In this document: in pieces, positions 1-64,000 of the stretch
Layout: every line of letters starts with the position of its first letter
Numbering within the stretch: position 1 is the first letter of the stretch
Assembly: GCA_902575375.1 (NCBI GenBank)
Contig: CACGRD010000002.1
Location: forward strand, 49,521 to 113,520
Length of the DNA stretch: 64,000 nucleotides
Reading direction: 5' to 3'
Source: an uncultured Alphaproteobacteria bacterium
GTDB lineage: Bacteria > Pseudomonadota > Alphaproteobacteria > HIMB59 > GCA-002718135
The notes under the pieces: generated by a model
Database searches by the model: none
What the model was told of the DNA's origin: nothing
The model's input: only the letters and a program-made list of their open reading frames with translations
Program-made: the position numbers and the translations under genes

Positions 1-108
1 GATTTAAAAGATAATTTAGTAGAAATAAAAAATCGCCAAAATAATGAAATTGAAAAAATTTCATCTAGTGGTGTAATTGATTTTATTAACAACAAGTTAA
101 AAAAATAA
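1..108 (+). CDS. 3' end of an upstream CDS; 35 codons are too few to identify it (proS would fit alphaproteobacterial synteny but is unverified)
   Basis: Frame 1 is open from the window edge to TAA at 106-108 (...EIEKISSSGVIDFINNKLKK*). The stop abuts the lolC ATG at 109. Confidence 0.45.
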   Translation, partial: DLKDNLVEIKNRQNNEIEKISSSGVIDFINNKLKK

Positions 109-1359
109 ATGATTTCTAAATCAGAACGATTACTGATTTTTAGGTTTTTATTCTCTAAGAAATCTGATGGTTATGTATCTATTTTCGCCTGGTTTTCAAT
201 AATAGGTATTAGTTTAGGAGTAGCAGCAATTATTATAGTAATGTCTGTTATGAATGGTTTTAGAATTGATCTAACTAACAGAATAATTGGACTTAATTCA
301 CACCTTAATATTTATAGTTTTGATAATGAGATAACAAATAAGCAAGCTGATGAACTCATATTGAATATTGATAATTCTTTTTTTTACCAACACTACAAAT
401 CAATTGAAACAAATGGATTAATTATAAAATCAAATAACTCAAAAGGTGTTATGATCAAAGGCTATGATGAATATGATAAAAATCATTATTTGTTTAATTC
501 AATTAATAGTGGTGCATTAATTCAAAATCCAAAAAATGAAATACTAATTGGAGACTCCTTAGCGAATGAAATGAATTTAACTGTAGGAGATAAGGTGAAA
601 ATTGCAATTCCAAAGACTGATAAAACAATATTAGGAAATATTCCAAGATTTAAAACATTGGAGATAGTAGGTGTATTTGATCTAGGTTTATATGAATATG
701 ATTCAAATTTAATTTTTTTATCTTCAGAACTTGTCAGAAAATTACTCTTATATGATGAAGATGTATATAACAAAATTGAATTCTTTACATCATCTCCTAA
801 TGAAATTGAATTATTTAAAAATAAAGTAGAATTAGAAACTTCTAATCTTTTATTAAATTTTTATTCAATATCTTGGAAGGATCAAAACAAAACTTTAATA
901 AATGCACTTAAGGTAGAAAAGAATGTTATGTTTATTATTCTTTCATTAATTATTTTAGTTGCATCATTAAATATAATTTCAGGATTAATTATATTTGTAA
1001 AAGAAAAAAACAAAGATATTGGAATTTTGAAAACTATTGGAATGAGTAATAAAAGTATTATAAAAATATTTTTTACTATTGGAATCTCAATTGGTTTAAT
1101 AGGATCTTTAATAGGATTAATAATTGGAATTCTTTTCACAATAAATATTAAATCAATTCAAAGTTTTTTAGAATATTTACTAGGAACAAAACTGTTTTCT
1201 GAAGAAATTTATTATTTATCATCTTTACCTTCTAAAATTAGCGTAAATGAGGTAATTTACGTACTTTGTGTAGCAACAATAATATCAATTATATCAACTA
1301 TTTTCCCAGCTTTAAGTTCAGCTAGGATAGACCCTGTTAAAAGTTTAAGAAGTGAATAA
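109..1359 (+). CDS. lolC: Lipoprotein-releasing ABC transporter permease, LolC/LolE family
   Basis: 416 aa with an N-terminal TM, a large periplasmic loop and a C-terminal FtsX-type TM bundle. Overlaps the lolD ATPase gene by 8 nt. Confidence 0.85.
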   Translation: MISKSERLLIFRFLFSKKSDGYVSIFAWFSIIGISLGVAAIIIVMSVMNGFRIDLTNRIIGLNSHLNIYSFDNEITNKQADELILNIDNSFFYQHYKSIETNGLIIKSNNSKGVMIKGYDEYDKNHYLFNSINSGALIQNPKNEILIGDSLANEMNLTVGDKVKIAIPKTDKTILGNIPRFKTLEIVGVFDLGLYEYDSNLIFLSSELVRKLLLYDEDVYNKIEFFTSSPNEIELFKNKVELETSNLLLNFYSISWKDQNKTLINALKVEKNVMFIILSLIILVASLNIISGLIIFVKEKNKDIGILKTIGMSNKSIIKIFFTIGISIGLIGSLIGLIIGILFTINIKSIQSFLEYLLGTKLFSEEIYYLSSLPSKISVNEVIYVLCVATIISIISTIFPALSSARIDPVKSLRSE

Positions 1360-2041
1360 TAAATATCTATTAGAGATAACCAATCTTTGTAAAAATTATA
1401 CAAATGAAAATAATTCAAAAATTGAGATAATTAAAAATTTAAATTTTAAATTAAAGCAAAACACTAAAGTTTCAATTGTTGGGCCTTCAGGTTCAGGCAA
1501 AACAACTTTTCTAAATATTATTGGTTTACTTGATTCAGAATATGATGGAAACTTTTATTTTAAAAATAAAGATATTTCTTTGTGCTCTAAAGATGAAACG
1601 AATAAAATTAGAGGATTATCCATTGGTTTTATTCATCAATTTTTTCATCTGATTCCTGAACTTACTGTGATCGAGAATGTTATGCTACCATTATTAATTA
1701 ATAAAAATGAAAAGAAAAGTTATCAAATTTCTAAAAAACTACTTCTTGAATTCGGTTTAGATGAAAGAATAAATTATAAACCTTTAAAATTATCAGGAGG
1801 AGAACAACAAAGAGTCGCTATTGCTAGATCTTTGGTAAATGATCCAGATTTAATTTTAGCTGATGAGATGACTGGTAATCTTGATGAAGATACTGCTAAC
1901 AATATTTTTAAATTTTTTATAAATTATATCGAACAAAATAATAAAACTTTAGTATATGTTACTCATAACAAAACTTATTCTTTATTAGCTGATGAAATTT
2001 ATTATTTTAAAAATAAGAAAATACATTTGACAAATGAATAA
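1352..2041 (+). CDS. lolD: Lipoprotein-releasing system ATP-binding protein LolD
   Basis: Walker [13 protein letters not shown] signature [15 protein letters not shown], Walker B LILADE. GTG start overlapping lolC. Confidence 0.85.
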
Positions 2042-5000
2042 TCCTTTTATTCATTTACGATCTTTATCTTCATATTCTCTCTCTGAAAGCACTCTAAAAA
2101 TTACTAACTTAGTTGATCTTGCTAAAAAAAATAACATGCCTGCAATTGCCATTACAGATAACAACAATATGTTTGGAGTATTTGAATTTTCTAAAGAATG
2201 TGTAAAAAATAATATTCAACCTATAATTGGAACTTCAATAAATTTATTAGATATTATTGTAAATGATCAAATTTCCCAAATTACATTTTTAGTCAAAAAT
2301 GAAATTGGGTATAGAAATCTATTAGAATTAAGTTCACTTTCTCATCTTAATGAAGAAAATAATATTGGTATATACTTTTCGCAATTAGAAAAATTTTCTG
2401 AAGGTTTATTCTGTTATATAGGTGGTGAATTTAATCCTTTACTTTTGTTAAATAAAGAAAATAGAAAAAAAGATATAATTCAACTAATCACTAATTTTAA
2501 AGAAATATTTATAAATAATTTTCTCTTTGAAATTCAGAGGATCAATGATCAAAATATTGATTTTTTTGAAAAAGAATTCATCAATTTATCAAAAGAATTT
2601 GACATACCCCTCATTGGTTCAAATAATATTAAGTATGCTAATAAAGATGATTATTCAGCTCATGATGCATTACTATGTATTGCTCAAAAATCTACAATTA
2701 ACAATTCTCAAAGAAATACTTCAAATGAAAATATTTATTTTAAATCAAATGAAGAAATGCATTCAAATTTTGAAGATATTCCTGAGATAATTCAAAATAA
2801 TTTAAATATTTCTCTATCTTGTAATTATTTTCCTGAGTCAACAAAGCCACAACTACCAGAATTTAAAAATGATTTAAATTTATCAGCAGAAGATTTTTTA
2901 TTAAAAACCTCAGAACTGGGACTTGAAAAAAAAATAAAAGAAAAGAATATTAAAAATATACAAACTTATAGCGATAGATTAAAATATGAAAATGAAACAA
3001 TAATTAGAATGGGTTTTGCAGGATACTTTTTAATAGTAGCTGATTTTGTTAATTGGGCTAAAGAGCAATCCATTCCTGTTGGCCCCGGAAGAGGATCAGG
3101 TGCAGGCAGTTTAGTGGCTTGGTGTTTAGGAATAACTGATCTAGATCCACTAGAGTATGAGCTATTATTTGAAAGATTCTTAAATCCAGAAAGAGTGTCA
3201 ATGCCAGATTTTGACATAGATTTTTGTCAAACTAGAAGAGATGAAGTTATCGAGTATGTAAATAATAAATACGGGAGTGAATGTGTTGCCCATATAATTA
3301 CATTTGGTACTTTAGCATCAAGAGCTGCGGTAAGAGATATTGGTAGGGTTTTAGAAGTTCCGTATGGAGAAGTAGATTCTTTTGCAAAATTAATACCTTT
3401 TAATCCGTCAAATCCACTTACTTTAAGCGAGTCTATTAAATCTGAAAGAAGTTTGCAAGAAAGGATACGTAGTGATGAAAGAATTGCAAATATTATTGAT
3501 GTAAGTCTAAAAATTGAAGGAACTCACAGACATGCTTCAACCCATGCTGCTGGGGTTGTAATTGGTCACGAAAAGTTATCTAAAGTAGTTCCTTTATACA
3601 AAGATCAAAATACTGACACGAATGCTACACAATTTTCAATGAAGTATGTTGAGGAGGCAGGTTTAATAAAATTTGATTTTCTTGGTTTAACTACATTATC
3701 CATTATAGATGATTGCATAAAATTAATAGTTAAAGAAAATAAAAATTTTTCAATAAATAAAATACCTTTAAATGATACAAAAACATATGATCAGTTAAGC
3801 AAGGGTGATACAGTAGGAATATTCCAATTAGAAAGTAATGGTATGGGTAGCGTCCTTCGCCAATTACAACCTGATAGATTTGAAGAAATAATTGCTGTAG
3901 TTGCTTTGTTTAGACCTGGGCCAATGGATAATATCCCATCTTTTTGTAATAGAAAACATGGACGTGAAGAAATCAAGTATCTTCATTCTATGTTAGAAGA
4001 CGTCTTAAAAGAAACTTATGGAATTATTGTTTATCAGGAACAAGTAATGCAGATTGCGCAAGTTTTATCAAATTATACTTTAGGTGAAGCAGACTTATTA
4101 AGAAGAGCAATGGGAAAAAAAATTCAAAAGGAAATGGATAAGCAAAAATCAAGATTTATTGATGGTGCTGTTCAAAACAATATTGATAAGAAAGAAGCTT
4201 CAAAAATTTTTGATTTAGTTGATAAATTTGCGGGTTATGGTTTTAATAAAAGTCATGCTGCAGCTTATGCCTTAATTGCTTATCAAACGGCTTATTTAAA
4301 AGCAAACTTTCCTCACGAATTTCTTACCGCAACTTTAAATTATTCTGTAGATAGAACAGAAAAAATTATTCTACTTAAACAAGAAATAGAAAGATTAAAT
4401 ATCAATTTTTTAAAACCAGATATAAATTTTTCTGAACCCTTATTTTCAATTGAAATAAATGACAACTTAAAATCGATAAGATTTGGATTAGCAGCAATTA
4501 AAGGTGTTGGTTTAAAATCAATTTCTAGCATGGTTGATGAAAGAAACAAAAATGGTAAATTTAAAAGTATCATTGATTTTATGAATAGAGTTTCTAAAGA
4601 GGTAATAAATAAAAGACAGCTTGAAAAACTTATTCAGGCTGGAGCTTTTGATAGTATTGAATCTAACAGATCGAAATTATTTAATAATGTACCAAGATTT
4701 GTTGAGCTATTTGGAGGAGAGAAAAATATTAATCAAGACATGCTATTTGAAGAAAATGAAATTTCTTTTGAAGATAAAAACCTGTTCAATCAAAATTATA
4801 AAGAATGGAAGAATGCAGAAATTTTATCTAACGAATTAGAGGTTATTGGATTTTATTTTTCTGATCACCCATTAAATCATTATCCAAAAAAGTTTTTTGA
4901 AATAGAGAATATAATATCTTTTAAAAACTATTCAGAAAGCTATGATTCAAATATTATTAAAGTTTGTGGGGCTATTTTAGATATTAAAGAAAGATCAAAT

Positions 5001-5438
5001 AAAGATGGAAAAAAATATGCATTTATAACAGTATCAGAAAAAAATTTTCAATTTGAATTAACTATATTTAGTGAAAATTTATATAAGTACCGACCTTTAA
5101 TAAAAGAAGGAAATTTGTTAATATTCAATATAGATGTTGTAAAAAGTAATACTGATACACGATTTATAATAAGGTCAATAGAATCTTTGGAAAAAAAATT
5201 TATTAAAAATAATTATAAATTTAATATTTACACAAATTTTAAAAATATGGATGAATTAAAAGATAATATTTTTACAAAAAGAGAAAGTGGCAATAATGAT
5301 AATTTTATTGATGTCTTCATTACAGTAGATCAGAAATTAGTGAATTTTGATTTTAATAAATATTCAATTAAATCATACAAAAAACTTGATGATTTGAATA
5401 AATCAAAAATTTTAGATTATTCTTTAGAATTATCTTGA
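2034..5438 (+). CDS. dnaE: DNA polymerase III alpha subunit
   Basis: 1134 aa with an N-terminal PHP domain (FIHLRSLSSYSLSES), the GPGRGSGAGSLVAWCLGITDLDP palm motif, FNKSHAAAYALIAYQTAYLKANFP and a C-terminal OB region. Confidence 0.97.
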   Translation: MNNPFIHLRSLSSYSLSESTLKITNLVDLAKKNNMPAIAITDNNNMFGVFEFSKECVKNNIQPIIGTSINLLDIIVNDQISQITFLVKNEIGYRNLLELSSLSHLNEENNIGIYFSQLEKFSEGLFCYIGGEFNPLLLLNKENRKKDIIQLITNFKEIFINNFLFEIQRINDQNIDFFEKEFINLSKEFDIPLIGSNNIKYANKDDYSAHDALLCIAQKSTINNSQRNTSNENIYFKSNEEMHSNFEDIPEIIQNNLNISLSCNYFPESTKPQLPEFKNDLNLSAEDFLLKTSELGLEKKIKEKNIKNIQTYSDRLKYENETIIRMGFAGYFLIVADFVNWAKEQSIPVGPGRGSGAGSLVAWCLGITDLDPLEYELLFERFLNPERVSMPDFDIDFCQTRRDEVIEYVNNKYGSECVAHIITFGTLASRAAVRDIGRVLEVPYGEVDSFAKLIPFNPSNPLTLSESIKSERSLQERIRSDERIANIIDVSLKIEGTHRHASTHAAGVVIGHEKLSKVVPLYKDQNTDTNATQFSMKYVEEAGLIKFDFLGLTTLSIIDDCIKLIVKENKNFSINKIPLNDTKTYDQLSKGDTVGIFQLESNGMGSVLRQLQPDRFEEIIAVVALFRPGPMDNIPSFCNRKHGREEIKYLHSMLEDVLKETYGIIVYQEQVMQIAQVLSNYTLGEADLLRRAMGKKIQKEMDKQKSRFIDGAVQNNIDKKEASKIFDLVDKFAGYGFNKSHAAAYALIAYQTAYLKANFPHEFLTATLNYSVDRTEKIILLKQEIERLNINFLKPDINFSEPLFSIEINDNLKSIRFGLAAIKGVGLKSISSMVDERNKNGKFKSIIDFMNRVSKEVINKRQLEKLIQAGAFDSIESNRSKLFNNVPRFVELFGGEKNINQDMLFEENEISFEDKNLFNQNYKEWKNAEILSNELEVIGFYFSDHPLNHYPKKFFEIENIISFKNYSESYDSNIIKVCGAILDIKERSNKDGKKYAFITVSEKNFQFELTIFSENLYKYRPLIKEGNLLIFNIDVVKSNTDTRFIIRSIESLEKKFIKNNYKFNIYTNFKNMDELKDNIFTKRESGNNDNFIDVFITVDQKLVNFDFNKYSIKSYKKLDDLNKSKILDYSLELS

Positions 5439-5483
5439 AAAAATAATACTATATAATAATGAGACTATTTATTAAATCTAGCA

Positions 5484-5527
5484 CACAGAAAAAACCGGTG
5501 TTTTTATTTCTGTGGAGGTTAAACCGG
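5484..5527 (+). promoter_or_regulatory. rpsB 5' leader with two mutually exclusive hairpins around the Shine-Dalgarno sequence
   Basis: CACAGAAA (5484-5491) is the exact inverted complement of TTTCTGTG (5507-5514). CCGGT (5495-5499) can instead pair with ACCGG (5523-5527). GGAGG lies at 5514-5518. Confidence 0.35.
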
Positions 5528-5535
5528 GAGTTATT

Positions 5536-6288
5536 ATGAATTTACCAGAAGTAAAAATTGAAGATCTTCTAGAATCTGGCGTACATTTTGGCCATAACGT
5601 TAGAAGGTGGAATCCAAAAATGAAAGAATATATTTATGGTGTTAGAAATAACATACATATTTTTGATTTAAGAATTACTTTAGAGTTGCTTAATGTCGCT
5701 CTTACAAAAATCCATGAAACTGTTTCTAAATCTGGGAAAATCCTTTTTGTAGGAACAAAAAAACAGTGTAGCGATGTAGTCAAAGATTTAGCAATGTTAA
5801 ATAACAATTTTTATGTAAATAAAAGATGGTTAGGTGGAACATTAACTAACTGGAAAACAATTTCAAATTCTATAAAAAGATTAGAGGAAATTGAACTATT
5901 TTTAAAAGATAATGATTTATCAAAAAACTTATCCAAAAAAGAATTATTAGATATTTCTAGAGAAAAGCAAAAACTAGAGTTAAATATAGGTGGTATTAGA
6001 ACACTTAATGGAAAACCAGATCTTCTGGTTGTATTCGATGTAATTAAGGATAAAATTGCAGTTAAAGAGGCAACAAAACTTAATATACCTGTAGTTGCAA
6101 TAGTTGATACCAATGCAGATCCAGAAAATATCGATTATATTATTCCTGGCAATGATGATGCTCTTCGCTCAATAAATTTATATAAGAATTACTTTTCAGA
6201 AACTATTCAAGATGCCTCTAATTTTAAAGATTCAATTGAAACTAAAGAAGAAGATGTAGAAGAAGATATAAAAAAGGATGTTAAATAA
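5536..6288 (+). CDS. rpsB: 30S ribosomal protein S2
   Basis: MNLPEVKIEDLLESGVHFGH... is the canonical S2 N-terminus. I prefer the ATG at 5536, 18 nt after GGAGG, over the track's GTG at 5512, which would lie inside the SD. Confidence 0.95.
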   Translation: MNLPEVKIEDLLESGVHFGHNVRRWNPKMKEYIYGVRNNIHIFDLRITLELLNVALTKIHETVSKSGKILFVGTKKQCSDVVKDLAMLNNNFYVNKRWLGGTLTNWKTISNSIKRLEEIELFLKDNDLSKNLSKKELLDISREKQKLELNIGGIRTLNGKPDLLVVFDVIKDKIAVKEATKLNIPVVAIVDTNADPENIDYIIPGNDDALRSINLYKNYFSETIQDASNFKDSIETKEEDVEEDIKKDVK

Positions 6289-7139
6289 TGTCAAGTATAA
6301 CCGAATTAATTAAAGAATTAAGAGAAAAGACCGGAGCAGGTTTCTTGGATTGCAAAAAATCTTTGGAGGATAACAATAACAATATTGAAAAATCAATTGA
6401 AACATTAAGAAAAAAAGGATTAGCAAAAGCATCTAAAAAAAGTGATAGAGCAGCAATTGAAGGTGCGGTAGGTTTCTATTCTAATGAAAATATTACTGCA
6501 TTAATTAAAGTTAATAGTGAAACAGATTTTGCTGCTAAAAGTGATACTTTCTTGGACTTTCTTGATAGTTTAGGGAATTTAGTTTTAGAAAATAATACTA
6601 ATATTGATAAAGAACAATTTCTTAAATTACAGTTTCAAAAAGGAACTGTTCAAGATTACTTTAATTCAATGATTGCAAAAATTGGAGAAAATCTTATCCT
6701 TAATGATTTAGTAATTAAAAATAAAAAAAATTCTAATTATTCATTTTACATACACAATAGTTATAGAATAAATATTGGAAAAATAATATCATTAGTAGAA
6801 TATTCTACTGTTGATAATAATGCTGAGATTGAAGCTTTATCAAAAAATTTATGTATGCATATTGCAGCAATGAAACCTGAATCTATAGATATTGATGATT
6901 TAGACAAAAATTTGATAAATAAAGAAGAAAAAATTCAAAAAGAATTAATTTTAAATTCTGGAAAACCATCAAATATAGTAGAAAAGATACTAGCAGGTAA
7001 AATGAAAAAATACTTCAGTGAGGTAACACTACTAAATCAATCTTATATTTTAGATCAAGATAAGACGGTTAGAGATATAATTAATCAATACTCAAAATAT
7101 AAATACAACTTAATATCTTTTGATTTAATTAATTTATAG
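6288..7139 (+). CDS. tsf: Translation elongation factor Ts
   Basis: The N-terminal UBA-like motif ITELIKELREKTGAGFLDCKKSL is typical EF-Ts, and the gene follows rpsB. Confidence 0.95.
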   Translation: MSSITELIKELREKTGAGFLDCKKSLEDNNNNIEKSIETLRKKGLAKASKKSDRAAIEGAVGFYSNENITALIKVNSETDFAAKSDTFLDFLDSLGNLVLENNTNIDKEQFLKLQFQKGTVQDYFNSMIAKIGENLILNDLVIKNKKNSNYSFYIHNSYRINIGKIISLVEYSTVDNNAEIEALSKNLCMHIAAMKPESIDIDDLDKNLINKEEKIQKELILNSGKPSNIVEKILAGKMKKYFSEVTLLNQSYILDQDKTVRDIINQYSKYKYNLISFDLINL

Positions 7140-7140
7140 A

Positions 7141-7842
7141 ATGAATAAAAGAATTTTACTAAAGATCTCAGGTGAATCACTAATGGGATCTTCCAACTAT
7201 GGTATAGATGTTTCAACAATAAACAAAATTTCTAATGAAATAAAAAATGTATACAAAAAAAAATATCAAATTTGTTTAATTATTGGAGGAGGGAACATAT
7301 TCAGAGGGATTAAAGGTGCTTCTGAAGGAATTGACAGATCCACATCTGATTATATGGGTATGTTAGCTACTGTAATGAATGCATTATCTTTACAGAGTAG
7401 TCTAGAAAAAATTAATGTTCCAACAAGAGTTCAATCAGCAATAACGATGTCACAAATTGCTGAACCTTATATTAGAAGAAGAGCAATCAGACACTTAGAG
7501 AAAAATAGAATTGTTATATTTGCTGCTGGAACTGGTAATCCATTCTTTTCCACAGATACTGCTGCAACCTTAAGAGCTTCTGAATTAGATTGTAAATTAA
7601 TTATTAAAGCAACAAAGGTAGATGGTATATACAATAAAGATCCAGTAAAAAATAAAAACGCTAAGTTAATCAAAAATATTACTTACAATGAAGTTATAAA
7701 TAAAAATTTAAAAGTTATGGATTTAACTGCTATTAGTCTAGCAAAAGATACGAAAATACCAATTTTTATTACTAATATTTTTAAAAAAAACTCGTTAATT
7801 AATGTTTTGAATCGTAAAGGTTCATATAGTAAAATAAGTTAA
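7141..7842 (+). CDS. pyrH: UMP kinase
   Basis: RILLKISGESL...GGGNIFRG...MGMLATVMNAL...TGNPFFSTDTAA motifs. Confidence 0.95.
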   Translation: MNKRILLKISGESLMGSSNYGIDVSTINKISNEIKNVYKKKYQICLIIGGGNIFRGIKGASEGIDRSTSDYMGMLATVMNALSLQSSLEKINVPTRVQSAITMSQIAEPYIRRRAIRHLEKNRIVIFAAGTGNPFFSTDTAATLRASELDCKLIIKATKVDGIYNKDPVKNKNAKLIKNITYNEVINKNLKVMDLTAISLAKDTKIPIFITNIFKKNSLINVLNRKGSYSKIS

Positions 7843-7844
7843 TT

Positions 7845-8387
7845 ATGAGTGATCTAGAAAATAAAATGAATTCTGCTGTTTCACATTTTGAAAAAGAATT
7901 AAATTCTTTAAGAACTTCAAGAGCAAATCCCTCAATGTTAGACAATATATTAGTCGATGCATATGAATCAAGAACTCCTTTAAATCAACTTGGCAATATT
8001 TCTGTTCAAGATGCAAGCACAATTACAATTCAAGTATGGGATTCATCATTAATTAAATCAATTGAAGATGCAATTTCAGAATCAAATCTTGGTATCAATC
8101 CACAAACAGATGGGCAACTTATTAGACTTCCTATTCCTAAATTGAGTGAAGAAAGAAGAAAAGAGATAATTAAAATAGCTTCTGAAATTGCTGAAAATTC
8201 TAAAGTAGCAATAAGAAATATTAGAAGGGATTTTATAGAAACATCCAAAAATGAAAAAAAAGACTTAAATCTTTCAGAGGATGACTTAAAAAGAAAATTA
8301 AATGAAATTCAAAAAATAACAGATAATAATATAGAAAAAATTGACAAAGTATTAGAATTAAAAAAAACTGATATTTTGAAAGTATAA
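7845..8387 (+). CDS. frr: Ribosome recycling factor
   Basis: 180 aa with LRTSRANPSMLDNILVDAY and IPKLSEERRKEIIK motifs. Sits in the pyrH-frr-uppS order. Confidence 0.95.
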   Translation: MSDLENKMNSAVSHFEKELNSLRTSRANPSMLDNILVDAYESRTPLNQLGNISVQDASTITIQVWDSSLIKSIEDAISESNLGINPQTDGQLIRLPIPKLSEERRKEIIKIASEIAENSKVAIRNIRRDFIETSKNEKKDLNLSEDDLKRKLNEIQKITDNNIEKIDKVLELKKTDILKV

Positions 8388-8393
8388 TTCTCA

Positions 8394-9074
8394 TTGAATA
8401 AATTAAATCATATCGCCTTAATACTTGACGGCAATAAAAGGTGGGCTAAAAAAAATAATCAATCAAGTTTAAATGGATATACAAAAGGATTTGAAAACAT
8501 CACAAAGGTAGTAACTTATACTTTAACTAAAAAAATTTCAAATTTAACTATATTTGCATTATCATCTGAAAATTTTAATCGATCATCAATAAATGTTATC
8601 TATGAAATAATATATGATAATTTTTCTAAAACATTTAATGATTTGGTAAAAGAAAAAGGTGTAAAAATTAAAATTTTTGGTAATAGAAAAAAATTACCTC
8701 AGAAAATATTAAAAATTTTTAAAAATATTGAAGAATCATCAATAAATAATAAAAATTTAAATCTTAATATTGCATTTAATTATGGTTTTAAAGATGAAAT
8801 AAGAAATATTTTAACAAATATTATCAAAAAGGGGAGTAATATTAATCTTGATAATCAAAAGAATATAGATAACTTATTTTTTTTAGGCCCACTTCCTGAT
8901 CCAGATATACTAATAAGAACTGGAGGTTATAAGCGATTAAGTAATTTTATTATGTATAATTTAACTTATACAGAATTGTTTTTTACTGAAACTTTATGGC
9001 CAGAATTTTCTGAAAAAGAATTTAACTTCATTATAAATCAATATTTAAATATTGATAGAAAATATGGTTTATAA
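8394..9074 (+). CDS. uppS: Undecaprenyl diphosphate synthase (di-trans,poly-cis-decaprenylcistransferase)
   Basis: HIALILDGNKRWAK and DILIRTGGYKRLSNF motifs. TTG start. Confidence 0.9.
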   Translation: MNKLNHIALILDGNKRWAKKNNQSSLNGYTKGFENITKVVTYTLTKKISNLTIFALSSENFNRSSINVIYEIIYDNFSKTFNDLVKEKGVKIKIFGNRKKLPQKILKIFKNIEESSINNKNLNLNIAFNYGFKDEIRNILTNIIKKGSNINLDNQKNIDNLFFLGPLPDPDILIRTGGYKRLSNFIMYNLTYTELFFTETLWPEFSEKEFNFIINQYLNIDRKYGL

Positions 9075-9681
9075 TAATTTTTTACTAAGGTTGTTGTTTT
9101 CAAGTTTTTTTATTTCAGTATATTGTATTTGTATTTATATAAATTTTAAATATGTATACTATTTAATTTTTTTACTTTATCTTTTAATTTTTATTGAAAT
9201 TTATCTTTATTTTGAATTATATAAATTTTTGCCATTTTTATACATACTTATTTCTTTTGCATTTTTTATAACTATTGATTTTGATAAAGTAATATTATTA
9301 AATTTTAATTTATTTATATTTATCGTTATATCTTTTGATATATTTTCTTACATTATAGGTAAAAACTTTGGAAAAAATAATTTTACTAAACTCAGTCCAA
9401 ATAAAACTTATGAAGGTCTTTTTGGGGGCTTTTTATTATCTTTTTTCTTATCTTTACTATTTGCTTTTATTTTTGAGATAAATGTAAATTTAGAATTAAT
9501 ATTTTATATATTATTAATTATAATATGTGCTTTTATAGGTGATATGATTGAGTCATTTTTCAAAAGAAAAAATAATCTAAAGAATTCAAGTGAATTTATT
9601 CCCGGTCACGGTGGGGTATTTGATAGATTTGATAGTTTTTTATTTTCAATTATTATTTATTCTATATCAATTATTAATTAA
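9052..9681 (+). CDS. cdsA: Phosphatidate cytidylyltransferase
   Basis: Polytopic membrane protein with the C-terminal CDS signature SFFKRKNNLKNSSEFIPGHGGVFDRFDS. The start is uncertain (9052 or the ATG at 9064). Confidence 0.85.
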   Translation: MIENMVYNNFLLRLLFSSFFISVYCICIYINFKYVYYLIFLLYLLIFIEIYLYFELYKFLPFLYILISFAFFITIDFDKVILLNFNLFIFIVISFDIFSYIIGKNFGKNNFTKLSPNKTYEGLFGGFLLSFFLSLLFAFIFEINVNLELIFYILLIIICAFIGDMIESFFKRKNNLKNSSEFIPGHGGVFDRFDSFLFSIIIYSISIIN

Positions 9682-9683
9682 CA

Positions 9684-10826
9684 ATGAGAATTAATATTTT
9701 CGGTAGTACAGGTGTTATAGGTAAAAAAACCTTATCTCTAATTGATAAGCATTTTCCAGATCTAAATGTGGGTTTATTATGTGCTAAGTCAAATTTAAAA
9801 TTACTAATTAAGCAAATAAAAAAATATCAACCTAAATATGCATTTTTGTATGAGCACGAAAAACTTTCTAATTTTGATTATAAAATTGGTAAAACTAAAT
9901 TCTTAAATTTATATGAATTGAAAAGTTTTTTATCATCTAGTAAATCTGATTTGAGTTTATTAGCAATATCAGGATATAAATCATTATATTTTCTTGAAAA
10001 TATAATTAAAAATACTGATAATCTAGGTATTGTATCGAAGGAAGCAATTGTCTCAGGAGGACATATATTTAAAAAAAAAAATTATTTTAATAAAACAAAC
10101 ATATTTCCAATTGATTCAGAGCATTTTTCACTTTTTGAATTTTTTAATAAAATAAATACTGAAACGGAAATAAAAAAAATTATTTTAACTGCTTCAGGTG
10201 GCCCATTTTATAAGAAAAAATTTAGTTCACTAAAAAATATAAAATTTGAACAAGCAATTAAACATCCTAAATGGAAAATGGGATACAAAAATAGTATTGA
10301 CTCAGCAACACTTGTAAACAAATGTTTAGAATTAATAGAGGCTCATTATTTATTTGATATACCTTTTAATCAAATGGAAATACTTATTCACCCTGAAGCA
10401 TTAGTGCACTCTATAGTTGAGTTTGATAACTATGTGACACAATTCAATTTATTTCATAATGACATGAATATTCCAATTTTAAATTTTTTAAATCTAACTA
10501 AAATTAAATACAAGTATAATGATAACAGATATTTTATTGCTAAATATAGAAGTTTAAATTTCAAAGAAATTAAAGATGATGTATTTCCAATCTATAAATT
10601 TTTTAATAATATAAATAAGAAAAAACCTGAAAATCTGATTAAATTTAATATTGGTAATGAGTTTGCTATAAATTTATATAAAAACAATAAGATAAAATAT
10701 ACAGATATTTACAAAATAATTAAAAAAGTAACATCTTTAAATTTGTATTCTTCACTAAACACTATTAAAGATATTATTCAATATCATGAAGAAATTGAAA
10801 AAAAGTTGTTTAATTTTAAAGTATAA
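9684..10826 (+). CDS. dxr: 1-deoxy-D-xylulose 5-phosphate reductoisomerase
   Basis: MRINIFGSTGVIGKKTL NADPH-binding N-terminus, PIDSEHFSLFE and LTASGGPF...HPKWKMG motifs. Confidence 0.93.
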   Translation: MRINIFGSTGVIGKKTLSLIDKHFPDLNVGLLCAKSNLKLLIKQIKKYQPKYAFLYEHEKLSNFDYKIGKTKFLNLYELKSFLSSSKSDLSLLAISGYKSLYFLENIIKNTDNLGIVSKEAIVSGGHIFKKKNYFNKTNIFPIDSEHFSLFEFFNKINTETEIKKIILTASGGPFYKKKFSSLKNIKFEQAIKHPKWKMGYKNSIDSATLVNKCLELIEAHYLFDIPFNQMEILIHPEALVHSIVEFDNYVTQFNLFHNDMNIPILNFLNLTKIKYKYNDNRYFIAKYRSLNFKEIKDDVFPIYKFFNNINKKKPENLIKFNIGNEFAINLYKNNKIKYTDIYKIIKKVTSLNLYSSLNTIKDIIQYHEEIEKKLFNFKV

Positions 10827-13059
10827 ATTCATTCTATTATTTGTTTTTTCTTTTTTATCAAAACCATTAATTTCTAATGAAATTACATTTGATATTCAAG
10901 GAAACGACTTCACTGATACTGAAGCAATTTTATCAATTTTAAATGAAATTCCAGATACTTCAAACAAAGAATCCACTAATGATATAATTAGAGTTTTAAT
11001 AGAATCAGATCTTTTTTCTGATGTTCAAGTAAAACTTTTAGATAATAAATATTTAATTATGGTTAAAGAGTATCCTAATATAGATAGATTATATTTTAAA
11101 AATAATGAAAGATTAAAAGATGAAGATTTAGAGCTTATTGCTTCACAACTTAATTTTACGAAATCAAATAAATCTTCCATAAATCTGTTTATTAAAGAAA
11201 TCAAAAATGCATATCAATCTTTTGGATACAATAATATTCAAATTGATTACTCAGAAAAAAAATACCCTGAGACGAATACAGTTGATTTAAATTTTGATAT
11301 TAATGAAGGCAAAATTACAAAGATTAATAAAATTATTATAAATAGTAATAATTTTATTTTAGATGAGGATATTAGAGCAATAATTAAATCTAAAACTAAA
11401 ACAATTAGGAATATCTTTGCTAACAATAATTACAAACCTAATGTTCTTGAAAGAGATAAATTTTTAATAATTAATTATTTCAAAGAATATGGTTATCTTG
11501 ATGTTAAAGTAGAAACAAAAATTGAATATTTAAAAACTAATAGAGTAAATATTTATTTATATATAGAAGAAGGTGATGAATATTCTTTTTCTTCAATTAA
11601 CATCGAAGATAATAATAATATCTTAGATAACAATACATTAAGCAAAGTAAATCAAAAAATTGAATTATTTTTGAATGATAAAAATATATATTCTGTAAGT
11701 AAAGTTAACAATCTTAAAAAAAATGTTTCCTCTATTGTTTTAAATAATGGTATTGATTTTTTTGAAATTCAAACATATGAAAACAAAGTAAATACTAATC
11801 AAGTCAATGTTTTATTTCAAATTTTACCAATAATACCAAAGTATACCAATCAAATTAATATTGTAGGTAATTCAAGAACTTTTGATCATGTTATAAGAAG
11901 AGAATTAGAAATTGTTGAAGGTGACGCAATTTATGACAGCCAAATTCAAAATATTAGAGATAAGTTAATTGCATTAAATTTGTTTGAGTCAGTAAATCTT
12001 AAAAAAGAGGAAATTGATAATAATAAGATTAATCTTATCATAGAGGTTGAAGAAAAGCAGACAGGTACATTTAATGCCGGTGTATCTCTTGGTACTCTTG
12101 ATGGGTTTTCAATAGTTACTGGATTAAGAGAGAGAAATTTTTATGGAACTGGAAGATCTTTAGATGTTTTATTAAATACTTCAAATGACAAAAATCAATT
12201 TAAATTAATTACTACAGATAGATTATCATATGAAAATGATGCTGATATTAGTTACAGCATTAATTATAAACAAGAAGATTTTTCTAATGCTAGTTCATAT
12301 ACTCTAGATACACTTTCCTCTGGTATCGGAGTTGGATATCAAATTAGTAATAATTTGTATCATAATATCGATTTTGAATATGCTTTAAAGGATTACAAAG
12401 TTACAAATTCATCTACAGTCTCAAACACAATTTTAAATTCCTCTGGTTCTAACATAAGTTATTTGATTAAAAACAATCTAAGATATTCTACACTAAATAA
12501 AGGGTTTATTGCAAAAACTGGTAATTATATTAACTTTAATAATATAATTGAAACTCCAACTAGCTCCAATAATGGTTTTGTCAAAAACATAGTCACTATA
12601 AAAAAATATATTAGTGGTAAAAAAAGTATTTATGGAATTCATGGTAAACTTGGCAATATATTTTCACTAAATAATAATGATATTTTAACTGATGATAAAT
12701 TTGCTTTAGGCGGTAGATCACTTAGGGGATTTGATATTTATGGAGCAGGTCCTCGTAACTCAAGAACATCCTATATAGGAGGTAATAATCTTGCTGTATT
12801 AAAATTAGATTATTCATACGAAATTACTAATCAATCAAATTTTCCATTTTATTTAAATATTTTTAATGATTATGGATTAGTTTGGGATAATAAAACTAAA
12901 CCCACTCAAAGTGATAATAATATAAGATCATCTGTAGGATTTGGAATAAAATACTATTCACCAGTAGGACCAATAGGATTTACATGGGGTTTCCCAATAA
13001 TTGATGAGGAATATGATATAAAAAGAATGTTCTTATTTTCTGTAGGTAATTTAGATTGA
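10786..13059 (+). CDS. bamA: Outer membrane protein assembly factor BamA
   Basis: 757 aa with a signal peptide, POTRA-like repeats and a C-terminal beta-barrel (...GFTWGFPI...RMFLFSVG). Followed by skp-lpxD. Confidence 0.9.
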   Translation: MKKLKKSCLILKYKFILLFVFSFLSKPLISNEITFDIQGNDFTDTEAILSILNEIPDTSNKESTNDIIRVLIESDLFSDVQVKLLDNKYLIMVKEYPNIDRLYFKNNERLKDEDLELIASQLNFTKSNKSSINLFIKEIKNAYQSFGYNNIQIDYSEKKYPETNTVDLNFDINEGKITKINKIIINSNNFILDEDIRAIIKSKTKTIRNIFANNNYKPNVLERDKFLIINYFKEYGYLDVKVETKIEYLKTNRVNIYLYIEEGDEYSFSSINIEDNNNILDNNTLSKVNQKIELFLNDKNIYSVSKVNNLKKNVSSIVLNNGIDFFEIQTYENKVNTNQVNVLFQILPIIPKYTNQINIVGNSRTFDHVIRRELEIVEGDAIYDSQIQNIRDKLIALNLFESVNLKKEEIDNNKINLIIEVEEKQTGTFNAGVSLGTLDGFSIVTGLRERNFYGTGRSLDVLLNTSNDKNQFKLITTDRLSYENDADISYSINYKQEDFSNASSYTLDTLSSGIGVGYQISNNLYHNIDFEYALKDYKVTNSSTVSNTILNSSGSNISYLIKNNLRYSTLNKGFIAKTGNYINFNNIIETPTSSNNGFVKNIVTIKKYISGKKSIYGIHGKLGNIFSLNNNDILTDDKFALGGRSLRGFDIYGAGPRNSRTSYIGGNNLAVLKLDYSYEITNQSNFPFYLNIFNDYGLVWDNKTKPTQSDNNIRSSVGFGIKYYSPVGPIGFTWGFPIIDEEYDIKRMFLFSVGNLD

Positions 13060-13589
13060 AGTTAATTTATATTATATTATTTCTTGTTATAAATATTTTC
13101 TCCTCTAAGATTTTTTCACAAACTATTGCTATTGTGAATGTTCAGTCGCTGATTGACAATAACAAAATTTACCAAAAAACTGTGAAAGATATTGAAATAA
13201 ATCAGGAACAGTACCTAAAAGATTTTAATATAATAGAAAATGAATTGATTAAAAAATTGAATGAAATTGAAGAGTCTAAATTAATTTTAAGTGAAGAAGA
13301 AATTGGAAAACAAATTGAAAATTATAATAATCAGCTATCTCAATTTAGTATAACAATTGAAGAATTTAATTTCCATTATCAAAATGAAATTATTAAAATT
13401 AGGGAGATAATTTTAAAAGAAATTTTAAAGTTACTGGAAAAATATGCTCTTGAAAATAGTGTTGATTTAATATTAGACTCAACTTCTTATTTGATAGCAT
13501 CTAATTCTTTAGATATAACTATTGATATAAACAGTGAATTAGAGGAATTAAATTTAAATTTGGAATATAAAGATTTTGAAAAAAATTAA
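13056..13589 (+). CDS. skp: Skp/OmpH-family periplasmic chaperone
   Basis: 177 aa with a signal peptide and a coiled-coil-rich body. Lies in the canonical position between bamA and lpxD. TTG start. Confidence 0.75.
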   Translation: MKLIYIILFLVINIFSSKIFSQTIAIVNVQSLIDNNKIYQKTVKDIEINQEQYLKDFNIIENELIKKLNEIEESKLILSEEEIGKQIENYNNQLSQFSITIEEFNFHYQNEIIKIREIILKEILKLLEKYALENSVDLILDSTSYLIASNSLDITIDINSELEELNLNLEYKDFEKN

Positions 13590-14562
13590 ATATATAGAAA
13601 TTAAAAAAATATTAGAGAAAAATTCATTAGAAGTAAGTTCTGAACTTTCTGAAAATGAAATATTTTCTAATTTAAAAACTATATCAAACTCATCTGAAAA
13701 TGACTTATCTTTTTTTTCAAATATTAGATATCTTAATGATTTAAAAGAAATAAAGGCTAAAGCATGCTTAATTGAAGAAAAATTTGTAAGTTATCTTCCT
13801 AAAAATTGTTATCCGATTATTGTTGAGGATCCATACTTAGCTCTAGCTCTTGTAAGTAATTTATTTAATAATGAAATTTTTGCTTCAAATGGAATCGTTT
13901 CAAATCATACGTCTATAGATTCAAATAGCAAAATTGAAAAAAATGTTCAAATTAACCAATATACAACCATTTTTCAGAATACTGAAATTAAAGAAGGTGC
14001 CTATATTGGTTCAAACTCAAGTATTGGTCCAAATGTTATTATTCATAAAAATGTTTTTATTCATGATAATGTCTCTATTTCCAATTCAATTATAATGGAA
14101 AATTGTATAATTAAATCAGGTGCTAGAATTGGTGGAACTGGTTTTGGGTTTGAAATGAAAACTAAACAGAAAATTAATCATAGTGGCAATGTTGTAATTG
14201 GAAAAAATTCATCAATAGGTTCTAACACTACTATCGATAGAGCGGTTTTTGACTCAACCTCAGTAGGAGAATTTTCTAATATAGATAATTTAGTCCAAAT
14301 TGCTCATAATGTTAACATTGGAAATTACGCAGTAATAGCTGCTCAAGTTGGCATTGCTGGAAGTACCAAAATAGGTAATTACGTTACAATTGGAGGACAA
14401 GCAGGCATATCAGGTCATTTAAAAATAGGTGATAATGTTACAATCGCTGGTAAAAGTGGAGTGACAAAAAACATAGCTGACAATTCAATAATTGCTGGTT
14501 TCCCAGCAAAAGATATTAAGTTATGGAAGAAAGAAATTATAAGAAATAGTTTAAGAAAATGA
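13576..14562 (+). CDS. lpxD: UDP-3-O-acylglucosamine N-acyltransferase
   Basis: 328 aa with left-handed beta-helix hexapeptide repeats (IGSNSSIGPNVIIHKNVFIHDNVSI...). Sits between skp and fabZ. Confidence 0.9.
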   Translation: MKKIKYIEIKKILEKNSLEVSSELSENEIFSNLKTISNSSENDLSFFSNIRYLNDLKEIKAKACLIEEKFVSYLPKNCYPIIVEDPYLALALVSNLFNNEIFASNGIVSNHTSIDSNSKIEKNVQINQYTTIFQNTEIKEGAYIGSNSSIGPNVIIHKNVFIHDNVSISNSIIMENCIIKSGARIGGTGFGFEMKTKQKINHSGNVVIGKNSSIGSNTTIDRAVFDSTSVGEFSNIDNLVQIAHNVNIGNYAVIAAQVGIAGSTKIGNYVTIGGQAGISGHLKIGDNVTIAGKSGVTKNIADNSIIAGFPAKDIKLWKKEIIRNSLRK

Positions 14563-14993
14563 AATTAAATATAGAAGAAATTAAAAACCTCATTCCACAT
14601 AGAGATCCATTTTTATTTGTTGATACCTGTGAGATAATTACACCCGGTGAGCATGGTAAATCTGAAAAATTATTTACTGCAAATGAATATTTTTTTAAGG
14701 GACATTTTCCTGATAAACCAATTGTTCCTGGAGTAATTATTGTTGAAGCGATGGCTCAAACAGCTGGCATAGTTGTTTCATACAAACTTAAAGAATTTAA
14801 AGAAAAGTCAGTTCTATTCATGAGTGTAAATAAAGCTAAATTTAGAAAACCAATACTTCCAAATGAAAAAGTATTATTTGAAGTAACTTTTGTTAATAGT
14901 GTTAGAGATGTCTATAAATTTGAAGGTAATTGCTATAAAGATGACGTAAAAGTTTGTGAGGCTGAGTTTTCAGCAATGATAACTTATAAGTAA
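14559..14993 (+). CDS. fabZ: 3-hydroxyacyl-ACP dehydratase FabZ
   Basis: LIPHRDPFLFVD...FFKGHFPDKPIVPGVIIVEAMAQT hot-dog motif. Confidence 0.95.
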   Translation: MKLNIEEIKNLIPHRDPFLFVDTCEIITPGEHGKSEKLFTANEYFFKGHFPDKPIVPGVIIVEAMAQTAGIVVSYKLKEFKEKSVLFMSVNKAKFRKPILPNEKVLFEVTFVNSVRDVYKFEGNCYKDDVKVCEAEFSAMITYK

Positions 14994-15053
14994 TAATTAG
15001 AAATATATTATTTATTTTAAGTCACGTTTTCATAATTTAATAGTTTTAGATAT

Positions 15054-15839
15054 ATGATCCATCCTTCAGCTGTTGTTTCAAATAATGCAGAAATTGACCA
15101 AACAACAAATATTGGTCCTTTTTGTATTGTTGGAGATGGAGTAAAAATTGGAAAAAATAACAATCTAATTTCTCATGTATCTATTACTGGTGATACAATT
15201 ATAGAAAATAATAATACGTTTTATCCATTCTGTTCAATTGGCTCAGAACCTCAAGATTTAAAATATAATAAAGAAAAATCCTATCTTAAAATTGGCAGTA
15301 ATAATAAATTTAGAGAAAATGCTACTGTAAATCCAGGAACATCTGGCGGAGGTTTAAATACAATTATAGCTGATAATTGTTTATTTATGGTTGGCTCACA
15401 TGTAGCACATGATTGTATTATTAAATCAAATGTTATTTTAGCCAATAATGCAACTCTTGCAGGACATGTAGAAATTGATAATAATGCAATTTTAGGAGGT
15501 AATTCAGCAATTCATCAATTTGTTAGAATAGGAAAATATGCAATGATTGGTGGTATGAGTGGTGTGGAAAAAGATATCATTCCATATGGCTTGTATACAG
15601 GAATAAGAGAAAATTTAAAAAGCTTAAACCTCATTGGTTTAAAAAGAAAAGGCTTAACATCAAATGCAATCAATGAAATTAAAAATCTTATAAATATGAT
15701 TTTTGATAAAAATGATACAATTGAAAATAATATTAAAAATAATTTTGTTGAAAGTTCTGAAATTTTAGAAATTAAGGAAGTAATTGAATTTCTGAACTCA
15801 AATTCAAAAAGAGGTATTACCACTTTTGAAAATGACTAA
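15054..15839 (+). CDS. lpxA: Acyl-ACP--UDP-N-acetylglucosamine O-acyltransferase
   Basis: MIHPSAVVSNNAEI... hexapeptide repeats with a helical C-terminal domain. Sits in the fabZ-lpxA-lpxI-lpxB order. Confidence 0.93.
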   Translation: MIHPSAVVSNNAEIDQTTNIGPFCIVGDGVKIGKNNNLISHVSITGDTIIENNNTFYPFCSIGSEPQDLKYNKEKSYLKIGSNNKFRENATVNPGTSGGGLNTIIADNCLFMVGSHVAHDCIIKSNVILANNATLAGHVEIDNNAILGGNSAIHQFVRIGKYAMIGGMSGVEKDIIPYGLYTGIRENLKSLNLIGLKRKGLTSNAINEIKNLINMIFDKNDTIENNIKNNFVESSEILEIKEVIEFLNSNSKRGITTFEND

Positions 15840-16644
15840 AATAGGAATAATTGCCGGGGATGGTAATTTGCCTTTATATATTGGTAAATCACTATTAAGT
15901 AAAAATTATGATATTACTTTTTTATCTTTAAATAATAAAAATAATAAATTTTATAACAACCATCATGTTGTAGATTTAGATATCTTATCAGTAAAAAAAA
16001 TCTTTAAAGTTTTAGATTCAAATAAAATAAAACATATAATATTTGCAGGGAGTATAAAAAGACCTGGTATTAAAGATTTAGGTTTTGATTTGCCGACATT
16101 ATTACTCGCTAAAAGTCTTTTATTAGAAAAAAAGGGCGACAATAATCTTTTAATGAGCTTGAAAAGATACTTTGAAACTAAAGGATATATTTTTTTTAAT
16201 TGGACCAAATATTGCAATGAATTATTTTCAACTGAAATAAATTTAACAAAAATCAAGCCATCTAAAAATGCAATTTTAAATTTAAAAAAAGCTAAATCAA
16301 TATATCAAATTTATAAGAAATTAGATGTTGGTCAGGCTATGATAATTCAAAATCAATTAGTTTTAGGATTAGAAGCTATAGAAGGAACAGATGAATTGTT
16401 AAAAAGATGTAAAGAATATAAAAGAAAAGATGATAATGGTGTACTGTTTAAATTTTCAAAACAAAACCAGAGTAATCTCATTGATATTCCCTTAATTGGT
16501 TTAGATACAATAAAAAATTTAAAAAAATATAATTATGAAGGTGTATTTTTGCAAAAAAATAAGTGTTTAATTTTAGATAAGAAAAAAATTATTGATTATG
16601 CTAGTCAAAATAATTTATTTATCTCATCAGTCGATCTAAATTGA
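15826..16644 (+). CDS. lpxI: UDP-2,3-diacylglucosamine pyrophosphatase LpxI (DUF1009 family)
   Basis: IGIIAGDGNLPLYI N-terminus and DVGQAMIIQNQLVLGLEAIEGTDELL motif. Its position between lpxA and lpxB is typical of alphaproteobacteria that lack lpxH. Confidence 0.85.
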   Translation: MKMTKIGIIAGDGNLPLYIGKSLLSKNYDITFLSLNNKNNKFYNNHHVVDLDILSVKKIFKVLDSNKIKHIIFAGSIKRPGIKDLGFDLPTLLLAKSLLLEKKGDNNLLMSLKRYFETKGYIFFNWTKYCNELFSTEINLTKIKPSKNAILNLKKAKSIYQIYKKLDVGQAMIIQNQLVLGLEAIEGTDELLKRCKEYKRKDDNGVLFKFSKQNQSNLIDIPLIGLDTIKNLKKYNYEGVFLQKNKCLILDKKKIIDYASQNNLFISSVDLN

Positions 16645-17768
16645 AAAAAGTAAAAATTTTTGTTTGTTGTACGGAACAATCTGGTGAAAATATTTGCTCA
16701 AATATTTTATCAAGAATGCATATAGATAAATACCAATTTGATGGAGTTTGTGGCAAACAATCTGAAAAATATATTTCTAATAAAATTTATGATTTATCAG
16801 AATTTAAATCTATTGGGCTTTTTGAAATAATACTTTCAATTTCAAAATATTTAAAAATGATAAGAAAATTAAAAAACTATATTATTAAAAATGATTATGA
16901 TTTAGTTTTAACTATAGACTCACCAGATTTTAATTATAACCTTGTAAACCAATTAAGAAAATCAAATTATAAGAATAAAATAATACATGTAGTTGCCCCA
17001 ACTGTTTGGGCTTGGAGATCATATAGGGCAAGGAAATTTGCAAATATTTTTGATGAAATTTTTCTATTGTTTAATTTTGAAAAAAAATATTTCAATTTTG
17101 ATAATCTAAATAAAACTTTTATTGGGCATCCAATTTTTCATATTAAAAAAAGAGAGAATAAAGGTAAATATAAGTACCTCTCTTTTTTGCCAGGTAGTAG
17201 ACAAAATGAAGTATTGAAACTTATGAAATATTTCAGTTATATTGAAAAATATATATCTAAGAATAATCTTAATTATAAAATATTTATTCCAACTTTGCCT
17301 CATCTTGCCGCTTTAATTAAAGAAAATACTAAGCAATGGAAAACTGAGACTATAATCTCAACTGATATGAATAAATTTGATGAATATTATCAAGATGTTT
17401 ACATAAGTATAACTTGTTCTGGTACTGCCTCATTAGAAATTGCCAAAAGGAATATTCCTCAAATAGTAATCTATAAACTTAATTATTTCACAGAAATTTT
17501 AATCAAACCTTTTGTAAGAGTGAAATATGCAAATCTTATCAATATTATAAGTAACCAAATGATTATTCCAGAAGTTGTTAACTCAAATTTAAATGAAAAA
17601 AAGTTATTAAATATTTTTCTAAATTTATTTAATGATAGAAAAAAACAAGAAACTCAAATTAACTCAATTAATATGTACCTTAAAGAAATTGTTAATGATT
17701 TTAGTCCTTATGATGTGAGTGTTAATCGTATAAATAAGTTACTTAATCCTTCTTCCAGAGCCAATTAA
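16641..17768 (+). CDS. lpxB: Lipid-A-disaccharide synthase
   Basis: 375 aa, GT19-like ([11 protein letters not shown]...DSPDFNYNL...[13 protein letters not shown]...LPGSRQNEV). TTG start. Confidence 0.9.
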
Positions 17769-19101
17769 AAATTGATTTTTTTTCTCTAGAAGACTCAACT
17801 TGATATGGCCTAGCCTTATAACCAGTGTATAATTGACGAGGTCTGCCAATTTTATTAATAGGATCTTCTATCATTTCTTTCCATTGAGATATCCATCCTA
17901 CAGTTCTTCCTATTGCAAATAGCACTGTAAACATGCTTGTAGGGAAACCTAATGCTTTTAGAATTATACCTGAATAGAAATCTACATTTGGGAATAATTT
18001 TTTATTAATAAAATATTCATCTTTCAGGGCTATTTTTTCTAATTCTATTGCAATTTTAAGCAATGGATCATCTTGCATATTTAACTCTTCTAAAACCTCA
18101 TGCGCACTTTCTTTCATCACAGTGGCTCTTGGATCATAGTTTTTATAAACTCTATGCCCAAAACCCATTAATCTAAAAGAGTCATTTTTATCTTTAGCTT
18201 TATCAATAAATTTTTGTATATTCGATACATCACCAATCTCTTCTAACATTTTAATTACTGCTTCATTTGCTCCACCATGAGCTGGTCCCCACAAAGATGC
18301 AATACCAGCAGCAATACAAGCGAAAGGATTTGCACCAGATGAACCTGCCAATCTTACTGTTGAAGTGGATGCATTTTGTTCATGATCAGCATGTAATGTA
18401 AAAAATCTATCCATTGCTCTTACAATTTTTGGACTCACCTTGTAATCTTCTGATGGCACAGAAAATGTCATGTATAAAAAATTTTCTGCATAAGAAAGAT
18501 CATTTCTTGGATAAACAAATGGTTGACCAATTGAATATTTATAAGCCATTGCACCTATTGTTGGAATTTTTGCTATTAATCTATGACAGGCAATCATTCT
18601 TTGATTAATGTCTGAAAAATCAGTACTGTCATGATAAAAGGCGGAAAGGGCGCCAACAACACCTACCATAATTGCCATAGGGTGCGCATCTCTACGAAAA
18701 CCTCTGTATAAATTTACTAGTTGCTCATGCAACATTGTATGATTGGTTATTACATCTTTAAATTTCTGCTTGTCTTCAGGTGAGGGTAATTCACCGTGCA
18801 GTAAAAGATAACAAACTTCAAGAAATTCACTTTTAGATGCCAAATCGTGTATATCATAGCCTCTATGACGAAGAATTCCTTTTTCACCATCTATATATGT
18901 TATTCCAGATTCACATGATGCAGTTGAAGTAAAACCTGGATCAAAAGTAAATAAACCTGTTTCTTGATAAAGTTTACGAATATCCAAAACATTTGGACCA
19001 TCTTTACTTTCTATAAGAGGTAATTGATAGGATTTACCACTCTCATTATTAAAAAGAGTAAACTGTTTATTGTTAACTTTTTTATCTTCGTAATCAGCCA
19101 T
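17743..19101 (-). CDS. gltA: Citrate synthase (type II)
   Basis: Motifs [39 protein letters not shown] and [14 protein letters not shown]. The C-terminal tail runs about 13 aa past the usual ...RPRQLYTGY end. Confidence 0.97.
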
Positions 19102-19103
19102 AT

Positions 19104-20504
19104 TTAATTACCTCTATATTGATTTAATCTATCAATAGTATCTTTTTTACCTAATATTACAAAAATATCAGAAATTGAAGGCCCTTGATAGGAATTTATT
19201 AGTAAAAATCTTATTGGTTTACCTATAACAGGGAATTTAATTTTATTATTTTTTAAAAAATCATTTATGACATTTTGAATATTATCACTATTCCAATCAT
19301 TTATTTCCCCAATTAAATTTAAAAATTCTTTAAAAATACTACCAAATTCTGAGGTCAGTTTTTCTGTTTTATTTATTTTATAATTTTCATCAAAATAAAC
19401 TTTAATTGTATCATTCAAATCACTTAGTTTTTTAATATCTTTTTTATAAACATTAAAAATATTTTTCATTTTTGTCTCATCTTTTTGTAGATATTTATTT
19501 AATTCAACATCACTTTCACAAAAGTTTATGAATTCTTCTATTCCGTTTTCTTTTCTTAAATAAAAATTATTAAAAAAATCTAATTTATCAAAACTAAATA
19601 TACTAGATGATTTAGATAAATTTGATATTTCAAAATTTTCAATTATTTCCTCTAATTCAATAGTTTCTGATTTCTCTTGGTTATTTGACCAACCTAAAAG
19701 TATAAGATTGTTAATAATTGCTTCTTTTAAATAACCGTCTTTTTTTAAATCTAAAATATTTACGGCACCATGTCTTTTTGATAATTTTGTTCCATCTTCT
19801 CCGTGAATAAGAGGAATATGAGCATATTGAGGTAGATCCCAATTCATAAATTTATATATGTAATATTGTCTAAAAGTATTAATAAAATGATCGTCACCTC
19901 TAATAATATAATTGACTCCTAAATCATGATCATCCACTACTACAGATAACATATACGTTGGTGATTGATCTTTTCTAAGTAGGATGAAATCATCTAACTC
20001 TAAATTTGCTACTGTAACTTCTCCTTGAATTGTGTCATTAATTTTTAAATTGCCTTCATCTGGCACATCTAATCTAACTACAAAACCTTCATCTCTACTT
20101 TGAATATCATTATCATTTTTACATTCAGTACATATTTTTTTAGAATAATTTTTATTTTCTTTAATTAACTTTCTTTGGTTAGCTATTTTTTCTTCAGAAC
20201 ATACGCATTTAAAAGCTTGTTTTTTTTGAAGTAATTCTCTAGCAATTTCTTGATGCCTTGATAATCTTTTAGATTGAACTTGAATTTCCTCATCCCAATT
20301 AAGCCCAAGCCATTTTAAAGAATTAGTTATGTTATCTGTGTATTCTTGTTTTGATCTTTCATGATCTGTATCTTCAATTCTTAAGTAAAATTTAGATGAT
20401 TCTGATTTCTTACTTACAATATAATTAATTAGAGCTGTTCTAGCACCTCCAAGATGTAGATTGCCAGTAGGAGAGGGTGCAAATCGTGTTTGTAAAATAG
20501 TCAT
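19104..20504 (-). CDS. gltX: Glutamyl-tRNA synthetase
   Basis: HIGH-type motif [21 protein letters not shown]-type KLSKRHG, and a CxC...CxxC zinc cluster. Confidence 0.95.
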
Positions 20505-20524
20505 CTTAATATTAAGATAAACTA

Positions 20525-21151
20525 TTAATTATATTTTCTTATAATACCAGATAAAGTCCCTTGGACTTGGATTTCACCTGCTTCATATTCCTTTGTCTGA
20601 AAACTTTGATTAGCAGGAATTAACAAAACCTTGTTTCGATCAAATTTAATAGTTTTTAGAGTAACCTCGTTATCTTGTGTAATAACAGCTGCAATTTTTC
20701 CATTTTCAACATTATTTGTCTTTTTTATCACAGCAATATCACCGTCAAATATTCCTTTATCTATCATAGATAGACCTTTAACTTTTAATCCAAAATATTT
20801 AGCATTTGGTGATGTCATCGAAGAGGGTACAGAAACAAATTCATCAGCATTTTCAATAGCTTCTATTGCTTCACCTGCAGCTATTGCACCAATTAATGGG
20901 ATATTAATGCTATTCGACAAAGAATTTTCATTATCAATATTATCTTTATTAATAATTTCCATTGCTCTTGCTTTGTGCTTTAATCTTTTAATAAAACCTC
21001 TTTCTTCTAGACTTGTTATTAATCTATGAATACCTGACTTTGATTTCAGATTAACTGCACTTTTCATTTCCTCAAAAGAAGGGGAAATTTCATTACTTGA
21101 AATGTAATTTTTTAAATAATCGTATAGCTCTTTTTGTTTTTTTGTAAGCAT
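20525..21151 (-). CDS. lexA: LexA repressor (SOS regulator, S24 peptidase)
   Basis: N-terminal winged HTH (MLTKKQKELYDYLKNYI...PSFEEM), AAG cleavage site (GAIAAGEAIEA) and a Ser/Lys dyad (VKGLSMID...AVIKK). I prefer the ATG at 21151. The track's TTG at 21181 would place the SOS box inside the CDS. Confidence 0.92.
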   Translation of the reverse strand: MLTKKQKELYDYLKNYISSNEISPSFEEMKSAVNLKSKSGIHRLITSLEERGFIKRLKHKARAMEIINKDNIDNENSLSNSINIPLIGAIAAGEAIEAIENADEFVSVPSSMTSPNAKYFGLKVKGLSMIDKGIFDGDIAVIKKTNNVENGKIAAVITQDNEVTLKTIKFDRNKVLLIPANQSFQTKEYEAGEIQVQGTLSGIIRKYN

Positions 21152-21155
21152 TATC

Positions 21156-21170
21156 GTTCTATATATGTTC
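21156..21170. promoter_or_regulatory. Alphaproteobacterial-type SOS box (LexA operator), perfect GTTC-N7-GTTC
   Basis: The plus strand reads GTTC TATATAT GTTC at 21156-21170, 4 nt upstream of the lexA ATG (21151, minus strand). Confidence 0.7.
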
Positions 21171-21175
21171 TTTAA

Positions 21176-21190
21176 GATCAAAACAAGAAC
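21176..21190. promoter_or_regulatory. Second, imperfect SOS-box-like element (GATC-N7-GAAC) in inverted orientation
   Basis: GATC AAAACAA GAAC at 21176-21190, 5 nt from the perfect box. One mismatch to GAAC-N7-GAAC. Confidence 0.35.
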
Positions 21191-21219
21191 AAATATAATA
21201 ATCTATATTTTTCAGTTAG

Positions 21220-21675
21220 TTAAATATTAGATTTACCACCTGTTTTTGACAATAGATGTATATTTTGTATTTTAATTTTTTTATTTAAGTACTTACACAT
21301 GTCATAAATTGTCAGACAGCTAATTGTAACGGCGGTTAATGCCTCCATTTCCACACCAGTATTTGCGTTTGTTTTAACTGTACTTTTGACAATAAAAGTA
21401 AATTTTTTTTCATTTTTTATAACCTCAATATTTATGTGATTGATTGGAATATTATGACAAAGCGGTATCAATTTAGAAGTTTCTTTTGCCCCCATAATAC
21501 CAGCAATTATTGCAGTTTTTTCTAGGTTCCCCTTTTTTGTCTCAAATGATTTTATTTTTTTATATGTTTCTTTATCAAATTTAATTTCACCAGAGGCAAC
21601 TGCTACTCTTTCTGTGACATCTTTATTTGATATGTCAATTATATAAGGATTTCCTTTTTTATTAATATGACTCAT
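21220..21675 (-). CDS. moaC: Cyclic pyranopterin monophosphate synthase MoaC
   Basis: 151 aa with KTAIIAGIMGAKETSKLIPLCHNIPI and GVEMEALTAVTISCLTIYDMCK motifs. Confidence 0.9.
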   Translation of the reverse strand: MSHINKKGNPYIIDISNKDVTERVAVASGEIKFDKETYKKIKSFETKKGNLEKTAIIAGIMGAKETSKLIPLCHNIPINHINIEVIKNEKKFTFIVKSTVKTNANTGVEMEALTAVTISCLTIYDMCKYLNKKIKIQNIHLLSKTGGKSNI

Positions 21676-22462
21676 TTAAAAGTAACTCTCCAATTTTCTT
21701 TTCTTTGTTTTTAGATTTTAACAAACTTTCTCCAATTAAAAAATTATAAATTCCTGTTGAATTAAATTTTTTTATGTCGTCAGAAGTTTTAATTCCACTC
21801 TCTGCAATTAAAATATAATCATTTGTTAAATTTTGATTCAAATTTATTGAGTTAGTTAAATTTATTTCAAGACTTTTAAGGTTTCTATTATTAATTCCGA
21901 TAACAGGGTAGTCTAATTTGATTGCTCTTTTCAATTCTTCTTCATCATGAACCTCTATTATACAATCTAATTTTAATTCATTTGCATAATTTATAAATTC
22001 TATTGCCTGATCATCTGATAATATTGATAAAATTAACAATATACAGTCTGCTTGATAAATCTTACTTTCTAAAATTTGATATTTATCAATAATAAAATCT
22101 TTTCTTAAAATAGGTAAATTTGTTTTCTTTTTAACCAGAGATAAATGATCAATATTGCCTAAAAAATATTTACTTTCTGTTAAAATCGATAATGCTTCAA
22201 CACCTGATCTTTCATATAAAATAGCAATGTCTTCTGGTTTGTAATCTGAAATTATTTCACCTGCACTTGGACTTTGTTTTTTTACTTCACCAATTATAAA
22301 ATTTTTTTTATTTTTTTGAGCTGAAAGTAATTTTTCTTTAAATTCACGTTTCTCTAATTTTGAGGAAATTAATTTTTCTAATGTTTTAAAAGAACATCTT
22401 TTTTTTGTTTCTTCTAATTCTTTAGATTTATCATCACAAATTTTTTGAAGTATATTACTCAT
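21662..22462 (-). CDS. trpC: Indole-3-glycerol phosphate synthase
   Basis: IIGEVKKQSPSAG...LSILTE...LRKDFIIDKYQI...IGINNRNL motifs. Confidence 0.93.
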   Translation of the reverse strand: MSNILQKICDDKSKELEETKKRCSFKTLEKLISSKLEKREFKEKLLSAQKNKKNFIIGEVKKQSPSAGEIISDYKPEDIAILYERSGVEALSILTESKYFLGNIDHLSLVKKKTNLPILRKDFIIDKYQILESKIYQADCILLILSILSDDQAIEFINYANELKLDCIIEVHDEEELKRAIKLDYPVIGINNRNLKSLEINLTNSINLNQNLTNDYILIAESGIKTSDDIKKFNSTGIYNFLIGESLLKSKNKEKKIGELLLNESY

Positions 22463-23456
22463 TAATTAGTGAGTTTACAAAATTTTTTGTAACTCCTTCC
22501 TCAATTGTTTTTTTTGCTAAATCAAAACTATCTTTTAGATTATTTCTTAAATTGGATAAATATATTGCCGCTCCTGCATTTATTTCAACAATCATTTGAA
22601 ATTCTCTATAATCACCGTTAATCATTTTATTAAAGCAATTTGCATTATATTCAGGATCTCCACCTTTTATATCTTCTAATTTAATTAAATCATAACCATA
22701 GTCTCTTGGGTCAAAACTGTATTCCAGAACTTTATTATTTTTCAATTCATTTATTAGAGTATTATCTGATAAACTTATTTCATCTAAACCATCCAATCCA
22801 TGAACAACCATAGCTTTTTTAGAACCTAATTCTTTTAAACAATTACAATGCATAGAAACTAAATCTCTTGAATAGACACCTAGAAGCTGTTTACTTGCTT
22901 TAGCAGGATTTGTAAGAGGGCCTAATAAATTAAAAATTGTACGTGTAGCTAAATTCTTACGAACATTAATTACATTCTTCATGGCAGAATGATGATTTTG
23001 AGCAAATAAAAAGCAAAAATTTTTATTTGATAATGAGTTTTCTAAATCTTCTACATTATTTGTAATCTTATAACCTATTTTTTCTAGCATATCCGCAGAA
23101 CCTGATTTTGAACTAACCGAACGATTGCCATGCTTTGCTATAGTAACACCAGCGCTTGCAGCAACTATTGCTGCACTTGTTGATATGTTTAATGTGTCTT
23201 TCATATCTCCACCAGTGCCACAAGTATCAATTGTATTTTCAGGAGAGTTTATTTTTAGAGATTTCTCTCTCATTACTTTGGCTGCACCGATAATTTCTTC
23301 TTTTGTTTCACCTTTTAACTTTAAACCAATTAGTATTGATGTAATTTTAATATCATCTAATTCTCCACTCATAATTTTATTGAATATATACATACTCTCT
23401 TCAATATTCAGATTTTGTTCTTCGAGAATTTTATTTAATATTAAAGTTTGATCCAT
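22455..23456 (-). CDS. trpD: Anthranilate phosphoribosyltransferase
   Basis: DTCGTGGD...NISTSAAIVAASAG...KHGNRSVSSKSGSAD motifs. Confidence 0.95.
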   Translation of the reverse strand: MDQTLILNKILEEQNLNIEESMYIFNKIMSGELDDIKITSILIGLKLKGETKEEIIGAAKVMREKSLKINSPENTIDTCGTGGDMKDTLNISTSAAIVAASAGVTIAKHGNRSVSSKSGSADMLEKIGYKITNNVEDLENSLSNKNFCFLFAQNHHSAMKNVINVRKNLATRTIFNLLGPLTNPAKASKQLLGVYSRDLVSMHCNCLKELGSKKAMVVHGLDGLDEISLSDNTLINELKNNKVLEYSFDPRDYGYDLIKLEDIKGGDPEYNANCFNKMINGDYREFQMIVEINAGAAIYLSNLRNNLKDSFDLAKKTIEEGVTKNFVNSLINE

Positions 23457-24025
23457 TATTTTGCTAAATTTAAAAAGTTTTTTAAAATAATTTTACCCAT
23501 ATCAGTACCTATACTTTCAGGATGAAATTGTAGTCCAAATATTGGTAATTTTTTATGTGCAATACCCATTATAATCTTATTATTTGTTTCAGCAGTAATT
23601 AAAAAATCTTTAGGCATAGTTCTTTTATCAATTATAAGAGAATGATATCTAGTTGCTTTAAATTTTCTTTCTACATTTTTAAATATAGAGTGTCCAAAGT
23701 GATTAATTGTATCAACTTTTCCGTGCATGATTTCTTTACATTTAATGATTTTACCTCCAAAAGCTTGACCAATAGTTTGATGTCCTAAACAAATTCCAAG
23801 TATAGGAAATTGTTTTGATAATTCTGCAACGATATTAAGACTTATTCCAGCTTCATTTGGTGTGCACGGACCTGGTGAGATAACTATTGATTTAGGTTTT
23901 AATTTACGAATTTTATTTATAGAAATTTTGTCATTTCTAAAAACAACAACCTTCTGATTTAAATCCAATAAATAGTGTTTTACATTGTAAGTAAAACTAT
24001 CATAATTATCTATCAGTAATATCAT
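23456..24025 (-). CDS. trpG: Anthranilate synthase component II (glutamine amidotransferase)
   Basis: MILLIDNYDSFTYN...SPGPCTPNEAG...GICLGHQ...LQFHPES class-I GATase triad. Confidence 0.93.
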   Translation of the reverse strand: MILLIDNYDSFTYNVKHYLLDLNQKVVVFRNDKISINKIRKLKPKSIVISPGPCTPNEAGISLNIVAELSKQFPILGICLGHQTIGQAFGGKIIKCKEIMHGKVDTINHFGHSIFKNVERKFKATRYHSLIIDKRTMPKDFLITAETNNKIIMGIAHKKLPIFGLQFHPESIGTDMGKIILKNFLNLAK

Positions 24026-25500
24026 ATATCAAATTTGTATGAATCCTCAGCTGCTGCCATTAAAGCACCTGCTTTATTCAAAATTTCTTGATGTTCATTT
24101 TTTGGAACAGAATCATAAACTATCCCAGCGCCAGCCTGAATGTATAATTTATTATCTTTTACAAGCCCAGTCCTCAAACTAATACAAGTATCCATGTCTC
24201 CATTAGAATCAAAATAACCCATACAACCAGCATAAAAACTTCTATTTAAATTTTCAAGCTCCTCTATGATTTCCATCGCTCGTATTTTTGGTGCACCAGA
24301 AACTGTACCTGCTGGAAATCCAGCCATTAAAGCATCTAAAGCATCTAAATTATTATCTATTTTTCCCTCAACGTTTGAAACAATATGCATAACATGAGAG
24401 TAGTATTCTATAATCATCTTTTCAGTAACATTCACTGTTCCTTTTTTAGCAACGCGACCAACATCGTTCCTTCCTAAATCTAAAAGCATTAAGTGTTCTG
24501 CGAGTTCTTTCTTATCATTCAGTAAGTCATTAGATAAATAAAGGTCTTCAGAGGCATTCTTTCCTCTTTTTCTTGTTCCAGCAATTGGTCTTATCGTAAC
24601 TTTTTTGTTTCTTAATTGAACCATTAATTCTGGACTAGATGCAACAAGGCCAATTTTATCGAAGTTAAGATTTACAAGATAAGGAGATGGATTTAGTCGT
24701 CTTAACGATCTATAAAGATTGACTGCCTTTAAATTATATTTTGTTTCAAATCTCTGTGAAGGCACAACTTGGAAGATATCTCCATTTTTAATATATTCTT
24801 TTGCTTTATTTACTATTTTATAAAATTGTTCTTTTTTGAAATTTGATTTAAATTTTAATTTAGATTTTTTATTTTTCTTTTGAGCAGGTTTTAAAATACT
24901 TTTTTCTAACTTTTTAATTGTTTTATCAATAAGTAATTTATTTTTTCTATAGGCTTTTTCTGCTGAGATTTTTTTACTTGGATAAGTAACTGTCATAAGG
25001 GAAATAATATCTTTAATATTATCAAAAACTGCAACAATTTTTGGTCTGATTAAAATTGCATCAGGTATTTTTATATTGTCCTTATTACTTAGTTTAATTT
25101 TTTCAATATATTGAATCATTGGATATCCTAAATATCCAACTAGTGTTGGGAAAGGAACGTCAATTTTATTATTTTTAAATTTTGAAATTTTTACAAGTTC
25201 TTTAAGACTATGAATTGGCTTTTGATCTAGTTTGTAATCAAATTTATGATCTAAATATTTAATTTTTGCCTTACCTTTTTCAACTGTCCAAATTAAATCT
25301 GGATCACAACCAAGTAATGAGTAACGTCCTCTTTTACTTCCACCTTCTACTGACTCCAATAGAAAGGAATATTTTTCCGATTTACTAATTTTTAATAATG
25401 ATGAAAATGGTGTTTCAATATCAGCAATAAGATTTTTTTTTAATATCTGAGGTAAGCCTTTGTTATATTGGCTTATAAAATTTTTTTTTTCTAGACTCAT
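24022..25500 (-). CDS. trpE: Anthranilate synthase component I
   Basis: Chorismate-binding motifs GDIFQVVPSQRF, NPSPY, GTVSGAPKIRAMEII and RSFYAGCMGYF. Confidence 0.95.
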   Translation of the reverse strand: MSLEKKNFISQYNKGLPQILKKNLIADIETPFSSLLKISKSEKYSFLLESVEGGSKRGRYSLLGCDPDLIWTVEKGKAKIKYLDHKFDYKLDQKPIHSLKELVKISKFKNNKIDVPFPTLVGYLGYPMIQYIEKIKLSNKDNIKIPDAILIRPKIVAVFDNIKDIISLMTVTYPSKKISAEKAYRKNKLLIDKTIKKLEKSILKPAQKKNKKSKLKFKSNFKKEQFYKIVNKAKEYIKNGDIFQVVPSQRFETKYNLKAVNLYRSLRRLNPSPYLVNLNFDKIGLVASSPELMVQLRNKKVTIRPIAGTRKRGKNASEDLYLSNDLLNDKKELAEHLMLLDLGRNDVGRVAKKGTVNVTEKMIIEYYSHVMHIVSNVEGKIDNNLDALDALMAGFPAGTVSGAPKIRAMEIIEELENLNRSFYAGCMGYFDSNGDMDTCISLRTGLVKDNKLYIQAGAGIVYDSVPKNEHQEILNKAGALMAAAEDSYKFDI

Positions 25501-27317
25501 TTATACTGAGATAAAAGACCATTTATCAGTTCATCATTGAACGAAATTTCTTTTGTCTTAATAATCTCACTACCAAATGCTGTTTTCAAATCACCTATTA
25601 AATTAATATTTGAAGTATTTTCACCCTCTTCAGGCATCTTTATACTTTTAATATTAGCAAAATAAATAGCATTTTCATCTGATCCAAAAGCTACTTTATC
25701 AATATCAGTTTCAAAGATCTTTTGTTTAAATGATATTGGTAACTCATCATTAGTCTTTAAAGATAAAATTAAATTTTCAGGATTAGTTGCATAAAATTTA
25801 CTTATATTTGTGAACAACTCTTTATTATTTTCAAAAATATTTTCTGCTTGTTCAGTTTTTTTTGTAAAAATAAAATCATTTAAAACACTGTCAAAGATAT
25901 TATCAATACTCTCTATTTTTGAAGGATAAATGTCATCAATGTTTACAATAAAAGAAGTATCATCATCAATGTCTACTAAATCACTAACAAAATCTTTATT
26001 TTGTGTAAAAGAAAATGAAATTACGTTGCTTAAAGCAGGGTCATCTTCGTTAGTATTTTTAATAATTTTTTTCTCAATGATTAATTTCAGATTATTTTGA
26101 TCTGCTATTTCAGTAATTGAAAACCCATCAAGTATTTGTTGGTCAAGGCTCAATTTTAATTCACTAAAGTAATTATCTACTTCAAAATTGATTAATGTAT
26201 TATTTATTTCATTCTTCACTTCATCAAAAGTTAATTCTTTTTCTGGGAAAATTTCATCTAAAATAATTATGTGAAATGCCAAGGTTGTTTGTACTACATC
26301 TGACATACTTCCTTTGTCTAATTCAAATATTGCATTTGCAAGTTGTTCTAAAACTTTATTTTTGTCAACATTTTTAAAATTATTAAAAATTATATTATTT
26401 TCTTCTGCATATTTAATAATTTCTTCATTAGTTTTTCCAGAAACTTTTATTTTAAAATCATCTGCTTCTTCCTTTGATTTAAAATTAAATTGTTTAAAAC
26501 TTCTCTCTTCAGGATTTATAAATAGGTTTTTGTTATTATTGTAATATTCATTAATACTATTTTCTGAAGGTGAAAAATTATCTCTAAAATCACTTTTATT
26601 AATTAAAATATACGAAATATCTCTCTCTTCATTTGTCATATATTCTGAAGAGTTATTATTAAAATAATCTAATAGTTCTATATTATCTTTTGTAATTTGA
26701 ACTTTATCGTAATTTTCAAGTTTAATATCGTTGTACGATATTTTGAGTAACTCTATTTCTCTACTCTGATTATCATACTTATTAAAATTTATTTGCAATT
26801 GTGATGGGTAATTTTTTTGAAATATAACTTGATCAAATACCAACGCCCTAGTTTCAAAATCTATTAAATCTACTAAATCTTCTATTTTTAAATTTTGATT
26901 TCTTAAGAATGTATTTAGCCTATCATTATCTAACTTATTGTTAATGTATAGATCTGGAAAATTTTTTTTTGTTTCTTTTGCAATTGTTGTGTCATCTAAA
27001 ATAAAATTTATTTTGTCAAATTCATTTTCAAATACAGCTCTATTTACCAAATTTTGAAGTGCAATTTGATGAACTTGAAAGCTTCTAATTTGATCACCAG
27101 TTAGTCGACTTCCAATCATTTGAGAAAATTGGTCAATATTCATATCCATTGATCTAAGAAATTTTGTAGTTGAAATAGGAGTTCCTGAAATATCAGCTAC
27201 AAAGTTATCAGAGTTAAATAAATTTGAATATCTTGTTGACCCTCTAAAAAAGAACAAACTTGCTGCAAAAAGAATTGCCAGTCCGATCCCAATCCATGAT
27301 TTTCTAAATGCTCTCAT
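25497..27317 (-). CDS. ppiD: PpiD/SurA-like periplasmic chaperone (peptidyl-prolyl isomerase D family)
   Basis: 606 aa with an N-terminal membrane anchor (WIGIGLAILFAASLFFF) and a SurA-N-like region. The position between trpE and tpiA is conserved in alphaproteobacteria. The parvulin domain is only weakly recognisable by eye. Confidence 0.7.
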   Translation of the reverse strand: MRAFRKSWIGIGLAILFAASLFFFRGSTRYSNLFNSDNFVADISGTPISTTKFLRSMDMNIDQFSQMIGSRLTGDQIRSFQVHQIALQNLVNRAVFENEFDKINFILDDTTIAKETKKNFPDLYINNKLDNDRLNTFLRNQNLKIEDLVDLIDFETRALVFDQVIFQKNYPSQLQINFNKYDNQSREIELLKISYNDIKLENYDKVQITKDNIELLDYFNNNSSEYMTNEERDISYILINKSDFRDNFSPSENSINEYYNNNKNLFINPEERSFKQFNFKSKEEADDFKIKVSGKTNEEIIKYAEENNIIFNNFKNVDKNKVLEQLANAIFELDKGSMSDVVQTTLAFHIIILDEIFPEKELTFDEVKNEINNTLINFEVDNYFSELKLSLDQQILDGFSITEIADQNNLKLIIEKKIIKNTNEDDPALSNVISFSFTQNKDFVSDLVDIDDDTSFIVNIDDIYPSKIESIDNIFDSVLNDFIFTKKTEQAENIFENNKELFTNISKFYATNPENLILSLKTNDELPISFKQKIFETDIDKVAFGSDENAIYFANIKSIKMPEEGENTSNINLIGDLKTAFGSEIIKTKEISFNDELINGLLSQYK

Positions 27318-27366
27318 AAAATTTCTATTGCTTCTATAATATTACTTTCTATAAATAAAAGTAATT

Positions 27367-28086
27367 ATGGTAAATCTTGATAAATATTCCTCAATTTTTA
27401 TAGCAAATTGGAAATTAAATGGAAATTCGTCATTTTTAAAAGATTATTATGTTAAATTAAAAGTTAATTCTAATAATTGTACGATTATTTGCTCACCTTC
27501 AATTTACTTAAAATCACTAAAAGGAAATAATGAAAACTTATTTTGTGGTGCACAAGATGTCTCTTCTTTTAAAGAAGGTGCATATACTGGAGAATTATCC
27601 GCCTCAATGCTAAAGGATAATAATATAGATTTTTGTTTGGTTGGACACTCTGAGCGAAGACAACATTTTGCTGAAACAAATGACAAAGTGAATACTAAAA
27701 GTTCAAATCTTATTGAAGAAAATATTATTCCAGTGATCTGCATAGGAGAAACCTTAGAACAAAAAGAAAAAAACTTAACAGAAGAAATTTTAACTTCACA
27801 AATTAAGGATAGTGTTCCAAATTTAGCAAATCATCAAAATGCGTTAATTGCTTATGAGCCAGTTTGGGCAATAGGAACTGGATTAACTCCAACCTTAGAT
27901 GAAATAAATCAAACTCACAAATTAATCAAAAATTTTGATCAAAAGTTTATTGACTTTAAAGTGCTTTATGGAGGTTCTGTTAAGTCTTCAAATTCAAAAG
28001 AAATTACTAACTTGAGTCATGTAGATGGCTGCTTAATTGGTGGAGCATCATTAAAAGTTGATGAATTCAATACAATTATTTCTTGA
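27367..28086 (+). CDS. tpiA: Triosephosphate isomerase
   Basis: FIANWKLNG...VGHSERRQHF...AYEPVWAIGTG...LIGGASL motifs. Confidence 0.95.
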   Translation: MVNLDKYSSIFIANWKLNGNSSFLKDYYVKLKVNSNNCTIICSPSIYLKSLKGNNENLFCGAQDVSSFKEGAYTGELSASMLKDNNIDFCLVGHSERRQHFAETNDKVNTKSSNLIEENIIPVICIGETLEQKEKNLTEEILTSQIKDSVPNLANHQNALIAYEPVWAIGTGLTPTLDEINQTHKLIKNFDQKFIDFKVLYGGSVKSSNSKEITNLSHVDGCLIGGASLKVDEFNTIIS

Positions 28087-28118
28087 TTAATGAAATCAAT
28101 TTAATATAAAGCGCAAAT

Positions 28119-28424
28119 ATGACAACTTTAGTAATAATTCAGCTTATACTTGCTCTTGCCTTGGTTGTATTAGTTTTATTACAGGGATCAGATAACGATA
28201 GCTTAGGCCTTGGTGGTGGAACTTCAACTGGGATGATGTCAGCGCGAGGTACTGCAAACCTCCTTTCTAGGTTAACAGCAATTACTGCTGGTTTATTCAT
28301 GGTAATGAGTATTGTTCTTACAATTACTGCCTCAATTAGTTCAGATCGCAATGTTTTAGAGTCTCTTCCTTCAATTAATACTGAAGAAACTTCAGAAGAA
28401 CCAACTATACCAGAAAATAATTAA
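28119..28424 (+). CDS. secG: Preprotein translocase subunit SecG
   Basis: 101 aa with two TM segments and the LLQGSDNDSLGLGGG motif. tpiA-secG adjacency. Confidence 0.9.
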   Translation: MTTLVIIQLILALALVVLVLLQGSDNDSLGLGGGTSTGMMSARGTANLLSRLTAITAGLFMVMSIVLTITASISSDRNVLESLPSINTEETSEEPTIPENN

Positions 28425-28471
28425 TAATATCTTGCTATAAGAAGATCTATTATGTATCACGGTATTCCGTA

Positions 28472-30085
28472 ATGCATTTTGTTTTTATTACGGGTGGAGT
28501 AGCATCCTCTCTTGGAAAAGGTATAGCCTCGGCTTCTCTTGCAACGCTTCTTAAAAGTAGAAAATTTAAAGTAAGAATACGTAAGTTAGATCCTTATTTG
28601 AATGTGGATCCAGGAACAATGAGTCCATATCAGCATGGAGAAGTTTATGTTACTGATGATGGTGCAGAAACAGATTTAGACCTTGGACATTACGAAAGAT
28701 TTACAAATCAATCTGCTAAGCAATCAGATAGTGTTTCATCAGGTAAGATTTATTCTAATGTTCTTATAAAAGAAAGAAAGGGAGATTACCTTGGGTCTAC
28801 AATTCAGGTCATTCCTCATGTTACTAATGAAATAAAATCTTTTATTAATAGTGATTTAAAAAATGAAGATATTGCAATTTATGAAATAGGAGGAACAGTT
28901 GGAGATATTGAATCTTTACCGTTCTTAGAAGCAATAAGACAAATTCGAAATGATAAAAATATTTCATCAGCATTAATTCATATGACTTATATTCCATATT
29001 TAAGTTCTGCGGGTGAATTAAAAACAAAACCTACTCAACATTCAGTTAAAGAACTTCTTAATGCTGGTATTCAACCAGATATTATTATGTGTAGATCTGA
29101 ACAACCAATAGATCAGGATTCAATTTCTAAAATATCTTTATTTTGTAATGTAAAAAAAGAGTCTGTAATTCCTGCATTAAATGCTAAATCAATTTATGAA
29201 GTTCCTTCATTGTATTCTAAATATGGTTTGGATGAAGCTCTTCTAAAACAATTAGGTTATAAACCAAAAAATCACAAACTAAATTTGAAGCCTTGGATTG
29301 ATCTTCAAAAAAAAATTAAAAAAAGAAAATATAAAGTAAAAATTGCAGTAGTAGGAAAATACACAAATCTTAAAGACAGTTATAAATCACTAAATGAAGC
29401 ATTGGTACATGGGGGAATAGAAAATTCTGCTGATGTAGATATTCAATGGATTAATTCTGAAAAAGAAAACAATATCAGTTTAATGAAAAAATTAAAAGGT
29501 TGTAATGGAATTCTAATTCCAGGTGGTTTTGGTATTCGCGGTATTAATGGAAAAATTAATGCCATAAAATATGCAAGAGAAAACAATATTCCTTTTTTTG
29601 GAATATGTCTTGGAATGCAGTTAGCTGTTATTGAAATAGCACAAAATGTACTAAAAATTAAAAACGCTCATTCTTCAGAGTTTAAGAAAACTACTAAATC
29701 AGTTGTAGGATTAATGACAGAATGGGTAAATAAAAATAAGATCGAAAAAAGAGATAAAAATAGTGATAAGGGTGGAACAATGCGTCTTGGGGCATACAAA
29801 GCTGTTTTGAAAAAAAATTCAAAAATCTTTTCGATTTATAAAAATAAAGTAATTAGTGAGAGACATAGACATAGATACGAAGTAAACCAGAAATTTCTAT
29901 CAAAATTTGAAAACAAAGGTTATTATTTCAGTGGTATGTCACCAGATGGATTATTACCTGAAGTGCTTGAGAGTAAAAAACATAAATGGTTTATAGGAGT
30001 TCAATTTCATCCAGAGTTAAAATCAAGACCATTAGATCCGCATCCTCTTTTTGTATCATTTATAAAGGCTGCAATTAATGATTAA
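28472..30085 (+). CDS. pyrG: CTP synthase
   Basis: FITGGVASSLGKGI...DPYLNVDPGTMSPYQHGEV...GICLGMQ...RHRHRYEVN...QFHPE motifs. Confidence 0.97.
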   Translation: MHFVFITGGVASSLGKGIASASLATLLKSRKFKVRIRKLDPYLNVDPGTMSPYQHGEVYVTDDGAETDLDLGHYERFTNQSAKQSDSVSSGKIYSNVLIKERKGDYLGSTIQVIPHVTNEIKSFINSDLKNEDIAIYEIGGTVGDIESLPFLEAIRQIRNDKNISSALIHMTYIPYLSSAGELKTKPTQHSVKELLNAGIQPDIIMCRSEQPIDQDSISKISLFCNVKKESVIPALNAKSIYEVPSLYSKYGLDEALLKQLGYKPKNHKLNLKPWIDLQKKIKKRKYKVKIAVVGKYTNLKDSYKSLNEALVHGGIENSADVDIQWINSEKENNISLMKKLKGCNGILIPGGFGIRGINGKINAIKYARENNIPFFGICLGMQLAVIEIAQNVLKIKNAHSSEFKKTTKSVVGLMTEWVNKNKIEKRDKNSDKGGTMRLGAYKAVLKKNSKIFSIYKNKVISERHRHRYEVNQKFLSKFENKGYYFSGMSPDGLLPEVLESKKHKWFIGVQFHPELKSRPLDPHPLFVSFIKAAIND

Positions 30086-30908
30086 TATCAATCTAAAAAA
30101 TTTTTCTATATCAAATAATTCTCCATTTATTTTAATTGCAGGTCCATGCGTAATAGAAAATGAAAGTCACTCTTTGATGATTGCAGAAGATCTACATAAA
30201 ATATGCAATGATGTTGGAATTAATTTAATTTTTAAATCTAGTTTTGATAAGGCAAATAGGTCAAGTATTAATAGTGATAGGGGTATTAATCTCGATGATG
30301 CATTAAAAATCTTTGAAAAAATTAAAACTAATTTTAATTTACCAATACTAACTGATGTCCATAATGAGGATCAATGTAATAAATTAAATCAAGATAGTAT
30401 TATCGACATTATTCAAATCCCTGCGTTTCTATGCCGTCAAACAGATTTATTACTAGCTGCAGGTAGTACAAATAAAATTATTAATGTCAAAAAAGGTCAA
30501 TTTTTATCACCAACTGACGTTAAAAATATTTTTACCAAGATAGAAACTACAAATAATAAAAACATCATGATAACTGAAAGAGGAACATCTTTTGGTTACA
30601 ACACACTAGTAAATGATTTTAAAGGTTTAGATATTATGAAAAAATATGAGTATCCTGTAATTTTTGATGCAACTCATTCCGTTCAGCAACCAGGAGGATT
30701 GGGTGATAAAAGTGGCGGGCAAAGAGAGCATATTCCTTCTTTATGTAAAGCTGCCATATCTATTGGTGTAGCTGGTTTATTTTTAGAAACACATAATGAT
30801 CCAGATAATGCCCCTAGTGATGGACCAAACATGATTAACATAAAAGATTTAAAAAATTTATTAATTCAACTTAAACAATTTGATGATATAGCGAAAAATA
30901 ATGCCTAA
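30078..30908 (+). CDS. kdsA: 3-deoxy-8-phosphooctulonate (KDO-8-P) synthase
   Basis: IAGPCVIE...[12 protein letters not shown]...[14 protein letters not shown]...[12 protein letters not shown] motifs. Confidence 0.95.
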
Positions 30909-32181
30909 AATAACAAATATAAAAGCTAGACAAATAATAGATAGCAGAGGAAATCCTACTGTTGAATGCGATATAGAGTTTGAAAATTCTAACTTTGGAA
31001 GAGCTGCGGTTCCAAGTGGAGCATCAACTGGAGTGCATGAAGCTTTAGAATTACGAGATGATGATAAATCTAAGTATAAAGGTAAAGGAGTTTTGAAAGC
31101 AGTAGGAAACATCAATGATAGCATTTCTAATGAACTAGTTGGAAAATCATTTGAAAATATTTCTTCTTTTGATGATTTTATATTACAACTAGATGGAACG
31201 GAAAATAAATCAAATTTAGGCGCTAATGCAACGCTCGCTGCAAGTTTAGCCTTTGCAAAATGTTTAGCTTCTTCTGAAGGTCATGAATTGTATTCTTTTC
31301 TTGGTAAAGAACATACAATGAGTCTTCCAGTTCCAATGATGAATATTGTTAATGGTGGATCTCATGCAGATAACGATGTTGATATTCAAGAATTTATGGT
31401 TGCTCCAATTGGTGCAAATAATTTTTCAGAAGCACTTCAATATGGTTGTGAAATATTTCATTCATTAAAGTCACTTTTAAAATCAAAAGGCTTAAACACA
31501 AATGTTGGTGATGAAGGTGGATTTGCTCCTAACATAAATACTTCTAGTGAAGTCATAGAAACAGTTTTGAAATCAGTAGAGGATGCAGGTTTTAAACCCG
31601 GAAAAGATATTTATCTTTCACTTGATGTTGCATCAACTGAATTTTACAAAAATAATAAATACGATTTAAAAGGAGAAAAAATTGTTTTGTCTTCTGATGA
31701 GATGATAAAATATTTAGAGAAATTGGTAAATGCTTATCCCATTTATTCTATTGAAGATGGAATGTCAGAGGATGATTGGGATGGTTGGTCTAATTTAACA
31801 TCAACAATAGGAAAAAAAGTTCAGTTAGTTGGTGATGATTTATTTGTTACAAATAAAAAAAGATTACAAAAAGGTATTGTAGAGGGTGCGGGAAATTCTA
31901 TTTTAGTTAAAGTAAATCAAATAGGTACTCTAAAAGAAACTTTGGAGTCGATTAAATTAGCAAAAGAAAATAATTTCACTACTATTATTTCACATCGTTC
32001 TGGCGAGACTGAAGATACGACGATTGCTGATTTATCAGTTGGTGTTTCAGCAGGTCAAATTAAAACAGGTTCTTTATCTAGAACAGATAGAACGGCAAAA
32101 TATAATCAATTATTAAGAATTGAAGAGGCATTACAAGGTAAAGCAAAGTATGCTGGATCTTCTATCTTAAATAATAATTGA
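30901..32181 (+). CDS. eno: Enolase
   Basis: [19 protein letters not shown]...[15 protein letters not shown]...[15 protein letters not shown] motifs. Confidence 0.98.
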
Positions 32182-32216
32182 CAGTCTCGAACGTAAATAT
32201 GTTATTTATATAGAAA

Positions 32217-32528
32217 ATGAACAAATCATTAGTTTTAAAAAATAAATTTTATTTTTATTTGTCTTTTTTGTTTACTTTTTTTCTATTTGTTTATCTTCTT
32301 TATTTTCTTGTAAATGGTGAGAGGGGATTACTGAAATATTTCAGTCTTAAAAATCTTAATAATCAATATAATGAACAATATCTTTCCTTAAAAATGGAAA
32401 ATGAATTTTATCTAGATAGAATTAAAAGATTACAACCAAATACTATAGATTTGGACTATTTAGATGAGACATTTAGGAAAGTTACAGGATTTACTTCAGA
32501 AAACGAAACAGTTATAATTATAGAATAA
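32217..32528 (+). CDS. ftsB: Septum formation initiator FtsB/DivIC family protein
   Basis: 103 aa with a single N-terminal TM and a coiled coil (GERGLLKYFSLKNLNNQYNEQ...). eno-ftsB-pdhA synteny. Confidence 0.75.
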   Translation: MNKSLVLKNKFYFYLSFLFTFFLFVYLLYFLVNGERGLLKYFSLKNLNNQYNEQYLSLKMENEFYLDRIKRLQPNTIDLDYLDETFRKVTGFTSENETVIIIE

Positions 32529-32538
32529 ACTGATTTAT

Positions 32539-32565
32539 TTGACAAAAAATCACCCTAATTATAAT
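32539..32565 (+). promoter_or_regulatory. Candidate sigma-70-type promoter for the pdhABC-lipA block
   Basis: Perfect TTGACA (32539-32544) and perfect TATAAT (32560-32565), but a short 15-nt spacer. The pdhA ATG is at 32579, implying a leader of only a few nt. Confidence 0.35.
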
Positions 32566-32578
32566 TAAAGATTATCAT

Positions 32579-33541
32579 ATGAAGAAACTTCAAAAAGTGG
32601 ATTACATTAAAATGTATTCTTTTATGCTCAAAATAAGAAGATTTGAGGAAAGAGCAGCTCAACTTTACGGAATGGGTAAAATAGGTGGTTTTTGCCATTT
32701 GTATATTGGCCAAGAAGCAGTTGTTGTTGGTATATTAATGACAATAGATAAGAATGACTCAGTTGTAACAACTTACAGAGATCATGGCCATATGATCGCT
32801 AGAGGACTAGATCCAAAACGTATAATGGCAGAGTTGACTGGTAGAGAAGATGGCTATTCGGCTGGTAAGGGCGGTTCAATGCATATGTTTTCAAAAGAAA
32901 ATAATTTTTACGGTGGGCATGGTATTGTAGGAGCTCAAGTACCAATTGGAACGGGTATAGCATTCACGCATAAATATAATGGAGAAAAAAATATATGCAG
33001 AACATATATTGGTGATGGAGCGATGAACAATGGACAAGTTTTTGAAGCTTTTAATCTAGCTGCTTTATGGAAGCTTCCTGTTTTATACATTATTGAAAAC
33101 AACAAATATGGAATGGGCACATCTGTTGATAGAGCGGCGGCTGGATTAGACTTATATAAGAGAGGAGAGGCATTTGGTATTCCTGGTGAGAAGGTAGATG
33201 GGATGAATGTGTTCTCTGTTATAGAAGCAGCAGATAAAGCAGGTAAGTATGTCAGAGAAGGGAATGGGCCTTATATTATTGAAGTACAAACATATCGATA
33301 TAGAGGACATTCAATGTCAGATCCTGCAAAATATAGAACAAAAGAAGAATTAGATAATTATAAGCAAACCGATCCTATTGAAACAGTCAAAGCTGAAATT
33401 TTAAAGAAAAAAATTGCAACTAATGATGAAATTGAAAAAATTAATAAAGATATTTTAGAAGAAATTAAAAATGCAGCTGAATTTGCAACCAATAGTCCTT
33501 TTCCAAAGGACAGCGAACTTTATACTGATGTTTATCTATAA
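32579..33541 (+). CDS. pdhA: Pyruvate dehydrogenase E1 component, alpha subunit
   Basis: GFCHLYIGQEAV...YRDHGH...GDGAMNNGQVFEAFN...YRYRGHSMSDP ThDP-binding motifs. Confidence 0.95.
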   Translation: MKKLQKVDYIKMYSFMLKIRRFEERAAQLYGMGKIGGFCHLYIGQEAVVVGILMTIDKNDSVVTTYRDHGHMIARGLDPKRIMAELTGREDGYSAGKGGSMHMFSKENNFYGGHGIVGAQVPIGTGIAFTHKYNGEKNICRTYIGDGAMNNGQVFEAFNLAALWKLPVLYIIENNKYGMGTSVDRAAAGLDLYKRGEAFGIPGEKVDGMNVFSVIEAADKAGKYVREGNGPYIIEVQTYRYRGHSMSDPAKYRTKEELDNYKQTDPIETVKAEILKKKIATNDEIEKINKDILEEIKNAAEFATNSPFPKDSELYTDVYL

Positions 33542-33544
33542 ATT

Positions 33545-33712
33545 ATGAGCACAGAAATTTTAATGCCCGCATTATCTCCAACAATGACAGAAGGAAATCT
33601 GTCTAAGTGGTTAATTAAAAAAGGGGATACTGTTAAAGCTGGTGATTTGATTGCTGAAATTGAAACTGACAAAGCAACAATGGAAGTAGAAGCGGTAGAT
33701 GAAGGTGTTGTT
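33545..33712 (+). repeat. Lipoyl-domain coding repeat, copy 1 (pdhB 5' end)
   Basis: Paralogous to 34926-35093. For example, gctgaaattgaaactgacaaagcaacaatggaagtagaagcggtagatgaagg versus gctgaaattgaaacagataaagcaacaatggaagttgaggcagttgatgaggg. Confidence 0.85.
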
Positions 33713-34924
33713 CTTGATCTTTTATTTAAAGAAGGAGAAGCCAATATTCCAGTAAATAAAGCTATAGCGATTATTGGCGATCCAAATGAAAAAGTTGAAG
33801 TAAAAAAAGAAGCTCCCGTAGAAAAAGTGATTGAAGAAAAGAAAATTGAAAAAAATATTGAGACAAAAATTGAGAATAAGAAAGATGATATAATCGATAC
33901 ACCATCACCTAAAATAGAAGAAGATAGAAATTTAAGTTCGGAAGAAATTACTATGCGCCAAGCACTAAGAGACACAATGGCCGAAGAAATGAGAAAGGAT
34001 AATAAAGTTTTCATACTTGGAGAGGAAGTTGCCGAGTATCAAGGTGCATATAAAGTAACGCAAGGTCTTCTAGAAGAATTTGGTAAAGAAAGAGTATTAG
34101 ATACTCCTATTTCAGAACATGGATTTACTGGATTAGCAGTTGGAGCAGCATTTAAGGGATTGAGACCAATTTTAGAATTCATGACTTTTAATTTTTCTAT
34201 GCAAGCAATTGATCAAATTATAAATTCAGCTGCAAAAACACTTTACATGTCTGGAGGACAAATTAATTGCCCTATTGTTTTCAGAGGACCTAATGGTGCT
34301 GCGGCCCAAGTTGCTGCACAACATAGTCAGGATTTTTCTTCCTGGTATTCTCAAGTGCCAGGTTTAAAAGTTATTGCGCCATCTACTCCTTATAACGCAA
34401 AAGGTTTGTTAAGATCTGCAATATCAGATCCAAATCCCGTAATTTTTCTAGAAAATGAAATTCTTTATGGATTAAAAGGTCCTGTTAATAATGACATTAA
34501 CTTCTCAATACCAATTGGAAAAGCAAATATAGAAAAAGAAGGAAAAGATCTAACGATTGTTACTTATTCTATAATGTTGCAGAAATCAAAAGAAGCGGCA
34601 TTAAGATTAAAAGAGGAATACAATTTAGATGCAGAAATTATTGATTTACAAACTTTACGACCTTTGGATACGGAAACAATTTTAAATTCAGTTAAAAAAA
34701 CTAATAGACTAATTACTGTCGAAGAGTCCTGGCCATTTGGTAGTGTTGGTTCTGAAATTGCAAATATTGTTCAAAGGGATGCATTTGATTATTTAGATTC
34801 ACCAGTGATAAAAGTTAATAGTGCGGATGTTCCAATGCCATACGCATTGAGCTTAGAAAAATTATATCTTCCTCAAGTTGATGATATTATAAATGCTGCA
34901 AAAAAAGTAAGTTATATAAAATAA
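33545..34924 (+). CDS. pdhB: Pyruvate dehydrogenase E1 component, beta subunit, with an N-terminal lipoyl domain
   Basis: Residues 1-80 form a lipoyl domain ([14 protein letters not shown]...[14 protein letters not shown]). A K/E-rich linker follows, then the transketolase-like E1-beta core ([11 protein letters not shown]...). Confidence 0.95.
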
Positions 34925-34925
34925 A

Positions 34926-35093
34926 ATGGCCATTAAAGTTTTAATGCCTGCATTATCACCCACAATGTCAGAGGGTGTAATTAATAAGTGGTTAGTTAAT
35001 GTTGGTGATACTGTTTCAGCTGGAGATATATTAGCTGAAATTGAAACAGATAAAGCAACAATGGAAGTTGAGGCAGTTGATGAGGGAGAAATT
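34926..35093 (+). repeat. Lipoyl-domain coding repeat, copy 2 (pdhC 5' end)
   Basis: See copy 1. Protein level: [51 protein letters not shown] versus [51 protein letters not shown]. Confidence 0.85.
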
Positions 35094-36155
35094 ACACATT
35101 TAATTGATACAACACCAGATAAACAAATTGCTGTTAATTCTGTCATTGCTCTAATCAATGGTAGCAAAGATGAAAGATTAGAAGATTATAATGATAAAGA
35201 TCAAACTGTAAGCAGTGAAGAAAAAAATGAAGTTTCAGAAACACCTAAAGTAAATACTGAAGTAGATAACACTCAAACAATAGAAAGAAGTAAAGATTCA
35301 AACACTAAACAAAATACTAATTTTGCCTCACCGTTTGTTAAAAAATTTTCGAAAGATAACAATATTGATCTAACTCTTATTAAAGGATCTGGACCTGATG
35401 GCAGGATAATAAAAAAAGATATTCAAAATTTTGAACTTCATATCAATGATGAAAACATTTCTGTAATTGAACCGTCTAGTATTAGAAAAATAATTGCTGA
35501 AAGAACAACACAAACAAAAAATGAGGTTCCACATTTTTATCTTACTATTGAAACAAGAATGGATAAGCTAATAATTTTAAGAAAAAAAATAAATTCAAAT
35601 AGTAATGTCAAAATATCGTTTAATGACCTTATTGTTAAAGCATGTGCAATGGCAATAGCGAAAAATCCAGAAACAAATATTTCTTGGGCGAATGGTAAAA
35701 TTCATCAATATAAAAATATCGATATTGCTATAGCGGTAGCGTTAAAAGAAGGATTGATTACACCTATTGTTAAAAAAGCCGATACAAAAGGATTAGCTGA
35801 AATTTCAACAGAAATTAAATCACTATTAAAAAAAGCTAATCAAAATAAATTATTACCAGAAGAATATAGTGGAGGATCTATAACTATCTCAAACTTAGGC
35901 ATGTTTGGAATCACAGAATTTCAAGCAATTATTAATCCACCACAATCAAGTATTATTGCAATTGGATCAATAACTGAAAAACCTGTTGTGAACTCTGGCA
36001 GTATTGAAATAGGGCATACAATGAAATCTACTATTTCAGCAGATCATAGATCACTAGATGGCGCCGTTGCGGCAAAATTACTCAAAGATTTTAGCGATAT
36101 TTTGGAAGACCCCTTCCAAATATGGTTGAATAGCATGGATATGGAAGTTATTTAA
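34926..36155 (+). CDS. pdhC: Dihydrolipoamide acetyltransferase (pyruvate dehydrogenase E2)
   Basis: Lipoyl domain, peripheral-subunit-binding domain ([33 protein letters not shown]) and catalytic domain with [10 protein letters not shown]. Confidence 0.95.
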
Positions 36156-36160
36156 CCTAC

Positions 36161-37096
36161 ATGAGTGGACCACGTCATCCTGAAAAAGTTAAAAACAAAT
36201 CAAATCCAATTCCTAAAAAACCAAGTTGGATTAGAGTAAAAGCACCAACTTCAAAATTTTTCAAAGAAACAAATAAACTCCTAAAAGATAAAAAAATTGT
36301 AACTGTATGCGAAGAAGCTGCATGTCCAAACATAGCTGAATGTTGGCAAAAAAAACATGCAACATTTATGATACTCGGAGATATATGTACTAGAGCTTGT
36401 GCATTTTGTAATATTAAAACTGGCAAACCTCATTATATAGATCACGGAGAAGCCATAAGAATTGCTGAGTCGGTTAAGCAATTGAATTTAGAACATGTTG
36501 TAATAACAAGTGTTGATAGAGACGACCTAATAGATGGTGGAGCACTACATTTTATCAACGTAATAGATTCAATTAAATCATTAAATCCAAGCTGCACAAT
36601 TGAAATTTTAACTCCTGACTTTAAAAATAAACCTGAAGCAATAGATATTTTATCAAAAAATTTACCTGACGTCTTCAATCATAACTTAGAAACAGTTCCA
36701 AGATTATATCCATCAATTCGTCCGGGTTCACGTTACTTCGTAAGTTTGAATTTACTTAGTCAAATTAAAGAAAAAAACCCAAGTATATTTACAAAATCAG
36801 GTCTAATGGTTGGTTTAGGTGAAACTAAAGAAGAAGTATATCAGGTAATGGATGATTTAAGAGCAGCTAATGTTGATTTTATTACAATAGGGCAATACTT
36901 ACCTCCAACACCGAAACACGCTAAGCTAGAAAAATTTATTACTCCTCAAGAATTTGATGAATATAAAAAAATGGCATACGCTAAAGGATTTCTAATGGTG
37001 GCATCATCACCGCTAACTCGTTCAAGCTATCATGCTTCTGATGATTTTAAAATCATGCAAGAAAATAGGAAAAATAAACTTTATTCAATTCAATGA
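36161..37096 (+). CDS. lipA: Lipoyl synthase
   Basis: [13 protein letters not shown] and the radical-SAM motif CTRACAFC. Confidence 0.96.
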
Positions 37097-37530
37097 AATC
37101 TTCAAATAGAGAGGAAATAGTCGATCACGACGCAAAAGGACTTTTTGAAATTGTTTTAGATATTGAAAGTTATCCATATTTTATTCCTTGGTGTTCAGCA
37201 ATGAGAATTCATTCAAAAAATAAAAATGAAATATATGCTGATATGGTCGTATGGTATAAATATTTTATGCCCCAAACTTTTGGTTCTCATGTCACTTTTG
37301 ATAAAAAAAAACTTTCAATAAGTACAACTTATATTGAAGGACCTTTAAAAGACCTTAAAACTAATTGGATTTTTGAATCATTAAAAAAAAATCAAACAAG
37401 AATTCATTTTAATGTTGAATTTGAATTTAAACGATTTTTTCACCAAAAAATTGCTGAAGCTTTTTTTCCTTTAATTGAAAACAAAATGATTGAATCATTT
37501 AAAGTTCGTGCTGATGAAATTTTAGATTAA
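37093..37530 (+). CDS. SRPBCC/START-fold protein (RatA / COQ10 / polyketide-cyclase family)
   Basis: 145 aa with [14 protein letters not shown]...NWIFE... typical of the RatA/COQ10 family. Its position downstream of lipA is conserved in alphaproteobacteria. Confidence 0.75.
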
Positions 37531-37986
37531 TTGATTAATTTTGCTAAATATAAAATCTCTAGTTTTTCTCTGTATGTCCAATCGTTTCCCTTTGTATATT
37601 TTCTTGAAAATATAATTACTTTTATTAACTTTAATTCCAATATACACTAATCCTACTGGCTTTAACTTTGTCCCACCATTCGGACCTGCTATACCAGTTG
37701 TAGAAATGCAAATTTTTGTTTTTTCATTTTTATACAGACCATTTATCATGTCCTCAGCTACTTCTTTACTTACAGCTCCAAATTTAGAGAGATTTCTTTT
37801 TGAAACAGATAAATATTTAGATTTAGCTTCATTTGAATAACTAATAATCCCGTAAGAGAAAATTTTTGAAACTCCACTATATTTTGTTATAGTGTTTGCT
37901 ATTAACCCACCTGTGCATGACTCAGCAACTGAAATTGAGATATTTTTTTTTATTAATTTATCTACAACTTTTTTAAAAATAGGCAT
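37522..37986 (-). CDS. pncC: CinA C-terminal domain protein (nicotinamide-nucleotide amidohydrolase PncC-like)
   Basis: 154 aa with ISVAESCTGGLIANTIT...STTGIAGPNGGT motifs. Confidence 0.8.
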   Translation of the reverse strand: MPIFKKVVDKLIKKNISISVAESCTGGLIANTITKYSGVSKIFSYGIISYSNEAKSKYLSVSKRNLSKFGAVSKEVAEDMINGLYKNEKTKICISTTGIAGPNGGTKLKPVGLVYIGIKVNKSNYIFKKIYKGKRLDIQRKTRDFIFSKINQLI

Positions 37987-38449
37987 TTACAATATAAAGA
38001 ATTATTATTGTATATATTCCTGCTATTAAATCATCAAGAATTACACCAAAAGCTGACTTAAGTTTCCTATCCACTATGTTGGCTGGAAAAATTTTCAATA
38101 TATCAAAAAAACGAAATAAAATAAAAATCAGCGCTATTGTTACATAAGGATTTATTATTTTAATTTGATCATAAAATATTAAAATTAAGTATACTCCTAA
38201 GAATTCATCAATAACTATTATTTTTGAGTCATGAGATTGGTTGTGTGAAGAGAATGTATTAATAAAAAATAAAGATAGTAAAAAGATTATAAAAAAAATA
38301 ACTACAAATATTTCTAAAGAAATAATTTTGTATTCAACAATAGGAAATAAAATAACTATTGATAAAAAAGATGCAAAGGTTCCTGATGGTATTAATTTAA
38401 TATATCCAGCAAAAGATAAAGATACAAAAAAATTAGCTAATTTTATCAT
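37973..38449 (-). CDS. pgpA: Phosphatidylglycerophosphatase A
   Basis: 158 aa membrane protein with GSGTFASF-like (PSGTFASFLS), DEFLGV and FRFFDILKIFP motifs. Confidence 0.8.
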   Translation of the reverse strand: MIKLANFFVSLSFAGYIKLIPSGTFASFLSIVILFPIVEYKIISLEIFVVIFFIIFLLSLFFINTFSSHNQSHDSKIIVIDEFLGVYLILIFYDQIKIINPYVTIALIFILFRFFDILKIFPANIVDRKLKSAFGVILDDLIAGIYTIIILYIVNAYF

Positions 38450-39572
38450 CTGTTATATGAACTATTGACTCGGCTGCAATTCCTTCGCCATTACCAATAA
38501 AACCAATTTTTTCATTTGTAGTTGCTTTAATAGATACAGAGGTATTTTTAATTTGAAGTAATGTTGAAATGTTCTTTATCATTTTTGAAACATATTTATT
38601 AATTTTAGGTTTTTCAGCTATTATATTTATATCTAGATTGATTACAGAATAACCTTTTTCTTTAAGTTTATTTCTGCAATAAATAATGAACTTAGATGAA
38701 TCTGCATTTTTCCATTTTTTATCTGTGTTTGGAAAGTGATAACCTATGTCTCTCATAGAGAGCGCTCCAAAAATACTATCACAAATTGCATGCAGTACAA
38801 CGTCCGCATCAGAATGACCAATTAAATTAGAGAAAGGAATTTTAACACCCCCTAATTTTAATCCATTTTTGGTTTTTTTATCAATTTGATGAATATCATA
38901 ACCAATACCGTATTTTGTTATGGGCTTTCTGTATAAATTGAATAACTGAATATCTTCTGGGTAAGTAATTTTAATATTATTTTTTTCACCTTTGATCAAA
39001 TTTATTTTTATTTTTGATTTTTGTAATAGCCCTGCATCATCATTAAATTCAAAATTTTTATATTTAATATGTTCTTTTAATATTAAATTATAATTAAAAC
39101 CCTGGGGTGTTTGTACATTAATTGCTTTTGTTTCCAATCTACTTTTCTTTATTAGTTGTCTATCATTATATTCAACATATGGAATTGCATTAGTATTTTT
39201 GCCTAATTTGGATATAATTCTTTTAATTAATTTATTACTACATAAAGGACGCGCAGCATCATGTATTAATACATTTTTAATTTTAAATTTTTTTAAATTA
39301 TTTAAAGCATTAAAAGATGAAATTTGTCTTGTAAGCCCAGGTTTCGAATAGGTAATTTTTATTTTCTCAGAAACATACTTATGATTAAAGTAAGTGTTTT
39401 GATATTTTTTATCTATTGAAATATTAATAATATCGAAGTTTGATAAATCTAAATTTGAAATAAAATAATTTAAAAAATTTGTATTCCCAATTTTTAAGAA
39501 TTGTTTTGGAATTTTTTGACCAAATCTCTTTCCTTTTCCACCAGCTAGAATTACAAGTGCATTTTTCATCAT
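38433..39572 (-). CDS. ispDF: Bifunctional 2-C-methyl-D-erythritol 4-phosphate cytidylyltransferase / MEcPP synthase
   Basis: N-terminal IspD (LAGGKGKRFG...IHDAARP) fused to C-terminal IspF (IGYDIHQ...GHSDADVVLHAICDS...). Confidence 0.93.
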   Translation of the reverse strand: MMKNALVILAGGKGKRFGQKIPKQFLKIGNTNFLNYFISNLDLSNFDIINISIDKKYQNTYFNHKYVSEKIKITYSKPGLTRQISSFNALNNLKKFKIKNVLIHDAARPLCSNKLIKRIISKLGKNTNAIPYVEYNDRQLIKKSRLETKAINVQTPQGFNYNLILKEHIKYKNFEFNDDAGLLQKSKIKINLIKGEKNNIKITYPEDIQLFNLYRKPITKYGIGYDIHQIDKKTKNGLKLGGVKIPFSNLIGHSDADVVLHAICDSIFGALSMRDIGYHFPNTDKKWKNADSSKFIIYCRNKLKEKGYSVINLDINIIAEKPKINKYVSKMIKNISTLLQIKNTSVSIKATTNEKIGFIGNGEGIAAESIVHITDDKIS

Positions 39573-39631
39573 TTTAATTTATATACTATATTGTTTTACT
39601 ATCATTATTTAAAAACTAACTAAAGTATACA

Positions 39632-41776
39632 GTGTTTAATCTATCAAAATTACTTAAATCTATTCATCTTTCAAGATTATCTTTTTATTTTTTAATCTTT
39701 TTAATCATATTGAGTTTTTCAATCACATTCTACTTAATGCTTCCAAATAACGATCTAGTAAAAGATCCAAGAAGACTACAATTTTTTTTATTAGCGGATG
39801 TAATTTTTGTCATTTTATTGATATCCATAATTATTAGACAAATTGTACTGATTTTAGTGAGAAGAAGAAAAAGTTATGATGAATCTCGATTATATATAAA
39901 ATTTGTAAATTTATTTGCTGCAATGGCTTTAGGACCAGCCATTGGTTTAGTTATTATAACATCATTATTCTTTAATTTAGAATTAAGAACTTGGTATGGT
40001 GATGCTGTAAGGGATGCGGTTGTAAATTCTAATATTGTAGCAAGAAATTATGAAAATGAAATACAGGCAGAAATTGTGTCTGATACTCAATTAATAATGA
40101 GAGAAATATTAAAAGTTTCTCAAAATAATGAGGTTAATATTCAATCAATTAGAACAGCTTTAAGTGAATTTATTAACTTAAGAACAATTTCAAGTATTTA
40201 TATTTTTAACACGGAAGGCAACATATATTTAAGTTTAAAAGATCCTGATAATAAAAATTTTTCGGTGCCATCAAATGAAATATTTAAGATTGTTAATCAA
40301 AATCGTGTTTATATTTTTCAATTAAATAAAAATTCTATTACAGCTTATAAAAAAATAAATTTTTTAAATGATGTTTACATGCAGGTTAATAGAAATCTAA
40401 ATACCAATATCTGGGATCATATTAGCGCTACAAAAGAGGCATTTGAAATTTATACCATGAAAGAAGAGGAAAGTTCAGGAATTCAAATAACTTATTCAAT
40501 GATATTTGTTCTTTTTTCCATTTGTTTTATATTAGTGGCTATTTTGATTGGATTTAATTTAGCTAGCAATCTTAGTAAACCAATTACAAATTTAATCAAA
40601 TCAGCGAATAAAATATCAGAAGGGAATTTTGATGCTAAAGTTAGTGAGGCAGATCAATTTCAAGAGATAAAAGTATTACTATCGTCTTATAATAAAATGA
40701 TTTCTGAAATTGAGAACAAGCAAAATGAGTTAATATCAAAAAGTCAAGAAGATGAAGAAAAAAGAATTTTTATTGAGGCGATCTTAAGTCTTTTAACAAT
40801 AGGTGTAATTTCTTTAGATAAAAATTTTAATATTTTGTTATATAATAAAACTTTAACAAAACTATTTAGAAGCACTAAAAGTTTTAAAATAAATGAAAAT
40901 TTTCTATCCTATTTCCCTGAATGGAAAAAAATATTCGAGAACTTTGAAACCTCAAATAAAGTATTATTAAATTTTCAATACGATTTTACATTATATGATG
41001 ATCAGAGGAATTTTAATATTAGGGTTATTAAAGAGATTAATGATAATAAAATTGAGGGATATGTTGTTGCCCTAGATGATGCTACATCTTTAATTTTAGC
41101 AGAAAAACATGCTGCTTGGTCTGATATAGCAAGAAAGATAGCACATGAAGTTAAAAATCCTCTTACCCCCATTAAACTTTCTGCTGAAAGAATAGAAAAG
41201 AAATTTTTAGATGCAAAAACAGATAAGGAAGATATTTCACTTTTAACTAAAACAATATCAAGGCAAGTAGATGATATTGGAAAGTTAGTTGATGAATTTT
41301 CATCTTTTGCGAGAATGCCTGAAGCAGAAATTAAGCTTGATAACCTATCAAAATGTTTAGAAGAGGCATACCTTTTATATTTCAATACAAGGAAGGATAT
41401 AAAGCTTAATTTAATTAAACCTGAAAATGATATTTATTTTCATTTTGACACTCTTCAAATCTCAAGATGTTTCAGTAACTTAATTAAAAATGCTATTGAA
41501 GCTGTAGAAAAAATACCTAACCCTGCAGTAGAAGTATTAATGGCTTCTGATGCTAAAAATATAAAAATTGAAATAAAGGATAATGGCGTGGGAATTGATG
41601 AAAAAATGTTGAGTAAAATTTTTGAGCCTTATTTTACTACTAAAACAAAAGGAACGGGTCTTGGTCTATCTATTGTAAAAAGAATTATTGAAGATCATGG
41701 TGGTAAAATTAAAATTGAGAAAAATAAAAATATGGCAGGAACAACATCACTAATTAATTTTGAATACAATGCATAA
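39632..41776 (+). CDS. ntrY: Sensor histidine kinase NtrY
   Basis: 714 aa with N-terminal TM segments, HAMP, PAS-like region, H-box ARKIAHEVKNPLTPI and HATPase (DNGVGID...GTGLGLSIVKRIIEDHGG). GTG start. Followed by ntrX. Confidence 0.88.
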   Translation: MFNLSKLLKSIHLSRLSFYFLIFLIILSFSITFYLMLPNNDLVKDPRRLQFFLLADVIFVILLISIIIRQIVLILVRRRKSYDESRLYIKFVNLFAAMALGPAIGLVIITSLFFNLELRTWYGDAVRDAVVNSNIVARNYENEIQAEIVSDTQLIMREILKVSQNNEVNIQSIRTALSEFINLRTISSIYIFNTEGNIYLSLKDPDNKNFSVPSNEIFKIVNQNRVYIFQLNKNSITAYKKINFLNDVYMQVNRNLNTNIWDHISATKEAFEIYTMKEEESSGIQITYSMIFVLFSICFILVAILIGFNLASNLSKPITNLIKSANKISEGNFDAKVSEADQFQEIKVLLSSYNKMISEIENKQNELISKSQEDEEKRIFIEAILSLLTIGVISLDKNFNILLYNKTLTKLFRSTKSFKINENFLSYFPEWKKIFENFETSNKVLLNFQYDFTLYDDQRNFNIRVIKEINDNKIEGYVVALDDATSLILAEKHAAWSDIARKIAHEVKNPLTPIKLSAERIEKKFLDAKTDKEDISLLTKTISRQVDDIGKLVDEFSSFARMPEAEIKLDNLSKCLEEAYLLYFNTRKDIKLNLIKPENDIYFHFDTLQISRCFSNLIKNAIEAVEKIPNPAVEVLMASDAKNIKIEIKDNGVGIDEKMLSKIFEPYFTTKTKGTGLGLSIVKRIIEDHGGKIKIEKNKNMAGTTSLINFEYNA

Positions 41777-43100
41777 AGTTTTAATTATAGATGATGAAAA
41801 AGATATTTGTTTTCTTATTTCAGAAATTTTAAAAGATGAAAAATACAATACCTCTATTGCACTTAATTCAGATGAAGCAATTAGTAAATTCAACGAAATT
41901 AAACCCGATTTAGTTATTTTAGATGTATGGCTATCTAACAGTAAATTAGACGGTATTGAAATTTTAAAAGAATTCAAATCGATTAATAAAAATATTCCAA
42001 TTATTATTATAAGTGGTCATGGTACTGTTGATCTTGCAGTAAAGTCTATAAAAAATGGAGCATACGATTTTTTAGAAAAGCCATTCAATAGTGATAAATT
42101 AATTATTCTCACTAAGAGAGCTATAGAAAGCTCGTCATTATTAAATGAAAATAAAAATTTAAAAGATACCTTAATTAAAACAATACCATTAATAGGAAAT
42201 TCAGAGTTTATTAAAAAAATTAATAAACAATTGAATGAGCAGAGCTCAGTTAATTCTAGATTATTAATTGAAGGACCATTTGGAACAGGAAAAAAACATT
42301 TCACAAATTTAATACATCAAAATTCACAATATAAAGATAAGCTTCCTATATCAATTGATTTTAAAAAACTAACAAATGAAGCATTGGATAAAATGTTTGA
42401 GGAAAATAAAAATTCAATCAATGAAAATATTTTTTATCGATCAAACAATAATACATTAATACTTCTCAATATAGAAACACTGCCAAATATTTATCAAAAA
42501 AAACTTTTAAATTTTCTAGAAAACAATAAATTTTTTGAAGATCTTGAGATTAAATTAAATCATAAAATTATTACAATTACTGAGAAAAATTTAAAATTAG
42601 AAATTGAAAAAGGTAATTTTATTAAAAGGCTATACGATAGAATTTCAACAGACTCAATAAATTTTAAATCTCTTTCTGAAAGGAGAGATGATGTTCTTCC
42701 AATTCTTGATTTTTATTTAAATGAAAAAAGTGGAGGAAATTTAAATTTTAAATTTTCTTCAGGTGCTTTGACCAAATTACAAATGTATGATTGGCCAGGA
42801 AATATATCTCAATTAATCAACTATGTAGAGAAAAGTCTAATACTCAATCAAGATCAGAATATAAAAGAGTTAGAGGTTGATGATTTAGCTCTTCAAATGG
42901 GAGATGATACTGCGTCAAATTCTTCAAACAATTCGTTGGATTTGTCTTTAAAAGAAGCAAGATCAGAGTTTGAAAAAAATTATTTAATATCGCAAATTAA
43001 GAGATTTAATGGTAATATAACAAAAGTTTCTGAATTTACAGGCATGGAAAGAACTGCTCTTTATAGGAAATTTAAATCATTAGATATAAAAGTAGAATAA
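41769..43100 (+). CDS. ntrX: NtrX-type response regulator (receiver + degenerate AAA+ domain + Fis-type HTH)
   Basis: Receiver MHKVLIIDDEKD...DLVILDVWL, AAA+-like core (GPFGTGKK; LILLNIE in the Walker B position; WPGNISQL) and a C-terminal HTH (GNITKVSEFTGMERTALYRKFK). The ATG at 41769 overlaps the ntrY stop (ATGCATAA). Confidence 0.88.
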   Translation: MHKVLIIDDEKDICFLISEILKDEKYNTSIALNSDEAISKFNEIKPDLVILDVWLSNSKLDGIEILKEFKSINKNIPIIIISGHGTVDLAVKSIKNGAYDFLEKPFNSDKLIILTKRAIESSSLLNENKNLKDTLIKTIPLIGNSEFIKKINKQLNEQSSVNSRLLIEGPFGTGKKHFTNLIHQNSQYKDKLPISIDFKKLTNEALDKMFEENKNSINENIFYRSNNNTLILLNIETLPNIYQKKLLNFLENNKFFEDLEIKLNHKIITITEKNLKLEIEKGNFIKRLYDRISTDSINFKSLSERRDDVLPILDFYLNEKSGGNLNFKFSSGALTKLQMYDWPGNISQLINYVEKSLILNQDQNIKELEVDDLALQMGDDTASNSSNNSLDLSLKEARSEFEKNYLISQIKRFNGNITKVSEFTGMERTALYRKFKSLDIKVE

Positions 43101-43107
43101 CTAATTA

Positions 43108-44472
43108 ATGAAAACAATTATTTGTGGAGCTGGAGATGTTGGATATAGCATAGCTGATAAACTATCACGTGAAAATTTTGAAGTAACAGTTATTGATCAA
43201 GATGAAAATAAATTAAATAAAGTATCTGAAACATTAGATGTCAAAACAATAAATGGTATTCCTAGTATGCCATCAGTTTTAGAGAGTGCCGGTGCAAATG
43301 ACTGTGAAATACTAATTGCAGTTACCAAGAGTGACGAAACTAATATGGTTACCTGTCAAATTGGTCATTCTTTATTTAAAATAAAAAAGAAAATTGCTAG
43401 AATAAGACAACAAGATTATTTAAAAACTGATTGGAAAAATTTATATAATGATGAAAATTTCCCAATCGATGCAATTATTTCTCCAGAACAAGAAGTTGCT
43501 AAAGGTATATTTAGAAGATTAATTTCACCTGGCACAATAGACATGGTTGAATTATCAGATAAAAAATTAAAATTAATTGGATTAAAATGCGAGGATAATT
43601 TTTTACATTCCGGCTTGTCTGTGAGAGAATTATCAGAAAAATTTCCTGACTATTTAGCTAACATTATGTTTGTATTTAGAGGGGATCAAAAATTTACAGT
43701 AAATTCTGCAACTAAAATTGAAAAAAAAGATACCATCTTTCTAGTTGTGGAAACTGATAATTTGACAGACGTGTTATCTGAATTTGGCCATCAAGAATTG
43801 CAGGCAAAAAAAGCTGTTATTATCGGTGGTGGAAATATAGGATTTTCACTTGCACAATTAATTGAAAATTCTGAAAGTTATATAAAAACTGAACTTGTTG
43901 AGGCAAACAAAGAACGTGCAGAATTTCTTGCATCAAACTTAGAAAATATCACCGTGACATGTGGAGATGGATTAGATAATCAGATACTTGAAGAGGTCAA
44001 TATATCAGAGGCTGGTTATTGTATATCAATTACAGAAGATGATGAAGTTAATATATTATCTTCTTTATTAGCTAAAAGAGCAGGTGCTGACACGTCAATA
44101 ACTTTGATTAATAATAGCAATTATTCATCTTTGTTATCTAATATTGGAGTTGATATGACAATAGATCCAAAAATAATAACAATTTCTAAAATTTTAGAAA
44201 AAGTAAGAGGTGTAAAAATTAGAAATGATTATTCAATAGGTGAAGGTTTTGGAGAAGTAATAGAAGCAGATATTCAGTCAGAATCATTTCTCTGTAATAA
44301 AAATCTTAAAGAATTAGAATTACCTAAAGGTATACGTATTGGCTCTATTGTAAGAGATAAAAAAATTATAATCCCTAATAGCCAAACTGTTTTTAAAGAA
44401 AATGATGATGTTGTTTTTTTTGCTGAAACAAACTGCATAAAAAAACTAGAGAAACTTTTATCAAAAGTTTAA
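43108..44472 (+). CDS. trkA: Trk potassium uptake system protein TrkA
   Basis: 454 aa with two Rossmann/RCK repeats (IICGAGDVGYSIA... and VIIGGGNIGFSLA...). Confidence 0.9.
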   Translation: MKTIICGAGDVGYSIADKLSRENFEVTVIDQDENKLNKVSETLDVKTINGIPSMPSVLESAGANDCEILIAVTKSDETNMVTCQIGHSLFKIKKKIARIRQQDYLKTDWKNLYNDENFPIDAIISPEQEVAKGIFRRLISPGTIDMVELSDKKLKLIGLKCEDNFLHSGLSVRELSEKFPDYLANIMFVFRGDQKFTVNSATKIEKKDTIFLVVETDNLTDVLSEFGHQELQAKKAVIIGGGNIGFSLAQLIENSESYIKTELVEANKERAEFLASNLENITVTCGDGLDNQILEEVNISEAGYCISITEDDEVNILSSLLAKRAGADTSITLINNSNYSSLLSNIGVDMTIDPKIITISKILEKVRGVKIRNDYSIGEGFGEVIEADIQSESFLCNKNLKELELPKGIRIGSIVRDKKIIIPNSQTVFKENDDVVFFAETNCIKKLEKLLSKV

Positions 44473-44476
44473 TTTA

Positions 44477-45322
44477 ATGCCAAATTTTGCTTATATTAAT
44501 AACAAATTTGTAAATTTTAAATCAGCAAAAATTCATATAGAGGATAGAGGATTGCAATTTGCTGATAGTGTTTATGAAGTTATCGCAGTCTTAGATAAAA
44601 ATTTAATTGATTTAGATTTTCATCTTAAGAGATTAAAATATTCTCTACGTGAATTAGAAATTAAATTTACAATCAATAAAAAAAACCTAAATAATATTTT
44701 TCTAAATCTGATTAAGAAAAATAAGACAAGAAATGGTATAATATATTTACAAATTACAAGAGGTATTCAATTTAGAGAACATAAATATCATAAAAATTTA
44801 ATCCCAACCTTGATTGTATACACTAGAAGTAAAAACTTTAATTTACCTGGAAAAAAATTTGTAGGAGTAAATACAATTACATATCAAGATCTTAGATGGA
44901 AAAGACGTGATATTAAAACAGTAAATTTGTTGCCAAATATTATAGCAGCAAACATGGCCAAAAAGAAAAATGCTTATGAGGCAATTTTAATACAAAATGG
45001 AAAAGTTACTGAGGGCACATCTTCTAATATTTGGATTATAAAAAGAAATTATTTAATCACTCATCCAGCTAATTCTGATATTTTAAAAGGAGTTACTAGA
45101 ACATCTCTTTTAAAAATTATAAAAAAAACTAAGCTTAAACTAATAGAAAAACAATTTACCCATAAGCAATTAATTACTGCTGATGAAGTATTTTTAACAA
45201 GCTCTGGAAGTTTTATTACTCCTATTTTAAAAATTGATAATAAAAAAATTAATAATGGTAAAATTGGCAATAATACATTGAAACTAGCAGAAATGTATAC
45301 TGAAGCATGTATAAATGGATAA
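44477..45322 (+). CDS. Class IV (D-amino-acid / branched-chain) aminotransferase
   Basis: 281 aa with IEDRGLQFADSVYEVI...VTEGTSSNIW...ILKGVTR motifs. Confidence 0.85.
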   Translation: MPNFAYINNKFVNFKSAKIHIEDRGLQFADSVYEVIAVLDKNLIDLDFHLKRLKYSLRELEIKFTINKKNLNNIFLNLIKKNKTRNGIIYLQITRGIQFREHKYHKNLIPTLIVYTRSKNFNLPGKKFVGVNTITYQDLRWKRRDIKTVNLLPNIIAANMAKKKNAYEAILIQNGKVTEGTSSNIWIIKRNYLITHPANSDILKGVTRTSLLKIIKKTKLKLIEKQFTHKQLITADEVFLTSSGSFITPILKIDNKKINNGKIGNNTLKLAEMYTEACING

Positions 45323-46118
45323 TATAAAGCAAGAGGACATAGAAGACATTTGCTTTAATGTGAGTCAAAATATTATCTTACCAAAATTTAAAAATTTATC
45401 AGACGATGACATTAATTATAAAAATGGATCTGATTTAGTAACTGCAGCTGATATAGAAGCAGAAAAAGCATTAAAAAAAAATTTGTTAAAAATTTTACCT
45501 TCTTCAAATTTTATAGGTGAGGAGGAATATTCTAGAAATGAAAATATATTAAATTTTTATAATGAAGATGCATATTGTTGGACTGTTGACCCAATAGATG
45601 GAACAACAAATTTTGCTAATGGTAGAGATAAATTTGCAATTATGATAGCTTTAACATTTAAAGAAAAAATATTACGTTCTTGGATTTATAAACCATTAGA
45701 TAAAATTATGTGTTCAGCTATTGTAAATGAAGGCGCTTTTATCAATAATAATAAAGTTATAACTAAAGGTGTAGATATACTTGAAGAAACTATAGGATCG
45801 ATAAGTACAAAATATTGGGAACCAGGATTTAAAGATAAGTTAAAAATATTTAAAAATATATTTAAAGAAGTTAACTCTTATAGATGCATTGGTTTTGAAT
45901 ATATAGATATAGGTATTGGCATTAGAAATTTTGCTATTTTATCAAAATTATCTCCCTGGGATCATATTCCAGGTATTCTTTTTGTGAGAGAAGCAGGAGG
46001 TTCTGACATAGATTTTGATAAAAATAAATATGACTTTACAAAAAAGAATAAGAATTTAGTTGTAAGTAATTCAGAAGATTTGAATTTTAAAATTTTAGAA
46101 AAATTAGGAGAAATTTAA
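45315..46118 (+). CDS. Inositol monophosphatase family protein (IMPase/CysQ/HisN-like; substrate unknown)
   Basis: Motifs GEEE...WTVDPIDGTTNF...WDHIPG. Confidence 0.8.
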   Translation: MDNIKQEDIEDICFNVSQNIILPKFKNLSDDDINYKNGSDLVTAADIEAEKALKKNLLKILPSSNFIGEEEYSRNENILNFYNEDAYCWTVDPIDGTTNFANGRDKFAIMIALTFKEKILRSWIYKPLDKIMCSAIVNEGAFINNNKVITKGVDILEETIGSISTKYWEPGFKDKLKIFKNIFKEVNSYRCIGFEYIDIGIGIRNFAILSKLSPWDHIPGILFVREAGGSDIDFDKNKYDFTKKNKNLVVSNSEDLNFKILEKLGEI

Positions 46119-46990
46119 TGAGTATTAAAAATGTATCTTTTGTTGGCTTAGGAGTAATGGGTTATCCAATGGCCGGTCATCTTCAAAAAAATGGTTATAA
46201 TGTAACTGTTTATAATAGAACAACAGCTAAGGCAGAAAAATGGGTACAAGAATATAAAGGTAGCATGGCTAAAACTCCTGGTGAAGCTTCTCAAAATTCT
46301 GAAATTGTTTTTATGTGTGTTGGACGTGATGAAGATATTATTGAAGTAATGGAAGGTGAAGGTGGAATTCTTTCCAATGTAGCTGAAGGATCAATAATTG
46401 TTGATCACACAACAGCTTCTGCAGAGATAGCAAGAAATTATTATCAAAAACTTAAAGATAAAAAATTGAGTTTTCTTGATGCTCCTGTATCCGGCGGTCA
46501 AGCTGGTGCAGAAAAAGGTGTTCTTTCCATTATGATTGGCGGCGATGAAAAAGATTATAATACTGTTAAACTAGTTCTCAAATCTTATGGAAAAGCAGTT
46601 GAACTTATAGGTCCATCTGGATCAGGTCAAATAGCTAAAATGATAAATCAAATTTGTATTGCAGGATTAGTTCAAGGTTTATCTGAAGCAATGGCTTTTG
46701 GAAAAAAATCCAATGTAGATATGGAAAAAGTTCTTAGCGTAATATCAAAAGGAGCGGCACAATCATGGCAAATGGAAAATAGATATAGAACTATGCTAGA
46801 TGGCAAATTTGATTATGGTTTTGCTGTAGATTGGATGCGCAAAGATTTATCAATTTGTTTTAATGAAGCTGATAAGAATGGCGCTAATCTTCCTATTACA
46901 AAAATAGTTGATAAATATTATGAAGAAGTCCAAAAGAATGGTGGTAATAGATTTGACACGTCATCTTTAATGACGCTAGTTGATAAATAG
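46118..46990 (+). CDS. NAD(P)-dependent beta-hydroxyacid dehydrogenase (3-hydroxyisobutyrate dehydrogenase family)
   Basis: VSFVGLGVMGYPMAGHL Rossmann N-terminus, DAPVSGG and GSGQIAKMINQ motifs. Confidence 0.85.
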   Translation: MSIKNVSFVGLGVMGYPMAGHLQKNGYNVTVYNRTTAKAEKWVQEYKGSMAKTPGEASQNSEIVFMCVGRDEDIIEVMEGEGGILSNVAEGSIIVDHTTASAEIARNYYQKLKDKKLSFLDAPVSGGQAGAEKGVLSIMIGGDEKDYNTVKLVLKSYGKAVELIGPSGSGQIAKMINQICIAGLVQGLSEAMAFGKKSNVDMEKVLSVISKGAAQSWQMENRYRTMLDGKFDYGFAVDWMRKDLSICFNEADKNGANLPITKIVDKYYEEVQKNGGNRFDTSSLMTLVDK

Positions 46991-47898
46991 TGGTAAATAA
47001 ATATTTATTAGCTGTTATTTTATTAATTGCTTCCTCTTTTTTTTGGTCTGGAAATTTTTTTGCTGGTAAAATTGCATATAATACAGACTTGTCTCCGTTT
47101 AAATTAAGTTTTTTTCGATGGACTTTAGCTTTTATTATACTTTTACCTTTTACGTATAGTGAGATAAAAAAAAATTTAAAATATTATAAAGAAAATTTAT
47201 TATTAATTAGTTTGATTGCATTTCTTGGTGTAACAATCTTTAATTCTTTTACTTATATATCTTTACAAACAACACTCGTAATTAATTCTGCTCTTATGAA
47301 CTCTGTTACACCAGTTCTAATTATTGGTTTTTCATGGTTAATATTTAAAACGAAGACAAGTTTACTTCAATTTATTGGAATATTCTTATCTGTTATTGGT
47401 GCATTTTGTATTATTTTAAAAGGGAATTTAAATAATCTTTATTCTTTTCAATTTACAAGTGGTGATATTTGGATGTTTATTGCTGCACTTTCATGGTGTG
47501 TGTATTCAGTACTATTAAGAAAAATTGATAAAAATCTTTCTCAACTTGCAACTTTAGAAGTACTTATATTTATTGGTTTAATTTTTCTCATACCTCTATA
47601 TTTGATAGAGTCTTCAAATTCTACTTTCATTCCTGATAATAGTACGGATTATTTAATAATTATTTATGTGGCCATATTTGCAAGTATTGTTTCTTTTTTT
47701 TCATGGAATATGGGAGTTTCAATTATAGGCGCTAACCGAGCTGGATTATTTTTACACTTAATACCGGTATTTAGTTCAATTTGGGCAATAAGTTTTTTAG
47801 GAGAACAATTTGCTTTATTTCATTTAATTGGAACTATATTTATATTATTGGGTATAATACTCTCAAACTTAAATTTTAAATATGTCAAAGATAATTAA
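46990..47898 (+). CDS. EamA/DMT-superfamily transporter
   Basis: 302 aa with about 10 TM segments in two EamA-like halves. The GTG start overlaps the preceding TAG (TAGTG). Confidence 0.8.
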   Translation: MVNKYLLAVILLIASSFFWSGNFFAGKIAYNTDLSPFKLSFFRWTLAFIILLPFTYSEIKKNLKYYKENLLLISLIAFLGVTIFNSFTYISLQTTLVINSALMNSVTPVLIIGFSWLIFKTKTSLLQFIGIFLSVIGAFCIILKGNLNNLYSFQFTSGDIWMFIAALSWCVYSVLLRKIDKNLSQLATLEVLIFIGLIFLIPLYLIESSNSTFIPDNSTDYLIIIYVAIFASIVSFFSWNMGVSIIGANRAGLFLHLIPVFSSIWAISFLGEQFALFHLIGTIFILLGIILSNLNFKYVKDN

Positions 47899-48277
47899 AA
47901 CAGATCAAGAATGGAAATCTCTTCTTACAGAAGATGAATATTATGTAACAAGACAAAAGGGAACAGAACCTCCTTTTTCCGGTAAAAATTTTGAAATTAT
48001 TAATGGTGGTATTTTTAAATGTAAATGCTGTGGTAATGAATTATTTAATAGTTCAACAAAATATGATTCTTATTGTGGGTGGCCAAGTTTTTTTGAACAA
48101 ATATCACCTGAAGCAATTAAAACAGAGACTGATAGATCGCATGGAATGGTGCGTATTGAAATTATGTGTGCCAAATGTGATGCCCATTTAGGACATGTTT
48201 TTGATGATGGTCCTGAGCCTACTGGCAAAAGATATTGTGTAAATTCTCTTTCTATTAATTACGAAGAGTTTGAATAA
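47882..48277 (+). CDS. msrB: Peptide-methionine (R)-S-oxide reductase MsrB
   Basis: CxxC...CxxC zinc site (CKCCGNELF...CAKCDAHLGHVF) and the catalytic RYCVNS motif. Confidence 0.93.
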   Translation: MSKIIKTDQEWKSLLTEDEYYVTRQKGTEPPFSGKNFEIINGGIFKCKCCGNELFNSSTKYDSYCGWPSFFEQISPEAIKTETDRSHGMVRIEIMCAKCDAHLGHVFDDGPEPTGKRYCVNSLSINYEEFE

Positions 48278-49451
48278 TACTTTTTATACACTTTTATTTT
48301 CATCAATAGGTCATGCGCTTATGCATATGTTTGCGGCATTTTATTTTGTAATTGTTCTGACGATAGAAAAAGAATGGAATATTTCTTATGATCAATTAAT
48401 TAGATTATGGTCTCTTGGAGCTTTACTAATTGGTTTAGGGGCAATTCCTTTTGGGTGGTTAAGTGATAAATGGTCCCGTTCAGGAACAATGACAATTATG
48501 TTTATTGGAATGGGATTAGCCTCCATTTTATGTGGTTTAAGCACATCAGTTTCTTTTTTATTTTTTTCCTTATCACTTCTTGGACTTTTCTGTTCAATTT
48601 ACCATCCTGTAGGCATTCCTTGGGTAATTCATGCAGCTAACAAACAGGGAAGAGCGCTTGGTGTAAATGGTATTTTTGGTGGGGTAGGGATAGGCTCTGG
48701 AGCATTTGTAGCTGGTGCTCTAACAGAATTACTAAATTGGCAACTAGCTTTTATATTACCTGGTTTAATATCAATTATTATTGGGTTTATTCTTATTTAC
48801 TTAATCTTAATTGATAAAATATCTTACAAAAATTATTTTATTAAAAATGATGATCAAGATCATTCCCGTAATGAGATGATTTTAATTGCATTAATAATGT
48901 TATTATCAATGTTTGCTCTTGGATTATCTTTTCACAATACACAAACAGCCTTACCAAAAGTATTTGAAATACGAATTGGTAACACAAGCTCAATTCAAAT
49001 TGGATTTATGATAGCAATTATCTATTTTATTTCTGGTGCAACAACATTTGTTGGAGGCTTACTTGCTGATCGATTTAATTTAAAAACTATTTACTTAATT
49101 GGTATATTTCTTCAGTTTCCTTGCTACCTAGGAATAGCCTACATATCTGGTTACTCTTTAGTAGTGTTATGTATTCTAGCTGCCGTATTTAATGCAAGTA
49201 TTCTGCCTACAGAAAATCTCTTACTTGGGAAATTTACACCCCAAAAGTATCATGGTGTAGTATACGGAATTAAGTTTATTCTTGCATTTGGATCAGGACC
49301 AATTTCGGTATTCTTAATTTCAGAAATATATTCCATAACTTTAGAGTTTACTTATTTGTTTTTAATTAATGCAATAATGATGGCTATAGTTTCAATCTTT
49401 ATTATTTTCTTACCAATTCAAGGTAATCAAAGAACAGCTATTCAGGATTAG
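48270..49451 (+). CDS. MFS transporter (substrate unknown)
   Basis: 393 aa with about 12 TM segments and the MFS loop motif GWLSDKWSRSG. TTG start. Confidence 0.8.
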   Translation: MNNTFYTLLFSSIGHALMHMFAAFYFVIVLTIEKEWNISYDQLIRLWSLGALLIGLGAIPFGWLSDKWSRSGTMTIMFIGMGLASILCGLSTSVSFLFFSLSLLGLFCSIYHPVGIPWVIHAANKQGRALGVNGIFGGVGIGSGAFVAGALTELLNWQLAFILPGLISIIIGFILIYLILIDKISYKNYFIKNDDQDHSRNEMILIALIMLLSMFALGLSFHNTQTALPKVFEIRIGNTSSIQIGFMIAIIYFISGATTFVGGLLADRFNLKTIYLIGIFLQFPCYLGIAYISGYSLVVLCILAAVFNASILPTENLLLGKFTPQKYHGVVYGIKFILAFGSGPISVFLISEIYSITLEFTYLFLINAIMMAIVSIFIIFLPIQGNQRTAIQD

Positions 49452-49665
49452 ATTTTATTTCTTCAAGATAATTAATAACTTCATTAAATTTTTCATCAGG
49501 TATATCTTTATAGGTCATACCAAAATGATTTTTTACCTCTAAAGCAACATGAGCATAAGGATTTCTCCCCTTTGGATGATTCGGGTGATCAGTTAATTTT
49601 CCTTTTAAAAAATCACCTGTTTCTTGAATTAGCTTCCAAATTTTAGATGCGTTTTCTTTATTCAA
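49438..49665 (-). CDS. Small hypothetical protein with an ORF6C-like C-terminal motif (phage antirepressor-associated domain)
   Basis: 75 aa of non-low-complexity sequence. The TTG start lies 1 nt after the pepC stop. YAHVALEVKNHFGMTYKDIPDEKFNEVINYLEE resembles, from memory, the ...K..Fgv.SYKDi....f.eA..yi..W pattern of ORF6C domains. Confidence 0.5.
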   Translation of the reverse strand: MNKENASKIWKLIQETGDFLKGKLTDHPNHPKGRNPYAHVALEVKNHFGMTYKDIPDEKFNEVINYLEEIKSNPE

Positions 49666-49666
49666 T

Positions 49667-50989
49667 TTATCTAGCTAAAGCACCCATTGGATCCCAAGGT
49701 GCTAGCGCTACTGGTTCCATATCTAAGTATTTTAAAAGTCTTTTGTTTAGATATTTTTTATCAATGACAACTTCATAGGTATATTCATCAAACCATTCAT
49801 CGGTCATCATCATATATCCTTGATTGCCACTTTTTGTTCCCCAGCTATTTTCAATTTTCCATTTAGTTGAATTTCTTTTTTTAATATCGACACCTGTTAA
49901 AAGCATGGCATGAGTCATTTCACTATCACCATACTCTAGACGAGTCTGTTTATTCATTTTAAATGAAGTTTGGAAGACATTTTCATAGTCGTAAATGCCC
50001 ATATCAAGTACACCCATATCACGACTAAAACGTTTCCCAACATCACAACCAAACCACACAGCTTCATTGTTTTTAATTGAGTCCATTGCAGATTTTTTTA
50101 ATTCTTTAATATCTACATTAAGATATTTAATAATTTGTCCTTCAACAACATTACCAAGATATTCAACTGTATACATTGTATTAAATTTTTTATTGCTCAT
50201 CGGTGCATGGATTAAGCAAACTTTATCTTTAATATTAATATCAGCATATTTTTTACAGAAATCAATTGGCGTCATATCTGAGATGACAATGTGTCTGTTA
50301 TCTTTATTTCGAGTAGACCAATTGATAACATCTGGTGGTTGGCCAAGAAACATTGCTAGTTGATTATAAATTGTTTCCATCATGTCTTTTTTTAGGGCTC
50401 CAGAATTTTTAGCTGGTTTCTTTCTTAGTATAGAAGCAAACTCTCTCAATTTGTGAGTCAAAATATAATTCATGGCACCAGATTTACTGCTATGATTTGT
50501 TTCAGGCATTACATCTTTTGGAACTGCACCATACTTGTTAATTAAATTTACAAACATATCCCACTGTCCACCATCTTGCACAGGTGCTTTTAAAAGATGA
50601 GTAATTAATCTGCTCTCATATGATTCATCTCTTGATTTGATAATATTCTCTAAAAAATAGTTTGCTTTCTCTAACTTATCCCAAAACATGAAATAATTTT
50701 GTGAAAACTCAAATGTATTTAATTCAAGGCTATCAACAACTTGCAAACGCATAAGATTTAATCCTGCAAATCCCCAACATCTACCTGATGCCATTTGGTT
50801 TGTTGCAGGTAGTTCTTTTTTTATTAGATTAGAAAAATTATGATTGATTTGACTAAAGTTTTCCCAATTGAGTGCAACATTAGCTAAATCATTTTTAATT
50901 AATGCATTTCTTGATGCTGTATTTTTATTATTTCTTAGAAATTTATTTTTGAAAGTTTTAATTGTTGATAGAGATATATTTTTTGCCAT
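49667..50989 (-). CDS. pepC: Aminopeptidase C / bleomycin hydrolase family cysteine peptidase (MEROPS C1B)
   Basis: 440 aa with catalytic Cys in QMASGRCWGFAG, His in MTHAMLLTG and Asn in IENSWG. The family-typical C-terminal arm reads ...WDPMGALAR. Confidence 0.88.
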   Translation of the reverse strand: MAKNISLSTIKTFKNKFLRNNKNTASRNALIKNDLANVALNWENFSQINHNFSNLIKKELPATNQMASGRCWGFAGLNLMRLQVVDSLELNTFEFSQNYFMFWDKLEKANYFLENIIKSRDESYESRLITHLLKAPVQDGGQWDMFVNLINKYGAVPKDVMPETNHSSKSGAMNYILTHKLREFASILRKKPAKNSGALKKDMMETIYNQLAMFLGQPPDVINWSTRNKDNRHIVISDMTPIDFCKKYADINIKDKVCLIHAPMSNKKFNTMYTVEYLGNVVEGQIIKYLNVDIKELKKSAMDSIKNNEAVWFGCDVGKRFSRDMGVLDMGIYDYENVFQTSFKMNKQTRLEYGDSEMTHAMLLTGVDIKKRNSTKWKIENSWGTKSGNQGYMMMTDEWFDEYTYEVVIDKKYLNKRLLKYLDMEPVALAPWDPMGALAR

Positions 50990-51019
50990 ATTCTCTATTT
51001 AAAACTATTTCAGCTTAAT

Positions 51020-53545
51020 TCAATTCTTAACTGTTTTTTTCTTTTTTTTGAGACCCATTTTAGCTTTTCTTTCATCAATTAACCTAATGGCATCTTCTAG
51101 TTTTAAGCTATCAATTGTTTGATCACCAAGAATTGAAGCATTTATTTTTCCACATTTTACATATGGTCCAAATTTTCCATCATGGGCAGTAATATTTTTC
51201 TTTTCTGTTGGATGCTCTCCAAATGTTTTTAACGTCGCATTACCTCTCTGTGTAGGTTTAGCAATTAATTCAATGGCTCTTTCAAGTTCAATATCAAGAA
51301 TATTATCTGTTTTTTCTAGAGCTTTATATTTTTTATCATGCAAAATATATGGTCCATACATTCCAATACCGGCACTAACCGTTTTATTTGTTTCCGGATG
51401 AAATCCTAATTTACGTGGTAAGCCAAGTAGTTGGATTGCTGTGTTTAATCCTATTTCATCTGGTTCAAAATTTTTAGGAATAGAAACTCTTTTTGGCTTC
51501 TTTTCTTTTGTCCCTTCACCAACTTGCATATAAAATCCATAAGGACCTTTTCGAAGAGTAATCATTTCTCCTGTTTCAGGATAAATACCAATTTCTTTTG
51601 GTCCACTAAGAGCAGCGCCATCTTTGTCATTTAGTTGATTAAACTGAACTGTGTATTTGCAATCAGGATAATTAGAGCAACCAATAAAACCTCCAAACTT
51701 GCCAACTTTTATTCCTAGTCTTCCATTATCGCAGGTTGGACATTTCCTTTTTTCATCTGCTCCGTTTGGTGGAAAGAAATGAGGACCCAAGGCTTCATCT
51801 AGAACATCAATAACCTCTCTGTTGGATTTACCTACAGTTTCATCACAAAGTTGTTTAAACGTTTCCCAAAATTTTCTTAGAACCTCTTTCCAATCAAGCT
51901 TACCATCAGAAATTTCATCAAGTTGATTTTCAAGATCAGCGGTAAAATCATATTCGACATATTGATTGAAATATTTCTCTAAAAATATCGATACTATTCT
52001 TCCTCTATCATGAGGATTAAAACGTTTTTTGTCTAAAATTACATAATCTCTATCTTGTAGAACTTTAATAATAGAAGCATAAGTAGACGGTCTGCCAATA
52101 CCAAGTTCTTCAAGTTTTTTAACTAAGCTTGCTTCGGTGTAACGAGGAGGAGGGGAGGTAAAATGTTGTGTCTTTTCAAGTTCTTTTAAATTTAAACTCT
52201 CTCCTTCACTCATGGCAGGAAGAATTGTTTCTTTTTCTTCATCTTTGTCATCATCTTTAGCTTCTTGATAAACTTTGTACATCCCAGGAAACTTAATTGT
52301 TGATCCATTTGCTCGTAAAACAATTTTTTTATCTTCGTTTGTAATATCAACAGCTACTTGATCTAATACAGCACTTGCCATTTGTGAACTTACCGCTCTT
52401 TGCCAAATAATTTCATATAGCTTATATTCTTCTAAGGTAATGTATTGCTTAATATCTTTTGGTGTTAGGTAAATATTTGTTGGCCTAATACATTCATGTG
52501 CTTCTTGGGCATTTTTCGCCTTAGATTTATAAACTCTTGGCGCTTCTGGTAAATAGTTTGCACCATAATTATCAGTAACAAAACCTCGAACTTGGTTAAT
52601 GGCTTCTTTTGACATGACGACACTGTCTGTACGCATATAAGTTATTAAGCCAGTTGTTTCTCCTTTAATGTCTGTTCCTTCATAAAGGCGTTGAGCTGTA
52701 CGCATTGTTTGACTCGCACTAAGACCAAGTTTACGACTAGACTCAATTTGCATTGTTGATGTAGTAAAAGCAGGGTAGGGATTTCTTCTAGCTTCTTTTT
52801 TTGTGATATTTCCAACAGTGAAAGTAGAATTTTTAATATCATTAAATATTTTTGTCGCTTCACTCTCATTTTTAATATCAAGTTTATCTACTTTATTCCC
52901 ATCATAAACTGTTAGTCTAGAATTAATGATTTTATCTTCTTTATTTCTAAACTCGCCTTGTAAAGACCAATATTCCTGTGGAATAAATTTTTCTATTTCA
53001 AGTTCTCTTTCACTTATTATTCTTAAAGCAACAGATTGAACTCTACCTGCTGATTTTGATCCTGGTAATTTTCTCCATAGTACTGGAGAAAGTGTAAAAC
53101 CGACAAGAAAATCTAAAGCTCTTCTTGCAAGATAAGCATTAACTAGATTTTCATCTATTTCTCTTGGCTCTTTAAGACTATCAAGAACTGCATTTTTTGT
53201 AATTTCATTAAATGTAACACGGTGAATATTTAATTTTGAAAGTGATGAATTATCTCTAAGTAGTTTTTCTACATGCCAAGCTATAGCCTCACCTTCACGG
53301 TCGGGGTCAGTGGCTAGATATAAATTTTCAGATTTTTTTGCTGCATCTGTTATTTCTTTTATCACTTTTTTTCCACGATCACTGGTTTCCCACTTCATTT
53401 GGAAATCATTTTCAGTATCAATCGCATCATTTTTTGCTGATAAATCTCGAACATGTCCCACACTTGCGAGAACTTTGAAGTCAGAGCCTAAATATTTATT
53501 AATAGACTTTGCCTTTGATGGTGATTCAACAATTAATACATTCAT
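51020..53545 (-). CDS. topA: DNA topoisomerase I
   Basis: Toprim N-terminus MNVLIVESPSKAK, GLITYMRTDS with the active-site Tyr, a C-terminal zinc ribbon (CPTCDNGRL...CSNYPDCKY) and a Lys-rich tail. I prefer the ATG at 53545 over the track's TTG at 53560. Confidence 0.96.
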   Translation of the reverse strand: MNVLIVESPSKAKSINKYLGSDFKVLASVGHVRDLSAKNDAIDTENDFQMKWETSDRGKKVIKEITDAAKKSENLYLATDPDREGEAIAWHVEKLLRDNSSLSKLNIHRVTFNEITKNAVLDSLKEPREIDENLVNAYLARRALDFLVGFTLSPVLWRKLPGSKSAGRVQSVALRIISERELEIEKFIPQEYWSLQGEFRNKEDKIINSRLTVYDGNKVDKLDIKNESEATKIFNDIKNSTFTVGNITKKEARRNPYPAFTTSTMQIESSRKLGLSASQTMRTAQRLYEGTDIKGETTGLITYMRTDSVVMSKEAINQVRGFVTDNYGANYLPEAPRVYKSKAKNAQEAHECIRPTNIYLTPKDIKQYITLEEYKLYEIIWQRAVSSQMASAVLDQVAVDITNEDKKIVLRANGSTIKFPGMYKVYQEAKDDDKDEEKETILPAMSEGESLNLKELEKTQHFTSPPPRYTEASLVKKLEELGIGRPSTYASIIKVLQDRDYVILDKKRFNPHDRGRIVSIFLEKYFNQYVEYDFTADLENQLDEISDGKLDWKEVLRKFWETFKQLCDETVGKSNREVIDVLDEALGPHFFPPNGADEKRKCPTCDNGRLGIKVGKFGGFIGCSNYPDCKYTVQFNQLNDKDGAALSGPKEIGIYPETGEMITLRKGPYGFYMQVGEGTKEKKPKRVSIPKNFEPDEIGLNTAIQLLGLPRKLGFHPETNKTVSAGIGMYGPYILHDKKYKALEKTDNILDIELERAIELIAKPTQRGNATLKTFGEHPTEKKNITAHDGKFGPYVKCGKINASILGDQTIDSLKLEDAIRLIDERKAKMGLKKKKKTVKN

Positions 53546-53610
53546 AAATTTTGGCCCCAAATTTCAGTTTAAAGATAATTCGTCAAGAAATTTTAAAAAA
53601 AAGTATATTT

Positions 53611-54216
53611 TTACTTGGATAATTTAATTTTACTTTCAGTTTTGTTTACGAGTCTTTTAATGTTTTCTGTGTGTTTAAGATAAATAATTAAAGTTAAATA
53701 AATAAAGAAAATTAGAATATAAAAATTAAAATTAATAAAAATATAATAAGCTGGAGCTACTAAAATTCCAATTAAAGATCCAAGAGAAGAGTATTTACTT
53801 ACAAAAGCAGTAACAAGCCATACTAATAAAAATAAAAGTGCAATGTAAGGATTAAGACCAAATAAGAAACCAATATACGTTGCAACACCTTTTCCACCTT
53901 TAAATTTCAACCAGACAGGATAGATGTGACCTAATATGGCAAAGTGACAGAGAAGTATTTTATTCAATAAAGAAATATCTTGAAAATACATTTGTAAAAT
54001 GAAGAACGGAAGAAAGCCTTTAAAAATATCAAAACAAAGAACAATGAATGCTACAAATTTATTTCCTGTTCTTAAAACATTTGTTGCACCTACATTTCCA
54101 GAACCAACCTTTCTAATATCTCCCAAGCCAAATAATTTTGTAAAAATCAATGCAAAGGGTAATGATCCTATTACATAAAACAATATGATTAATGATAAAC
54201 TACTTACTAAAGTCAT
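53611..54216 (-). CDS. plsY: Glycerol-3-phosphate acyltransferase PlsY
   Basis: 201 aa membrane protein with GSGNVGATNVLRTG and KGGKGVAT motifs. Confidence 0.92.
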   Translation of the reverse strand: MTLVSSLSLIILFYVIGSLPFALIFTKLFGLGDIRKVGSGNVGATNVLRTGNKFVAFIVLCFDIFKGFLPFFILQMYFQDISLLNKILLCHFAILGHIYPVWLKFKGGKGVATYIGFLFGLNPYIALLFLLVWLVTAFVSKYSSLGSLIGILVAPAYYIFINFNFYILIFFIYLTLIIYLKHTENIKRLVNKTESKIKLSK

Positions 54217-55345
54217 CTCTGTTTTTAATAATTAAGTCTAAGCATGCCATTCGTACTGCAACACCCATAGCGACCTGTTCTTGTATTAAGCTCCTCGTGA
54301 CGTCATCGGCAAGTTTGGAGTCTATTTCTACACCACGGTTCATTGGACCTGGATGCATAACGAAAGCATTTTTTTTTGCATATTTAAGTTTATTGTAATC
54401 TAAACCATACTTTTTAAAATAAGTCTTTTGATTTGGCATTATTTTCCCAACTATTCTTTCTTTTTGAATACGTAGCATCATAACAATATCACAATTCTGT
54501 AATCCCTTTTTCATTTCTGTATAAACGTTCACAGGTAGTTTATTTAAACTTTTTGGTAACCATTCTTTAGGCCCAATAACATTTATTTTTGCACCTAACT
54601 TTGATAGTATGATTATGTTTGATCGAGCAACACGACTATGTAAAATATCCCCGCATATAGCAATTTTTAATTTTGCAAAATTTTCAAATTTATTTTTTAT
54701 AGTAAGTGCATCTAATAACGCTTGTGTGGGATGCTCATGACTACCATCACCAGCGTTAATTACAGACGCATCTACTGTTTCTGAAATTTTTTTACTAATT
54801 CCTTCCTCTGGATGTCTGACAATTAAAACGTCAGGATTCATTGAATTAATAGTAGTCATAGTATCGAGTAAGGTCTCACCTTTATTAATAGAACTATCTT
54901 TTACCACTACATTAATGAGATCTGCTCCCAGCCTTTTAGCAGCAACTTCAAAACTTGTTCTTGTTCTTGTTGAATCTTCAAAAAAAAGATTAAATATTGT
55001 TCTTCCTTCTAAAACATTAATTTTTTTAATTTTCCTTTTATTAAAAGTAATATATTTTTTAGATTCATCTAAAATGTGCCCAATTTCTTTCTTGGTTAAA
55101 TCAGCTGTTTCTACTAAATGAATTTTTTTAAAAATATTTTTACTTCTTTTTAATTTGATATTTGTTTTTGAAGAAATTGATGAATAATATTTTAAAGCTA
55201 TTTTTTCTGCGTCTTTAAGAATTTTTGAACCTGTAGATGATCTGATTGCTTTTAATTTTGGCATTTTCACTTTCATTTGCCAATATTTTGAATTTTCTCT
55301 TTTATATAATTTTATGTGTCCTGATTTAAGTAGCTTTGAATTCAT
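54200..55345 (-). CDS. pyrB: Aspartate carbamoyltransferase catalytic chain with an atypical N-terminal extension of about 72-75 residues
   Basis: The core (about 309 aa) has FFEDSTRTRTSFE, HPTQALLD and HPGPMNRGVEI. There is no ATG/GTG/TTG in frame near the usual ATCase N-terminus (KKIHLVETADLTKKEI). The first ATG is at 55345 (the track uses TTG at 55354). Confidence 0.9.
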   Translation of the reverse strand: MNSKLLKSGHIKLYKRENSKYWQMKVKMPKLKAIRSSTGSKILKDAEKIALKYYSSISSKTNIKLKRSKNIFKKIHLVETADLTKKEIGHILDESKKYITFNKRKIKKINVLEGRTIFNLFFEDSTRTRTSFEVAAKRLGADLINVVVKDSSINKGETLLDTMTTINSMNPDVLIVRHPEEGISKKISETVDASVINAGDGSHEHPTQALLDALTIKNKFENFAKLKIAICGDILHSRVARSNIIILSKLGAKINVIGPKEWLPKSLNKLPVNVYTEMKKGLQNCDIVMMLRIQKERIVGKIMPNQKTYFKKYGLDYNKLKYAKKNAFVMHPGPMNRGVEIDSKLADDVTRSLIQEQVAMGVAVRMACLDLIIKNRDDFSK

Positions 55346-55383
55346 ATGTGTCAATAATGTGTAAGTATGTGTAAACTAATTTA

Positions 55384-55842
55384 TTAATTATTTCTATATC
55401 TATCTAAGTATCCTTGTAAGATATAAGCAGCCGATTGTTGATCAAGTTTACTTTTTATCTTTGTTTTACTCAAATCGGCCTTTCTCATTTCTTTAAAGAT
55501 TACATCTGATGAAAATCTTTCATCCCAAAGAGCTGTAGGTTTCTTAAAAAAGGTTTGAAGATTAATATTAAAATCTCTTACTAATTGGCTTTGTTTGTTT
55601 TCACTATTATCCAGGCTAATCGGCAGACCAAGAATAAATCCTCCAATTTCATACTCTTTCAAAATATCTTTCATGATAATTAAATCTTTATTAGTTCCTT
55701 TTCTTTGGATAATTGAAAGAGGTGTAGCGATTATTTTTGATCTATCGCTTACTGCAACACCAATCGTTTTAGTTCCTAGGTCTAGACCTACAAGTATTTG
55801 TGATGTATTAAGGCCATCGATTAAATTATTTTGATCATTCAT
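55384..55842 (-). CDS. ruvX: Putative pre-16S rRNA nuclease / Holliday-junction-resolvase-like protein YqgF (RuvX)
   Basis: ILVGLDLGTKTIGVAVSD...DERFSS...QSAAYILQGYLD motifs. I prefer the ATG at 55842 (MNDQNN...). The track start at 55881 would overlap gatC. Confidence 0.88.
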   Translation of the reverse strand: MNDQNNLIDGLNTSQILVGLDLGTKTIGVAVSDRSKIIATPLSIIQRKGTNKDLIIMKDILKEYEIGGFILGLPISLDNSENKQSQLVRDFNINLQTFFKKPTALWDERFSSDVIFKEMRKADLSKTKIKSKLDQQSAAYILQGYLDRYRNN

Positions 55843-55859
55843 ATAATGGAGCTCATAAA

Positions 55860-56147
55860 TTGAAGATTGATAAAAATACAATAAATAAAATTGCTCGTCT
55901 ATCTAGAATAAAGTTAGATGATAAAGAATCTGAAGATTATATTAAGGATCTTAATTCCATTTTAGACTGGGTAGAGCAATTAAATGAAGTTAATACTGAA
56001 AATGTAGAACCGTTAAGTAACATATCATCATCAATTTTACCTAAAAGAGAAGATATATCTAATGATACTAATTCTAGTGAGGAAATTCTTGAAAACGCTC
56101 CTGATAAACTCGAAGGTTTTTTTGCAGTACCAAAGGTGGTAGAATAA
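55860..56147 (+). CDS. gatC: Glu/Asp-tRNA amidotransferase subunit C
   Basis: 95 aa with INKIARLSRIKLDDKESEDY...ENAPDKLEGFFAVPKV. TTG start; the nearby upstream ATG (55846) runs into a stop after 5 codons. Confidence 0.9.
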   Translation: MKIDKNTINKIARLSRIKLDDKESEDYIKDLNSILDWVEQLNEVNTENVEPLSNISSSILPKREDISNDTNSSEEILENAPDKLEGFFAVPKVVE

Positions 56148-57571
56148 TGTCTAAATCATCTTTGAAACAAACCTTAAAAGATCTCGATACAAAAAAAATA
56201 TCAATAAGAGAATTAAATCAGGATTACTTAAAAAGAGTTAAGGAAAATGAAAACTTAAATGTTTTTATTCATTTTAGCGAAGAGAATGTTTTAAAGCAGA
56301 TAGATAACTTAGAGAATGATAATTCAGCAAAAAAATTAAAAGGTATTCCAATTGCAATTAAGGATCTATTTTGTACTAAAAGTATGCCTACAACTGCAGC
56401 TTCAAAGATTTTAGAAAATTTTAATCCAACTTATGAATCATTTATTACTCAAAAATTATTAGATGAAGGATCTATTTTTGTTGGAAAAACAAATTTAGAT
56501 GAGTTTGCTATGGGCTCAGCTACTAATACAAGTTTTTTTGGAAATACAATTAATCCCCTATCAAAAGAGAATGAGCCTTTAGCTCCTGGTGGATCTTCTG
56601 GTGGTTCCGCGGCCGCAGTTGCTGCAGATTTATGTTTAGGGGCAACTGGAACAGATACAGGCGGATCAATAAGACAGCCAGCTAGCTTTTGTGGTGTTGT
56701 TGGTATCAAACCAACATATGGTTTATGTTCACGATGGGGTATAGCTGCATTTGCATCTAGTTTGGATCAAGCAGGAATTTTTTCTCATAATGTTGAAGAT
56801 GCATCAATATTATTACAATCAATAGCTGGGTTTGATCAAAGAGATAGTACAAGTGCTAAAGTAGATATTCCAAATTATTTTGAAAATTTAGATGATGATC
56901 TAAATGGGAAAACTGTTGGTATACCAAAGGAGTATTCTATTGATGGTACACCAATGGAAATAAGTCAGATATGGGAAGATGCTATCAAGGTTTTAGAAAA
57001 AAAAGGTGTTAAAATTAAAAATATTTCACTTCCTCATACTAAATATGCACTTCCTACTTATTATATAATTGCTCCTGCTGAAGCTTCCTCAAATTTAGCT
57101 CGTTATGATGGAGTAAAATATGGTTTTAGATCGGAAGAAATTGATTCTCTTGATGAAATGTATGAAAATACAAGAGCTCAAGGTTTTGGAAGAGAAGTAA
57201 AAAGAAGAATTTTAATAGGAACATACGTATTATCTGCAGGATATTATGATGCATATTATCTGAAGGCACAAAAAGTAAGAAAATTAATAGCCGATGATTT
57301 TAATAAAGCTTTTAAAGAGTGTGATTTTATAGTTACTCCTACTGCCCCAAGTGCTGCATTCCCTTTAAATGAAAAACAAAATGACCCTATCAAAATGTAT
57401 TTAAATGATGTGTTTACGGTTCCAGCTTCTTTAGCAGGCTTACCTGGTATTTCCATTCCCTTTGGGAAAGATAAAAATAATTTACCACTAGGTATTCAAA
57501 TATTAGGAAAACACTTTGATGAACAACAAGTTTTTAATGCCGCTGTATCTCTAGAAAGATCATATGAATGA
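56147..57571 (+). CDS. gatA: Glu/Asp-tRNA amidotransferase subunit A
   Basis: Amidase signature [36 protein letters not shown]. Confidence 0.96.
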
Positions 57572-59039
57572 TTTAATAAAAGGTAAAAAGTATGATTGGG
57601 AAATGGTAATAGGTCTTGAAATACATGCTCAGGTAAAATCCAATTCCAAATTATTTTCTTCATCATCAACAAAATTTGGTTCATCACCAAATAGCCAAGT
57701 ATCTTTAGTTGATGCTGCTATGCCAGGAATGTTACCAGTAATTAACAAGTACTGTGTAGAGCAAGCAGTAAAAACTGGAGTTGGTTTAAATGCTAAAATT
57801 AATAATTATTCAGTTTTTGATAGAAAAAATTACTTTTATGCTGATCTTCCACAAGGATATCAAATTAGTCAGTACAAATATCCAATTGTAGGAGAAGGAA
57901 AAGTTACAATTGATTTTAAAGATGGAACATCGAAAGATATTAGAATTGTAAGATTACATTTAGAACAAGATGCTGGTAAAAGTTTACACGATCAAAATCC
58001 TTCAAAAACATATGTAGATCTTAATAGGTCTGGTGTTGCTTTAATGGAAATTGTTAGTGAGCCTGACATTAGAACGCCTGATGAAGCTGGAATGTATATA
58101 TCCAAAATCAGATCAATTTTAATGTATTTAGATACATGTGATGGAAATATGCAAGAGGGTTCTTTAAGAGCAGATGTAAATATTTCAGTAAGAAAACCTG
58201 GAGATGAATATGGAACTCGATGTGAAATTAAAAACTTAAACTCTATTAAGTTTATAAAGCAGGCTATTAATTATGAAGCAAAAAGACAAATAGAAATATT
58301 GGAGTCTGGCGGTTCTATTGAACAAAACACAATGCTCTTTAATACATCTACTGGCAAAACTAGACCCATGAGAAATAAAGAAGAAGCTCATGACTATAGA
58401 TACTTTCCTGATCCAGATTTATTACCACTAGAAATTTCTAAAGAAGAAATAGGGAAAATTAAATCATCAATACCAGAGCTTCCAGATGAGCTTAAGAATA
58501 AATTTATTGAGACTTATAAATTGTCTAATTATGATGCCTCAGTATTAACTGCAGAGAAACAAACATCTGATTATTTTAATGAAACAATTAATTCAGATCC
58601 AGAATTAAAAAATCATGCAAAAATAGTTGTAAATTGGATTACGTCTGAATTGTTTTCATTATTAAACAAAAATAATCAAGATTTAAATAACTCTCCAGTA
58701 TCACCTGAAAACTTAGGACAACTTATAAAGTTAATTTCTACAAATGAAATTTCTGGCAAAATTGCAAAAGATGTATTGGAAGACATGTTTTCTTCAGGAA
58801 AAACAGCTAGACAAATCGTAGATGAAAAGGGTTTGCAACAAGTTACAGATCAAGGTGAAATAGCAAAAGTTATTGATGAGGTCATTGCAGAAAATCCAAA
58901 AATGGTCGAACAGTATCTAGCAGGTAAAGATAAGTTATTAGGTTTCTTTGTTGGCCAAGCTATGAAATTAACTAAAGGAAAAGCTAATCCAAAAATGTTA
59001 AATGATATTTTAAAACAAAAATTAAATAAAAAAAATTAA
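57564..59039 (+). CDS. gatB: Glu/Asp-tRNA amidotransferase subunit B
   Basis: [13 protein letters not shown]...[11 protein letters not shown]...[17 protein letters not shown]...[10 protein letters not shown] motifs. Confidence 0.96.
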
Positions 59040-59366
59040 ACGTAAAGAATAGCATCTATAAGCAACAATTATAAATGTTAAAACTATCCAAATAATACTT
59101 CCTTTGTAGTTTTCTGCTGCTCTCCAAATTCCAATAGAAATAAATATTGTCCAAATAAAAATAAAAATTTTTGAGATTAGCGCAAGATTAGTAAAATCTA
59201 AAAAAGGTATTTGCGAAACAGAGCTATCTGTATTAAAAAAATAAATTTCAAGATTAAATATTACAAGTAAAACAATACCATTTAGTAGTTCACCAACTAA
59301 CCAATAGGATTTCCAGAGTTTTATTTTTCCTTCAAAAAAATCTTTTATTATATTTGTATTAGTCAT
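59022..59366 (-). CDS. Hypothetical small integral membrane protein
   Basis: 114 aa with about 3 predicted TM segments. I recognise no family motif. Co-directional with, and 64 nt downstream of, the DUF4198-like gene. Confidence 0.6.
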
Positions 59367-59430
59367 TTTTATTTATCTTTAATATTATAATTATTCATAA
59401 AATTTTTAATAGCAATTCAACACTCTTAAA

Positions 59431-60243
59431 TCATTTATTGGATGTTTTTAATGTATAAGAAGTCCACAACGAATGCCATTTAGCATAATTATCTTTTTTC
59501 TTATTACTGCCTTCAATTATAACAACACTTTCAATTAGATATTTTGTGTTTTCTTTAAATAAGTAATAAAAATATCCACCCTTGTTTGTTCTGACATATT
59601 CTTTTCTAAAATAACCATTATTTAAACTCATAATAGAAACCTTATGATCAGCTAGTATTTTATTTTTATATTCTAATAGAATTCTTTTACTTTCATTTAA
59701 ATTTTTAAGAGGATTGTCTAAAAAAATTAATTCAAAGTCCATATTTGTATCGATATCTTTACCATCAAAATTTTCCACGCTAATTAATGACTTTGCATAT
59801 CTTTTATAACTTTCAAAAAAATTTTCTGGGTAGTTATTTTCTCTATGTTTTTGAGCTAAATTTGGATATCCTTTCTCTCTTGTGAAAATTTCAAATTTTA
59901 CTAATTTTTCATACTCAACATATTTAGTAACTGATTCAACTTGTATTACATTTAATCCTTTGAACGCTTTTTTAATATTAAGAGCGGGAATATCACCTAA
60001 TCTACCTTTAATTTTTAATTTATTATCTTCAGCATGAAGGAATGCAATTTTAAAATATTCTTTTGTAAATGGTATTGGTGATCCTTCAAAATTTTCTCCT
60101 ATAAAGATATTCGCCACAGCTTTTTCATTATTTGATAAGTGATAATTTTTTGGATCAATCCAAAATTCATGACATAAAGAGATTTTTGTTATTGAAGTTA
60201 AGATAATAATAAATATTAATCTTTTTAAGGTAAATTTCATCAT
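59431..60243 (-). CDS. Secreted DUF4198 / COG5266 (CbiK-like 'Ni/Co transport periplasmic component') family protein
   Basis: Signal peptide MMKFTLKRLIFIIILTSITKISLC, then HEFWIDP (family hallmark H-[DE]-F-W-h-x-P). RYAKSL mid-motif and C-terminal AKWHSLWTSYTL (compare adWeSlWASLTF). Confidence 0.75.
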   Translation of the reverse strand: MMKFTLKRLIFIIILTSITKISLCHEFWIDPKNYHLSNNEKAVANIFIGENFEGSPIPFTKEYFKIAFLHAEDNKLKIKGRLGDIPALNIKKAFKGLNVIQVESVTKYVEYEKLVKFEIFTREKGYPNLAQKHRENNYPENFFESYKRYAKSLISVENFDGKDIDTNMDFELIFLDNPLKNLNESKRILLEYKNKILADHKVSIMSLNNGYFRKEYVRTNKGGYFYYLFKENTKYLIESVVIIEGSNKKKDNYAKWHSLWTSYTLKTSNK

Positions 60244-61399
60244 GTTCTCTTATATAAAAATTATAAAGTTATATCTATTTTTAATTCTAGTATGTTTTTT
60301 AAATTTATTTTCAACATCTTCTATTAGTCATGAAATCAAGCCATCTATTGCAGATTTTACTTATGATGAAAAATATTTGAACTTTAAAATAAGATTAAAC
60401 GCTGAATTGATATTATCTAATATTGATGCATCTACTGTTTCTAATACAGATTCTTCATCACTAAGTGAAATTTATGATAAACTTAGAATTTTAAGCAAAA
60501 AAGATCTTCAAGAAATGTTTCAAAATTCTTGGAGTGAAATAAGTTCTAATATTAATATTAAAATTAATAATGAATCAAAGATAATTACTTTAATTAAAAC
60601 TGAAGTTGAAGATATTAAAAATTTTGAAATAAGTAGAGATACACATGTTTATTTTAGAGTTTTATTAGATAAAAAATCTGAACAATTTACATTTAGGTGG
60701 GTCAAAAACTACGGCCCAATTATTTTAAGAGAGAATAACAATAACAAAGTAGAAGACGAATTAGTAACAGAATATTTGCAATCAGGAATTGAATCAAGTC
60801 TATTTTCATTTAAGGAAAATAATTTTAGTAAAACATTTAATAGCTTTGCAAAATTTTTTGTATTAGGAATTCAACATATAATTCCAAAAGGATTAGATCA
60901 TATTTTATTCATATTTGGACTTTTTTTATTTTCATCATCTTTAAAAAAATTAATTTCTCAAATAACTATCTTTACTATTGCTCATTCAATTACCCTTATA
61001 TTTGTTTCTTTATCTTTAATGAGAATCAATCCTCAAATTGTTGAACCTATCATTGCACTTTCTATAGTTTATATCGGATTAGAAAATATTTTTAAAAAAT
61101 ATATAAAGGAATATTTAAGATATGTTGTAATCTTATTTTTTGGATTACTTCATGGTTTAGGATTTGCATTAGTTTTGAGTGATATAGGTTATAAGAGCAG
61201 TGATTTATTTGTAAATCTCATCTCGTTTAATCTTGGTATTGAAGTTGCTCAAATATCTATAGTATTAGCTTTATATCTATTAATTGCTTTAAACTTTGCA
61301 AAAAATAAAAATTATAGAATTTTTTTTCAAGTTCCATCTTCTATATTAATATCGAGTGTTGGGTTATATTGGTTTTTTGAAAGAATTAATTTAATTTAA
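60242..61399 (+). CDS. HupE/UreJ_2-family membrane protein with a periplasmic N-terminal domain of about 190 residues
   Basis: Signal peptide ending ...STSSIS, then HEIKPSIADF. The C-terminal half carries HupE/UreJ-type motifs GIQHIIPKGLDHILFIFGL, FTIAHSITL and FGLLHGLGFA across 5-6 TM segments. TAAGGT SD-like element 11 nt upstream of the ATG. Confidence 0.75.
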   Translation: MFSYIKIIKLYLFLILVCFLNLFSTSSISHEIKPSIADFTYDEKYLNFKIRLNAELILSNIDASTVSNTDSSSLSEIYDKLRILSKKDLQEMFQNSWSEISSNINIKINNESKIITLIKTEVEDIKNFEISRDTHVYFRVLLDKKSEQFTFRWVKNYGPIILRENNNNKVEDELVTEYLQSGIESSLFSFKENNFSKTFNSFAKFFVLGIQHIIPKGLDHILFIFGLFLFSSSLKKLISQITIFTIAHSITLIFVSLSLMRINPQIVEPIIALSIVYIGLENIFKKYIKEYLRYVVILFFGLLHGLGFALVLSDIGYKSSDLFVNLISFNLGIEVAQISIVLALYLLIALNFAKNKNYRIFFQVPSSILISSVGLYWFFERINLI

Positions 61400-61567
61400 T
61401 AAAATTTTTAGGCACGCTATGGGCACAATGAATTTGTAACTCAAGCTAAGAAATGCTTTTTTAATAATTCCTTCATTGTTAACATTATTTTAAATATTAA
61501 TTAAATAATGTTGAGATTCCTGTCTATTTTCGTTATTACATCAATTAAGCAATATGAAACAATTACA

Positions 61568-61659
61568 GGAGAGATGGGTGAGTGGCTTAAACCACAGGTT
61601 TGCTAAACCTGCGAAGGAAGTAATTCCTTCCGAGGGTTCGAATCCCTCTCTCTCCGCCA
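61568..61659 (+). tRNA. tRNA-Ser (anticodon GCU), class II with long variable arm and encoded CCA
   Basis: Manual cloverleaf: acceptor GGAGAGA/TCTCTCC; 3-bp D stem GGT/ACC; anticodon stem CAGGT/ACCTG with loop TTGCTAA; 7-bp variable stem GAAGGAA/TTCCTTC; T arm GAGGG-TTCGAAT-CCCTC; discriminator G plus CCA. Confidence 0.93.
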
Positions 61660-61665
61660 TATAAA

Positions 61666-62538
61666 ATGTTTAAAGGAAGTATACCAGCTGTTATTACACC
61701 ATTTATTGAAGATAAAGTTGATTACGATTCATTGCATAAAGTATTAACCTACTTGATTGATAATGGATCACATGGACTTGTTCCATGCGGCACTACTGGA
61801 GAATCTCCAACATTATCACACGATGAACATAAAAAAATAATTGAAGAAACAATAAAAATTACTGACAAAAGAATTCCTGTTATAGCTGGTACAGGTTCAA
61901 ATAATACTTTAGAGGCAATAGAATATACTGATCACGCAGAAAAATCAGGAGCTGATGCCGCTTTAATCGTTACACCATACTATAATAAACCAACTCAATT
62001 AGGATTATACGAGCATTTTAAAACAATTGCTGATAAAACTAATATTCCAATAATCATATATAATATTCCTGGTAGATCAATTGTCGATATGACTATTGAA
62101 ACAATGATTGAGTTATCAAAAATAAAGAATATCATTGGGGTTAAAGATGCGACTAATGATTTATTTAGACCATTACTGACCAGAAAAAAAATGCAAAATG
62201 ATTTTTGTTATCTCTCTGGAGAAGATGGAACAGCTCTAGCGTACTTAGTACAAGGTGGACACGGCTGTATATCTGTTACAGCTAATGTAGCTCCAAAATT
62301 ATGTTCAGAGATGCATTCAGCATGGCAAGAAAGAGATATTTCCAAAGCTCAAGAAATAAATTTAAAATTGTCATCTTTACATAATGCTTTATTTATAGAA
62401 TCAAGTCCAGGACCGGTTAAATATGCTGCCTCATTATTAGGATTGTGTAAGCAAGATACAAGACTTCCATTATCTAGAATTAATAATGATACAATGAAAC
62501 TAGTCAAAAGTTGTCTTCAAGATTTACAACTTTTATAA
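61666..62538 (+). CDS. dapA: 4-hydroxy-tetrahydrodipicolinate synthase
   Basis: MFKGSIPAVITPF...GTTGESPTLSHDEH...IIYNIPGRS...GVKDAT motifs. Confidence 0.96.
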   Translation: MFKGSIPAVITPFIEDKVDYDSLHKVLTYLIDNGSHGLVPCGTTGESPTLSHDEHKKIIEETIKITDKRIPVIAGTGSNNTLEAIEYTDHAEKSGADAALIVTPYYNKPTQLGLYEHFKTIADKTNIPIIIYNIPGRSIVDMTIETMIELSKIKNIIGVKDATNDLFRPLLTRKKMQNDFCYLSGEDGTALAYLVQGGHGCISVTANVAPKLCSEMHSAWQERDISKAQEINLKLSSLHNALFIESSPGPVKYAASLLGLCKQDTRLPLSRINNDTMKLVKSCLQDLQLL

Positions 62539-62985
62539 ATGAAAATAATTGCTGCTAATAATAGGGCAAATTATAATTATACTATATCGAATAAAATAGA
62601 TGCTGGTATTGTATTGACTGGATCTGAAGTTAAATCTTTGCGTACTAATACAGGATCTATAAGAGGCTCATATATAATTGAACAAAATGGTGAATTATGG
62701 CTTTCAAATTCATTTATTAAAAAATATCAAAATTCAAATGATACTAATTATGATCCAAATAGAAATAGAAAGTTATTAGTGACAAAAAAAGAATTTAACA
62801 AAATTTCTGGATCAATCAAACAAGGAGGTTTTACAATAATCCCAATTTCTTTATATTTTTCTGATAAAGGTATTGCAAAACTTACATGTGGAATTGCGAA
62901 AGGTAAGAAAAAAATCGATAAAAGACAATCAATAAAACAAAGGGATTGGAACATAAAAAAGCAAAGATTGCTTAAAAATAATTAA
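62539..62985 (+). CDS. smpB: SsrA-binding protein SmpB
   Basis: 148 aa with [14 protein letters not shown]...[21 protein letters not shown]...[11 protein letters not shown] motifs. Confidence 0.93.
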
Positions 62986-62988
62986 CTA

Positions 62989-63016
62989 TTTACATTTAAA
63001 ATTTGATCTCTATAAG
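62989..63016 (+). promoter_or_regulatory. Candidate promoter for rpoZ-spoT that predicts a leaderless transcript
   Basis: TTTACA (62989-62994), 16-nt spacer, TATAAG (63011-63016). The rpoZ ATG begins at 63023, 6 nt after the -10 element. Confidence 0.3.
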
Positions 63017-63022
63017 CCTTAT

Positions 63023-63442
63023 ATGGCTAGAATAACAGTTGAAGATTGTATTGATAAATTTCCAAGTAGATTTGAATTAGTGTTAGTTGCTTCCAATAGA
63101 GCTAGAAAGCTTCACGCCGGCGAAGATCCCACTGTTGAAATTGATAATGATAAAAATACAGTTATTGCTCTTAGAGAGATCGCAGAAGAAACTATTACAG
63201 TAGAAAATCTTAAAAATAATCTGATAGAAGAATACCAAAATAGTATTTTTACAGAAGATGAAGATATTAATGAAATTGAAGATAGTAGCAATGATAATCA
63301 ATCTGCAGTAAGTGAATTAGAAATTGATGAAACAAATCAAGATAAAGAAAATACTAAACAAGAAGTTGAAGAAGCTCCTATTGAAAATCAACAAGATAAT
63401 TTAGATAATTCATCAGATGGAGATAAAGTACAAGATATTTAA
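63023..63442 (+). CDS. rpoZ: DNA-directed RNA polymerase subunit omega, with an acidic C-terminal extension
   Basis: [30 protein letters not shown] is the canonical omega N-terminus. The C-terminal 70 or so residues are D/E/N/Q-rich. Confidence 0.93.
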
Positions 63443-63485
63443 CAAAGTTAATTTATAATTTAAGTAAATAATTTAAATATTATTT

Positions 63486-64000
63486 ATGGTTAAAGAAATT
63501 CACAAAGAAATAGAATCAATTACTTCTTATCTAAACGCTGAAGAACAAGATAAAGTAAGGCACGCACTTAAATTAAGCGAAGAAGCTCATAGTAATCAGC
63601 TTAGAAAATCAGGTGATCCTTTTATAACTCATCCATTGGAAGTTGCAAAAATATTGACTTCAATAAAGTTAGATGCAGATTCTATTGTAGCTGGTCTACT
63701 TCACGATACTCTTGAAGACACAAATTTAAATATAGAGGAAATTCATCTAAATTTTGGAAATCAAATAGTCGAACTTGTTGATGGATTAACAAAAATAAAT
63801 AAATATTCATTGAAAGTTAAAAATCAAAAATTTGGAGAAAATTATAAAAAATTAATTTTAGCTACAACTAAAGATTTAAGAGTTATCCTAGTAAAGTTAG
63901 CTGATAGATTACACAATATGCGAACAATTCAATTTCTTAAAGATGAAAATAAAAAAACTAAAATAGCTTTGGAAACATTAGAAGTTTTTGCTCCTTTGGC
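63486..64000 (+). CDS. spoT: Bifunctional (p)ppGpp synthetase/hydrolase (SpoT/RelA), N-terminal HD domain; 3' end cut by the window edge
   Basis: My own translation from the ATG at 63486 reads MVKEIHKEIE...AHSNQLRKSGDPFITHPLEVAKIL...AGLLHDTLEDT...LVKLADRLHNMRT... and stays open to the window end. It is absent from the ORF track because no stop is reached. Confidence 0.9.
   Translation, partial: MVKEIHKEIESITSYLNAEEQDKVRHALKLSEEAHSNQLRKSGDPFITHPLEVAKILTSIKLDADSIVAGLLHDTLEDTNLNIEEIHLNFGNQIVELVDGLTKINKYSLKVKNQKFGENYKKLILATTKDLRVILVKLADRLHNMRTIQFLKDENKKTKIALETLEVFAPL

Follow-up and report, generated by a model that had tools for sequence, protein, structure and literature searches.

Analysis of the locus between gatB and tRNA-Ser(GCU) reveals a two-gene module, comprising a secreted DUF4198 protein and a divergently encoded Ang-1-HupE/UreJ-2 permease, which is a new marine (SAR11) member of a known system and not a new mechanism. 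The reading that we favor, with a probability of roughly 70%, is that the pair would serve as an accessory cassette that captures a divalent transition metal and imports it. The DUF4198 and Ang-1 families, their N-terminal-His metal sites and the model of capture followed by passage to a permease were published in October-November 2025 (PMC12537917, PMC12663993), where the Ni binder IsDUF4198 (9GCB), the Zn binder Zcp (9MHI-9MHO) and Ang-1-HupE/UreJ-2 (9GCE) are described. Thus the mechanism is no longer undescribed, and the original prediction, which called the module "uncharacterised" and its mechanism one that "may be undescribed", is out of date in this respect. Its idea of a periplasmic capture domain feeding a channel agrees with what the authors proposed for the homologs on the basis of crystal structures and binding assays (PMC12537917), delivery to the permease in Ang-1-HupE/UreJ-2 being their model from AF3 and dynamics; DUF4198 is already listed there among the commonest Ang-1 neighbors.

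In the window (i.e. the whole 64-kb stretch of DNA that was analysed) the DUF4198 gene occupies positions 59431-60243 on the reverse strand (270 aa counted from the first ATG), and the permease gene positions 60242-61399 on the forward strand (385 aa). On one side lies a gene for a 114-aa membrane protein (59022-59366, reverse strand), convergent with gatB (end at 59039) and overlapping its end by 18 nt; on the other side lies tRNA-Ser(GCU) at 61568-61659. The three ORFs, the tRNA and the motifs quoted in the original prediction (SLC/HEFWIDP, WHSLWTSYTL, GLDHILF, AHSITL, LLHGLGFA and SIS/HE) are all present where it had placed them; the observation is confirmed, and its interpretation as a whole is partly supported. 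The placing of both proteins in families that bind or transport metals holds.

The assignment of the first protein to DUF4198 holds: it matches the Pfam profile PF10670 with E=6.6e-16 and 59.5 bits, well over the gathering cutoff of 34, along profile positions 4-205 of 209. Its AF2 model (pLDDT 90.2) has the beta-sandwich fold of the solved members of the family, and Foldseek aligns it with Zcp (9MHx; E ~1e-13, TM 0.64/0.72) and IsDUF4198 (9GCB; E=3e-9, TM 0.58/0.72), while a profile made from 50 paired DUF4198 homologs matches Zcp with E=1.3e-7 and IsDUF4198 with an E-value of only 0.037. Residues 1-24 form a signal peptide with a hydrophobic leader and the ending S-L-C/S, and cleavage is expected exactly before the His of the predicted mature N-terminus, His25-Glu26-Phe-Trp (His codon at 60171-60169, reverse strand); the relatives start from the second Met (60240), as compared to the first ATG at 60243 here. 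A signal peptide directly precedes the conserved His in 79% of the DUF4198 family (PMC12537917). Among the 50 paired proteins the first mature His is invariant and the Glu is at least 90% conserved; His25 is invariant in the DUF4198 alignments A1, A3 and A5. The invariant residues in homolog alignments are H25, W28, E144, R148 and K151, and H133, a candidate second metal ligand, is conserved in at least 90%. The second ligands of the solved proteins are not conserved here: the position of Zcp His142 is occupied by Asn158, and no counterpart of IsDUF4198 His18 was identified, with the N-terminal region of IsDUF4198 lying outside the alignment. Mature His11 is conserved in the SAR11 clade only. 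This difference is subfamily variation of the metal site and is compatible with DUF4198 membership.

The predicted membership of the second protein in HupE/UreJ_2 is likewise borne out by the PF13795 match of residues 205-350 (E=1.3e-43, 148.9 bits, over the gathering score). It also matches PF04955 (E=8.8e-10, 38.8 bits versus the cutoff of 23), but this score is far below that of PF13795, so the permease is better filed under the latter. The HupE_UreJ_2 domain maps to 60854-61291 (forward strand), and its helices run on to residue 381, the AF2 model containing seven helices between residues 194 and 381; the conserved polar residues of the membrane domain in alignment A2 are H212, D219, H220, H248, H304, N330 and E334. 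The N-terminal region of about 190 residues, which had been left unassigned, has indeed no Pfam match from residue 30 to ~190. We found that this extra region is an Ang-1 ("anglerase") periplasmic beta-sandwich domain (60329-60811, forward strand; residues 30 to ~190), fused on the same polypeptide to the PF13795 membrane domain: residues 30-166 match PDB entry 9GCE in phmmer with E=2.9e-14, and the AF2 model of the domain superimposes on 9GCE in Foldseek with a target-normalised TM of 0.89 and an rmsd of 1.7 A at 28% identity. The domain begins with His30-Glu31, immediately after a signal peptide (60242-60328, forward strand; residues 1-29, ...STSSIS/HE) whose cleavage we place exactly before the His. 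His30 is aligned with His1 of crystallised mature RbAng-1a, and Asp70 takes the position of its O-donor Asn41. When 83 Ang-1 representatives are aligned from this position, all 83 have His, directly behind a signal-peptide-like segment, and 81 have His-Glu; in published Ang-1-HupE/UreJ-2 fusions, the residue that follows the signal peptide is His in 100% (PMC12537917). Residues invariant among 34 diverse homologs are H30, E31, P34, E55, R82, R132 and G158. The remark that both mature N-termini begin with His-Glu therefore identifies a hallmark of the families (81 of 83 for Ang-1; for the 50 DUF4198 proteins, His in all and Glu in at least 90%).

Co-occurrence of PF10670 and PF13795, proposed as a check of the original prediction, is observed. 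DUF4198 and Ang-1-HupE form a two-gene module with obligate pairing: among 80 genomes/loci spanning Rhodobacterales, SAR11, Puniceispirillum and Granulosicoccaceae, the DUF4198 gene adjoins the Ang-1-HupE gene in 66, being both divergent and adjacent in 63. Pairing with DUF4198 is also seen in a relative of 32% identity whose gene lies between leuC and leuD. Some Rhodobacterales, and they only, have PsuG and PfkB as further neighbors (26-28 of the 80 loci). No intergenic spacer separates the two divergent genes: the permease ATG (forward strand) and the first DUF4198 ATG (reverse strand) share 2 nt in a CATG at 60241-60244. The same in-frame overlap of both starts is found in 48 of the 63 divergent pairs of other genomes, and the spacing between the two mature-His codons equals 1 mod 3 in 59 of the 63. 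In Rhodobacterales, TTGACA for the DUF4198 gene lies inside the signal-peptide codons of the permease. These two features, the CATG overlap and the TTGACA placement, are new here; no description of overlapping divergent start codons was found in the paper defining the protein families, and their conservation represents an unusual regulatory layout. No metalloregulator gene or recognisable operator was found accompanying the pair in the pair neighborhoods or the window.

In the mechanism that we propose, the secreted DUF4198 beta-sandwich would bind a periplasmic metal ion via its free N-terminal His (amine and imidazole), probably with help from His133, Glu26 or other conserved residues, and would act as a mobile collector or buffer that may pass the metal to the tethered Ang-1 domain of the inner-membrane HupE/UreJ-2 secondary permease. 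This domain would bind the ion at His30, with Asp70 as a likely O-donor, swing on its linker and hand the ion to the helix cluster of H212, D219, H220, H248, H304 and E334, from which it would presumably be transported into the cytoplasm. Because the start codons of the two genes overlap, a common head-to-head control region would drive both together as one unit. For the homologs, metal binding at the N-terminal His has been measured, with a Kd of 18 nM for Ni in IsDUF4198, and values of 74 nM for Cu and 220 nM for Ni in RbAng-1a (PMC12537917); the metals bound by Zcp are Zn, Cu, Co and Ni (PMC12663993). Our estimate is that the metal carried may be Ni2+ (35-40%), Cu (20-25%) or Zn (~20%), with Co or others making up the remainder.

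A DUF4198 protein need not feed a transporter, since Zcp, the best structural match of our model, is dispensable for Zn uptake and has been proposed to be a periplasmic Zn buffer (PMC12663993). By analogy, the SAR11 protein could buffer metal for extracytoplasmic enzymes next to an independent permease, with the genes merely co-regulated. We give this reading a small chance: the SAR11 protein lacks the His triad of Zcp, and the tight head-to-head linkage across bacterial orders (63 of 80 loci divergent and adjacent, 48 with the CATG overlap) argues for a function joint with the permease. Export, detoxification or sensing, in which HupE/UreJ-2 would move the metal outward or signal and the periplasmic His sites would receive or sequester the exported ion, appears improbable. 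Some SAR11 copper-handling genes do occur in variable regions (PMC12636525), but the characterised HupE proteins import Ni, the one from R. leguminosarum being a Ni permease (Brito 2010, as cited in PMC12537917), N-terminal-His sites that capture metal with high affinity on the periplasmic side fit a scavenging role, and no efflux-type regulator or partner was found in the neighborhood. We consider it even less probable that the N-terminal-His sites are catalytic, as parts of a redox or LPMO-like enzyme with a periplasmic substrate, instead of serving transport. N-terminal His braces are catalytic in LPMOs, and Cu-loaded Ang-1 and Ang-2 display weak oxidase activity (PMC12537917), but this activity is comparable to that of free Cu2+, one of the His sites is fused to a permease domain, and no substrate-related genes are consistently linked to the pair, PsuG and PfkB being confined to some Rhodobacterales.

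Capture and import by the pair, the reading that we prefer, does not involve the 114-aa protein, which had been included in the module. Its gene travels with gatB, which it overlaps also in SAR11 genomes without the pair (L084-L086), is found beside unrelated genes in L089-L092, and is absent from every non-SAR11 pair and from SAR11 loci L007, L024 and L030. The presence or absence of the pair across SAR11 genomes, another check suggested at the outset, is evident from the empty sites of L084, L085 and L086, which have the order gatB - 114-aa gene - tRNA-Ser - dapA. Alignment of the window flanks to L084 delimits the cassette approximately to 59367-61452, with the left edge within 59367-59430 and the right edge near 61450, the point from which the empty site is again homologous. 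Thus, the pair is a ~2-kb cassette, present in some genomes and absent from others, at a variable spot on the 5' side of tRNA-Ser, with GC content of 21-25% as compared to about 30% in the flanks; L005, L088 and L001 carry other cargo at the same site. Of the proposed tRNA island, the presence/absence at a variable spot 5' of the tRNA stands, but its other attributes do not: the window contains no integrase ORF at the locus, no flanking direct repeat or tRNA-derived repeat was found around the cassette, and the upstream (promoter) region of the tRNA is intact and conserved in the empty site. The Fur-box-like array at 60202-60221 agrees with 14 of the 19 positions of the E. coli Fur consensus, but it is not above background, as the 64-kb window contains 14 equally good sites, nearly all within genes. 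The least probable reading, a three-gene, tRNA-targeted and Fur-controlled module, draws on the adjacency of the genes in the window, the variable presence of the pair at the site and the Fur-like match located 21-40 nt ahead of the permease ATG, and is contradicted by the distribution of the 114-aa gene, the background-level Fur sites and the position of the cassette 5' of an intact tRNA promoter region with no integrase or flanking repeat at the locus.

The metal-transporter repertoire of SAR11 is very small (PMC4771312), and a 2026 study of the Southern Ocean highlighted the DUF4198 genes of Pelagibacter, which may mark adaptation to trace metals, and asked that they be characterised (PMC12972064). 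This idea is now testable, as the SAR11 DUF4198 gene forms a conserved pair with the anglerase-permease gene, the pair is carried on a discrete present/absent cassette, and both proteins have solved homologs possessing N-terminal-His metal sites: occurrence of the cassette can be set against the levels of dissolved Ni, Cu and Zn, and SAR11 isolates that have it can be compared directly with those that lack it. A bolder version, which we offer tentatively and consider somewhat unlikely, is that of an obligate two-protein relay on a mobile SAR11 cassette tuned to trace-metal scarcity, in which the overlapping starts would hard-wire co-expression and each promoter and 5' UTR would lie within the signal-peptide codons of the partner, so that the 5' ends of the two mRNAs would be antisense to each other. 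If true, the cassette would be a genomic marker of the trace-metal niche in the most abundant marine heterotroph.

Among the known systems, RbAng-1a-HupE/UreJ-2 from Rhodobacteraceae (9GCE, PMC12537917) shares with the SAR11 permease the order of signal peptide, His-Glu, Ang-1, linker and PF13795, as well as the Ang-1 structure (28% identity, rmsd of 1.7 A between model and crystal) and the O-donor position (Asp70/Asn41). It differs in belonging to a longer "HEVRPAIG" subgroup (~430-450 aa versus 385 aa), whose genes have no DUF4198 neighbor in any of the 5 loci with complete flanks, whereas the SAR11 subgroup is divergently paired. RbAng-1a is the only Ang-1 with biochemistry, and belongs to the subgroup without the DUF4198 neighbor. 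IsDUF4198, a NikK-type Ni binder from Ideonella sakaiensis (9GCB), has the same Pfam family, beta-sandwich and His after the signal peptide, but is only ~10% identical to the SAR11 protein (profile E of 0.037) and is partnered with TonB receptors, NikR or an ECF transporter instead of a HupE/UreJ-2 permease. Zcp from Neisseria gonorrhoeae (9MHI-9MHO, PMC12663993) is the best structural match within DUF4198, with the mature H-x-x-W start aligned; its Zn triad His29/His31/His142 is not conserved here (His142 corresponds to Asn158), and it is Zur-regulated and works alongside ZnuABC, neither of which is seen in our case. HupE (Rhizobium leguminosarum) and UreJ of PF04955 have a related membrane domain with conserved His/Asp in the first helices and a mature protein starting with His, while the SAR11 permease best matches the sister family PF13795 and has the added Ang-1 domain of ~160 residues. 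Neither hydrogenase nor urease genes occur near the permease, be it in the window flanks or in any of the 80 related loci; the original statement that SAR11 lacks urease is too broad, as some SAR11 genera carry ureABCDEFG (PMC12636525). Finally, the Ang-1 domain resembles the Zn-binding proteins ZrgA (V. cholerae) and PA4063 (P. aeruginosa) with Foldseek E ~1e-3 and TM ~0.5, a likeness noted also for RbAng-1a (PMC12537917); with 6-12% identity, a stand-alone architecture and other metal sites, this is resemblance and not membership.

The original prediction placed three ORFs between gatB, which ends at 59039, and, on the opposite side of the trio, tRNA-Ser(GCU) (61568-61659); all three are found there, and every peptide motif quoted for them is present in the translations. 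Its two family assignments are borne out by Pfam: the 270-aa protein (59431-60243, minus strand) belongs to DUF4198 (PF10670, E=6.6e-16, with a score of 59.5 bits where the cutoff is 34), and residues 205-350 of the 385-aa permease (60242-61399, plus strand) match HupE_UreJ_2 (PF13795, E=1.3e-43). The 114-aa ORF (59022-59366, minus strand), a predicted three-helix membrane protein judging from the helices read from its sequence, has no match in Pfam or NCBIfam.

The hitherto unassigned N-terminal domain of the permease is an Ang-1 domain. When solved structures were searched by sequence, residues 30-166 matched PDB 9GCE (E=2.9e-14), the Ang-1 "anglerase" domain of a HupE/UreJ-2 protein from Rhodobacteraceae (RbAng-1a; PMC12537917, Nat Commun, Oct 2025), and the same alignment places His30 of the permease at residue 1 of the mature protein in the crystal. 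The AlphaFold2 model of the whole SAR11 permease (pLDDT 90.0) superimposes on 9GCE with a target-normalised TM-score of 0.89 and an rmsd of 1.7 A, and its membrane domain has no match among solved structures. The 9GCE protein binds Cu (Kd 74 nM) through its N-terminal His1 and Asn41, and also Ni (Kd 220 nM); its authors proposed that the tethered Ang-1 domain catches ions and hands them to the permease (PMC12537917). With the Ang-1 domain as query, HMMER retrieved 235 cluster representatives from the full library at E<=1e-3; among the matches aligned from query position 1, His occupies that position in 83/83, always preceded by a signal-peptide-like leader, and Glu follows in 81/83. Thirty-four diverse full-length homologues of the permease, once aligned, share invariant residues both in the Ang-1 part (H30, E31, P34, E55, R82, R132 and G158) and in the membrane part (G217, H220 and H304), where H212, D219, H248, N330 and E334 are nearly invariant. 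The position of Asn41 of 9GCE is occupied by Asp70 in the SAR11 protein, and mostly by Asp or Asn in the 34 sequences.

The DUF4198 protein is, by sequence, remote from both structurally characterized members of its family: IsDUF4198 (PDB 9GCB), which binds Ni with a Kd of 18 nM via its N-terminal His1 and His18 (PMC12537917), and Zcp from Neisseria gonorrhoeae, a periplasmic Zn-binding protein with the ligands His29, His31 and His142 that also accepts Cu, Co and Ni (PMC12663993, PNAS, Nov 2025). Both were missed in searches of PDB with the single sequence and with a SAR11-only profile, and a profile built from 50 DUF4198 proteins, all from permease-paired loci, detected Zcp (E=1.3e-7) and 9GCB (E=0.037). 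The same two structures are the sole strong fold matches of the AlphaFold2 model (pLDDT 90.2), with E ~1e-13 and TM-scores of 0.64/0.72 for Zcp, and E=3e-9 for 9GCB. In the DUF4198 alignments His25, the first residue past the leader, is invariant, and conservation is 90% or higher at Glu26 and His133. In contrast, the His triad of Zcp is not conserved in the SAR11 protein, because His142 of Zcp lies opposite Asn158. The construct used for the Zcp crystals reads GAMV-HRVW (9MHI residues 23-35), so it carries extra residues before the conserved N-terminal His of the family; with these in place the His lacks a free amine, and the 9MHx structures may therefore not have captured the N-terminal-His site as it is in native Zcp. 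The mature N-termini of the SAR11 proteins are predicted to yield the semi-tryptic peptides HEFWIDPK and HEIKPSIADFTYDEK.

To what extent the two genes travel together was revealed by scanning the permease alignment against one genome per species, which yielded 80 loci, mostly from Rhodobacterales, but also from SAR11, Puniceispirillum and Granulosicoccaceae. A DUF4198 ORF accompanies the permease in 66/80 loci, and in 63/80 it is immediately upstream and divergent; the pairing is near-obligate. The same divergent pair is found between leuC and leuD in a metagenomic relative whose DUF4198 protein is only 32% identical. Among the loci lacking DUF4198 is a separate subgroup of longer proteins with the start HEVRPAIG, into which the RbAng-1a sequence falls; therefore, the sole biochemically studied Ang-1 domain represents an unpaired subgroup, and not the paired one of the SAR11 type. 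Five loci of this subgroup (L069, L071, L073, L077 and L078, in each of which the permease match begins at 6001) encode proteins of roughly 430-450 aa with no adjacent DUF4198 gene, and their mature N-terminus, HEVRPA[IV]G, is that of crystallised RbAng-1a.

Across the 80 genomes no regulator or metal enzyme is consistently linked to the pair. The only recurring neighbours, all in Rhodobacterales, are genes for a PfkB kinase (28 loci) and PsuG-like proteins (26 loci), which have already been reported (PMC12537917); this linkage looks like clade synteny. Two single cases were also observed: in a SAR11 relative with 59% identity (L007) a PBP_like_2 periplasmic binding protein (4360-5169, minus strand) is encoded directly downstream of the DUF4198 gene, and in a Pelagibacteraceae MAG (L024) a 167-aa glyoxalase-family gene (9148-9651, plus strand) lies 2 kb from the pair.

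The third ORF was originally regarded as part of the module, which is here reduced to two genes. The 114-aa gene is kept beside gatB in genomes without the pair (L084-L086, with the order gatCAB - small gene - tRNA-Ser - dapA), in L089-L092 it adjoins unrelated genes, and among paired loci it occurs only in close SAR11 relatives; hence it is a separate, SAR11-lineage-specific gene tied to gatB regardless of its other neighbour. Its ORF runs convergently with gatB and shares 18 nt with the 3' end of that gene, an overlap always present in relatives, and its 525 homologue clusters are all SAR11-like (75-97% identity among the 120 best clusters listed).

The pair itself occupies a small variable hotspot between the small gene and tRNA-Ser/dapA. 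When the flanks of the window were aligned with the empty site L084, homology was found to return ~50 nt past the permease stop and to run through the tRNA upstream region, so the pair constitutes a roughly 2-kb indel (~59.37-61.45 kb); its GC content is 21-25%, compared to ~30% in the flanks. The ~115 nt upstream of tRNA-Ser (61453-61567), conserved between the window and L084, presumably represent the tRNA promoter region. Other genomes carry different cargo at the same spot: a Sulfotransfer_2 gene (L005, 4337-5197), a gene for a 454-aa protein of no assigned family together with Methyltransf_24 (L088, 2745-4831), or an OmpA-like 212-aa ORF (L001, 7435-8073). In L089-L092 a block of aminotransferase, aldehyde dehydrogenase, RidA, ABC and amidase genes (1-4959) stands in place of the dapA synteny, and in more distant SAR11 (L007, L024, L030) the pair resides at other genomic sites. 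The proposal of a classical tRNA-integrated island is abandoned, as the cassette has neither an integrase nor a flanking repeat, lies 5' of the tRNA, and the tRNA upstream region is kept in L084. That some SAR11 genomes have the cassette and others lack it fits the published figure of only 45% of SAR11 genomes with hupE/ureJ genes (PMC4771312).

The two genes exhibit a conserved and unexpected layout, of which the family-defining paper (PMC12537917) makes no mention: their ATG codons overlap in CATG (60241-60244), leaving no intergenic spacer. Among the loci scored (L001, L004-L006 and L008-L081), the in-frame CATG overlap is found in 48/63 divergent pairs, from Rhodobacterales, SAR11 and Granulosicoccaceae, and in 59/63 the two mature-His codons are spaced 1 mod 3 apart, the phase such an overlap requires. 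As there is no spacer, the expression signals of each gene have to be placed inside the other gene, and we infer that they are embedded in its leader-peptide codons, in which case the two 5' UTRs would be mutually antisense. An exact TTGACA is present on the DUF4198 strand in 33/42 non-SAR11 loci (background rate 1.5% per 100-nt window), usually 53-59 nt before the ATG of the DUF4198 gene, within the signal-peptide codons of the permease (e.g. in L012, L016, L025, L039, L042, L044, L063 and L080), and is often followed ~16-17 nt later by CAGCTT; it is likely an embedded -35 element. Read on the permease strand as TGTCAA, the motif provides a TCA Ser codon in the leader. Genomes of such high GC content generally use TCA rarely, which would point to selection on DNA rather than on protein. 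For about half of the starts, a Shine-Dalgarno-like motif (AAGG or AGGA) lies upstream.

Promoters cannot be placed in the SAR11 copy, which is AT-rich. A scan of 59900-60600 gave 3 sigma-70-like sites, fewer than the 6.5 in shuffled controls, and Rfam detected no riboswitch or other known RNA at the locus. The Fur-like array at 60202-60221, initially cited as weak support, is at background level: it agrees with the E. coli Fur consensus at 14/19 positions, and the window has 14 matches of that quality, almost all within genes. A 24-nt stretch at this site (60197-60220; GTTAAnATnATnnTAAATATTAAT) is 83% identical to one in the tRNA-Ser upstream region (61478-61501), a likeness that is probably due to chance or to a shared promoter-like composition or element, the DNA being 21-25% GC.

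The best-supported reading of these data is that the periplasmic DUF4198 protein would collect metal with its N-terminal His, that the partner permease would bear its own tethered N-terminal-His capture domain, Ang-1, and that the two may jointly import a divalent transition metal. The chief alternative is buffering in the periplasm, the role proposed for Zcp, in which metal would be bound and not handed off. Capture coupled to a permease was also the central idea of the original prediction, and it agrees with the experiments published in late 2025 on homologues. Sequence alone does not assign the metal; the homologues prefer Ni (IsDUF4198 and HupE), Cu and then Ni (RbAng-1a), or Zn (Zcp). Urease is present in some SAR11 genera (PMC12636525), and we found no data in the literature on expression of the pair under metal limitation. 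Independently, a Southern Ocean survey of 2026 pointed to DUF4198 of Pelagibacter as a candidate marker for adaptation to trace metals (PMC12972064). The SAR11 pair thus belongs to a known system and its mechanism is not itself new; our analysis adds the Ang-1 assignment, the near-obligate pairing, the presence or absence of the cassette in SAR11 and the overlapping divergent starts, and presents the pair as an ecologically relevant member of the DUF4198/anglerase-permease kind.
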